Assembly (NCBI GenBank): GCA_951406725.2
Contig: OX597830.1
Span: 4,650,001 to 4,714,000 of the forward strand
Direction: 5' to 3'
Source: Octopus vulgaris
Lineage: Eukaryota
DNA length: 64,000 bases
Every line of letters begins with the position of its first letter. Within the stretch, counting starts at the first letter, position 1. Made by a program: the position numbers and the translations under genes. Below are positions 1 through 64,000 of the stretch, one piece after another. The notes beneath the pieces were generated by a model, which searched no databases, was not told the origin of the DNA, and saw only the letters and a program-made list of their open reading frames with translations.

Positions 1-330
1 TTCATTGTCATCATCATCATCACCATCATCATCATTTAATGTCCATCTTTCATGCTGTCATGGATTGGACTGTTTGACAATCTGCTGGGCCCAAGGACCG
101 CATTACACTCCAGTGTTGGCTTTGGCGCAATTTTTCCACAGCTGGGTGCCCTTCCTAATGCCAACCACTTTACAGTGTGAACTGGGTACATTTATCATAC
201 CACCCAGCTCTCACGGGGGGCCACTTTACAGTGTGAACTGGGTGCATTTATCATGCCACTCAGATCTCATGGGGGCCACCATACAGTTTGCAAGACTACA
301 AACCCTGAAGGGGCAACATCATGCTATGAG
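1..330 (-). mobile_element. Degenerate RTE-type LINE 3' end / RTE-tailed short element
   Basis: (CAT)n followed by tttaatgtccatctttcatgctg...gggtgcccttcctaatgccaaccact, the same 3'-terminal motif as the RTE LINE at 10647-10830. Confidence 0.6.
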
Positions 331-2029
331 ATGAGGGGGTAAAAGATTGTAAAGTATGGTAGAAGGGGCCAGAGCTGATTGGTAGATTTTTTGCGGTTGC
401 TTGAGTGGCTGTGGAAAGCTGAAAATTAATCCTGGTGAGGTGTTAGTGACTGGCCGTCAAGATATGAGGTGTATAGAAATAGATGGAAGAGAGGGAGCAG
501 GAGTGAGTGGGGGGGGAGTAGATGACTAATAGTGTGGAACTGCTGGGTGAGAAGGACAAGGGATGATGATGCTGGATAAGTTGCAGGAGTGGGTGGGGAA
601 GGGAAGGGCCGGCAGGCGTTGTGCATGAGGAGGGGGAGGAGAGATAATTTGATGAGACTTGTTGAAGTAATTTACTACAGCCAGAGATCCTTTCTGATGC
701 TGAAGGGACACACACTGTCACCACTGAAGTGGCAGTGATAAGCAAAGATGAAAGGCATGCCAACACGCACAATATACACACATTTAGAACACACAAACAA
801 TCATTGCAATAAAAAGAAGTTTGTAAAACAGGTGTAACAGAAAGGGTATTAAGCCATAGATTACTATAACCTCATTAAGTTTTGTCTAATCTAAGCCAGC
901 ATATATATATATATATATATATCAAATGAGCTTCCATATAATTTTTATCAAGCAAATGGATTAGCAAGGCAGTAAAAGACTCACGGTGCCAGTCAGTGGA
1001 TTCAAATACCAAACTATACCAATACAAAATCATTTACATGAGTTGTAGTTGACATTAAAATAACCGCATAATTAATTAACAACAAATTATACCAATTAAC
1101 AGTGTCATAATTACAGTTACAGATGTAAGGAAGGTGAAGTCTGATAAAGACATGATGTTGCTAATACACTAAGTGAGGTCTGTGACACCTAAATCTTTGA
1201 AGTGGAATCTGGTCTAGGAAATAATTACATGAAGTCAGAGCATAAAGCTACTTATAGGACAATATGGAACTAAAATGTACCATTCTATGTATTTATCTAG
1301 TTATTTATTCCTTTATGCTAAAGAATCTACTTTTCTTTCTAGAATTTATGGCCTATTCCATTTTCCTCTGTTGCTTCTTTTATTTCCTTTGTGCAAAGAA
1401 TGATCTAAAAGCCATCTTTAACCTTCTTGCTTTCTATATGTGTGCAACTATTTCCATCTTTTAAATATTTTGTCTTCATGATTCCATACCTTTTACTAAT
1501 ATTTTGCAAAATCTACATTAACTGCGTAGATTTACTTAAAAGCTCTTTACTATTTGGTGGTGAGGAGATATACTGTAACAATTTAATACATTTGCTTGGG
1601 ATTATTTTATCAGATATCTAACACAGCCCAAACTGCATGTGTGTATGTGTGCGATCAGTCCATCCATCTGCCTATCCATCCATGTCTCTGTCTGTCCATC
1701 CATTTAGAATTTGTTATACAATGCCTGACTTATTTACAAATCTATAACGAAGACAATATATTCAACTAATCTACCTCCCTACATGCATACCAACCTTCCT
1801 TCCTGTCTACCTGCCTTTTATCTATTGTATGTGTTTCTACCCACCTATCCACCCGTTCCTTCACCAAACCATTCAACCTTAAACCATCCACTATAGTACA
1901 TACCTCATTCCCTCCATTCATCTGTTAATCGCACCAAATGTTGCTCTTTATTTCAAATATTGCTGAACATTACTCATGTAACAATCACAATGCTATTTAA
2001 ACAACCACAACTAAACATTCACATGATAC

Positions 2030-2139
2030 CTATTTCTGTTGTAAACAGTTTTAAATTGATTCTTCTGGAAACAGTCTGGTCAAAATGCAGAGGTTGACTG
2101 CTTTCAATACAGACCATTATTCCACTTTCCTCATCCAAC
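2030..2139 (-). CDS. Candidate coding exon of an unidentified minus-strand gene (LDEESGIMVCIESSQPLHFDQTVSRRINLKLFTTEI)
   Basis: tttcag acceptor and ag|gtatca donor; 110 nt; open and in phase with the candidate exon at 2291-2362. The polypyrimidine tract is weak and no homology was recognised. Confidence 0.3.
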
Positions 2140-2290
2140 CTGAAATTGTTGAGTGACTGGAATAGGCCTTTTTTTTTGTTTTTCTTTTTGTTACATATTG
2201 GTTAGTCAATAGAAAGGGGACAGCACTCATTACATTTCTTCGGGACCTTGAACACAAATGAGTGAAAGAATTTTATTCAGATTGAATTAC

Positions 2291-2362
2291 CTGGTCTGAA
2301 TATTTGGAACATAGTGATCTCCACGAACGGCACCCCATTGCTGGATAACATCATCTTCCCAG
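2291..2362 (-). CDS. Candidate 72-nt exon (WEDDVIQQWGAVRGDHYVPNIQT)
   Basis: (TG)n-cacag acceptor with an upstream tgtaac branch-like motif, ag|gtaatt donor, locally GC-richer unique sequence, open frame. Product not recognised. Confidence 0.4.
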
Positions 2363-2834
2363 CTGTGCACACACACACACACACACAAATGGTTACAACC
2401 AGTGCACAAAGGGGATTAATATACACATTAGTTTGCCTAAAAATAATATAATTGTTATAATCCTAAAATATTCAGTGTCCCACAAATTTTGGTGCACAAA
2501 TAAAAACAAGAAAGAATTAAAAACTGACATGGCACAAGAGTTTTGTGGATAAAAGCAACAAAAACTTAGAGGGTAACATCAGAAGGTGGCAGAGTTAGAC
2601 AAACTGATGGATTGGATCTAATAATAAAGACCAGGGTTGATCCCAGCCATGGGTTTCTGTAGTTTTCATCTATAAAATATATAACAAACAGCAACAGTCG
2701 CCTGCCATTGTTGTTTTTTCTTTTTTTGGCTGTTTGTGTCGTCCATTAAAATGGTTGCTTCTGTTGGCATAACACTTGCCACTGTTGCAACTTTATGCTT
2801 CTCTACCTCCACCTGTTTATTTCCTTATATATAT

Positions 2835-3165
2835 ATTCTTCTTCTTCTTTAGATGTCATGTCCAGAATGTAGGACCACAATCCTCTGTTCTTTGTTTTCT
2901 GTAACACTTCCACTTCTTCCTGACGGTTAATGCCTCTTCCTTCCAACCAGTTCATCAAGCGTGACAGCCAATATCATCCTTCTATTTCCGCTGCTTCCCT
3001 TCAGTCTTTCCACTCATCACTAAATTCTCCAGGGCCTCTTTCCTCATTGCATAACCAATAAATCTAAGTTGCTTGGCCCTTATCTCACAAAACACTTTCC
3101 TATTTCCAGCAGCCTGAATCATCATTTTTTCATTAGACACTTTTTATGTCCATGCCATTCTCAAT
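2835..3165 (-). mobile_element. Decayed RTE (BovB-like) LINE 3' fragment
   Basis: Minus strand translates LRMAWT*KVSNEKMMIQAAGNRKVFCEIRAKQLRFIGYAMRKEALENLVMSGKTEGK, the typical RTE ORF C-terminus, followed by a (GAA)n tail. Confidence 0.8.
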
Positions 3166-4602
3166 AAATAAATACACACACAAACATACATGTTTGTAAT
3201 GTCTTTTCCTCGTCTTACCTCATTCTCCCCCCCCCCTATTTATCTTATTATTTGTTATTGTATGACCGTACAAACGGTGTATATAAGGGAACATCTCAAC
3301 TGAAGTGTTGTATTTTCTGCTGACTCCTTGCAACACATGTATATTAAAACATAAAAATACCAAAAATATTCTTATGCTGTCACTAGGAATCTGCATTTTA
3401 GCCTGTCCTCTGATGGTTGAATTGATAATGTGTAGAATATAGGAGTTTTATATGGGGTCAATTACTGGTCCCTAAACTCAATTGGTAACATATCATGCAT
3501 GATAGCATTCAGTTAATTATGTGTGTGTGTGTGTGTCTATTTGTGACAGTAACATGGCATAGGAAGGATAAGAGAAAGCGTACAAAAAAAAGCATCACAA
3601 GGATGGGACACAAAGTGCGATTGGTGTTTATTCTAAAGTTTGTCTCAGCCAAGAACAAAAAGTTGGGAAGATTTTTGCAGACAGTGGATGATAGATAAAA
3701 TATTTTTTATAAATCACTGTGAAGGCAAATCACCTGAATATTAATTATCAGATTATATAAGATTAACAATTCCCCCATCTTGCCGTGTTATCGTTACAAA
3801 AGAAAAGCACTGGTTGTCATTGTATTATTTGCATTGCTTAAAGCTCCTTTGATGGAATCGATTCCTTTTGTAGTTGTGTAATTAGATTGTTAGGCTAATA
3901 AAAGTGTCCTTTAGATGTGTTGAGTTCTGTTGGTATACTTCCAGCAATCACATTAGACGCCATTAAAGAAATCAACATTATTGTTATTATTATCATCATT
4001 ATTATTATTATTAATCTCTAACACTGTTTCCTTCATTTTGAGAAATCATCAAAATTTCTTCAAATCAAATTATTTTATTGCTGAATCATTGCTATTTTCT
4101 CGTTAGCATCTTGTCTTTGAATATCACTATGATCTGTCTTAAATGCAATTAATCTAATTACCGATGCTCTTACTTGTGCCAGCAGTGGTGCTATTTATTA
4201 TTTATTCTTGTTGTTGTTGTTGTCATTGTTTGATGTAATGATAAGGATTTCTGTGGCTTGGTTTTGACATCTTCGTGTAGAAGCTTTTGTCACTGAGAGA
4301 ATGTCTTCTGGGAAATTTATAAATATCACACTGATTCCATTATATTAAAGCTAATTAAGGACTCGATACTGTTGCTGTTAGTATTGCTGCTGTTGTTGTT
4401 AGTGGATTGTTAGGATCAGTAGAGCAACAGACAGAATACCTTGTCATATTTGATCTGATTCTTCACCTTGTAAGTTCAAATCTCACCAATGTTAAATTTG
4501 CTTTTTATCCATCCAAGATCAACAAAGTGAAGTACCAGATGACTTTTGGGGTTTGATGCAAGTCACTAACTCACTCCCATCAAAATTGCTAAATTAGAGA
4601 CA

Positions 4603-4780
4603 GTTGTTGTTGTTATTTAGTCCCAGGTCAACCCTGAATGAAACAAATTTATAACCAAAGGCATTCCAGCCGTGGCTATCATGTTTAGTTTTGTACTTCC
4701 CAAGCAGTAGACAACATTTTTATTGTGTCCTTTCTTTTTTTAAGACAGAGTGAATGTGAGGGATACCTGGTTGCTATTTC
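4603..4780 (-). mobile_element. SINE-like family C copy with (AAC)n tail
   Basis: Similar to 19175-19270, 46190-46350 and 62060-62270 (gaaatagca..ccaaat...ggctggaatgcctttg...gacctgggactaaa-caacaacaac). Confidence 0.45.
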
Positions 4781-5546
4781 TAATTTTTTCCACTGGTTTT
4801 TTTTATATTTACAAGTAGATGTTCCTTAATCCAAATACTGCATCATATTGATAATCAACAGGTATAAATACTCAGAACAATAAGATTTTCATTACCCTAC
4901 CTATAGTGGTGAGGTTAAAGCTTGTACTATGTGGGGTGGTCCTTAAATTTTATCCCCAACAATCTTACTGAAAAACACATCATAGTACACATTAATAATG
5001 CCACCCCCAACAAAAAACATGTCAGCCGGGAGAAACAGTAACCCTTCTCCTCTTTAGTAGGTACTCTAGTATCTACTTGGATGGATTCTGCTGAACTGGA
5101 TTTAGGGGCTACTATGATGGTTATGATGGTTACTGGAATTAAAAAACAAGGGAATACATGTTCTTTGTAGAATGAAACCAGCAGGTAATAGCTGTCAATG
5201 TGTGAGAAATTAACCATCCATTGTGAACTTGCATCAGTAATATAATAATATAATAATATGCATCTGCTATATAATAGCATATAAAATGAATTTAACAGCT
5301 ATGGTTAGCAAATCAAGCAATCCAGCAGAGATGCATTCGTGTGATAATTTAAACGACTGAGATGTAATCAATATATCAACTGCATTAGATATCACATGCC
5401 TCTAGATCTGTTGTAACAACATTATAGGCACACGAGGCCCTTACACAACTACAGCATAAATTAGTAGCAAGTGAGACCATTTAGTCTCATGTCCTATTCC
5501 CCTCCCCCAGTAACTGCCCCATGTGCCTGTGTCTCACTCTATACCA

Positions 5547-5780
5547 ATTTCTTTACTACCCACAAGGAGCTAAACACAGAGAGGACAAACAAGGACAGAC
5601 AAACGGATTAAGTCGACTATACCGACCCCAGTGCATAACTGGTACTTGATTTATCGACCCCAAAAGGATTTAAAGGCAAAGTCGATCTCGGCGGAATTTG
5701 AACTCAGAATGTAATGGCGGAGGAAATACCGTAAAGCATTTCGGCCAGCGTGCTAACGTTTCTGCCAGCTCTCCACCTTA
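5547..5780 (-). mobile_element. tRNA-derived SINE family A, full length with TSD
   Basis: Reverse complement of gagctggcagaaacgttagc...gagttcaaattccgccgag...ggggtcgataaa..gtaccag. Flanked by a 17-bp direct repeat tgtctcact(c/g)tata(c/g)ca at 5530-5546 and 5781-5797. Confidence 0.85.
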
Positions 5781-6767
5781 TGTCTCACTGTATAGCACCA
5801 TAGTGTTGAGAGCTATAATGTATACTCAGACATGAAGTGATTTCTGGTAGACAAGCTATGTACTCCTTGATCTGTTTGCCCAATATCCTCCATAACTGAC
5901 AATTCCTTCTCTTTTAACAGAAAGTCACATCTGATATTAATTTCTTTCTTCATTTGAAATGTTTTATATTAAATTTCAAAGATGTCACCAATGAGATTAT
6001 CTATCAAAAGGAAATATATTTACAGGAATTAAAAAGGCAACTGTACTCTTTCAATTTCTTCTTATGCAGCTAAATACATTTCTTAATATAAATTTCTAAA
6101 TCACAAACTGTAGCAAAACCTCTTTCTTTTTATATATATTTTTGGCTTATTTATTTCTTTAAACTCTTAACTCAATCTTATTGCTTTTGGCTCTAAAGCA
6201 CAGCATCACGAGGATTCAAAATCTTTGACCAATGTATAACATTTATTAGACATCAACAAAAGACAAACAGATATATATATGAACACACACACGTACACAC
6301 ACAAATGAAATGCACACATACACACTCACATACATATAAGCAGTTATGCACATAAGTATGTGTGTGTGTGTGTGTGTATACATATACATGTATGTACATA
6401 AAAGTGTGTGCGTGAGTGTGTTTATGTGTCTGAATAACCTCATTCACACATGCACAGATCACACACCTTCCACACAAACTAAACTCATTGGAAACCTAGA
6501 AGCTGGAGGAAGAGAATCAAGGCTGACCAAATTATGAATGCTGCTGCGTTCTATCCTCTTATTAGTCTGTTTAATCTAGTGTGTCTTTAGTCATTTTTAG
6601 TGGAAATGTAGAATTCCAAAGAGTTCACAGCAAATTCTTATCCAAAATTTAAATGGCTTCAAGATACGAAGAAGATGCAACTGAAATTGTGAAAACTGGA
6701 AATTTAATAATTCTTTGAATACATCACAAAGTATATAGAGACATTAATCTTATGAGTAATATAGACA

Positions 6768-6800
<33 letters not shown>

Positions 6801-7111
6801 GACTTTTATATCATCGTATGGCAAGTTGTATTTAACTATCAACAGGTATTATATATACACACAGCTTTCATACATGTACACATACATTTATATACATGTT
6901 TGTGTCTGTGTCTATCTCACTTTGCATATATATATACACACATTTATGAATTTATGTTGCAGATTCCTAATGTGAAGTCGTGTGTTGAAACAGATATTGT
7001 TGTATTTTGGGATGGTCATTTTTTTTTTTGTCAAATAAGCACACTCATTTATTACATCATAGAAGATCAGAATGGAAAAAGCAGAGCAAGAGCACACATG
7101 AAGAGGAAAAG

Positions 7112-7156
7112 TGTCACTGAGGAGGTCACAGATGTGTGACAAAAGAATTCCAGACA
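7112..7156 (+). ncRNA. Degenerate minimal hammerhead ribozyme motif
   Basis: tgtca-CTGAGGA-G-GTCACA gatg TGTGAC-AAAA-gaattcc-agaca: CUGANGA core, perfect 6-bp stem II, GAAA mutated to AAAA, tgtc/gaca stem I. Confidence 0.45.
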
Positions 7157-7309
7157 ATGGACATGGGCTAGAATAAGAACAATAATAAACGAATAAAGAA
7201 GGAATATATAGCGCGTGTATTTATTTGGCAAAAAAAAACAAACAAAAGAAATTACATTATTTACATTATTTATATTTGACGAATATTTGTCCTCATCTTG
7301 TTTGTTGTT

Positions 7310-7350
7310 AACACAACATTTCGGCTGATATACTCTCCAGCCTTCATCAG
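7310..7350 (-). ncRNA. Minimal type I hammerhead ribozyme motif (stem I 5' strand deleted)
   Basis: Minus strand CTGATGA-A-GGCTG gagagtatat CAGCC-GAAA-TG-TT-GTGTT: both core boxes are intact and stem II has 5 bp. Confidence 0.6.
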
Positions 7351-7574
7351 GGGAAATTTTGAACCTGGGTTCTCATTCCTAAGGTATTTTTCAATATTAT
7401 TATTATTATTGTTATTGCTCAGGTCACTGCTTGGAATCGAACTTCGTAGCCTGTTCTCTTAACCACTATACCATATGCCCACAGGCAGTTATGGAGTGAA
7501 TTTTGGGGCTTATAAATCTTATATTTTTCTAATCCTTTCTATGAGCCCCAAAATTCACTCCATAATTACCCACA

Positions 7575-7646
7575 GGCATATGGTGTAGCGGTTAAGAGTG
7601 CAAGATACTAACCCCAAGATTCTGAGTTCGATTCCAAGCAGTGACC
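7575..7646 (+). promoter_or_regulatory. tRNA-derived Pol III head (A box / B box)
   Basis: A-box-like TGGTGTAGCGG (7581-7591) and B-box GAGTTCGATTCC (7624-7635) at tRNA spacing. An internally deleted mirror copy lies on the minus strand at about 7423-7480. Confidence 0.65.
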
Positions 7647-7745
7647 TGAACAGCAACAACAACAACTCCAACAACAACAATAATAATAATAATAACATCG
7701 AAAAATACCTTAGGTATGAGAACCCAGGTTCGAAATTTCCCCCAA

Positions 7746-7791
7746 GACACTTGAAGAAGGCTGGAGGGTACATCAGCCAAAACGTTGTGTT
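7746..7791 (+). ncRNA. Minimal type I hammerhead ribozyme motif (two core substitutions)
   Basis: GACAC-TTGAAGA-A-GGCTG gagggtacat CAGCC-AAAA-CG-TT-GTGTT: stem I gacac/gtgtt, stem II ggctg/cagcc, palindromic ACGT stem III. C3>T and G12>A relative to the consensus. Confidence 0.6.
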
Positions 7792-8184
7792 AACAACAAA
7801 CAAGACGAGGACAAATATCTATCAAATGTAAATGATGTAAATAATTCCTCCTCTCTTAAATATCGAACTGAATTAAAAAGAAAGATTACCATCCCGAAAT
7901 ACAACAATAAATATATTCCTATGCACATAATATATGTATATATTTTGGGTTTTAGTTGTTTTAGTCATTGGACAGCAGCCATGCAAAAGCATCACCTTGA
8001 AGGATTTGGTCAAAGAAATTGACCCCAGTTCTTATATTTAAGCTTGCTACTTATTCCATTAGTCTCTTTTGCCAATCTGCTGAGTTACAAGGTTGTAAAT
8101 ATATCAACAATATTCGTCAAGCAGTGTGCAGTGGGGAATGAACACACACACACACACACACACACAATTATATGCACATATATA

Positions 8185-8227
<43 letters not shown>

Positions 8228-8503
8228 GTACATATGTATGTATGTGTGTGTGTGTATACACATACACACAGACACGTGTGTGTAGATATAAATGTATATA
8301 TACATACATGCACATATTTGTGTGTTTGTGTTTGCATGAGGTTGTTTTTTTCTTCTGTGTGTGTGTGTGTATAGATGTGCAGAAATGTATGTATATTTGA
8401 TATATGTATAATATATATTATGTATTTTATATGCATGCACTGATGGAAGTATTAAATATAGATCAATTGAGGAACATGAAGAAATATGTGTGTGTAATAT
8501 ATG

Positions 8504-8537
<34 letters not shown>

Positions 8538-8991
8538 ACTACACATTAAAAAGCATCACAAAATTTCTAAAAATAAATTTTATGAAAAAATTGCTTTAAT
8601 GTAATTTTAGATGCTAAGATTAATCGATTGGAATCGATCATGCTTAATATGAGATGGAAAATTCAATGCAAAATATCTCGAAAATGACATATTCTGACCT
8701 GAAACGAGAAAGCAAGTTGGCTAAATTTCATCTGAACTAACATTAACCTTTGCAAATTGAGTGAGATGATATCTTGCAATGAGACACCGATATTCTAATT
8801 TTCTGCCTCAGTCTGACACACTGATATTAGTCGTGTTCTAAATGCTTTGACAGAATTTTAATCCCTTGTTTTCATTTCCTTTAGATATGACAAGAACATT
8901 CTAGCTAAAATGGTGGTTAAAGATTTTGAAAGCAAGTGAATTGCAAAAATGCATCCATACACCCACTCATAAATGAATGTGTGTGTGTGTG

Positions 8992-9026
<35 letters not shown>

Positions 9027-9027
9027 T

Positions 9028-9062
<35 letters not shown>

Positions 9063-9651
9063 CTACATACATGTAGCTGTCCAAGAGCCCATCAGGAAAA
9101 AATGCACTTGTATATCTGTCAATAGAGTGGATATATTAATCGAAGTGTACAGTATTATATCTCCACCACGGCTGCTCTTACCAATCAGTTTCATACTAGG
9201 GTTTCAATGGAAAGTCAGGTAATGGTCCAATTATGTAGTTCTGCACTCTTCAGAGGTAGATTCTATGGAATGAATTATGGTGACTGTTCTCTATTAAAGT
9301 GTTACCTAACACTCCATTGAACAACTAGTATGAAACCACTTGGTAAGATTGGCTGCTTTTGATTAATACACATCAATTAACATATATATATTCACACACA
9401 CACACACACACACACATATTTCTGTGCATTTGGACATACATTTAGTGGGGAAAGGTATACACGAAAATTCTTCAAATGCTATTAATTTCAACTTTGACAT
9501 TCAGCTTTCCAAGCAGGGTGAAGTATCAGTAATATACTTGGGTCTCCTGCGTAAACTACATCCTCAGCTCTATTTTCTGATCAAAGAGCTGTGTATATAC
9601 ATAGATATATGTGTGTATGTGTGTGTGTGTGTGTATGTGTATATATATATT

Positions 9652-9931
9652 TATTCTTTTACTTGTTTCAGTCAAACAAATCAACCCCAGAACTTATTCT
9701 TTCTAAGCGTTGTACTTAAGCACACCAACATTGGTGTCAAGTGATGGTGGTGGGACAAACACTAACACACAAACATATATATATACACAACAGGCTTCCT
9801 TCAGTTTCAGTCTACCAAATCCACTTACAAGTCTTGAGGCTATAGTAGGCAACACTTGCCCAAGGTGCCAAGCAATGCGACTGAACCCAGAACCATGTGG
9901 TTGGGAAGCAAGCTTCTTACCACACAGCCAC
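9652..9931 (-). mobile_element. tRNA-derived SINE family B copy
   Basis: Minus strand gtggctgtgtggtaagaagcttgcttcccaaccacatggttctgggttcagtc...accttgggcaagtgt...; same family at 10288, 16318, 39335, 45410 and 53862. Confidence 0.75.
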
Positions 9932-10251
9932 ACACATATATGTATGTATATCACATGATCAATCAGACTGTTGGTTGCTGTTGTACATCGCTGGTCACAA
10001 TGCGCTTTGAATCATTTTAGCTTTTGAATTAAGCCATTCCACTGACTCGGCGACCATGCCAATATTCCCCTCTGATTTGAAGGCTTGTCTATTTACAACT
10101 GAGTGAACTTGAGCCTCAGGCCAGCCAAAGCCTTATGAGTGGATTTGGTAGACGGAAACTGAAAGAAGCCCGTTGTATATATAAATAAATATATATATAT
10201 ATTATAAAAATACATATATATATTATGAAAATATATATATATATATATTAT

Positions 10252-10287
<36 letters not shown>

Positions 10288-10290
<3 letters not shown>

Positions 10291-10585
10291 CTCCTTTACT
10301 TGTTTCAGTCATTTAACTGCAGCCATGCTGGAGCACTGCTTTTAGTCGAGCAAATCGACCCCATAGCTTATTCTTTGTAAACCTAGTACTTATTCTATCG
10401 GCCTCTTTTGCCGAAGCGCCAAGTTATGAGGATGCAAACACACCAGCATCGGTTGTCAGGCGAAGTTGAGGGGACAAACACAGACACACAAACATACACA
10501 TGCACACACACACACACACATATATGACAGCCTTTTTTTCAGTTTCTGTCTACCAAATCCACTCACAAGGCTTTGGTTGGCCTGA
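10288..10585 (-). mobile_element. SINE family B copy lacking its head, adjacent to the RTE LINE tail
   Basis: tttacttgtttcagtcatttaactgcagccatgctggagca...gtctaccaaatccactcacaaggctttggttggcctgag, then abruptly (TA)n and the LINE. Confidence 0.8.
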
Positions 10586-10597
10586 GAAATATATACA

Positions 10598-10646
<49 letters not shown>

Positions 10647-10648
<2 letters not shown>

Positions 10649-12206
10649 TCATCATCATCATCATCATCATTTAGCGTCCGTTTTCCATGCTAGCATGGGT
10701 TGGACGGTTCTGCTGGGGTCTGTGAAGCCAGAAGGCTTCATCAGGCCCAGTCAAATCTGGCAGTGTTTCTACGGCTGGATGCCCTTCCTAACGCCAACCA
10801 CTCCGTGAGTGTAGTGGGTGCTTTTTACGTGCCACCCGCACTGGTGCCAGCCAGAGCTGGCAAACGGCCACGAACGGATGGTGTTTTTTATGTGCCACCG
10901 GCACGAGGGCCAGGCGAGGCTGGCAACGAACACGAAACGGGGCGGTGCTGGCAACGGTCGCGAAACGGAAGGTTCTCTTACATGCCACCGGCACTGGTAA
11001 CACATCTGCAATTTCCATTGATCGATTTCCATTGATCGATTTCGATTCTGATCCTCACTTGCCTCAATGGGTCTTCACAAGCAGAGTTTCGACATGCCAC
11101 CGGCACTGGTAGCACATCCGCAATTTCCATTGATCGATTTCGATTCTGATCCTCACTTGCCTCAACACGTCTTCACAAGTAGAGTTTTGTGTCCCAAGAA
11201 GGAAGGTATGCATACGTAGGCTGGCTCCATCCCATGTAGAAGGCCACGGGTTGTGGACTCACTTGTCCTGCCGGGTCTTCTCGCGCACAGCACACTTCCA
11301 GAGGTCTCGGTCTCTAGTCATTTCCTCGGTGAGACCTAAAGTTCGAAGGTCGTGCTTCACCACCTCGTCCCAGGTTTTCCTGGGTCTGCCTCTTCCACAG
11401 GTTCCCTCAACCGCTAGGGTGTGGCACTTTTTCACACAACTATCTTCATCCATTCTCGCCACATGACCATACCAGCGCAAACGTCTCTCTTGCACACCAC
11501 AACTGATGCTTCTTAGGTCCAGCTTTTCTCTCAAGGTACTTACACTCTGCCGAGTGTGAGTACTGGCATTACACATCCATCGGAGCATACTGGCTTCATT
11601 TCTAGCGAGCTTACGCATATCCTCAGCAGTCACGGCCCATGTTTCACTGCCATGTAGCATGGCTGTTCGTACACACGCATCATACAGTCTGCCTTTCACT
11701 CTGTGCGAGAGGCCTTTTGTCACCAGCAGAGGTAAGAGCTCTCTGAACTTTGCCCAAGCTATTCTTACTCTAGCAGTTACACTTTCAGCACACCCGCCCC
11801 CGCTGCTGACTTGGTCACCTAGGTAACGGAAACTATCAACTATTTCTAGTTTTTCTCCCTGGAAAGTGACAGAAGTTGGTCTCAGAGCATTTTCAGTGTT
11901 TATTGTTCCTGAGCATCTGCCACATACAAAAACCATCTTCCTAGTTAGCCTTCCTTTGACATTGCTGCATCTCTTATGTGTCCATAGCTTACACTTGGTG
12001 CATCTTATAGAGTTTCTACCTACACCTTTTCTACAGATCGAGCAGGGCCATCTACCTGAAGGTGTTTGTGATTTGTCTACCTTCCTACTGATTACGACTT
12101 TGGTTTTAGCTAGATTGACTCTGAGGCCCTTCGATTCTAATCCTTGTTTCCACACCTGAAACTTCTCCTCCAGTTCTGATAGCGACTCAGCAATTAGAGC
12201 AAGGTC
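10647..12206 (-). mobile_element. 5'-truncated young RTE-clade LINE
   Basis: Uninterrupted RT C-terminal ORF, ~600-bp 3' UTR with internal repeats, (GAT)n tail, (TA)n on both flanks. Confidence 0.95.
11259..12206 (-). pseudogene. RTE LINE ORF2 C-terminal part (RT thumb region with Cys/His finger insertion)
   Basis: Frame is open from DLALIAES (immediately after the lost YAD of YADD) through GLRVNLAKTKV, FRYLG, RIAWAKF, LHGSETW, RLRWYGHVARM, GRGRPRKTW and DRDLWK to the stop. Confidence 0.92.
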
Positions 12207-12259
<53 letters not shown>

Positions 12260-12281
12260 TTCACAATATTGTATGCATGTA

Positions 12282-12325
<44 letters not shown>

Positions 12326-12679
12326 TGCCATTCATGTTGAAGGAGATAATGGGAGATAGAGTAAGAAAGATAGTAACATACATCCACTACCCTACAAAGA
12401 TACACACACACACAGACTATACTTATATTCTTTTATAGCATTTCTTTGGATAGTAATTCCTTCCTATATAATGTGTTGACATTGAAATGGTTTCATCATG
12501 CTAATGCCATACCAAACACACACACACACACACATATAGACCGTAAATAAACACACTCACAAACATGAAAATAAAGAATTATGCTCAATCTAATTTTATT
12601 GTATGTTTTATGTATGGAAGTCATTCATCGCTCATTTATGACCTGGTCACTGATATAGTCTGCCTCACACTTTGTGGTA

Positions 12680-13249
12680 TATTTATATATGTATATATAT
12701 ATATATACACACACACATGTGTGTGTGAATGTGCTTATATATATATATATATGTATAGGTATATGCATATATGTATATATGTGTATATATATATATGTAT
12801 AAGCATATATATATGTGTGTGTGCATATATATGTGTATATGTATATGTATATGTATGTATATATGTATCTACATATATGTATATATATGCATGTGTGTGT
12901 ATATATATATATATGAATATGCATATATATGTGTGTATATATATGTATATATATGCATATGTATATATATGTACATATATATGTATATATATGCATATGT
13001 ATATATATGTATATATATATGTATATGTATATATATGCATATGTATATATATGTATATATATGCATATGTATATATATGTATATATATATGCATATGTAT
13101 ATGCATATATATGTGTGTGTGTTTATATGTATATATATATATATCTATATGCATATATATGTACTTATGTGTATATGTATATGCATACATATATATGTAT
13201 ATATGTGTATATGTATATGCATATATATACACACACATACACACATATG

Positions 13250-13290
<41 letters not shown>
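12680..13290. repeat. Long compound (TA)/(TG)/(TGCA) microsatellite tract
   Basis: About 600 bp of alternating purine-pyrimidine sequence; source of the spurious Y/I/V/C/M-rich ORFs. Confidence 0.95.
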
Positions 13291-14504
13291 TTCACACAAT
13301 CATATACACATAAACAGGTATGTATATCAACATATGTAAGCATATACACACCCATATGTAACCTACTTGCTGACATTTTTAAAAATATTGCCACATTAAT
13401 GACTCAATTTCTTCCATTGAGATGTCTCTCTATATTTATAACCATCAAAATATTAGTAGTTTTACATTAACTTGAAAGGAATCTTCCTCTCTTACCAATG
13501 TTTTTATGGCAGCTATTATAATTTCAAAATATCCACCAACACTCTCTGCAATTCGAAAATAACTTTAGATTTTCGAATAAATTTCCAATTAGTTCAGTTG
13601 ATAACATTTATTTATCCTTTTCTTTTTTATTTTTTTGAAATTTAATTTCTCCAAAAACATTCTGTTTCAAACTAAAACAATCTTGTAAAAATTATAAGCA
13701 ATTTAATTATTGTATAATTTCTACAAAGTTTTCTCGAGTTAATTATATTTTTCCTGTTTTTTTTTCAACTGATGATGATATCAGTTTCTTTCCCAATACA
13801 TCATTATTATTTTTTTTATTATTAAATATATAATTAATTTGTAAGTCAATCAATTGCTTTATTAATTTCGTGTATCAAAGTTATTCTCGTTCGATTATTA
13901 TTAACAGCTAACTTTGATGACTTTTGCGAAAATATCCTAGCAAAACAATTACAGTTATATATTCAAATATAGGATATTAAACTGCCTTCGTTACCTCACC
14001 ATATAAAATTGGATTTATTGAAATTAACTTCTTTTTTTTTTGTTGTTTTCTTGAGTACTTCAAAATATATTCTATTAATTCATTTAACAACAACAGCAAC
14101 AACTAGAATGAAAGCGATGTCAAAAATTAATCTAATAAACTGATTTAAATTTAAATAACTTATTAAATTAAATAACTGAGATTTGGATTATAAAATTGAT
14201 TTTATTAAATGATTTCCATCAAAATAATTAGCTTACAGTAACTAAATTAATTCTAAAAAATATATTGTCTCTATAATTTTATGTTTATGATGATGAGGAG
14301 GATGATGATGAAGGGGTGGAATAAGAAAGAGAAATATGTTGCTAATGGTGGTGGTGGTGGTGATCCTGGTGGAGGTGGTAAACTGTATTGTGACAATGTA
14401 AGAGATGATGGTTTGAGAGTATTTTCATTAAATGATGATGATGATGGGGGTGGTAGTGATAGTGGTGGTAATGTCTACAGGAATACTACTAATAATAATG
14501 GTTT

Positions 14505-14690
14505 CAAATTTTGGCGCAAGGCCAGAGATTTTGGCGGAAGGCAGTTAGTTGATTACTTTGACCCCAAGTACTTGACTGGTATTTTGTTTTATGGATCCCA
14601 AAAGGATGAAAGGCAAAGTTGATCTCAGCAGGATTTGAACCCAGAACATAAAAACCAAAAGAAATGCTGTTAGGCATTTCCTCAGATGCC
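14505..14690 (-). mobile_element. SINE family A variant, degenerate
   Basis: aaattttggcgcaaggccag...gacccc...aaaggatgaaaggcaaagttgatctcagcaggatttgaac. Confidence 0.7.
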
Positions 14691-14897
14691 TTAATAGTAA
14701 TAATAATAATGATAATTATAATAATGATAATAATAATAATGATAATAATAATAATAATAATGATATTGATAATAAAAATATTCAGATTGTTTTCTTTTTA
14801 AATGGGGATTTTTAATAAGATAAATTAAGCTGAATGTTTATTCACACACACAGATATCTGCTTACACACACACTCCCACTCACACACACACACTCAC

Positions 14898-15058
14898 CCA
14901 CCCACACACAGAAATTATATCAAACATGTGGCCGTATTCTGTAGCTTGTAGGTTCTCTTTTGATTTCATCAAAGATCGATGCTGAATGAAACAAAAGTCA
15001 ATGTCATGGTAATAACCATTTCTCTTGAAACTGGAATACCTCTCTTGTCTAAACAGTC
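14898..15058 (-). CDS. Candidate exon (LFRQERYSSFKRNGYYHDIDFCFIQHRSLMKSKENLQATEYGHMFDIISVCGW)
   Basis: cttttgtgtag acceptor, tgg|gtgagt donor, 53 open codons in unique sequence; no recognised homology. Confidence 0.3.
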
Positions 15059-15641
15059 CTACACAAAAGCAGTGCTTTATTTATCCTACCCTTGGGTACC
15101 AAGGTATCTAAATAACCACACTGTGATTCCAGTGATCTTTGAGCCAACAATCTCTTTGATTATTAAATCATATACACATAATGCACATTTTATCATGGCG
15201 ATCATCAATACCACCATCACCAAAGTACCACCACCACCACCGCTACTGTCACCTTCATCATAATCAGTTTTCTGTTTGCTTTCCATGCTAACATGATTTC
15301 GACAAGTAGTCAGGGTCCAAACCAGTTCTTATTTAGATTTCCTGCCCTCCTAGATGTGTTAAAGGTATGTTTTCCTCAAATATTTCATTTTTGGTTTGGT
15401 TTTTCCTACTTTACACAATGAACTGGTTCATTTTACCATAGCACCAGCACATTCTATCCTACATAACTAAACTACACACACTACATTATGCCATATTCAT
15501 TCCCTTATTCATACTATTTATCTATCTGTCTGCCTGCCTGTCTATCTAATCTATTTATCCCTCTATTTATCTATCCATACATACATATATTTATTTACAC
15601 ACACATATATATATATATATATATGTATGTATATGTATATA

Positions 15642-15853
15642 CAGTACCCTCACCATATCGTGGTTTATTATTTAAGCTTATGTCGATTCCTCCATGGTGT
15701 TGTTTTGCTTTTATAATAAAATAAATATATACAAATTATAAAAATAATATAAAATATATACAGTACAGTATTATTTCCACTTCGTGGATTTGCACCTATA
15801 CCTATCGTGGAGGATTTTGGAATGTAACACCCATGATAGTTGAGGGATTACTA
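15642..15853. mobile_element. Tigger/pogo-like MITE
   Basis: Imperfect terminal inverted repeats CAGTACCCTCACCATATCGTGG ... CCATGATAGTTGAGGGATTACTA flanked by TA, with an AT-rich interior. Confidence 0.7.
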
Positions 15854-16317
15854 TATATATATATATATATACATACACAGACACACACACAAATATATAC
15901 ATATATACACACATAGACGACTATATATATATATATATATATACACATATATACACGCACACACATTCGGACGTGTACACCTACAGTGAATAAACTTATA
16001 TTTTCCTCTGTTTGGTTTATGATAAAACAACTACTTCTTTCCACTTGCTTTGAAAGAATTTCATGTTACTTCACCTTCTTTACATAGAAACAGTAAAAAC
16101 TGTTAAAGAGTTCTTCAGCCTTGTCTGCACCCACCCTCACCAATAAATCACTCGGCATATGGGTAGTAAGGTTGATGCCATTTCACTGGGTTTCTATCTT
16201 TGGAGACTGATGAAATAAGATAGCAGCTATTTGACAAGAAGGTAAGGGTTGACAACAGCTAAAGCATCCACTTGCAAAAGAAAGCCTTCATAATATGTAC
16301 ATTTAAGCTAGCTGTTA

Positions 16318-16700
16318 TCTTTTACCTGTTTCAGGTATTACACTGTGGTCATGCTGGAGCACCACACAGAAGACATTTTAGTCGAGCAAATCAAGCTTAG
16401 TATTTTTTTTGGTGGGGGGCCTGTTATTTTGCTGAACCTCTAATTCATAAGGATGTAGGATGTAAACAAACCAACACCAGTAATCAAGTGGTAGTGGGGA
16501 CCCACAAACACACACACACATACATATGCATGTATGTATACATCAGGCTTCTTTCAGTTTCCATCTACCAAATACACTTTCAATGCTTTGGTCATTCTGA
16601 GGCTGTATTAGAAGACACATGCTCAAGCTGCCACATTGATTGAACCCAGAACCATGTGGATGGGAAGCAAACGTTTTACCACACAGTCATTCCTGCGCAT
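16318..16700 (-). mobile_element. SINE family B copy
   Basis: catgctggagcacc...ggcttctttcagtttccatctaccaaat...gaacccagaaccatgtgg...ttaccacacagtcattcctgcgc. Confidence 0.75.
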
Positions 16701-17519
16701 ATGCAAAATGCTACGCTAGTTTGGAAAGAAAAATGGATGTAAAACCAACTAAATGTGAGTGTGTTTGAAAATGCACACACACACACAGTTTTTATAGAAG
16801 TAGCTGCAATGAATTCTTGATGTATAAAATATCTACAGCAAATATCATTGTGAAAGGCAACACTTTAACCAAAGGGTAACAAGTTGTTAATATTCTAGAC
16901 AGCATCTTTAAGATTGCAAGTATACTGTAACTCAAATTTTCTAAATTCTTCTAAAATGTTTCTTGAAGCGCTATCAAACACAACCATATTAATATCTAAA
17001 TAAATTATAGGAAAGATTCGTTTGAGAAGCAATGCAACTTAATAAAATATTACATGTTTTACAGTTAAGACTTGACAAAAGATTAACACATTACGGTTTC
17101 CAATAGCATACTTCTTTCTTTCTTTCCTTCTTTCCTTCCTCCCTTTCTTTCTTTCTATATTTCTTTCTTTCTCTTCCTAATGCATGGAATATATAAGTTA
17201 GGTTTCACAATGTAGAAACTAGCAAGACATTTGACCCGGCAGGAAAAGGAAACTTGCTTTTAGTATATATATCACTGCACTTTAGCGCTACCAATTTATT
17301 TGGTTTTTGACTTATATAGAATAAAAACTGGGTTGAAGTAAAAATATCTTAGCTCCAATCAATAATTCATATACCAAAAACTTCGTTTTTCACCCTCACT
17401 GCAAAAACCCTGCACAATGTTATAAATTTGATCAAATACATGAGGAGAATTCAGCTCGGGAAAAAAAAAAATAATGAAAATAAAAATAAAAACCTAAAGT
17501 GAAAGCTTCTTATGCTGTT

Positions 17520-17787
17520 GTGATGATGATGATGATGGTAAGGGGGAGGAGGGGGAAGATGTTGATGGTGGTGACAACTATAGTGATGATGATATTGGTG
17601 GTGAGGGTAGTGTTGATGATGATGGTAGTGGTGGTGGAGGTGGTGTTGGCGATGGAGGCGGTAGTTATGGTGGTGTTGATGGTGATGATGATGACAGGGA
17701 GGAGGGGAAAGATGTTGATGGTGGTGTTGTTGATTGTAGTGATGTTGAGGATGATGGTAGTAAAGGTGGTGATGATGATGATGATGC
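17520..17787. repeat. (GAT/GGT)n low-complexity trinucleotide tract
   Basis: Mixed gat/ggt repeats with an internal duplication of gggaggaggggRaagatgttgatggtggtg; explains the His-rich and Val/Met-rich ORFs. Confidence 0.9.
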
Positions 17788-18499
17788 ATTTGAACAAGCA
17801 GAATTGCTGTATCAGTTTTTCTGTTCTTTTTATTTCGGGAGTCTATCAATGTAAAACCTGATGCAAATTTGTTTTCGTGTTTGAAATAGTTAAATGTCAA
17901 ATAATATATATTCGTGCACATGCAAATATGTGCGCAAACACTTGTGTATACACATGTGTGTCATTGTGCAAGCATGCAAATATATGCACATGTATCAGAG
18001 AGAGAGAGAGAGAGAGAGAGAGTGTGTTTGTATGTGTGTTTAAATTTTCTTGGAATTGGAAATGTTCCCATTTTGAAGTGCTTCTTAGTCTGTCATTCTG
18101 AAAGATATTTATTTAAATGGTTAAGATTAATTCTCTTGTAGAACTATGCAAAGAAAAAGTTGTTCAATCTATTTGGCATCAATTGATTTGGCAAATCTAA
18201 TGGCAGAGACGCTCTTTTGTTTAAATTTCTAACGTGATAAGATCAGGAGGTGAACTTTCTGAGATTTGGAGGAACCAAACTCAAAGATGTCTTTTTAGAA
18301 CTATGAAAGGAAGTGACCAATTTCTGAAGCTAATCACCATCTATCCATGAGTCATTTACAAATTATTCTACACTAATTCAGAAGCACTACAAACTTTGAC
18401 AAGAATAAATTTAATTTTGTAGTCTAAAGAACAGAATTATCCCGACAGACAATTGTATTTTGTTACCTGAATAATTCCGTTCATGTCCCTAGTTTCATT

Positions 18500-18700
18500 T
18501 ATATGGTGTGCATTTGCTTGTACCTCTGTCTAGACACCATGTGATGGTTGTAAAGGAGCATCTCTGTCATGCAAGCAAGGTTGTTTGCTTCCAGTCTTTT
18601 GTGAAAAGCATGTTTGGCCAAGAGAAAATATTATGTTTCTTGGAAACAGGTGAAGGTTAGTGACAGGAAAGGTATCCAGCTGTAGAAAATCTGCCTCAAC
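18500..18700 (+). mobile_element. Short element ending in an RTE-like 3' motif
   Basis: Ends gtgacaggaaaggtatccagctgtagaaaatctgcctc, matching the RTE 3' UTR motif ggaagggcatccagccgtagaaa. An opposite-strand relative lies at about 28610-28850. Confidence 0.5.
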
Positions 18701-19776
18701 AAACAATCAATGTGTGTGTGATTACTATTTAAAAAAAGCAATTCCCTGTGAAGGCTTTAAACACATAAATTACTTAAGTTCCCACAATGAATAGTAAGAA
18801 CTCCTTTTTATAACTGGTCAAAAATCTCCATTGTGTCCGAGGAAGGGCATCAAATTGGCAACAGAGACAGAAGAGTTTGTTCCAAGGTGGTTGTGGATCA
18901 AGAGATGCAAATCACAGAAGGGTAGAATCAACCACCAGAAAACATTACTGATGATCTTTTCAGGTAGATCGCAGGATGCCAAGCTATTTTTTAAAATCAT
19001 TTCCCCATATTTCGTTGTTCTATGAGTAGACTATTGGTGCAAATATTTCACTTTTGGCCATTTTGCAATGGAATTCTTCAAAGTAATTAAATCATCAAAC
19101 AGTATTTCCAACTCTGTAATCTACAGACATTTGACTGAGCCAACAATAAACATCTCAACATCTCACCATAGACGTCCAGCCTGCTAGAAAGAGCAACCAA
19201 ATCTCCATCAAATCATACTCTACTATCTTTAGCCTTTCATGTACAACTACGTGGGACATGTAACCAGAATATACTTTAATTATATATTTAGATTTACAAG
19301 TGCTTTTTTTTGGTTTGCGATTTTGAGTGTGTGTGTGTGTGTGTGTGTATTCAGATCAGATTATGCTGCAAAATATTGATCATCATCATATTATTATTAG
19401 TATTATTATTATCATCATTATAATTTGAAACATCAATTACAATATTGTAAGACTGCAGCAAGCATTTTAATGCAATAGTGACTATTAATTAATGATAAGC
19501 CGCTTACTGCAGGATAATTGGTCGCAAATGCATTCAGTTTCATTTAGTATCAAATGACTTAACACTGTTAATGAAGACTGTTCTAGATATCGTTAGATAA
19601 TTTGTTTAGTGTTGGCTAAATTGGCCATGTATTGAAATTCAGGCCAATATATGGCAGTGGTTAGTAGAGTTGAAGGAATCTCAAAAGGCAGGTCAATATT
19701 AATTTAATAAACAGACCAATGAATTTCTTCGCTTTTTCCTTTTTGATTTTGGGTTCAGTTTTGTCATGTTATTGCA

Positions 19777-19808
<32 letters not shown>

Positions 19809-19819
19809 ATATATATATA

Positions 19820-20130
19820 GGTTTACCATGATTTCTTAGGCTGAAACTGGGACACCCTTCACATTTTAGATATCATAGTTACAGATTTCGTTTTTGGATT
19901 TGGTTTGCAAGATTCTTTAAGTGAGTTCATGTGTTGAAACATATTCTGCTGTGTCTGGAGAGGGTCATTCTCTTTTTAGGGCCTTATAATTTAACACACT
20001 CACTGGTAAAATTTCCACTCATAAAAATAAGTAAGAATAAATAAGTAAATGAGTGGAAATTTTACCGGTGTGTGTGTTAACTTATAAGGCACTAAAAGGG
20101 AATGACTCTCCCCAGACACAACAGAATAGT
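19820..20130. mobile_element. Fold-back element related to the outer arm of 6955-7909
   Basis: Inverted arms 19942-20022 / 20049-20128. The left flank gattc..gtgag/a.t..tgtgttgaaaca..t.t..tgt.t.tgg...ggtcatt resembles 6962-7020. Confidence 0.65.
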
Positions 20131-22329
20131 TACAGATATCTATATAAAAGCTCTTAGAAAGTAATTTTTCCTTACATGTTATGTGCATTTTTTTTTACCT
20201 TCTTATAATAAGTTGCTGAACTTCAAGCAATAAGTGTTAGAGACATGCTCAGGTATTTATTCATAATCTGTAAGAACTAAAGAAGGAAAAAGATTAAATT
20301 TCATTAGTTTTGTAATGTATTCTGAATCCTGCAAATCAGAAATGTTTAATCACTCAATCTAGGTATTAGCAAAATGTCTTTAGCCTACAATACCTACCTA
20401 CTTCATGACATTAGAGTGCTGTTATGACATAGGCACATCATGTATTCATTGGACTTAGGGCTAAGAAACAACAGTTAGCTGATAGCATTGACAATATCAA
20501 GCCTGCTGTATTATTGATTCAGGTTAATTTCTAAATAGAATGACTGAAGAGGCTAATACCTAGTGTCACCTGCTACCTGAAAGATTAATAGTAAAGTGCA
20601 GAAGAAAAAGACATTATTATAACTGAGTCTGGTAAAGAAAGAAAAATAAAAGACAAGGAACACAACACCAAAAGGTAATTGAATTGAAATATAGAAAGTT
20701 GTGGGGAATGAGTCTGATTTTTGATAGTGTGCAATATGATGCCAGACGCATTTTATTTCTTTAGCAAAATGGTTTAACCATTATCCCTCTCAAATGATCC
20801 ACTTCACTCTTCACTCTATATTTAATTACATTTGTGGCTGATGTTGTTGTTTTATGCTGCTTGGGAAATATTCTGACCTTCTCTATTAACATTTTGCTTC
20901 GATATTGAGTGAAAACAATTTTATTTGCAATATTGTCTGTCTTGAAATCTTCACTTCATCTCAAGAATTTTCAAAGAATTAAAATAAGAAAACTAACTTT
21001 TCTAATAATACACAAGTGGAAGCATTAGTTTGTTGTTGCTGTAATGATTTAGCACAGTAATTAATCGGGGGATGGGGTGGGGGTCACGTCTGGAATCATA
21101 TTTTATTACTTCACACTGGAATTGGTTTGGTCTATTTAAATCACACATCATTTGCTCTATATTTACATTTCTATTTATTTTTAATAATTAATTATTGTAT
21201 TACACACTTAATTGTATAATATATTTATGACTTGTTAACTAATAGACTACTCTCCCCCCTCTCTCTCTCTTTCTCTCAAATCATTATTAGAACAAGATTG
21301 TCAAAGTGATTCAATCATTTGATCAATCAATCATAAATGTTAATGATCTAAGGTCAGATAAGACTGACGAAAGTAAGATATTACAGCACCACTGACCCCA
21401 CTACCACCACCACCACCACCACTACCACCACATCCTAATATACCGTCGCTACCCCCACACCTCACTCTCCTCAAGATGGAAGGCTACAACAATGAACATC
21501 TACAAATAAATATATTATTGATTTTAATATAAACTCATTACAAGTAATAATAACAAATGTTGTTCTGTTTCCTATTTCTTCAGTTTATATTTTATGATAT
21601 TTCAAACCATTTATTATCCTCGTCTCATTCATCTAATGTTTCTTTCCTAATTATCGTTATCTCTTATTGACAAATCTGGCTGTTGCAGTCACTTGATTAC
21701 ATTTCTGAAGAAAGAATATTTCTGTTTTTGACATTCTTCTGTTTGTCTTTCTACTCTTTTCCTCTTAACTAAAACAGGTGGTTGAGCTCGTTAAAATGAC
21801 AGATAGGTCTCTTGCACACAAACCGAATTTCTCATTAGATTTCCAACCTGCTCTTCAATACTGTATTTTTGGTTTTGTTTTTTTTTTCATCCTGACATTG
21901 TCTTTTTCATTTATTTAGTATCTCAGGTGGGTTTTAATCAACTTCACAAAACTATATTTAATCAGTTATTAGTTATTTTACATATAAATAAAGGAAAAAA
22001 AAATTAGTTTTATTTATTATAGTTGTTGTTGTTGGTGGTGGGGTAGTTGGCTGGAAGGCTTGTTAGAGTATTGGTTTAAAAATATTTTGTAGTATTTCTT
22101 CAGTTATTTTTTGTTTTAGTTTCAAATCTCACTGAAGTCACCTTGACCTCTCATCCGACCTAGGTCGATCAAAGCAAGTACAACTCAAGACCCAGGTCAA
22201 TTTAATCAACTAACACCATTTATCAGATTTTCACAAGCCTTATGTTGACATTAGAATCTGATATTATTGTTGCTGTTGTTGTGGAGGTAATGCAATGTCA
22301 GAATCATTAATTTCTGGTCTTTGTCTTGC

Positions 22330-22597
22330 AAGCAACTCGGTGACTCTGCTGGTGCCATGTTTATATGTGGCACCAATGTTGGTGCCACATATAAAGCACT
22401 GGTGCTAGTACCATGTAAAAAGCACTCAGTATACCCTGTAAAAAGAGTTGGTTATTAGGAAGGGCCTCTAGCCATAGAAACCAAAACAGACAGATGGAGC
22501 CTGGTATGGCTTCCATCCATACCAGCTCCAGTCAAACCATCCAACCCATGCTAGCAAGGAAAACGGACCATGAATGATGATGATGATGATGATGATT
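22330..22597 (+). mobile_element. RTE 3' UTR fragment with (GAT)n tail
   Basis: ggtgccac/atgtaaaaagcac repeats, aggaagggc...ccaacccatgctagca.ggaaaacggac, then (gat)n. Confidence 0.75.
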
Positions 22598-23640
22598 AGC
22601 GTTGGACAAAATGTTTGTCAGTATTACGTCCAACTCTTTAGCTTCTGAGTTCAATACATGACCAGGTCAGCTCCCTCTTAGGTATATTTTTATAAAAATA
22701 GGGGTTGAAGCTATCAACTAACTCCCCTCCTACTAAACTTCTACAAATGATAAGCATTATTCTAATTGTTGTTGTTGTCAAAGCAGTGAACTTGCAGAAT
22801 CGGTTGAGTGTCAGAGAAGTATGCCTTGCAATAACTATTCCTGTTCTTTACATTTCACCTCGTTTGGGTAGTGGTGGTCATGGTGGCAGGGATAAAATAA
22901 AGTACCAGTCAAGTACAGATTTGATATGTAATTGGCTATTTTCTCCATCCCCAATCCCTAACCTTCTGCTTAAACTATCATCATCATTATTATTATTATT
23001 ATTACTATTATTATTATTATTATTATTATTATTGTGGCAAGCAGGTAGAATCATTAGCACCCCAGGCAAAATGCTTAGCAGTATCTAATCTCTCTTTACA
23101 TTCTGAGTTCAAATCCTGCCAAAGTTGACTTTGTCTTTCATCCTTTTGGGGATAGATGAATTAAGTACCAGTGAAACACTGGGGTCGATATGATTAGCTA
23201 GTCACCTCCCACCAAACTTCAGACCTTTTGCCTTTAGTAGAAAGGGCTATTATTATTATTATTATTGATATATTATTATCAACTAAGCAGGGAGCTGGCA
23301 GAACCATTAGCATGCTGGGTAAAATGCTTAGCGGTATTTTGTGTCTGCCACTATGTTCTGATTTCAAATTCTGCTGAGATCGACTTCGCCTTTCATCCTT
23401 TCGGGGTTGATTAAATAAGTACCAGTTATGCACTGGGGTCAATGTAATCAACTTACTCCTACCCCAAATTTCAGGTCTTGTGCCTATAGTAGAAAGGATT
23501 ATTATTATTACCAGTAGTGTTGTGGCAAGCTGGCAGAATTGGTAGCACGCTGGACAACTGCTTTTTTGGTATAACATCTGTCTTTATGTTGTAAGTTCAA
23601 ATTTCACCAAGGTCATCTTTGCCTTGTGTTCTTTCAGAGT
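22598..23640 (+). mobile_element. Head-to-tail cluster of about 5 SINE family A copies
   Basis: Repeated gcagaat..ttagc / gagttcaaat / tttcatccttt.gggg units starting near 22600, 22785, 23035, 23290 and 23525, separated by (ATT)n tails. Confidence 0.75.
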
Positions 23641-25143
23641 CACTAAATCAATTGCACGGACTCTTTAACATATCTTTAATATTAAACCCTGAGTACAACC
23701 TTTGCAATAATTTCAAGACAACAGAAAATGCAGTTACCTAAGACCACTAAGTCATTTCACAAAACAAGAACTGATGTTTAAAACTGAAAATATTCTCATG
23801 AAGAAAATTGGTTCAATTCCAGTTTGGTGCCAAACTTTTTCTGAGAATTTCCTCTCCAACATTTCTTTTTCAGTAACATGGCAAATGTCATGATCTAGTG
23901 ATGGCTTGAATTTGGGGCTACCATCTGCAACCATCATTCATAGTGATGATAGTCAGTTTGTAAATTCAGTGGTGGAAATTATGCATGCATTCAGAGTGGG
24001 AACCACAGCAGAATATCTAATATACTGTAATTGCAGAGACTTCAAACAGATGGCGAACAAAGAAAGCCATTCAGATGTGTGAATGTGTACTACAAAGACT
24101 TACATGACAATAAATTTTAGTGCCATGTATGTTGTTGTATGTCTAAGGAAACTATTATTAGATGCGTAATGGGAATTCTTGTAATGGATTAAGTGCATAT
24201 CAGTCGAGAAAGTTCAGAATCAAAAGCATCAACTTATATCTTCAACAAAAACGTTCACTGTACTGGCATAGATATGCAATAAACAAAACAAAAAAATCAA
24301 TGAAGTTTTATGTATGAAGAAAAACTGCAAATTGCTAATAGAGCAAATGTGTGAGTGAGTGAGTGTATGATTTAGATAACTCATAAATAATAGGTTGCAC
24401 TGTAATTAGCACAAAGTTTAGATGACTGGGTCTCTCAGACGACAATATTATATTTTAGCATTTGTACTGCATGTTAATGACACAGAATTAAGGAAATTCT
24501 TCTTCATTTTAGAAGGAAAACTTCAAGTGCCAACCAGAAAAATACAGCAGTTCCTTTAAATAATTGAATCTGTAATTAGTAATATTAATTTTATTTTTGA
24601 ATTTCTTAAGAACCTACAAGTAGTTACAAGTGGATTATACAGTAATTTGTAATTTAAATAGAAATATTTGCTTTAAACAGTCTTGCTACAGTCTCTTCCC
24701 TGTGTGTCATTTAGAATTAATAAGCTATGTAATTACTAATTGGGTAGAGTGACCACTGGAAACTTATGTGAAGTGATCAGAGAATAAATATGTTTATTCC
24801 AGGGTGGCCATTATTTGAAGTTTGAACATCTCTAATTGTAGAATTTATAATATTAATCAATGTATATAAACTATCAATAATGATCCTGTATTAACTTGAG
24901 GTGAATGAAAGCTATTCAGGCCATTCACAGTAATTAGTTAATTAGTAATAGTACAATGCCGTTATGCATAGGAGTATAAATTATGTATAATAACTAGTGT
25001 CTAGCTTCTGTAAATGTATGTAGATTCTGTAGGTAAGATTCATTCATGATTTCAGGTGATAGTATCGCTATTTAAATTGAAGATTTTTCTCCTACATACA
25101 TACGAAAAGATCTTCTGAATAAGGCTCCCCCATCAAAATTACC

Positions 25144-25353
25144 TATTTCTTTACTACCTACAAGGGGCTAAACATAGAGGGGACAAACAAGGATAGACAT
25201 AGGTATTAAGTCGATTACATCGACCCCAGTGCGTAACTGGTACTTAATATATCAACCCTGAAAGGATGAAAGGCAAAGTCGACTTCAGCGGAATTTGAAC
25301 TCACAACGTAACGGTATTTCGCGCGGCATGCTAATGCTTCTGCCAGCTCACCA
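25144..25353 (-). mobile_element. SINE family A with perfect 14-bp TSD
   Basis: ccatcaaaattacc at 25130-25143 and 25354-25367 flanks the element. Confidence 0.9.
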
Positions 25354-25379
25354 CCATCAAAATTACCATTATTTCAAAG

Positions 25380-25570
25380 GTAGCAAGTTGGCAGAATTGT
25401 TGTATGCTGGGCAAAATGTATTTCTTTAAGTTCAGAGTTCAAATTCTGCCCAGGTCCACTTTGCCTTTCTTCTTTTCAGAGTTGATAAAATAAATACCAG
25501 TTGTGTACTGGTGTCGATGTAATTGACTTACTCCATTTTCCTGAACTTGCTAAAATTTAAAACCAATATT
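25380..25570 (+). mobile_element. SINE family A variant
   Basis: gttggcagaatt...gagttcaaattctgcccaggtccactttgcctttt...ataaaataaataccagttg. Confidence 0.7.
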
Positions 25571-27119
25571 ACTTTTAATTCCTGCTAGAAGACTGTGATG
25601 ACAATCGTATTTTAAGTAATTCCATTAATGGTAAATTCTTTAACGTTTTATTAAGTACTGAATTTTTTGGGAATATTGAATTCAACAGAATAAGTTTCAT
25701 GAAGAACTGTAAAACACCTTTAATTAATTAGTATTAATTCACCTTTAATTAATTAGTATTAAAAGCATCAAACTCATAGTTATTATGGAGTTAGAAAGAA
25801 TGCCTTGTTGTGTTGTTCTCTGCGTTCAAATCCCACTGAGGCTGACTTTGCTTTTCATTCTTTGAGATAAAAATAAAGTCGAATCCAGGGCAAGTGAATC
25901 AGCATAATTAGCATAATTGGCAGAGCATCAGACAAAGACCCTAACAGTATCTGTTCTACCTTCAACATTCTGAAGTTAAGACCTGTGTCATCAATGGCAC
26001 CTTCCCCTTGGGAAACATCACTGGCATGAAGACAGGCTTGCATGCATGGGCAACAGGTGGGATTCTGTAACAAACTTTTCCCAGGCCTGTACTTTGGAGT
26101 GCAGCTTTCCAAATAGAACAAAAATTTCCAGATGCAGCCATAAGGTCAATCTTTATTGACAAAAGCTTAAAAGAAAACTGTAAACCTGTTTTAGTGAAAG
26201 AACATAGAAACACTATAACCCAGATTTTCTTAATCTAACAAAACATAAGAAAATGATGGATCAAAAACATACAATATTTTCTGTTGTTTTGAATATTTCA
26301 TTTGTTTGATGACTGTATTCCTTTGGGTCAGAACAAAAAGTTATTTGAAGCAAGATTTTACAGCTGAGTGCTCTTCCCGTCACCAACCTTTACTTGTTTT
26401 TCAAATAAGAAGTTGTTTTATGTTTATTCCACTTGTCTTCACAAGCTCGGACCAATTGGTCACAATATCAACAAATAATGTCAAAATATCATCACCATTA
26501 CACTCAAACAAGTAACAAGCACGGAATATCAACATCCACTCACACACACATACACACACACACACAATGGGCTTCTTGCAGTTTCTGTGCTTATTGTAGG
26601 AGATACTTGTCCAAGGAGCTGCTCATTGAGACTGAACCTGCAACCAAGTGCTTTCGAAGCAAACCTTTTAACTACAAAGCCACACCTACAGCTATACAAA
26701 TAAACATTTGTTTCTCATACGTCTTGTATATGCTTCTTCTAGATTTAATCTCAGTGATTATAGCATTAGTAAGATTAGCAATGTAATTTGCCAACGTTGG
26801 TCAATACATCAATTATATTCCAAGATGTGCTATAGATTTAGAAACATCATTTAGAGAGGAATTCCATAAATGTAAAATTCCTTAGCCAATACCAAAATAG
26901 CTTCTTTTTTCTTTTCATTTTTTTTTTTTGGGAAGCATCTTGAATTACACTCAATGACAGCTTTGTGAATATTTGATGATGGTAACTTTAATTAATCTTT
27001 ATGGAGCATACAAGCAATTATTCATGTATTTAAACATGTATTTAAACACTACTCTTTCTGCTACCTTGTAATATGTTTGTTCTTATGATGATGATAATAA
27101 TAATAGTAATAATATCTGT

Positions 27120-27330
27120 CACAAATTTTGGTCCAAAGCTAACAATTTTAGTGGTGGGGTAAGTCCATGACATCAACCCCAGTGCTTAACTGGTTCTTAT
27201 TTCATAAACTGTGAAAGGATGAAAGGCAAAGTCTACCTTGGCAGAGTATGAACTCAGAATGTTAGCATGGACGAAATGCTGCTAAGCACTTTGTCCAGCA
27301 TGCTAACGATTCTGCCAGCTCAATGCCTTT
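27120..27330 (-). mobile_element. SINE family A variant
   Basis: gaaaggatgaaaggcaaagtc...gaactcagaatg...gctaacgattctgccagctc. Confidence 0.75.
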
Positions 27331-28266
27331 ATTAGGATATGGTTAAGTTTAGTGCCAGTCAATGTGAGGAGAAAAAAACATAACCAAACAGAGTGCATCT
27401 GTTTTGTATTTCCTGGAATAAGACATGAGATGCTTCTATCATCTTTTACCGTGATAAGAAAAACATGGCTGTGATGGTAGCAAAAGTATCTCTCTATCCT
27501 GTTTTTGTCGTTCTTATTTTATTCCTAAAACTTCAGTAAAGAATACATCAAGATGAAAGCTAGGCCCATGTTGAAATGATGTATGTGATGATGTGCAATA
27601 AGATTCACAAAGAATCAGATAAAAATCAAAAGAAACGGAGCTGGCAGTGATGTCGCTCATTAAGGCATCACAAAGATTCTGAAGAGAAGAAACATAATTG
27701 AAAAATAAAAATAAGATTTTTTTCTCTTCTTTTTTCTTTTTTAATTTCAACTGTAACAAATATATTTTTAAAGTGTAGGGAAAGGTTATCATATATAAGT
27801 TATTCAAATTTATTTTCCTTGAATGCTTCCGATCCCTTGGGACATGTGCAATCAAGTAACTTAATACAACTTCTTGTTTGCAGCATGCAATATATATATA
27901 TATATATATATGCATACATACTTGTATACACACACACACACACACACACACATGCATCAGGTATGTAATGATGCACTCATAAGAAAATACTATATAAAGT
28001 ATTCATTATTGCAGTTGAGTTAACATATCAGCTTTGCTAGTTGGATAAAAAGATAAAATAAAGTGAAAAAGACATTTAATAATAAAAGCAAAAATTTGCA
28101 ATAAGTGTTGTTGACTGAATAATATAAATTCTAAATTTGTGCGCATCCTGGCTCTAAATGTAAATGCATGGAAAACGAAGTTTGGAAAAGAAAGATTTCT
28201 TCATTCTACAATGAAGGAGAAAGAAGAAAACAGATTGAGATTTGAGAAAGAGAGGATGAGGATTAA

Positions 28267-28478
28267 CCCTTTCGTTACCGTATTCATTTTGAGATGCTCT
28301 GTCAGGTTTCTTTCAATTAATTGTAAATATAACAAAGAATTTAGTAAAATAACTTACTTATCATTCAGCTACTGTTAGGATCATAAATTGTGACTAAGGT
28401 TTGGTGGTATATTTTAATGAAAAACTTATGAAAACAAGACTATACTACAGAGCCAGAGCCGGGTTAGTATCAAAAGGG
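28267..28478. mobile_element. piggyBac-like MITE
   Basis: TTAA|CCCTTTCGTTACC ... GTATCAAAAGGG|TTAC: CCC/GGG termini, ~12-bp imperfect TIR, TTAA target with the right copy mutated. Confidence 0.75.
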
Positions 28479-28874
28479 TTACCTTAGTTTAAAATTTTAT
28501 TGAAACATGTAGGGTGTATTTTGGTTAGAAAGAGTTGGAGTAGATCAAGGAGAAAAAAAGAAAAACAGAGAGAAATAGGCAGAGGAATTCCTCCTCCTCA
28601 TTGTCATTGTCATCATTCTAACATCTACTTTTCCTTGCTTGCATGGGTCAGACAAGATTCATTCAAGGAAATTTTCTATGGCTGCATGCCTCTCTTGTCA
28701 CAAGACCACACCCATTGCCAAGCAAGATAAATATTACCTCTAGTCCTTCAAATACAAACAGCACAGTGGCAGGACATACTTTCACAGAAGACTGCAAATG
28801 AATGACGTTATATAACAGTGACATTCAGTTACAACTATCACATGATGTCAAGACTCTCTACACACATATATACA

Positions 28875-28909
<35 letters not shown>

Positions 28910-28910
<1 letters not shown>

Positions 28911-29136
28911 GCGAGCTGGCAGAAACGTTAGCACGCCGGGCGAAATGCTTATCAGTATTTCGTCTGTCGTTACATTCTGAGTTCAAATGCCACCGAGGTC
29001 GACTTTGCCTTTCATCCTTTCGGGGTCGATAAATTAAGTACCAGTTACGCACTGGGGTCGATGTAATCGACTTAATACCTATGTCTGTCCTTGTTTGTCC
29101 CCATCTGTGTTTGGCCCCTTGTGGGTAGTAAAGAAA
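28910..29136 (+). mobile_element. SINE family A, full-length, CpG-rich (young) copy
   Basis: ggcgagctggcagaaacgttagcacgccgggcgaaatg...gagttcaaat...gcctttcatcctttcggggtcgataaattaagtaccag...gtagtaaagaaata, lying inside (TA)n. Confidence 0.9.
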
Positions 29137-29281
29137 TATATATATATATACATATATATATATATGTATGTATATATAAATATATATATATACATATATA
29201 TGTATGTATGCATATCATTAGTAGTTGGTATATCTGAAAAGGATGCACATTCTTAAGCATTAGAGCATTAATGCACATTTT

Positions 29282-29338
29282 ACAATGTTAAAAGTTATGG
29301 CTGGTCATAGGGTGACCAGCCATAACTTTTAACATTGT
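29282..29338. repeat. Perfect 26-bp inverted repeat with 5-nt loop
   Basis: acaatgttaaaagttatggctggtca-taggg-tgaccagccataacttttaacattgt. Confidence 0.95.
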
Positions 29339-30181
29339 GTACTGGGTTCATTCTAGTCGACTGGCCCTCTCCCCCAAAATTTCGGGCCTTGTGTCTAGAG
29401 TAGAAAAGAATATTGAATTATTATGTAAATTACAGTGTAAGACAGTAGATCCCAGAGTTAATCAGTTCATCACATCTTTGTTAATTAGAATTTTCTTCTC
29501 TATTATGGCCTCTACAACATTTGTTTCTAGGGAGAAAGTACACAAGAACTGCAACTCATATTATTCCTGTTAAATTCCATATTATTCCATTCAAATTTCC
29601 AACTTTGGTTCCTGGCAGGTCACCAGGATGAAATAGAAACTGTACTTTCAGGAAGCTACCTCAGTTGACCATACACCAATGAAGAAAACCCTAGAGTCTA
29701 TCCAATTAATAGCATCAGCATCAACTCTCTCCTTTCTTTGATTAATGTTGTCCTGGCTGTACAGAGTCTCAGGAAGAACTGAGATGGTTGTGACTAGAAT
29801 ATCTTTCATTATAGGATTATCCAGCCAACACTGATCCGAGGCTTCAACAACAACAGCGGGTAATGGTTATTAAAAAGATGTGGTTTTTGTATATAAAATG
29901 ATACTAGTACGAGTTACGACAGTAACATAATATTTGTGTTGAGTGTCTGTTGTTTGATGTGATTGTATTTGTTGTTACTGTACTTAAGACTACTTAACTA
30001 TAAACTAGTTTATCTTTCTTCTTTTTCACCAGTGAGAGACATGAGAAATATCCTATACAAGAATGAGGTTTTTATATGTATATAGATAGGGGAAGACTCT
30101 ATACGTAGATTTATATCTATAGGTGTATTTACATATGTCTGGGTTTCTCATGCTCTCTCTCTCTCTCTGCATATGTATGTA

Positions 30182-30219
<38 letters not shown>

Positions 30220-33200
30220 GTATATTAAAAGGAGGCTAACTAAGCATCATCTTTCTATGTATGCTAGATCATGTAGTGTGTGTATAAATATGTAGAGAGA
30301 GAAAGTGAGAGACACACACTCACTCACATAGCTGTTAGTAGTTGAGCTCGTGGTTAAGTAATCAGATGAAAACATATTTATTGGACAATAAATAAATATT
30401 GTTCTTGAAGGATAATTTCGAACAATTTCCGTGTCCTGAGAGAAGATGCTTAAAAACACACTTCTTTTAGTCTAATGGATTGGAGTTTTCTGAGATTGTC
30501 TGAGGCACTTAAAAACATTATTTCAATTTTTGTGCTGTTTATTCTTTTCCCAAGTTTATTTTTATAAAACTTGGAACTTATTTCCTTCCATTTAGTGATC
30601 CTTGCCTGCCTTATTAGCTTTTAACCATTGCTGGTTGAAATTAACGATATCTGTTCACTGTAGATCTACGTTGAATACACAGTATATTTTATCTTTGATT
30701 ATTGGACTTTGATTCAATCTCAGACCTTTACTTGTAATGGGGCCAAGCAGGGTTGTGTGGTTAGGCTGTTTCTTTCACCACCACAAACTTTCAGGTTTGG
30801 TTCCACTATTCTCCACCCTGGATAAGCTCAAAGCCAACCAATGCCTTGTGAACGAAGTTGGCAAATAGAAACTGCATAGAAGCCTGTCGTATGTACATTG
30901 GTTAACCAAAGCTATGATAGAAGAGACATGTTCAAGGTGCCAGGTAGAGAAGTCAAACCTGGGACCCTATGCCTGTGAAGCAAATTTCTGTATTGCACAA
31001 AGAAATCTGCATCTATAACGTCTCAGCCTCTTTACTACTCCTTCAACTGTACCACTTTCTTATCTTCTCACATTCTTGTCAGGTGTGTATTTGTTATTGT
31101 TAATAGAAATTGTTTTGACCAGGTTCCAATAGTTTGAAGTTGATGTGTCATTTTCTTGTTGTTTTGTTTAGAAAGTCATATTGCAGTTGTGTATATAATG
31201 GTGAAGGCATGAAGAGTGTTGAAAATATTCTACATCAAAATGATGTGTAAAGCATATTTGAAGTTTGCCATTTGTACTGTCACTCTGCCAGTTTTATTGT
31301 GAATTTCATCCATCACTCTGGAATCGTGAGAGACAGCAACGTTAAGACAATGAAGGGTGTCGACTACATTTGGCAAATGTTCTTATAGCATCACAGAACT
31401 TTCAAATTCTGTGTAGTTTGTCGTTATTTTGATCTTGAAACCAATTTTCAGAAACCAATTATCAGATAACAAAGTGTGCATTGCATGTCAGCCTGTGAGT
31501 TGGCAAATAAAATGACTGTCAACGATTTCCAGATCCCATAGCTTGGTGACATCTATTTTAATCCATTATTAATTTCTATGTATATCATTATTCAGTCCTC
31601 TGAGACTTTAAATAAAGCAGATTAAATTGGTTTGTAGTTCTGTAGATTCGTGTTCGCAGTAAACTGCGTTAAGCGTTCACACTTTATTGAACATTTCCCA
31701 TTGTCCATGCAGAAAGCTGACCTTTTAAGATGGAAAGTCCAAGTGATCCATTATATACCATGTAGCACTGCTGTCAATACTTGTGAAGACATTTCTCAAT
31801 TAGATAACGATAAGTTGGCACTTAAGAGGAGAATTTGCCTTCTTCATTCGGAGTCTAAATCTATGGATGTGGTTGACATATTTCATACCATTATCTACAT
31901 TTAAATCTTTATTTCCAACATTACAGATGCAGCACACAGGTATGCATATTTAATATTTTACTATTTTTAATCAGCAGAAGTTACAAAGTGACTCAAGGGC
32001 TGAGAGTTTCGTGCAGAGAACTTATCAAATTTGCATGAAGCTGTCTGTTCTTGAGTCACATTTGAAAATTTAAAGAATATAAATACTCAAATACTGAGTC
32101 TTATTTCTCTTGCTTCCTCTACCAAGCTTCTATGTATTTAGTATATATTTTGAGGGAAAAATTAGTTTAGCTTTTCGATTACCCAACTCACTTACTGGTA
32201 GAATTTTGAACAAGATGTGACAGTGAAGGAAATAGCAGCTTTATTTCACAGAGAAACATAAATCCAAGTTATTCTTACTTTTCAGTTCAGCTGTCTGTAC
32301 TCTATCATGCTACAGAGTACAGAAATTTCACATTAGATTTGTACTTTTAGGAACAAAGTACCATAAATCCATGGAAGCTTATTTTCTGGCTTTTCATTCT
32401 GTATATTTCAGTCATCCATCATCATCAGTTAGTTCCCCCCTCTTCGTTATTCTATCACCTTTATTCTTAAATTTCTACACACCCTTCTGAGTATAATTAT
32501 TGCCTAATTATACAATATGGTTATATACCACTTATACCTTAATAATCTTTATTTCTAAACCTATCCTCATTTCATCTTCTTCTTCTACCACAAACACCAA
32601 AACATCTACAACATGGACAACTTGGATAGAATTGTCCCTTTAACAATGTCTGGCTAAACTACATCTATTTTCTCTAGGGATCTATTTTACCTGTCTCTCT
32701 ATTCCAAGGTGTACTACTCCATGGAATATTATCTGCTTCTATGTGCTCCTTATTATTTTTAGCATCAATTTAACCAAACTTTGCATTTCCCAAACGAACT
32801 CTTCATCTTCATCCTTTTGTTTCAAACATTAAAAGCAACATCTTCCCTCAATTGGAAATTGGAAATTCTTTTCTGAAATTAGTTGCGTTTACTCTTCTCA
32901 AATACAATATTTATCTTTATATTAATATTGAATTTATATATTGGAGAAATATTAGAAATTACAAGTGGGGAGAGGATTAAACCATTAAATTGCTAAAACT
33001 GGTATTTCATTTGTTTTTTAATGATTCTGAAGGAAGTGAAAAATCATTGGATCTTGATAAGATTTGAACACCTAACCTAGTGTGGCAAATTTTACTGCTT
33101 TAAATCACAGCCATTATTATGTAGACAACTTTAGCCTAAGAAAGATAGAACTTGATTCTAATGTCTTCGTAAATGAAAACTTCAGTTCTGCTTCTTCTGG

Positions 33201-34654
33201 TGTTCTTTAGTGTTGCAACACCATTCCTATTCATGTGGAGCTAAGATCTCTTGCCTTTAAGTTAAGCTTTAAATTACTATTAGCCATCATAAATGTTGAA
33301 TTGTTTCAAACAAAAGAAATTAAGAACACTTCAAGTTTTATTCTGAAATTATCTATTCAAATCTCAGCTAATTTAACTACGAAGTCAATTATGGAATTGA
33401 AACCAATATCGGAAACAGCTGTATGTAATGGAATTTGGAAGATGAGAATTAAAGAGAGAAATCTAAGAAGGTTTTTATTTTATTGTCGGAGTTAATTTAA
33501 TTGTGCTAATTATTGAATAAGTTGGCAAGTTATATTGAATAATATAACTTGATATTTCTTTACAGGAGGAAACTGAATCAGATCAACTGTAGATTTTAGA
33601 ATTTCAATTTGTATTTCAAATATCTATGTTTAGATATGAAGTTTATTATTATTATTTTTTTAAACATCAATCTCTTTGCTTATTGTTAATATGTAATATT
33701 TGCTAAATATATATTAGATTAAGTGTTGATTAGAATGAATATTTCTGCTCATAGAATATATTTAAAAGTGAAATAATTAAAAAGGATTTTTCAATGAAGT
33801 ATATGGAGCAACTACGACTTTGAAAATATTTCAAGTAAAAATATCATTCCTACATTGTTGCAAATGGTGCCACAAAGACATTAGAATAGACAATATCTAT
33901 AAAATCTTGGAGCAGGTGATCTCATTAAAACAGCATCACAGATTTCAAGCAAACATTACGTTGCTAAAACATGAAATGTTAAGATATCTCAAAGACACTT
34001 CAACAGGAAACACTTCCAAACCATCTTTTTTTTTCCCTAGATATAATCATTTATTCTTCAAAGCTCATAAACTTTTCATACTCAGAATATTTTATTCATT
34101 TACAAGAAATCAATTCCAAAACTGGAATTCTTCAGGCTGTTCCCAATGCTGTTGTTATGCTATTTTAAAGCAGCAATTATCATTTTTCTGACTCCTGTGG
34201 TCACAAAGCGTTACCTTTTTATATCCAAGTATTTTATCTTAGAAATAAATTTTCTTAAAAATATAAAATCCAAAACTGAAGAATATTCAGAACAAGAATT
34301 CGTAGTTCAATTAACGACATTGCTGATTATCTTTTAACTTTGAAAGACTTTTTTTTCTTTCTTGATTTTTCAAGATTTTATGTACAAAATCATGAATTCA
34401 TTGATTCTGCATAATTATTGGGACACCTCCCAACACACATAGGATAAACAAAGGCATGAAATAAAATTTCAGCTCTCCTCTACTGAACCTCTTTTATTAA
34501 AATTAGTTGAGAGAATTGCAAGTATTTTATATTAATGGGTCTAAGCTATTTGGCAAGTACAACCTAAGAATGACAAGTCTGCTGATATATTTCAAGAACT
34601 GAAATATAACAAGATGTTTAGATTAAAATAAGGAATCGCCATTCCTCACCCAAA

Positions 34655-34870
34655 GGGCAATGAGTTGGCAGAATTGTTTGCACACTGAGCAGAATGCTTG
34701 GCAGCATTTTGTCCATCTTCACATTCTGAGACCAAATTCCACAAAAGTCTACGTTGCATCTCATCCTTCCCAGAATTATAAAATAAGTACCAGCTGATTA
34801 CTGAGGTTGATGTAATTGATTAACCCCATCCCTTAAAATTGCTGGCCTTGTGCCAAAATTTGGAACCAAT
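34655..34870 (+). mobile_element. SINE family A variant
   Basis: gagttggcagaattg...ttctgagaccaaattcc...aaaataagtaccag...ggccttgtgccaaaattt. Confidence 0.7.
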
Positions 34871-34954
34871 ATTCATTGTTGAAAGTTTATTTACAACAAC
34901 CAGTTTTCTCAGAATTATATGAATTTATTTACTGCTCTTATGATATTAACTCAT

Positions 34955-35092
34955 CTACTTTGCTTTTCATCCTTTTGGGGTCCATTAAATAAGGACCAGT
35001 TACACACTAAGGTCAATGTAATCAACTTAGCCCCTTTGTCTGTTCTTGTTCGTCCCCTCTATGTTTAGTCCCCTGTGGGCAATAAAGAAATA
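34955..35092 (+). mobile_element. 5'-truncated SINE family A with 13-bp TSD
   Basis: gatattaactcat at 34942-34954 and 35093-35105. Confidence 0.85.
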
Positions 35093-38000
35093 GATATTAA
35101 CTCATTTAATACTGTACTTGTAATATTAACTAATCATATGTTTAAAATTGGTGTGAATTTTCAAGGCTCTTGTCTTAGTTTTCGGTTATAACAATTTCAA
35201 ATATTCAACTTACATGTAAGAAGTAATTGAGAAAAATTGTGTCAATTACATAATTCAATTCTTTTTAAAATTTAATTATAAGCAAACATGACTTTTGGAG
35301 ATTCTGCCTTCTTATCTCAATCTATTTTCATTTCCTCTCAACCTCAGAACAATGGGTCAATTCATAGTAATCCATCTTTGCAAATGGTTAAAACAGGAAA
35401 GAATTAAACTTGAAAAAGAGTATTTGATTCTCTTCTAGCATCCATCCTACTGGGGTTAAATTGGTCTTGATATTTCATTCTCAGGGAATCAGTGTTATAT
35501 ATTTGGTTCAATTCAATGAAATACACAGACTCCCAGAGCAATTAGTCCTATGTTGTAAGTTAAAAGAAATCTATTCCATTCATTCATTAGTTTTTCTGCT
35601 TCTAACATTGTTAAGATTAACATATTGAGGCATTGTTGTACTTCTTGTTGCTAACTTCTTGATGTACTGCCGGATGCTCTTCTTGTTGCTAACCCTTACC
35701 ATCTTAGCATGGGAGAGATCTCTTACTCGATATGTTTTTGGAGGTGAAAAATTAGCAGACAATTTGTTGCCAACAAGAAATGATATTTCTATCACCACTT
35801 GTAGCTCAGACATTTTTGGAGAAGCACATATGTGCAGAAATATGCATGCATATATGTGCAGAAACATGCATGCATATATGTGCATACATAATCATAGACA
35901 TACAGATTTGTATAATGGGATTGCTACAGTTTCTGTCAACCAAATTCACTTGCTAAGTTTTGGTAAACTTATGGATAGAACAGAAGATGTTGGCCCAAGA
36001 TACTGCACATGGAACCATGTGGTTTAGAAGCAAACTTCTTAACCATAGAGACATGCTTGTATATATTTTTAACCTACTTTCTGTTTAAATTTGGTCTTAG
36101 AAAAAACTTATAAAAACGACAAACATCTCTAGTTTTCTTTCATTGACACAATTGTATAATTTATTCTGCGAAACCATTCCAGTCCAAAAGCAATCTCCAC
36201 ATGTAATTTCTACAATTTCATGATGTTCACTAATTGAATTAATCAAATTAAACCGTTCTTTATAAATATGCACACATTAAAGCAGACATGCTTGCACATA
36301 TAAATATACAATGATGCAGACAGGCTTGTGCATCTAATATTTCAATATATAACACGATCTTGCGGGTTGTGAGATGAGTATTCAACTGAAATGAACTCTG
36401 TATGTATGTGTGTAACAGTTTTTCTTTCAGATGTGTTGAAAGCACAATTATTAGCACTTTATATATATATATATTTTTTAATCAATGGATTTGTTTTTTT
36501 ATCCCACATTTTACATGAGTTCTGTACAGTTTTTTTGTTTCTGTGTCAACATACACACTTTGTTGTATCTTTGATGTAAGCAGATGTGTTTTGTGTTTTA
36601 TTTCCTGTTTGAATGTTTCTCTCTAGAAATGGTGATGTCACATGCTTCTACTTTTATTTCTTCAGCTTTATACATCAAGTATCTCAGTACAGTATTGTTT
36701 TCTAGGTCATCATTTCATTTGTTGATGTCCCTCTTGTATGGTCTCCAGTTCAACAAGTGCATCATCCACTCAGCTGGTGTATACCATATTTTGAGGTCTT
36801 GGCACCACTTATTCTGTATCATAGGTTTACATCTTCATACCAGCAGTGTAGCCATACACAATGTTCCTCACACTGACTCTAAGAGAAGACACATGGCTTC
36901 TTCAACTTTTCTCCTTCGGTATGGTATCAGGAATGGATTTTGTCATGGGGGTGGTTTCTATATATTATTTAATAGGGTTTCTGTTAGTTCTACCAGTGAT
37001 TTCTGTCTGAGGTGAAGATGCTCTCTCCTTCATTAGAATCTTCCAAGATCTCTAAAATCTCATTCCATAACCATTTCTTGAACTACCTTCAGTGCATATT
37101 CTTTGACCTTGTTATATAACTCTTTAGTGATTTTCTGTTCCTTCAGCTCCTTCCATGCTAGCATGGCTTAAACAGATGCTGCACTTCCTATCACTAAGCC
37201 TCACCTATTTATGAAGAAAGGGGTCTCTTATTTCACAGGCCCCTGAAGGTGCAAAGCCAGAAGGCAATTTCAGACAGGGAAAACAGGATTGCATTGCCAC
37301 TACTTGTAGCTTTCTGGAGAACACGCATACACACAGAGGCGAACATGCATATGCACAACACCCACATACATACATATGCATGCACACACACATGCAGGGC
37401 TTCTTTCGGTTTCCACCTACCAAATTCACTCTCAAATTTTTGGATGATTCAGGGTAATAGTGAAAGACATTTGTTCAAGGTGTTGTGGAATGAAACTCTG
37501 TGGTCGAGAAGCAAACACCTTAAGCATACGACCATTTCTGATGCCACAGACATAAATAGATACATCACATCCATTTAAACAACAAACACATTTAAATGCA
37601 TATTGCTTGTATGTGAGTGGTAAAGTGTGAGTGGTAAAATCCTTAATTAGAACATTAAGACTCCCCTCTGCAAACGAAAAATCGGATAAAAACAAAACTA
37701 TTGGATAAAATAAAAACTTAACTAACAACAGGGAGTCTGACTAATTAACAGAGCAATCCATTGAACAATACAAAAACAATCAGGCAACAAATCCAGCAGA
37801 CACTACAAAGCACACATGAAGTGTATTGCATGAACCAAATTAATACTAACTATAGAATTGATTCACATATAATTATAAACCATGAGTAACACAAGACAAA
37901 ATACAAACCAGATACTAACATTAATAGTGCTCAAAAGCGTTTCTATCCATAAAAAAATTGCAGTTGCATATAACCATAAAACAGCCAAACTACTTGTCAC

Positions 38001-38720
38001 TAATATGCTTCATAAATTTTATTGCAGACACAAAAATGGTATAATTCATGACTCCAACTGTTATAGTAGCCTCACTTCTGCCAAATCATCTGCACTTCTG
38101 ATGAATAACAACAGGCTGGCACACACGCATATAGAATATGCCTAGTAGAAATCTGTAGAGATTCTAGTTCAGCTGAGGACCCATCACTTTTACTATAATA
38201 CATACATATACATATATACTCACACACATACATTTCTATATAGAATGCACACCATGTCAGTAAGAAGAATGGAATTGATATTCATTCTCTAAACAGAACA
38301 CTGATCAATAAACTAAAAATATAAACAGGCAAATAAAAAGTAAAAAAAAAGATTAAAAAAAACAAACAAATATTAGTTATAATTGTGGTAAATTCTGTAA
38401 CTAAACTGAATGATATTGATAATGATGATGGAAATGTGATGGGAAGGTGGATAAAGATAGACACCTTTGTATTTATTTTAGCACTTGCTTGTTGTTGTTG
38501 TAAAAAGATGAGTTGTAAGTAACAAAGGAACAATGAATAGAAATGTAGGGCAGAGGTGGGTATTTCATACAGATAAACTCTCTATCGTGGTTAGACTAAA
38601 TTACTTTGATGTTTTGGTTATTGTTTACCATCAAACACTGAAATAGAGCTTAACTACCTTTATCAACAAAATGTGCTCATGTATGCACACACACACACAC
38701 TATGCATATACACACACTCA

Positions 38721-38766
<46 letters not shown>

Positions 38767-39334
38767 ATCACACACACACACACAAACACACACACGTGTG
38801 TGGATGTGGGTAGGTGTAAATGTGTGTATGTATGATGAAATATATAATTTTGGTTGCCTTGGCTGAGAGATGAAACTAACAAAGATAATTGAAAAAAAAA
38901 AAAAGAAATAGACAACAACAAGAAGTGCAAAAAAAGTACAAATCAAAGATAAAGAAAAGCATGAGATGGAGTGAAATATAAAAAGGAAGTAAGAGTCACC
39001 GAGGTAATCAAAATGAAAGAAACAATTAAATGTAGACATGAATGATTTTCTTTTTCTTTTTGTTGAATTAAATTGTGTTTAATGTATGAAGTATCTCATG
39101 AGACTCAGTTTTAGAGTTTGGCTGCCAATATTTCTGTGGGCTGGCTTCCCATGCAGTGTGTTTGATTTTTTTTTTTATCATGGAGAGGCACAGTGATGAA
39201 TATATGCCCACCCTTACGCTGTTGTGTGTGTGTGTGTGTGTGTGTATAGCAGTCACTCATAACCAAGACTGACTTGGTATCAAGTACCATGCTTTCACTA
39301 ACTGTTTTAGTTGCCTATATAGCTGCAACCAGCT

Positions 39335-39381
39335 ATATGTGAGTGGATTTGGTACACAGAAACTGAAAGAGGCCTGTTGTC

Positions 39382-39413
<32 letters not shown>

Positions 39414-39595
39414 TGGATGTCTGTCCCCACCATCACTTGACAACCGATGTTGCTGTGTTTATGTTGGCGTAACAGTGACCGATAGAATAAGTACAAGGCT
39501 TACAAAGAATAAGACCTAGAGTCAATGGGCTCAACTAAAGGCAGTGCTCCAGCATGGCCTCAGTCAAATGACTGAAACAAGTAAAAGAATAAAGG
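39335..39595 (+). mobile_element. SINE family B 3' part
   Basis: gtgagtggatttggtacacagaaactgaaag...tgctccagcatggcctcagtcaaatgactgaaacaagtaaaaga. Confidence 0.75.
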
Positions 39596-39596
39596 A

Positions 39597-39633
<37 letters not shown>

Positions 39634-40417
39634 TGCATGTATGTAAATACATATATGTATAAATATAGGTATATATTTGAGAACTTCATTATTATCTGGA
39701 AACTATTTTCTAATATGATGATGATCAGTGAGCGTCAGAATTGAAACACTTGATTTGGTAAAAGGTCAATATCAGAAGAGGTACATACACCACATTTTAG
39801 AATCTCTGGTTTTCTACATTGAACATGGGTTCTTCATTTACATCATCAGATTAAAATCAGCGTGTGTGTATGCATACACATAATTGCATGTGAATATTTT
39901 GAATGCATTAATGTTAATTATTGTGTTTGTCTATAATTGCAAAGATACAAACACAAACATGTAATTCAGTAAGAGAAATAATGAATCCAGTCACCAAAGA
40001 ATACCTTGATACTCCAGTGTGTGTTTACCTGTGATATTTACCTGATGTGGAATTAATCTCAAGCTAGATAGGATAGCAGCCTATTGCACGTTGCATTCCC
40101 ACAAGACCTGAATGCTATTTTCCCAGCAAGGTGAACCGAGTGATGAACGATATAAAGAATGCTGCCAAGAAACACAATCAAACAACTCCATCAGATCCGA
40201 TCTCAGAACTAGGATTCTATATTCTTATCCACCTGTCAGATAATTTAACTGCTATATAAACAGAAGCATGCAGAAATAATTGCCTACATATTGATAATAC
40301 AGACATTATTTCTAGTTGAAATAAATTTCAGCACTTCAATACATGCACATAAGTGTGTAGTGCCATGAATATAATAGGTTTGAGAACAGTTATTTACGTA
40401 TATAACTAATATATGCT

Positions 40418-40454
<37 letters not shown>

Positions 40455-40464
40455 ATATATATGC

Positions 40465-40652
40465 GTAGCCGTATTTTGTCTGCTGTTACATTCTGAGTTC
40501 AAATTCCGCCGAAGTCGACTTTGCCTTTCATCCTTTTGGGGTCAATAAATTAAGTACCAGTTACGCACTGGGGTCGATATAATCGACTTAATCCGTTTGT
40601 CTGTCCTTGTTTGTCCCCTCTATGTTTAGCCCCTTGCGGGTAGTAAAGAAAT
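40465..40652 (+). mobile_element. SINE family A, 5'-truncated
   Basis: ttctgagttcaaattccgccgaagtcgactttgcctttcatcc...gtagtaaagaaata. Confidence 0.85.
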
Positions 40653-40726
40653 ATATATACACACATATATTTGTATCTATATGCACAGATAAAATCATAA
40701 TGCTATGAATGTAAAAGTTTGAAAAC

Positions 40727-40765
<39 letters not shown>

Positions 40766-41207
40766 GTGTGTGTGTGTGTGCATGTCAGTATTTATCAGTT
40801 TGCTTATGAATAAATATATGTTGTGCCACATTGATTTTGCGCAGAGATAAGCAACGGGGTCTGAATAAAACCAGCCATTGGTTGACAGTTTTGAAGATAG
40901 ATGCATGCTAATCCCCTAATGATTAGCTAAGATTAAGTAAATAAATACAATTTTAATTGAATCTAACAAATTCAAGCCATGTTAGAGTGCCGTGAAGAAT
41001 ATAGATATATCAAGTTTATAAATTCATTAGTGAACCATTATATATCAAAGCCAGCCCATCTGGAATTTATATTAACCTAATTAGTGTTATGAACAAGCCA
41101 ATATAAACATTGCACCATCAGTCTACATTAGTTGCCAATTACTCCATTTACATATATTCATATATATATACATATTTATTATATATAATATATTCATGCA
41201 TATGGAT

Positions 41208-41243
<36 letters not shown>

Positions 41244-41673
41244 GCTTCACTTCCTCTTCTTCCATTGCTCATACTGCTTTACTATTCAGTTCCCTTCCCA
41301 GCAACCAGCATGTAGCTGCCTGTCTCTGTCTGTCTTCCCCTATTACTCCCTCTCCTATCACAATTTCCCCCTCACTACACACACACACACACTCTCTCTC
41401 TCTCTCTCTGCTGCCACTTTCTTGGTCATTACTCTCTCTCTCTTTCTCCAATTCACCCTCTCAGTCACACTTACCTTCAATGAATTGAGACAATGTAGAG
41501 GAGGGACAGCTCTTTACTCATGCCTAAGATATGATAATCTCTCTGGTGATGGTACCATACCAAAATGTATCTACAGTACTCTATAAAGTACTTGGAAATA
41601 GTAAGGACATCCAGACATGGATTGGTTATGCCGTAAAGATTAATCTTGCCTATTCTACCATGAAAAATAAGTA

Positions 41674-42860
41674 TCAGCTCATCCCATAAGTTCTGTCCGA
41701 TTTTACCTTTTTCAAAATTGAATGAAATTTAACAGTATTTTAGAATGTCTAATTGAATTAAAAATTATTTTTATGCCTTTGTGTACATTTAAACTAATTA
41801 AATGTTATTTTACAGAATAATAGAATTAAAATTTCTTTGATTAAAACCCTTTCTAACATGAAAGTATCCAAAGAGCATTTGAGGCACATAATGCTTTATG
41901 AGTACAAAAAGGAAACTCTGCAGCCGAAGCGACTTGAAACATACACTCGGTTTATAGGAAAGAATGCTTAAATGAAAGAACTTGCGGAAGATGGTTTGCA
42001 AAATTCAGAAGTGAAGATTTCAGCCTTGAAGATGAAGATTGAACACGACGTCCAGTTGAGTTTGATGATAAGCTCCTTGAGGCATTACTTGAAGAAAATC
42101 CTGCATTATCAGTTGAAGAATTGGCAATAAAGCTTAGTTCAAACCATACAACTGTTCATCATCATCTTCAACAATGTGGAAAAGTTTCTAAACTTGGAAA
42201 ATGGGTGCGTCATGAATTGTCCAAAAGCAATCGCAAATCCCGAGTTGACATTTGCTCTTCTCTCCATTCTTGCGAACTCATTTCACCCTTTTTGGATAGA
42301 CTTGTGACTGGTGACAAAAAATGGATATTCTATCGAAATGTTATACGTTGTAAACAGTGGCTTGGTAAAAGGGAAAAAGCTCAACCACAACCGAGAAGGG
42401 AACTTCATGGGAAAAAGGTTCTTCACTCTATCTGGTGGGATTGCAAAGGAGTAGTTCACTTTGAATTGTTACCACCTAATGCAACAATCAATGCTCAAGT
42501 CTATTGTCAGTAATTAGTGTTTGAACTAAGCTTTGAAGAAAAAAAGACCGGCTTTGGTGAATCAAAAAGGAGTGATGTTTCGTAAGGACATGACCTCACA
42601 CTGCAAAGATCACATCACAGAAGATCGAAGAGCTTGGTTGGGAAAAAATTCCTCATCCACCTTATTCTCCTGACCTTGCTCCTTCAGACTACCATTTGTT
42701 TTGTAGTTTACAGAATCATTTGGGGAACAAAATATTCGCAAGCCAGGAGAAGGTCGAAACTGACATTTCAGAGTTCTTCACTTTGAAACCAAAAGAGTTT
42801 TACATTGATGGGATTAAAAAGCTTGTAAACAGATGGAAGGAAGTCAAAGATATCCATAAA
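41674..42860 (+). mobile_element. Decayed mariner (DD34D) DNA transposon; right end missing
   Basis: TA then left TIR-like tcagctcatcccataagttctgtccga. Transposase remnants from ATG 41858: MKVSKEHLRHIMLYEY, RWFAKFRS, KLGKWVRHEL (WVPHEL), LVTGDKKW (TGDEKW), SIWWDCKGVV, HPPYSPDLAPSDYHLF. Several stops and frameshifts. Confidence 0.95.
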
Positions 42861-43233
42861 TAGTTCCTTTATATTTTAAAAAAGTCCCACCATAAAAAAA
42901 AAATTCCTTGAATAAATAGTAGAATAGTTAAAGGAATTTTGGGGTCTGTGACAATCCACACACACACACCAACATGTTTTAAAAAGAAAATAGGATGTGT
43001 GAATGTAGTGATATGTATCTAATGCAACTATGTATACAGCTATATATGAGAAAGAATATACTATATATGTATGTGTGCATGTATGTGTGTGTGTGTGTAT
43101 ATATACATACACACACACACACATATATATATGACTGGAATACTTGGTGTGTCTTGTGGCTACTCCCTCCTAAAAAAATGGGGGATAGGCCTGGGTGTGT
43201 GTGTGCGTGTGTGTACATATAAATATATACGTA

Positions 43234-43286
<53 letters not shown>

Positions 43287-43930
43287 ATGTAAATATATAC
43301 ATAAGTATATTTATATAAACATGTATATGAAAACAAACATATATATTCATATCTACATAGATGTGTGTGTGTGTCTGTATAAATAATTTGAATATGTAGG
43401 TAAATGATTTTGGATGTACCTTAATGGTTGTCGAACTGTCCAAATATATAGAGAAAGAAAGATTCTCATTATGTAGGCCAGCTCGTTAGCTATTTGTACT
43501 TATTCAGGCCTATTATGAGAAATAACTTCAGCCACATTAATCGTATGTAAATTTGCGAGTCCGTGTTCTGACTGAACACGGTTATGAATATGCATTTAGA
43601 TGACTATTATGAATATATCTGAACGCTTTTTGTAAGTATATTAAAAAGGGTGCAATGAAGGGAAGAATGGAAGTGTATTGTGACCAGTGATGTATAAGGA
43701 CAGCTAATAGTCTGGTCAATAGAGCAACCGTGTGACACTAAGTTGGAGAGCCATAGTTTTATTTTATAAATATAGCTTTGTTTGTCAGCAGATGTAAACT
43801 GACAGAATGTAAGAGAGAGAAAAAAATAAAAGATTTATGGTTTTTAATCAATTTGTATAAACAACCTGTGTATATGAATATTTCTCTGGTATAGAATATA
43901 TATATATATATATATACACATATTTATATG

Positions 43931-43978
<48 letters not shown>

Positions 43979-44101
43979 AACACATACAATCTATCTGACA
44001 GATATTCTTTAATAACAGCTTGTCATTTGCAAAGTCACTGTTTCTACATGTATTATGGAATCTTCTTTCTCAACAATATCAAAGTTCAAGGAAGATTCTA
44101 C

Positions 44102-44140
44102 TTTACTAAGGAGGGGTAATAAGACTGAAACATGTCTGAA
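44102..44140 (+). ncRNA. Degenerate hammerhead-like motif
   Basis: TTTA-CTAAGGA-G-gggtaataagact-GAAA-CATG-TC-TGAA: palindromic stem III and GUC site, one core mismatch, weak stem II. Confidence 0.3.
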
Positions 44141-45409
44141 ACTGTCATTATACTTACCGAAGATCAGACTCAATATTACTCCGTGAGCTCATCCAATTAT
44201 ATTAAAAGTTGTCTCTCTTGACTTTTGTAACCAGAATTAGTCATTATGCAAAGTCACTTACCTATTTATTTTCCATGCAGAAGTTGCCCCAGGATAATTC
44301 CTCTGAGTCAATCTTTGAAGCTAATCAGTCAATTGAGCATTTCACTGGAAATGACGAGTGAGATGGTTGTTGTCCTTATTGATAAACCTGCATAGCACTG
44401 CAAGTGTCGCAAAATGGCACAAGTGACATTTGACATGATTGTACAACCTTATGATGTAAAGATGTAAATTATATCAGAGACTATCAGAATATATTTTCAG
44501 TTGAGATGTTCTGTAAATTCTATTTCCAAGCCAATAAGTTTCAACTTTTCTACATATTTATAGCAGAGTAATAAGAAAAAAGAAAAAAGACAAAAAAAAG
44601 TAATTACGATCACTGTGAAACATATTTTTTGACCTGTAATAATAATTTCTTGTTTTCTTTCCTCACTTCTCTCATTAAAAACATGCAATGTTCCAACAGG
44701 AGAATATAAATGTAAAAATAATAAGGTACTTTTACCAAAGTATCTGACACAGTCATTAAAAGCCAGCTTCTCCTCTGCAAGCTGATCATTTTCCTTCTTA
44801 CTGTAGACCTGCATATTAAGAACATTATAAACATTCGAAGAGGAGGAGATGAGCTCTTGTATAACCAAGTCTTCAACCTAGTTTTACTTTCCAATTATAG
44901 CTATTCCCACTCACTCGTATACCTAATATTCTCAGAAGAGATACGACCATCACAGCTCCATTTCTCCAGAAATTGGAATGGTTAACCACAATACTTAATA
45001 AATAAGTCTTCTCAAGAAAGGGAAAGCAATTGACTCTTATTTTATATAGCAATAGTGTGTAGAATAAATATTTATTTTTATTCTAAGAGTAGAATATTAT
45101 TTCAGAAGAGAACACTTACCGTTTCTAAGCAATCTATCTGTAACTGGAAAAGCTTTCAGAAGTTTTATTCTAAGAAAAATGTCTCATTTAATTCAGTTTC
45201 TTTTTGTTTTTTATTTTCTATTTCTTTTTTTACTTTTTTATGAGAAGTGAAATTTGGTTTAATTTTAGATGAATTAACGGTAAAAATCCAAACTAAATTC
45301 CAAGAAAACTAAATATTTGACCCAATTCACAAACTATCTAATTCTGTTAACCATTCAGAAATATTTGGTATTAGTTGGTTATTTTGTTTTCTTGAGGAAT
45401 TGTTGCTCA

Positions 45410-45783
45410 TTGACTTGTCTCAGTTGTTTGAGTGCGGCCATGCTGGGGCACCAGCTTCAAGGGTTTTTTCTTTATTGAATGTATCAACCCCGTTACCTAT
45501 TTTCTTTTTGAACCTAGTACTTATTCTGTTAGTCTCTCTTGCTGAACTGTCAAGTTATTGGTATATAAACACACAAACACCAGTTGTCAAGCAGTGGTGG
45601 AGAGTAAACACACACACACGACAAACATCTTTCAGTTTCCGCCTACCATTTCCACTCACAAGGCTCTGGTCAACCTGAGGTTATAGTAGAAGACACTTGC
45701 CCAAGGTGCCACACAGTGGGACTGAACCCAGAACTACATGGTTGGGAAGCAAGCTTTTTGCCACACAGCCACACCTGTGCCTG
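45410..45783 (-). mobile_element. SINE family B, near full length
   Basis: gcggccatgctggggcacc...tagtagaagacacttgcccaaggtgccacacagtgggactgaacccagaac...ccacacagccacacctgtgcct. Confidence 0.85.
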
Positions 45784-46489
45784 TGTTTGAATATATTTTA
45801 TTTGTACAAGACTGAGTTAGTCTACAGATTAAGGCATTTATGCTTACATAGTCATCCCTGGTATAGGAACAAGGCTTGAAATAGGGAGGAGGGTAGCCAT
45901 CAGTACCATCAACCATCAACCCCAGTACTTGACTGGAACATTAATTCTTTTATCGACCCTGAAAGGATGAAAAGCAAAGTTGACCTCAGCAGGATTTGAA
46001 CTTGGAATATAAAGAACCAGAACAAAGAATTAATGCACACTAGAAGGGGATAAGAGATTAGAGCAATGGTTTCCAACCCTTTTATTCAAATTAGTTTTAT
46101 CACTGACCCCTTTTAATATGCCTATCCTTATACATGTATAATAATATGCAGACAGATTGATATCCATGAAGGACATTTATATTGTTACTTGACCAGCAAG
46201 AAATAGTAGCTAAATCCCCTTCAAATAACACCTTACTGGCTGATAAAAGGACACACAGGCTAACATAGTTCTAAAAAAATAAAGGATATATGGTCATGGA
46301 TGGAAAACTCATTGATCATCAGTCTTAGCTGACCTGCAGTTAAACAACAATAAATAAGGGGGATTTATGGGTGTTTTGGTTTTTTTATTATTTTATAAAA
46401 ATCATTTTGCATGCATAAATCTGAATTTTAAACGAAGGAACATATTTCAAAATGGTGAAATTTTGCATGAATTTATAAACTTATTCGGA

Positions 46490-46860
46490 ACATCATCATC
46501 ATCATCATATCCCCTCTTCTTCCTCATCATCACCGCCTTTTAATGCCTACCTTTCATGTTGATATGGGTTGGACAGTTTGACAGGATTTGACAAATCAAA
46601 GGGCTGCATCCATGCTTCAATATGTGCTTTGACATGGGTTCCATGGCTTGGCACCCCATCTGGGCACCCTATCTGATGCTAACCACTTTATATAGCATAC
46701 ACAGCACCAACAGCAATGAGGTCACCATGTAGGTTGCAAGACTAACATTGTCTTCAACTGAGTGAGGTTATAAATAGAAAAAGGCAGCTTTATGCTAGGA
46801 GAGAGAGAGAGAGTTTAAAATATTAAAATATCGAGCCAAAGCAGAACAGATTCCTTGTGA
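46490..46860 (-). mobile_element. Old RTE-tailed element
   Basis: (cat)n, then ttcatgttgatatgggttggacagtttgacagg...aaccacttta...ttgcaagacta; similar to 1-330 and 50325-50660. Confidence 0.55.
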
Positions 46861-48463
46861 CAACAGAACTCACTTTATAGAAGGGAGGGCAACACTTAAG
46901 TAGGTCACTGTTACACTCCTTCTTAATGTTGCTTAAAAATTATATCTGATCAAATGGAACTGAAAGTACAGAGGATTTTACCATTTATTGTTGTCAAGAA
47001 TAGGATCTTCAGAACTACACACATCTAGAATCAATACGTCCGCTCCAGGAAATGGTTTTGATAATTCCAATTGCTAACACAGCTCTTTTAAGTTACTTCA
47101 ATTGTACGTATTTTCAAATTATATACAGTTCTCACTTAAACACACTGACATTTATGCAAATACACTTTCACGAATACATCCAGTGGAATATTTATATCTT
47201 CAGATACTTTTATGTATCTATAAGTGGTTATAGGCACGTATGTATATGCGTCTAAACACATGTGTATACAGTTATATATCTATACCTGTGTGTGTTGTAT
47301 GTGGATATAAATGTTTGTGTATAAATCTTAACAATTTATACAAAGACCTACATATGCATGTACACACATCTTTCTTGCTCTCCATGTAGATAATCTAATT
47401 TATGTGTGTATTCACGAACAAACATGCTCACACAGCAATGTATATATATACATGCAAGTGTACATATGTGTGCTTGTGTGAATATATATACATGTCACAT
47501 CTGCATAGACATACATTGTGTGTGTTTTAACTACACACACACATATATATAAATATATAAATACATACATACACACACACACATATATATATATAAATAC
47601 ATACATACACACACACACATATATATATATAAATACATACATACACACACACACACATATATATATATATAAATACATACATACACACACACATATATAT
47701 AAATATATATAGAAACATACACATATATACACACACACATAAATATGCACACACACACACACACATGTCAGATTATGTAAATGTATATAACCTATCATAC
47801 AGACATATAAACACATATTACACACCTAAATTAATTAACACTTCCATTAATAATTTTTCACATACGTAAAATTAGAAAAAATAAAACAATAATAACAACT
47901 ACAAATAAATAAATAAATGATGATAATAATAATGTCTTCTGAAAGAAATAAGAATGAAGCGAGAGAAAGACTGATGTAAGTCATTTGTAATTGATGTCAG
48001 ATGGAAGAGCGAATGTAAATATTGATTAGAATTAGGTGAGGAGTGTCTCAAGATTGGAGACATGCACCGAAGGGTGTGTCAGAGAGGAAAATTGGAGATT
48101 TTTAATTGCTTTAGCATTTATTTGTATACGTTGCTTGTCTGTAATTAACCTGTGATGTAGGTAGCTTCTAATGTGCAGCATGGAATCCGTCTTCATGTTA
48201 TTCTGCCTACAGAGAGAGAGAATGGGGGAGAGGGGGGAGAGAGAGAGAGATGTTATTTACTGTTGTTCACAGCAGCAATTTCATTGTTTGTCAACTGTTG
48301 AAAGGAAACTCTTATTATTATTGTTATTATTTAGAGGTGGAAACTTGTAAACAAAACGGAATTACTTAAATAAATGAGTAAATAGATTGTTCTTTTTTTC
48401 TTTGTTATATATATTTTTTAGTTGAAACATCAAATAAAATAACTGTTGATTTATTTTGTTTCA

Positions 48464-48550
<87 letters not shown>

Positions 48551-48821
48551 TAAACTTCTGATATTTGTTGATTTGTCACCTATCAGAAAAAAAACATTGA
48601 TTTTTTTTCAGGCTAGACATAGAAACAATAATCAGAAATTGAATTGTCCCCTAGTATATTGCTGGTATTTAGCCTTCTTATGGTTCAAGGAGAAAGGGAA
48701 GTAAGGTAGAAGGGTTCCCCCATGATTGCTGGAGTGGAAGGGAAAGAGAGAACCTGGTTCTGGAGTTGCTGAAGTCAGAAATACAAGACAACAAATCCTC
48801 AAGACAGAAGTGATTACACAT

Positions 48822-48932
48822 TTATCTCATATACAGGGTGTCTATCCATTCATCTCCATATACAGGGTGTCTATCCATTCATCTCATATACAGGGTGTAT
48901 ATGTATTCATCTTATATACAGGGTGTCTATAC
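48822..48932. repeat. ~28-bp minisatellite, 4 copies
   Basis: Unit tctcatatacagggtgtctatccattca repeated four times with variation. Confidence 0.9.
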
Positions 48933-49713
48933 ATATCTGTTGTGCAGGTGCCTGGCCATAATGATGCCAACTAGAAATATCAATGGGTACTTTATTTTCT
49001 GGACCACTATTTCAGACATCACCGGTTCTTCTTTGGTCCTTTATTTTATGGGCCACCTCACCTCCCACTAGCACAGGATTTCTACTTCGAGTCTGGAAGG
49101 GTGCTAATCAATGTTGAAACTGGATGGGATTTGAACCCAGTGAGTGTTACAATCACATGGAATTTTACCCACCACTTTACCAGTTCTGCTAATCTCTCTC
49201 TTCCCACACATCTAATGATGTCAAATATTGGTTTCAAATTTTGGCACAAGGCCAGCAAGAATGGGAGACAAAGAAGTCAGTTACATCAGCTCCAAGGATA
49301 AACTGTTACTTATTTTGTCAACCCCAGCAGGGATGAAAGGCAGAGTTAACCTCAGCAGAATTTGAACTCAGCAGAATTCAAAGAGAGAGAAAATGCTTGG
49401 CAGCACTTTGTCCAGCAAGCAAATGATTTTACCTGTTTGCTGCCCCAAGAATATCAAATATTGCAATAGATTTCGCCTGGTGCTCCACCTCAGGGCTTTC
49501 CAAGTAAAATTCTCCTCAATGAATTATCAGAAATTCCAAGACATCAATGTCAGTTTTGAGGTTGTATGGCTGGGAAGGTTGAACAGTTTGGAATTTATGT
49601 TGGTGGATTGTTGAATATTTACAATAATAGAATAAATCAAATAAAATTCCAGAGATGGTGGTGGTGGTGGTGGTGCTTCAAATAGTTATGTTAATAACTA
49701 TGTTTTGAGGTAG

Positions 49714-49747
<34 letters not shown>

Positions 49748-50324
49748 TAAGGGCGGTGTTGCGATGTTGTTGTTGTTGTTGTAAAGATGACATAGCATTT
49801 CATTAGATGATCTAAATCATTCTCATAAATCAATATTCAGGAAAGTTGAATATCAAGTCAGTTTTCTAGTTTCATACCACACAGACACCACCTCACCACA
49901 CACACACACACACACATACATTCATAATGACATTTCAATTCAAACAAGGAAGTCAGTTATAGAAAATATTAGCAAAGTAGACTTAGTGATGAGCTTCATA
50001 GATTTAACTCCTTTGATCAAGATTACGAATTAAATAAACTTTACTGAGATCATACACAGACAAAATTAGAAGAATTGCGTTTTAGAAATAAAACCTAAAA
50101 GAGGTCAGGGGGATCAAATGCAATAAAACATTTTATAAATGGAAATGATTAAAATAATGTAAAACTGATGATAATTATCGCTTAACGATAAGTTTGATAA
50201 TAATTATCATTTAAAAGTCTTTAGAAACAACTTTGAAGATAAAATAAAAAGAACTAAAGCTGAATAACAACAGAAAAAAAACATGACAAAAAATGTATTT
50301 AGACAGTTCAGTTCTTTAAAGCCA

Positions 50325-50660
50325 TCATCATTTTTTAATGTCCATCTGCCATGCTGTCATGGGTTAGATGATTTGACAGAATGAAATGGGTCTAAGAGCT
50401 GCATTATGCTCCTAGGTCTGCTTTGGTATGGTTCTTATGGTTGGTTGCCCTTCACAATGCCATACACCTTACCCAATGTACTGGGTGCTTTGTTCATGGC
50501 TCCAGCATCAGTGAGGTTGCTGTGCAGCTCACAAGACTAAGATTCTTTTGAAGTGAGTAGAGCACCTGACAGTGGAGATGAAGGTAACTTTATGTTCGAA
50601 GATGAGAAGTTGAAGTATGAAAGAAGGTACCAGAAGAGAGTAGGGTTTTTGCCATGGAGG
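50325..50660 (-). mobile_element. Old RTE-tailed element
   Basis: catcatcattttttaatgtccatctgccatgctgtcatgggtt...ggttgcccttc...tgtactgggtgcttt. Confidence 0.55.
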
Positions 50661-50847
50661 AGATACTTATCTACTCACATTATAGATGAGTGGACAGGAA
50701 TAAACAGGGTGGAGTTGGGAAAAGAGAATGCTTATGAACATTCAGTTCTTGAAATTAAAGAAAGGGATGTGATAAAAGATGTACACACACACACACATTA
50801 TTGAATTATTATCTATCTATCTATATATATCTATATCTATCTCTCTC

Positions 50848-50890
<43 letters not shown>

Positions 50891-53861
50891 ATATTTTCTT
50901 GTAACTTTCTGTCTGTGATGTGATATTTAACAGCAACCATCATTAATCATTTATTCCACCAGAAATCTGACACCAATGTAAGTTTCCCATTCTTTGAGGT
51001 GATTTGCTGGAAATAAAGAACCTGAAATTTTATCTGCTGTCTGTAATTAGTTGTCAAACATAATGGTGTAATATCTAGCCAGCTCCACTGTCAAGATAAT
51101 ACAGAAGTTGAATTTGCTTTAGAGAGTAAATCTACCCATGAAAGGAGTACAATAAGACTGGATGTACTCCACACTTAGTTAATTGCTGTGAACAGTTACT
51201 AAATCTGAGTTACTAAAGAAAATAAAAAGATAAGCTACAATGCTTACTAGATGGAAATAGAATTTGACAATATCAACAAAATCTGCAGTAGCCATTTTGA
51301 GAACAGCTGTAGGTTTTTAAAATGTCAATAATAATAATAATAATAATAATAATGATAATAATTAATAATTATAAGACGAAGAAGACTGTTACTGTTGGAT
51401 GTTTTAATTTAATAAAATCATCTGATGAGATTTATTTTCAGTCTATCAGGTTAGTTTGAAAAGGTTAATTTTTGCAACAGCAAACTTTAATCTTAAGTAC
51501 TTAAAGAAAACTACCAATGCTGTGAAGAAGAGAAGAAATATTCTCCAGTACACTCGATTAACTTATAGAACAATGTGATAGCTTTACACTATTCATGTTT
51601 AGAGAAGAAACTAAAGAATTTTTTAAAAAATTATTTGAAGTATTTCATATTATACACAATTATTAATAGTGTGTTTGAATATATTTCCACAAATCTTTGA
51701 AGTTTCTTTTGACAGGTATAGCAACTAGTAACCGATTAAGTGGGCTGGATACTGGTCTATTAGTTCATATCTACCAATCTACTAATATAACTAGTGCTGT
51801 GTCTCCTGCACTCTCCCTGTCCCTCCCTCTGACAATGTGCATCAAAGGCAATTAGCTGTTATAATACTATCTCCACCATCCTCTCCACCACTATCGTAAT
51901 AACCACCACAAATGTCAGAAAATTCTCTGATTGTTTTGTAGCAAATTTTTCATTTCTTTATTCTACAAAATAATTTTTGAATTAATGATTTTTGTAATTA
52001 TGAAGACATATACGTCATTCCAATTTCATATTAATTTAATGCAATATCATGCTTATGCTAAAAATTAATTATTCTTTCAATTTAGAAAATACTGACACAT
52101 TCAGAGAAACGTGAAAATATTCAATAATTATAGAAATGAATTAATGAGGGAGTATGTTTATTAATTTATTTGATAAGGGCAGACCCATATATTTGTAGTT
52201 GGGTGTGTTTGTGTGTGTGTGGGGGGGTGATATTAATTTGATTTGATTCTCAGCATATTACTGATATTTCTCTAATCACTTGTAGAGAGATGAAAGTCAG
52301 TTAAACTCATTGAAATTTGAATTCACAACATAAAGGGAGAAAAGTAAACATCTGAGTCAAATCACTGCCACTAGGGGGCTCTTGAAATCTTCAACCAATA
52401 TTTTCCATTCTTCCTTGTCATATGTTTTCAGGCCCTGACTAGTTTGTTATGGAATTAAATACTAGTATAATTTCCATTCCAATATTTCAATGGATCTAGT
52501 GGCACCCCTCCTAGTGGCACCCATCTCCTCTCCAGAATTACAGGTATCAATAATTTTGACGAAGCTTATCTGCTTTTGATATATTTTACTTTTGTAATCC
52601 TGCTGGTACTAACAGACCTTCCCCACCAGGCAAGCCAAGTAAGGGAACAGTTTCGACGTCAACCATTCAACCATAAACGGGAACTACAAGGTTGTGTGGT
52701 CATCAGTGGCAGGTTTCCTTCAGCCTCTGGTAGAAGTCATCTTCACCTGACAATCTAAAGTAAATATTGCTTAAAATTAAATATGTTAATTACATGTTAA
52801 CTTAATATATGCAGGAATCATCAAAGCAATTAGCTAAAACTTGAATGTTTCGATATTATTCTAACCTCTTCAGTGAGATACAACCTTTAATGTACTCAAC
52901 AAAGTCATATTGAAAATATTGACTCATTCACTGCATATGACTGGAAATCTATCAGTGTAGGAAATTCAATATAGAAATAAACTAACTGCTGGAATTAGAT
53001 GTAAGACTTGACTGTTTCTGCCATAATAAGGAATTTTTACACATTGGCACAAGGCAACATATGTTAATTGGGGTTGAGTACAGTTAATTAGTTGCATAAC
53101 CACTCCTTCTTTAATTGGTCCGGGAGAGATCAAAAGCAAAACTGCCTCCTAATTATGTTTGAAATCTGACAGATAAAAGTAGCTAATACTAGGCATTAAA
53201 TCCGACACACATCTATTTCTATATCTCAACCTTCGTATTACAGAAACAAATTATTAATGAACTCAATCTTAGGTAGATTGTAGTTCTTAAAGACATTCTC
53301 TGGTGGTGCCAATTTACATCTGATATATTGGCTTCAAGAAAACAGCAGTGAGGAGTTTCTTTTTTAAATGAATTAGCAAGAAAGAGCTGGAAAGAAAAAG
53401 GAAAGAAAATGTTGTTAGTTGTAGAGTTGAAAGAAAAGATATTAAAGTTTAATAGGAAGTATGTTGTGTGTTGAAAAAGAGTGTTAAGATGAAAGCGATT
53501 ATCTGAAAGAAGGCGATACAATTTCTAAGTGGAAAAGTAGAAATATATGTAGAATATTAAGTGTCTGGCATCACCTTTATGAATAAATCACTATTGCAGA
53601 TATTAGCATAATTGTTAAATAATGATAAATGCTAACGAGAATTAGAGCATGATCACACATAAATACATACAGAGACAAATCATACATATGTACGTATGTA
53701 CATACATACATACATACTTACACACATACATATGTACGTATGTACATACATACATACATACTTACACACATACATACCTACATACATATATATATATACA
53801 TACATACGTACGTACATACATATATAGATACATGCTTGCATACTTACCTACATACATACAT

Positions 53862-54180
53862 CTTTTGCTTGTTTCAGTCATTTAACTGTGGCCATGCTGG
53901 AGCACCACCTTCAAGCATTTTTAGCCAAATGGATCAGCCCCAGTCCTTTTTTACTTTTTAACTCTTACACTTATTCTGTCAGCCTCTTTTGTTGAAAACA
54001 CCAACACTGGTTGGCAAGCAACAATGGGGACGAACACACATATATACGTGATGGAGTTCAACCAAATCCACTCGAGGTTTTGGTCATCCAGGGGCTATAG
54101 TAGAAGACAAACAGTGGCTCTGAACCCAGAACCATGCTGTTGGGAAGCAAGCTTCTTACCACACAGCTACGCCTGCACCT
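53862..54180 (-). mobile_element. SINE family B copy
   Basis: cttgtttcagtcatttaactgtggccatgctggagcacc...gaacccagaaccatgc...gcttcttaccacacagc. Confidence 0.75.
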
Positions 54181-54797
54181 ATATATATATCGTAAATATG
54201 AGGGTAATGAATTAAAATACTTTATAGCCAGTGGCTGGTTGGCATAAATAAGAGTCAGAGGAGATAAGATGTTTTTAAAAATATAAAAGTGTATAGAATC
54301 TTTCTCAACACAAAGAGGAGACCTTTGACAGAACTCCTTCCATGCTAAAAAGGCCAGTTAAAACCTAAACCATGAAAAGAATTCATGAAAGACTCTAGAC
54401 ACTTTTATATTTTTTTAATATATATGTATGTATATGTATGCATATGTATATAGCTTTTGTCAGTGATTAGACTGCAGCCATGCTGGTTTTTATTCAATCA
54501 AATCAGTCCCAGTATAAGTCTGGAACTTATTCTATTAGTTTCTCTTTGTCAAACTGCTAAGTTACAGAGACATACAGACATTCACACACACATACACACA
54601 CACACATAATAGGCTTGGGCTTCACATAGTTTCCATCTGCCACATTAACTGACAAGGTATTGAGTGATTTGAGAGGCACATACACAGAATACTGTTCTGT
54701 GAAACTGAACCAGACATTATGAAGCTGTACATACATGCACTTACATATACATCATATAATACATACATACATACACACATATGTGTGTGTGAGTGTG

Positions 54798-54849
<52 letters not shown>

Positions 54850-54854
54850 TGCAC

Positions 54855-55012
54855 TCTGTGGGGTGGTTGGTGTTAGGAAGGGCATCCAGCTGTAGAAAAG
54901 CATACCAAAACAGACACAGGAGTCTGGTGCAGTCTTCTGCTGAGCCAGTTCCGTCATGTTGTCCAACCCATGCCAGCATGGTAGGCAGATGTTAAACGAT
55001 GATGATGATGAT
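54855..55012 (+). mobile_element. RTE 3' terminus with (GAT)n tail
   Basis: gtggttggtgttaggaagggcatccagctgtagaaaa...gtccaacccatgccagcatgg...gttaaacgatgatgatg. Confidence 0.8.
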
Positions 55013-55196
55013 GCACATACTTACACAAATACAAAGTGTATAAATCGCTGTGTGTGTGTGTGTGTGTGTATGCAGGCAGACAGACACACAGACTGACAGA
55101 TAGAAGTAAAGAGAGAGAGAATATAAACTTGTAAACATGTATGTCTAACATAGGTGTGAAAGTATGTGAACCCTTTTCTCTAAATAGTGTTGTTAT

Positions 55197-55470
55197 TTCT
55201 TCTTCTTCTTCCTCTTCCACTTATTCTTCTTCCTCCTCTTCTTCTTCTTTTTCTCCGTCTTCTTCTTCCTCTTCCACTTATTCTTCTTCTTCTCCGTCTT
55301 CTTCTTCCTCTTCCACTTATTCTTCTTCTTCCTCTTCCTCTTCCTCCTCCTCCTCCTCCTCTTCTTATTCTTCTTCTTATTCCTCTTCCACTTATTCTTC
55401 TTCCTCCTCCTCCTCTTCTTCTTCTTCTACTTATTCCTCTTCCACTTCTTCTTCTTCCTCCTCATCCTCT
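55197..55470. repeat. (TCT/TCC)n polypyrimidine tract
   Basis: Near-pure C/T trinucleotide repeats with a recurring tccacttat; gives poly-Ser and Leu/Pro pseudo-ORFs. Confidence 0.95.
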
Positions 55471-56019
55471 GCCTCTTTTCTTTTCATCGGTTGTCAGGTT
55501 TCATTGAAAGCAGCAAGATATGGTGTAAATAGGCCTTAAAACACTTGAGAGGATTAACAGAAGGAGATTTAAGTAAAAGAGTCTAAAGGGTCGCAACCAG
55601 ACAGTAGTTGATTCTTGTTGCAAAGATTGCTAATAGCCTCAGCTGCAAAATTAACCACTTCAGTTATTTCCTTTGGCTCAAGTTTTGATAATTAGACAAA
55701 TTACGCAGGGCTTAGACCATTGTAATTCCTTGTAATATTGTCTATCAACTATTTTTTGCTGATGCTGTTTAAATATGATCAAAACAACTCTTCTTTTACT
55801 TGTTTCACTCATAAGACTGTGACCATTCCTTGCAGAATTTTAGTTGAATGAATTGACACTCGTTCATTTTTTCCCAAACCTGGTACCTATTCTGTCAGTC
55901 TCTCCTGCCAAACTGCTAAGTTTTGGGGACATAAACAAACCAACAACAGCTGTCAAGCAGTGGTGGGAGGCAAACACAAAGACACACACACACATGCCAA
56001 CTATTTTGCCTCTATGTCT

Positions 56020-56190
56020 GTACACACCTTTCAAAGTTATGTATGCCATAAAGTCTGCAAATCTAACAGAGGCCTCAAAAGACATTTTAAGATCCACAAA
56101 TATCAGAACATAACTGCAGCTGTTGGTGGTCCAACTCAGACATGCAATCTGTGTGAAGCCACATCAGATGCCATGATGGATCTAAGATGT
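56020..56190 (+). pseudogene. Degenerate C2H2 zinc-finger fragment, probably the C-terminus of an RTE-type LINE ORF
   Basis: HTFQSYVCHKVCKSNRGLKRHFKIH followed by TCNLC; the first Cys is replaced by Ser. Confidence 0.5.
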
Positions 56191-56480
56191 AGGTAGAGAA
56201 AGTGTTCAAACTCTGCATAAGAAGTAGACAACCAGTGTGTGTGTGTATATATATATATATGTGTGTGTGTGTGCACATATATATATATATATGCAGTAAG
56301 TAGGTAAGAGCTAGAGATGCTGAATATAGGGAACAAGTAGTAGAGCTCAAATGATATGAGCTTAAATGCTAAAGTCATTATCACAGAGTAAAGAGTGGCT
56401 ATAAGAGAAATCGAGGGGAGCTGATATTAAGACAGTGATGCAGACAAACAGGATTCAGCTTCATATATATATATATGGAT

Positions 56481-56519
<39 letters not shown>

Positions 56520-56550
56520 TATTATTAGTATTTGATGATGTAATTGATTT

Positions 56551-56590
56551 GTTCATCAATAAAGACATGTCTGAAACAGCTGTAATGAAC
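56551..56590 (+). ncRNA. Fossil hammerhead-like motif
   Basis: GTTCAT-caataa-AGACATGTCT-GAAACAGCTGTA-ATGAAC: perfect 6-bp stem I, palindromic stems II and III, CUGAUGA box decayed. Confidence 0.35.
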
Positions 56591-56613
56591 CTAACCCTTT
56601 TGCCTTATATGTA

Positions 56614-56718
<105 letters not shown>

Positions 56719-56742
56719 CAAGAGAGAAAGCATAGTATTTTT

Positions 56743-56793
56743 AACTCAACAGCTGTTTCTAGGAGCTCAGAATTACCTACTTATCATAATGTT
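56743..56793 (-). ncRNA. Fossil hammerhead-like motif
   Basis: Minus strand AACATT-ATGATAA-G-TAGG taattctgagct CCTA-GAAACAGCTGTT-GAGTT. Confidence 0.35.
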
Positions 56794-57168
56794 CATAATT
56801 AGCAAAATGTGCAAATAGTCAAAGATATGCAACCAGTAAATGGTCACACAGAGACATTACCATATGACCAGCTTTCTTCATCAGGAGAAAAAAATCAGCA
56901 AAGATATATGTGACAGGCTTCTTTCAGTTTCCATTTACCATAACCACTTTCAAGACTTTGGTCAGCTTAAGTCTATGGCAGAAGACACTTGCCACTTGCA
57001 CATACAGATATAATCCCAAACGTTTTTGGTGTATATGCTTTCTATGCTGATAGAATTTAGCTTTCCTTCCTCTTCCCACTGGTATAAATGGCAAATGTAT
57101 TTCCTTCTTGTAATGAGTAGTATTTCAAATCACCAAAAGCTATACTTACTGAGAACAAATATCTCAAA

Positions 57169-57204
<36 letters not shown>

Positions 57205-57613
57205 TGTGCATGTAGGCTTAAATTCATAATCCTTTCTAATGTAGTATTAATATTAAATATTGATTTTAATCAAGCAGTTAATCATCCTTATCTAATCATT
57301 GGAATCTGTGACGAATTATGTGAATCGTATAGTGAAAGGAATTAAGCCATTATTTGTATAAATGATAGGAAACTTTGTTGGAATGGTTTAATTAAAATGA
57401 CATCAGAATTGGCTAACTTACCGCTTAACTGCCAATATGTCAACATTATTCTAGACAACTATTTTTCTTCAAGAAAAATATCGGAATCTGTCAAATATAT
57501 ATATATAATATAAGGATGAAATCTATATAAAAATTCATCAAGTTGCCAGCGTGAAAAACCTAGTTTAAGAGAAAATAAAAACTAAGTATATAATTTTTCC
57601 TTTAAATATAAAT

Positions 57614-57876
57614 ACATTATTTATATTAAGGGCTATTACTACAAATAAATGCCTCCCACTGTAATGGGACTCTAAAGTCAAATGATTGGAGAGCATATAA
57701 TACATACTGACCATGAAATCTTTAATGGTATGCAACTAAATCTGTTTCTGAAGGGTAACTTCCATGTTTAATTCCCTTGCTTTCAGTGCCGTGTATATTT
57801 ATTGAAGTAGTTTGACTTTAGAGTCCCATTACAGCATGAAGCATTTAATTATAGTAATAGCCCTTAATATAAATAA

Positions 57877-57879
<3 letters not shown>
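57614..57879. mobile_element. Fold-back element with ~69-bp arms and a hammerhead-like remnant in the spacer
   Basis: Arms 57614-57682 / 57811-57879. Spacer on the minus strand reads ggca-CTGAAAGC-AAGGG...CCCTT-ca-GAAACAGATTTA-gttgc. Confidence 0.7.
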
Positions 57880-57907
<28 letters not shown>

Positions 57908-57909
<2 letters not shown>

Positions 57910-58230
57910 TAGCGTCCGCTTTCCATGCTAGCATGGGTTGGACGGGTCAACTGGGGTCTGTGAAGCTGGAAGGCTTCGTCAGGCCCAGTCAGATCTGGCA
58001 GTTTTTCTACGGCTGGATGCCCTTCCTAACACCAACCACTCCGCGAGTGTAGTGGGTGTTTTTTACGTGCCACCTGCACTGGTGCCAGACAGAGCTGGCG
58101 AACGGCCACGAACAAATGGTGCTTTTACGTGTCACCGGCACGGGGCCAGGCGATGCTGGCAACGGACACGAACGGATGGTGCTTTTACATGCCACCGACA
58201 CGGGGCCAGACAGAGCTGGCAAACGGCCAT
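57908..58230 (-). mobile_element. RTE LINE 3' UTR copy (same family as 10647-12206)
   Basis: Closely similar to 10670-10990, including the gtgcttttacgtgccaccggcac repeats; sits between (TA)n runs. Confidence 0.9.
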
Positions 58231-58429
58231 GAATATATATATATACCCACAAACACACACACACACACACACAGATATATGTGGTTAAACAGCCCAACAA
58301 GCTAGGTTTCTGTAGGAGGCCAATGTAACTTTTGGTTGCATGGGACCAAATCAAAGACAGGCAGACAAACAGATAGATAGTTATGCATTTACATTTGTGT
58401 GTATACATATATAAGTATTTATATTTTGT

Positions 58430-58616
58430 GTAGTCCAGTCTTGGCAAGAAGAACAGTATCATCAGCATACCTTAGACATGAAAAATGCAAGCCATGTATT
58501 TCGATGTCATTCTCTTCTTCTAGTATTGCTTTTTGCATTATCCACTCAGTGTAGATGTTGATCAAGTATGGAGAAAGAATACAGCCCTGACAAATTCTTT
58601 TTCCATTTTGAAGTTT
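58430..58616 (-). mobile_element. RTE (BovB-like) reverse transcriptase core fragment
   Basis: Translates KRICQGCILSPYLINIYTEWIMQKAILEEENDIEIHGLHFSCLRYADDTVLLAK, containing the QG..LSP and YADD motifs. Confidence 0.9.
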
Positions 58617-58682
58617 ACTGTATTATTATACATATATGTGTGTGAGTGTATGTGTGTGTATTTAGTATATATATATATATAA

Positions 58683-58727
<45 letters not shown>

Positions 58728-59113
58728 TAAAATAGCTTGATCTGACTCCATGCAACTTAACATAAAGAAATGATAATGAGAGAAAATTTTGTAAATACAT
58801 TTCCAAACTTGCACCATATATTGACCACAAAAAATAATCTAATATTAGGAAATATAGTTAATACATGGTGAGAGCTTATAATTATGTTTGCAAAATTTTC
58901 TCATGTCACCATTTCTTGACTTCCTCAGAATACACATGCGTGCACACACATACACACACACATTTGTATTTCTGTATATACTCTGTTGCAGTTGTTTAAA
59001 CAATGTTAATAATTTTCTTTCTTTTGTGTGTTTTCTTTTTGCAGAATCCCTATGTTTGATCCACTGTAGATATGCAATAGACAAGAGATTTGCTGAGTTT
59101 TGCCTGCCACTTG

Positions 59114-59234
59114 ATGAGCATGGAAGATGGAAAGTACCGAAGGAGAAGAAAAGTAGACACAACCAGAAGATTGCTTCTAATTTTAATGTGTTGTTATTCT
59201 ACCATGGGTCAACAAGTGTACCGATGGAAAACAG
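59114..59234 (+). CDS. THSD7A: First coding exon of a secreted/membrane thrombospondin type-1 repeat protein, THSD7A/B-like (whole exon 59045-59234)
   Basis: Strong acceptor ttttctttttgcag|59045 and donor acag|gtgaga. Encodes MSMEDGKYRRRRKVDTTRRLLLILMCCYSTMGQQVYRWKT-G: basic n-region, hydrophobic core, then YRWKTG, matching the YLWKTG start of vertebrate THSD7A with a phase-1 intron in the Gly codon. The identification rests on a short motif recalled from memory. Confidence 0.6.
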
Positions 59235-59507
59235 GTGAGATACATGACAGTTTAACCATTTTTACCAACACACTTTCATTGACAAATAGTTCGGCATTTT
59301 GTAAGACATTATTCTACGATTACTCTAAAGAAAGCTGTTTTTTCCTTCCTTATTTTTAAAAAAATTGTATATTGAGCTTTGCAAGTTAGAACATGGCTTA
59401 CCAATGATTTGATGCTCATAGAATAAGATCATAATATTAGTTAGGCCTGGCTTTATTTATTAGGATATGGTTGTATGATATGTAAGCTAGATTAGAAAGA
59501 GAGGGCT

Positions 59508-60098
59508 ATCATCATCATCATCATCATCATCATCATTGTTTAACATCCGCTTTCTATGCTAGGACTGGCAAACCAGATGGCTGCACCAGGTTCCGATCTA
59601 ATCTGGCAGAGTTTCTACAGCTGGATGCCCTTCCTAACACTAGCCACTCCAAGAGTGTAGTGGGTGCTTTTACATGCCACTGGCATGAGGGCCAGTCAGG
59701 CGCTGGCAGAATCGTTAGCACGCCGGGCGAAATGCATAGCCGTACTTCGTCTGTCGCTACGTTGTGAGTTCAAATTCTGCCGAGGTAAACTTTGCCTTTC
59801 ATCCTTTCGGGGTCGATAAATTAAGTACCAGTTACGCACTGGGGTCGATGTAATCGACTTAATACCTATGTCTGTCCTTGTTTGTCCCCTCTGTGTTTAG
59901 CCCCTTGTGGGTAATAAAGAAATAGGTACTGGCAACGGCCATGCTCAAATGGTGCTTTTTACATGCCACATGCACAGGAGCCAGTCCAGCGGCACTGGCA
60001 ATGACCTCGCTCGAATGTTTTTCCATGTGCCACCGGCACAAGTGCCAGTAAGGCAACACTGGTAACAATTACACCCGAATTGTGCTTTTTATGTGCCG
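59508..60098 (-). mobile_element. RTE 3' UTR copy interrupted by a SINE
   Basis: (cat)n tail, ctacagctggatgcccttcctaac..., and gtgcttttacatgccac repeats that resume after 59925. Confidence 0.85.
59703..59924 (+). mobile_element. SINE family A nested in the RTE 3' UTR
   Basis: ctggcagaatcgttagcacgccgggcgaaatg...gtaataaagaaatag; nearly identical to 28910-29136. Confidence 0.9.
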
Positions 60099-60099
60099 T

Positions 60100-60465
60100 A
60101 TTTGGTCAAATATGGTTGTGTTATTAAAGAAGTGGTTTATGATGAATCAGACATGATTGTATGACTAAGACAAGGCTGCAGCTTGACACACTTGATTAAT
60201 TAAAAGCGGATTCTGTGATTTGTAAGATCTCTTTATTTGGATATTAAGATATGGTTTATGATAAGTCAAATATGGTTCCATGTTAATTAAGATGTAGTTG
60301 AATGACAATTAAGACATGGTTGCATGTTGTATGGCGTGTTTGTATGATAAGATGTTGAATGATATTTCAGGCATAGTGACTGATTGGTTAAGCATAGTTT
60401 ACAATAAGACAAGATTAATATATGGCTATATGATAATTAATAATAATGTGATTAGTTAAGATATT
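60100..60465. repeat. Degenerate ~22-bp minisatellite
   Basis: Recurring aattaagaYatggttgtatgat-like units. Confidence 0.6.
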
Positions 60466-60499
60466 ACATTCTTCATTTAACATTAATTTTAAACTGAAG

Positions 60500-60710
60500 A
60501 CAGTGAGCTGGCAGAATTGTAAGCATGCCAGGCAAAATGTTCAGCACCGTTTTGTCCTTCTTTATATTCTGAGTTCAAATTCTGCCGAGGTCGGCTTTGG
60601 CTCCTTTTAGAGTCAATAAAACAAGTGCCAGTTGAATACTGGAGTCGATGTAATTGACTTATCCCCACCTCTGAAATTGCCTGCCTTGTGCCAAAATCTG
60701 AAACCAATAT
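60500..60710 (+). mobile_element. SINE family A variant
   Basis: gtgagctggcagaattg...gagttcaaattctgccgaggtcggctttgg...gccttgtgccaaaatctgaaacc. Confidence 0.75.
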
Positions 60711-61419
60711 TAATTATCAACTTTATTTATGATAACTGGTGTTTCTTTTTTCTTTTTAGCCTTGTATAATAGAAACTCTTGTGTAATAATTACCTGTATA
60801 GTATCAGATATTTGCTATTGACAAAATCCATCACAGACGTTTGTTTTCATTATGTCAGCTATTATTCCATACTTTTGCAAAAAAACTTTTAACCCCATCA
60901 CAATAATTGAAAGAATAAATCATTTCCCTCACTAAAGCAGAACTAAGTGATATCAGTTCAATTCAACAATTATATAGAACCATATTCTCTCAATTATTAT
61001 TGCCAGAGTAAATCCCTCGACATATTCCAACAGATCTGAAGAACTCTAAAAGAGAATCCCACCAGCGACTCTTTCCATTTTTCGCTTTTTTTTGTGCCTC
61101 CTTTATATTTGCATGATATCTCTTACTTTATGTCAAAACTATCTTGGAAAAGAAAATAATGTTTAAATTAATGATGTAATTTTTGAGATAAACTTTTTTA
61201 TCAGAGATATAAAATAACTTAAATAAAATATAATATGTAAGTTTATCTTCAATGTATACAAATAAGTTTTATATGGTGTGTATATTCAGACATATGTGGA
61301 TAAATGTGTGTGATTGTGTGTGTGTGTGGAGAGAAAAAAATGGAGATAGGTGGGAGAGAGAGAAACAGCAGGAGAAGGAAAGACATATATTAAGCAATGC
61401 ACAAATGCAAATATAAATA

Positions 61420-61436
61420 TAAATGCATATATATAC

Positions 61437-61469
<33 letters not shown>

Positions 61470-61549
61470 CATATATATATACATACATACATATATATAC
61501 ATATATACATATATATATACATACATACATACATACATACATACATACA

Positions 61550-61585
<36 letters not shown>

Positions 61586-61590
61586 TATAA
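61420..61590. repeat. (TACA)n/(TA)n microsatellite
   Basis: Direct inspection; similar tracts at 47530-47765 and 53690-53860. Confidence 0.95.
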
Positions 61591-63604
61591 TTTAAGAGAG
61601 AATTTCCAACATGTATTAAAGTGACATTTCTCTTCTTTATTCCTATAATATTTTCAGATAGTTTTAGTCGATATTTTTCAGCAAGTGGTTTAGTATTTTG
61701 AGTGCTGGACTCACAATCGCAAGATTGTGGTTTCAATTCCTGGACTGGGTGAGACATTGAGTTCTTGGGCAAGGCACTTCATTTTGCATTGCTCCAGTCC
61801 ACTCAGCAGCCAAAACTGATTATTCTTGCTATAATCCAGTATCCCATCCAGGATGGTGGGGATAGCTACACTACAGAACCCAGCCTTACAAGCTTGTGTG
61901 ACTCAGAAAGAGCTTTCTTTAACTTTAAACAAAATGAGAGAGAGAGAACACACCAAATGAAGAACTTAAGCATGAAAGAAGTTTTCTTGTTTACTTTTTC
62001 TTTCTCATTTTACCACCTGTGATGTAAATGTTCACATTCTATGTAACAAGTCAAAGAGGTATGTTTAACCTGTGAGAAAATAGTAATCAAGTCCCCAACA
62101 AATAACATTGTATTGTCTTAAAGGAGAACTGCATTAGAGAATTGTGGTCTGACAGAGATTAGTATAATTATAGATATTCTATGGCCAAAAAACAAATGGG
62201 AAGGTCATAGTTGGAACATCTTTGATTAGCTGCCTGCTAGATCAAGACTGATTTGAACCAAGACAATAACAATATTAGAACCATTTAAAGGGGCAACATG
62301 ATTTAATGAATATCCTATTCGCTTTCAGCTAATGATAAACTAATGTTAGGGTAAATTAACTTCTAATAGTCTAGCGACCTATCCTTGTGAAATTTATTTC
62401 GTATTCACTTGATACAACATACTTTGAACACAAGGTTATGGTGAGAACTTCACATGTACCCTGTACTCTTAATTAAGACACATAAGCAGACTCTACCTGA
62501 TGCAGTGTGTATGGATGGGGAGTGAGGGATGCGGAGCAAAGCTACACTTTGAGGAATTGCTGATAAACTTCCAATCTGATTCCATCTGCCAAATTCCACT
62601 CCACAGGGTTGGGTTGACCTGAGACAATGGTAGAAGACTAACAGGAATTGTTGTTGCGTGGTGGCATCAAACCTAGAAATACATAATTACGGAGCAAACT
62701 ACTTAACCATCTAACCATACCTACTTCTCTCTCTCTCTCTCTCTCTCACATACCCAACATATGCACACACATACACCAGCACACACAACCAAACAATACA
62801 CAAATTCTTAAAAATAAAAAGATGAAATTTGGAAACAAAGATCAAACTCATTATTCTTAAAATGCAAACAAAAAAACATTTAAAGAAAGGTGGGGGTGGA
62901 GGGGGAGGACATAAACAACAGCTTCCCCCTCCCCCACCTTTTGTCTATTTTTTTTTGGTATCTTCAGTGCATCTCCATCCCGCTGCTCTAATTTGTAAGC
63001 ACGAACGACGACCATTCCTATTGAGTTCTATAGAATATAATTGGTTATTGCAGACGCTGCTATTGACATTTCTGCAATTCATGTCCAATTCCAATAGAGA
63101 AGCGATTGTTATGAGAGAAAATTCTGATTCTAATCATGAACAAATCTTGGAGTAGATTGCTTAAAGAATAAATATAAAATAAACATGTAAAAAAGAAATT
63201 TGAAAAAATATAGATTTCTGGAAATTTTCCTTTTTTTTTTTTCTGTTGTTTTTCTTTGTTAGTATTTTCCCCTCTTGATTCAACAGAAGGAGGAGGCCTT
63301 TTAAGCCTAAAATATGAAAAGACAATGAAAATATTCATAGATTTAAAAGTTCAATCTAAATTAGTGTAAGATGGCAATTAATGACATAACTAGAATAAAC
63401 ACCTTTTATTCTTCAAGTGTTTTGTCAAGTTTTTTGGCAACCTAATTTTTTTTTTTATTATTAGTTTTACAATAAAAATGAAGAACATAGATTTTTTATA
63501 TGGCATTGTTTACCTACAATGATTATTTTGAAGATATATTTTTTTGTATTTCATATATATATATATATTAGTATATGTATGTATGTATTCATGTATGTAC
63601 AGGT

Positions 63605-63780
63605 GTGTGTGTGTGTGTAGTTAAGAAATTTGCTTTCAAATAACATAACTTCTGGTTCAGCCCCATTGTGTGACACCTTACACAAGTGCCTACAATTGTG
63701 CCACAATAGTTTCAGACTGAAGAACAAAACCCAGTGAGTGGATCTGGTAGACAGAACAGAAGCTGGTGGAAATGAAATGC
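63605..63780 (+). mobile_element. SINE family B head fragment
   Basis: gtgtagttaagaaatttgctt...tggttcagccccattgtgtgacacctt...gtgagtggatctggtagacagaac. Confidence 0.55.
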
Positions 63781-63800
63781 ATACAATGTATATATATATA

Positions 63801-63858
<58 letters not shown>

Positions 63859-64000
63859 TACACACACACACACACACACACATATAGATCATTATCATTT
63901 AGCATCTGTTTTCCATGGGTTTATATATATGTATGTGTGTATATATGTAAATATATGTGTGCGTATATATATGTATATATATGTATATATATATATATAT

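Follow-up and report, generated by a model that had tools for sequence, protein, structure and literature searches.

A Penelope-type element of octopus with a tRNA-derived cassette, a candidate Pol III promoter, in its pseudo-LTR

The closest described systems to the locus analyzed here are the Penelope-like elements (PLEs) of the Penelope/Poseidon type. Poseidon of Anolis carolinensis (PAc) has a single ORF combining reverse transcriptase (RT) with a C-terminal GIY-YIG endonuclease, has pseudo-LTRs, and starts its ORF at the ribozyme; according to the available parts of that study, both target strands are cut and extended, reverse transcription begins at two internal sites bracketing the tail, the minimal RNA requires ORF sequence past these internal start sites, and cleavage by the ribozyme is dispensable for insertion in vitro (PMC11167929). 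Penelope/Poseidon PLEs start their ORF at or just before the hammerhead, carry a 30-40 bp tail and leave inverted truncated copies (PMC11167929, PMC8557442), the published Penelope pattern being an inverted truncated copy together with a one-sided tail (PMC8557442), and dual minimal hammerheads situated 100-700 bp apart on opposite strands have been reported from Schistosoma (PMC4209133). The octopus element described below is alike in its ORF, its pseudo-LTRs, the position of its ORF start, its tail and its inverted truncated copies. Unlike in PAc and the Poseidon PLEs, its stop-to-start interval is a tRNA-derived A/B-box cassette followed by (AAT)n, and most copies end there; such a cassette is unmentioned in the available text of PMC11167929 and PMC8557442.

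Three other groups of elements share individual features with the octopus element. In Penelope of Drosophila virilis, too, the pseudo-LTR contains an internal promoter, which precedes the ORF start and lies in the stop-to-start interval, but in the accessible description this promoter is LINE-like and TATA-less, is accompanied by a downstream promoter element and an intron, and is not tRNA-derived (PMC2377424). Small-RNA-derived Pol III boxes inside a terminal repeat are found in the TRIMp3 elements Cassandra, Helenus and Ajax; as described in the available portions of the source, these are short non-autonomous LTR elements whose autonomous partners are expected to use Pol II, whereas the present element is autonomous and not an LTR element (PMC10886601). 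Finally, schistosome Sm-alpha and the metazoan retrozymes also possess a hammerhead, and Sm-alpha a Pol III promoter as well, but the parts of these reports at hand describe short non-coding tandem repeats with canonical type I hammerheads that cleave efficiently or as dimers, in contrast to the octopus ribozyme, which is a coding ribozyme of the minimal type and belongs to an autonomous element with inverted pairs (PMC6765202, PMC7229834).

The window analyzed, a 64-kb stretch of the Octopus vulgaris genome, contains only two copies of the unit, which lie back to back. A sequence-only reading of the window had described two inverted arms, 7256-7514 and 7540-7845, around a 25-nt loop. Inverted alignment pairs 7256-7349 with 7752-7845 (88%), 7350-7417 with 7675-7742 (91%), and 7443-7514 with 7540-7611 (81%), and 25 nt do separate the last two segments, so that the inverted arms are real; however, the supposed loop consists of the last codons of an ORF and forms part of the left arm, and the right arm reaches 7870, through a tail at 7846-7870 that had been missed and that is present on this arm only. 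The left arm (7256-7539, minus strand) is a 5'-truncated Penelope pseudo-LTR copy without a tail, ending at 7256; the last codons of the RT/GIY-YIG ORF, placed by alignment to locus L024, occupy 7510-7539, with the stop at 7510-7512. The right arm (7540-7870, plus strand), also 5'-truncated, begins at the ORF stop (7542-7544) and finishes with the tail. Thus, the stop codon is present in both arms, and neither begins at the tRNA-derived head.

The A/B-box heads claimed for both arms are indeed there: the right arm has a tRNA-Arg-like head at 7574-7650, a candidate internal Pol III promoter, with the A box at 7581-7591 and the B box at 7624-7635, and the left arm mirrors it at 7419-7480 (minus strand; A box 7463-7473, B box 7433-7444) with two small deletions. 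Downstream on the right arm follow an (AAC/AAT)n spacer (7649-7695), the length of which differs among copies, and the ORF start codon (7716-7718, mirrored on the minus strand at 7374-7376). The right-arm minimal hammerhead (7746-7791), located within the first ORF codons, has a predicted cut after 7786 and carries the lesions C3>U and G12>A, as had been noticed; the A at core position 7, also taken for a lesion, is a subfamily variant. The left-arm hammerhead (7310-7350, minus strand; predicted cut between 7315 and 7314) was correctly read as lacking the 5' strand of stem I with an intact core, although an additional C>T in the stem III palindrome had escaped notice. Flanking the pair is a possible 8-bp target-site duplication (7876-7883, plus strand, with 7244-7251), which is A-rich and weak at this locus.

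Judged by its sequence, the unit is the pseudo-LTR of an autonomous Penelope/Poseidon-type element encoding RT and GIY-YIG. One inverted arm, at locus L024, extends past the head on its upstream side and enters an endonuclease-like frame, the last codons of which align with the loop of the window. Among the 30 ORF-end loci retrieved with this frame, the head follows the ORF stop in 26, and the hammerhead segment lies downstream on the same strand in 26, which bears out, across the family, the linkage of head and hammerhead proposed from the two arms. In a separate search with the 5' part of the ORF, 17 of 30 loci showed the hammerhead segment leading directly into the beginning of the ORF, and 5 of 15 longer stretches display a repeat-ORF-repeat structure. 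The order of parts is ORF stop, tRNA-Arg-like head, (AAT)n, ATG, hammerhead inside the first codons, and tail, with the ATG located 30 nt upstream of the ribozyme and the frame crossing ribozyme and tail into the N-terminal domain; a similar N-terminal peptide is present in one homolog (P0002). The element is approximately 2.6 kb long.

RVT_1 scored above the Pfam cut-off in two of the three open stretches scanned, in keeping with the earlier proposal that a Penelope RT mobilizes the unit, the unit being a repeat of the element that carries this ORF. For the third stretch, which is C-terminal, look-alikes at 0.96-0.97 bear GIY-YIG, with the family found on 12-27% of their members; no direct Pfam match to GIY-YIG was obtained in the element's stretches, and the DKG motif and the endonuclease Cys/His residues are visible in the translations. 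By inspection, the RT-EN linker has no extra zinc finger, unlike in Neptune and Nematis, and the homologs listed are 602-1283 aa long, many of them 780-860 aa; the assignment to the Penelope/Poseidon clade is based on the architecture and this list. The family is large, with at least 11,057 end copies in the genome according to exact matches of a 23-mer from the 3' part, 6,097 exact matches of a head 18-mer and 2,763 of a tail 33-mer (reversed controls, 0 in each case). In 217 arms, the divergence from the column majority amounts to 3.6% outside CpG sites. Near-identical sequence occurs in sequencing runs coded as five organisms, none of these runs being recorded as RNA. The same genome harbors a second Penelope-like family (L311-L316) with a linker zinc finger of the Neptune type, the copies of which are 97-99% identical, with open frames of up to ~800 aa and inverted partners, and without a tRNA head.

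The palindrome is almost certainly a single inverted end insertion of Penelope, in which two 5'-truncated copies of the pseudo-LTR lie back to back. An inverted partner was detected at 19 of 29 loci in the first search and for 53 of 90 tail-anchored arms, and in 65 of 76 pairs one arm, and one only, has the tail. Flank words of at least 8 nt are shared in 41 of the 65 pairs with a one-sided tail, compared with 81 of 2000 mismatched pairs. Both arms have the same variant at a subfamily site in 49 of 54 pairs, the pair in the window being one of the five that are discordant. We had considered that the two arms of a locus might resemble each other much more than they resemble arms from elsewhere, but the difference is only slight (5.9% vs 6.4%), with 12 rare variants in common in 6469 columns within loci compared with 191 in 253,134; so small a difference is in line with most of the changes postdating insertion. 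A palindromic master spreading as a unit was rejected as well, given that junctions and partner lengths differ between loci. At the 5' junctions of L002, L085 and L260, the inverted partner is reduced to a few to a few dozen tail bases, and apparent solo copies may be extreme inverted pairs.

By analogy, the insertion mechanism of Anolis Poseidon probably applies here too. The RT/endonuclease would cut both target strands and prime two cDNAs at a pair of internal start sites, one on either side of the tail; joining of these cDNAs at their distal ends would yield the back-to-back insertion. Were transcription to begin ~7 nt before the tRNA-like +1, a cDNA with its priming site at the first repeat/ORF junction would run off the RNA 5' end and give rise to the very common SINE-sized copies, with the run-off ends often folding back on a small leader palindrome. 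Binding by the Anolis protein depends on ORF sequence farther downstream. The short copies lack this sequence and would therefore be dead ends, not source genes. The arms in the window would derive from a downstream junction of a longer RNA, and the RNA behind both of them did reach upstream of the head. The family provides a handle on how Penelope inverted pairs are formed, since its thousands of copies are sharply delimited at the 5' side, have the tail on one side and show target duplications.

The sequence-only reading had combined the differently damaged arms into a complete minimal hammerhead of the Penelope type, and both points withstood comparison with the family: the most frequent base at each position specifies an intact core together with a stem I of 5 bp, a stem II of 5-6 bp and the ACGT palindrome, with core and stems as in the minimal PLE motif, and the core is kept in 110 of 209 arms spanning the ribozyme. 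Relative to the minimal PLE hammerheads, which have a short helix I, a long helix II, an extra base before G10.1-C11.1, and a palindromic 15.2-16.2 without loop 3, we see no difference; the available part of that work does not mention a tRNA head (PMC4209133). Core position 7 is a T/A subfamily site, with A in 22% of arms and linked to two other sites, and the change replaces Asp with Glu in the ORF. Among 12 family copies, no stem pair varies on both sides; relatives carry other stem sequences, but these were retrieved with a pairing filter, and the same architecture was present in 9 of 79 metagenome relatives under a strict filter. The Rfam scan that had been suggested as a check gave no hammerhead family match for either the window region or the best-preserved hammerhead.

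Because the inserted copies hold both sides of the cut site, their templates were uncut or re-ligated, and self-cleavage need not be invoked to explain the copies; in the mechanism outlined above, the hammerhead would have stayed uncut in these templates. In the first sample, 6 of 99 arms had 5' ends at positions 91-97, beside the search anchor and hence suspect, and in the replicate none of 85 ended at positions 91-94, and 5' ends at the cut site were therefore rejected as a feature of the family. The palindrome and the ribozyme are ordinary for Penelope, and the point of interest is the tRNA cassette.

The head can be aligned without gaps to the tRNA-Arg(TCG) and tRNA-Arg(TCT) of the genome at 37 and 33 of 55 positions, respectively, and to Thr(TGT) at 33 of 55, with 23-31 for the other four tRNAs tested, which suggests a preference for, rather than proves, an Arg origin. 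The A box matches the Pol III consensus given in the accessible part of PMC8969392, the B box has one change, and the spacing is 33 nt. The ungapped Arg register and the match of the boxes uphold the earlier description of the head as tRNA-derived with Pol III boxes. The boxes are intact while the cloverleaf has been lost: Rfam returned no tRNA match on the window region or the best-preserved copy, and ARAGORN found no tRNA gene in the window, lowered thresholds giving only wrong-strand or wrap-around matches. Octopus tRNA-derived SINEs, named OK, OR1 and OR2, were reportedly described by Ohshima and Okada in 1994. OR1 and OR2 are presumably of Arg tRNA origin. The tRNA-derived heads of these SINEs, among which OR2 is classified as a CORE SINE (PMC4758252), resemble that of the present family, but the comparison is by description only, as far as the available text of the sources allows (PMC3531059, PMC4758252), and identity with OR1 is possible. 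Hammerheads are not mentioned in the available part of PMC13282606. In the open-access literature, we found no description of a Penelope pseudo-LTR with a promoter of tRNA origin or for Pol III, nor of the present family, the short form of which may already be catalogued as a repeat.

The stop-to-start interval, where the Drosophila element has its internal promoter, consists mostly of the tRNA cassette here, and we favor, by a modest measure, the view that the cassette is the working internal Pol III promoter of the element. One line of evidence is the 5' ends of copies. Our first sample comprised 99 arms from the first 100 pattern matches on one contig (C1): 49 include the head, 20 are already truncated within the 3' segment, and the other 30 have their 5' end in or beyond the microsatellite. 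These 30, like 23 more in the replicate, were left out of the counts. Among the 46 arms reaching +20, 37 stop by -20, where 2.8 would be expected from the background rate, paired arms not being independent; in the replicate of 85 new tail-anchored arms, the corresponding figures are 29 of 31, or 29 of 32 if an internally deleted read-through seen by eye is counted. On a finer scale, the 5' end falls between -8 and +3 for 77 of 96 intact heads and between -9 and -19 for none, and 19 read through.

Several explanations of this pile-up can be compared. A transcription start near -7 is the best reading, and a stop of RT at a local hairpin accounts for it less well. The latter would be the case if the element and its insertion were the same, with the tRNA segment a passive SINE or tRNA relic and with RT stalling and snapping back at the leader hairpin on Pol II transcripts, a combination that we regard as possible but not probable. 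There is a local hairpin of -12 kcal/mol at about -21 to +18, with a CACG loop, which is among the most stable 2-4% of windows in three of four copies. Stable YNMG tetraloops stop RT. Many ends fall at +2 to +5, the 3' base of the inner stem, and genome-wide, 351 exact fold-back junctions at the leader palindrome stand against 409 exact read-through sites. The promoter of the Drosophila element, according to the portion of the report available, is LINE-like, TATA-less and internal (PMC2377424). However, equally stable hairpins exist elsewhere, including at about -105 and -375, yet just 1 of 7 and 1 of 4 arms have an end close to these; the hammerhead stem itself shows no pile-up, and the overall stability of the region is unremarkable (z 0.17). 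Moreover, many ends have 2-8 leader bases and no fold-back, the boxes have stayed intact while the cloverleaf was lost, and no free-standing donor SINE with another body was seen among 30 head matches.

The retained leader bases also bear on the proposal that a host enzyme such as RNase P cuts a longer Pol II transcript at the tRNA-like boundary, the downstream fragment serving as the template. Ends do cluster around the tRNA-like +1, but 59 of the 77 keep leader bases upstream of it, 48 of these two or more, and no cloverleaf is retained, making this the least credible of the explanations considered. Counted against a promoter in the cassette are the read-through of the head in 19 of 96 cases and in both arms of the window. 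Among full-length copies reaching the 5' end of the upstream head, one of three stops there (L260, with the ORF start downstream) and two read through; one further copy with the ORF start downstream stops inside the head.

It is a more tentative suggestion, one that we would not bet on, that Pol III makes the full-length, multimeric template RNA as well, the promoter having been replaced by a tRNA gene fragment and terminators having been purged over the 2.6-kb sense strand. The column majority over this strand contains no T4 run, which also speaks for the promoter reading as such, but the statistics are weak (P 0.074, Markov; P 0.066, codon shuffle), and runs of G4 are missing as well. Seven natural long copies have 0-3 T4 runs each, compared with ~5 expected from base composition; the second, younger Penelope-like family of the same genome, without a tRNA head, has five shared T4 runs, and at least one is present in 36 of 40 ORF stretches of relatives. 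The remaining 4 of the 40 have no T4, and the three of these with downstream sequence contain no box pair; L325 and L380, relative ORFs without T4 and without a tRNA head but with T-rich repeats, are a counter-example to reading the absence of T4 as a sign of Pol III. The translation of an uncapped Pol III RNA also counts as a difficulty for the promoter interpretation.

A distant Poseidon-type relative with ~38% amino acid identity, L324, has a box pair between the stop and the hammerhead (L324:2828-3030), followed by a short AAT run, and is possibly a second case of a tRNA-derived pseudo-LTR. It is one of 37 relatives tested, 4 of 3000 shuffles being as good (~0.05 after correction), its head has no detectable relation to the present one, and an Rfam scan of the interval yielded no tRNA or hammerhead match. 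The assembly shows the 2.8-kb L324 unit as an exact tandem; the unit has no T5, and its two T4 runs lie near the start of the ORF. Another candidate box-pair relative, L363, passed 60 shuffles but failed 3000 (50/3000) and was discarded.

RNA-seq data, namely raw reads from three runs of one study and one organism, cover the unit equally in both directions, 69-80% of the reads running on into unrelated flanks, and coverage drops ~hundredfold past the tail. In these three runs, from a library type ill-suited to RNA ends, we saw no common read starts or ends, and among the joints listed there was neither a circle junction, for which the library type is likewise ill-suited, nor a skip corresponding to a spliced intron in the repeat. 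The pattern fits passenger transcription of many copies and neither supports nor refutes a promoter in the cassette.

If the cassette does drive the coding element through Pol III, the thousands of SINE-like by-products would represent a direct route from a Penelope pseudo-LTR to a tRNA-plus-hammerhead SINE. The sequence-only reading had gone further and proposed a separate non-autonomous SINE or retrozyme, self-propagating and self-cleaving, that borrows the Penelope RT. In appearance, the copies are compatible with this: most head-bearing ones start at the head, some are solo or tandem, the boxes are preserved, and no T4 run interrupts the unit. Yet every part belongs to the repeat and first codons of the autonomous element, the head following the ORF stop in the loci counted above and the ribozyme lying in the first codons; among eight sites covered by both classes, no variant is specific to the short copies, subfamily variants being common to short and ORF-linked ones; and 29 of the 30 head matches continue into the element's own spacer, 22 of 30 with a hammerhead segment within 1.1 kb. 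In addition, palindrome junctions and partner lengths vary locus by locus, no long tandem arrays were seen, only occasional partial tandems, the replicate has no excess of ends at the cut site, and the window arms start inside the ORF end. The separate SINE is therefore quite improbable, and the unit is better regarded as the end of the autonomous element. For annotation, this means that short copies would be listed as SINEs even though they are Penelope ends. Should the coding element itself be driven by Pol III, the division under which Pol III promoters are known from short non-autonomous elements and Pol II is expected for autonomous ones would be broken.

Other repeats have become associated with the unit. 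Another tRNA-headed SINE-like repeat adjoins or lies inside several copies (flanks of L016, L027 and L028). At L007 and L019, other LINE-like 3' ends are situated within the (AAT)n spacer, splitting the head from the hammerhead, and these we take to resemble the ends of the microsatellite-targeting Dong/R4 elements.
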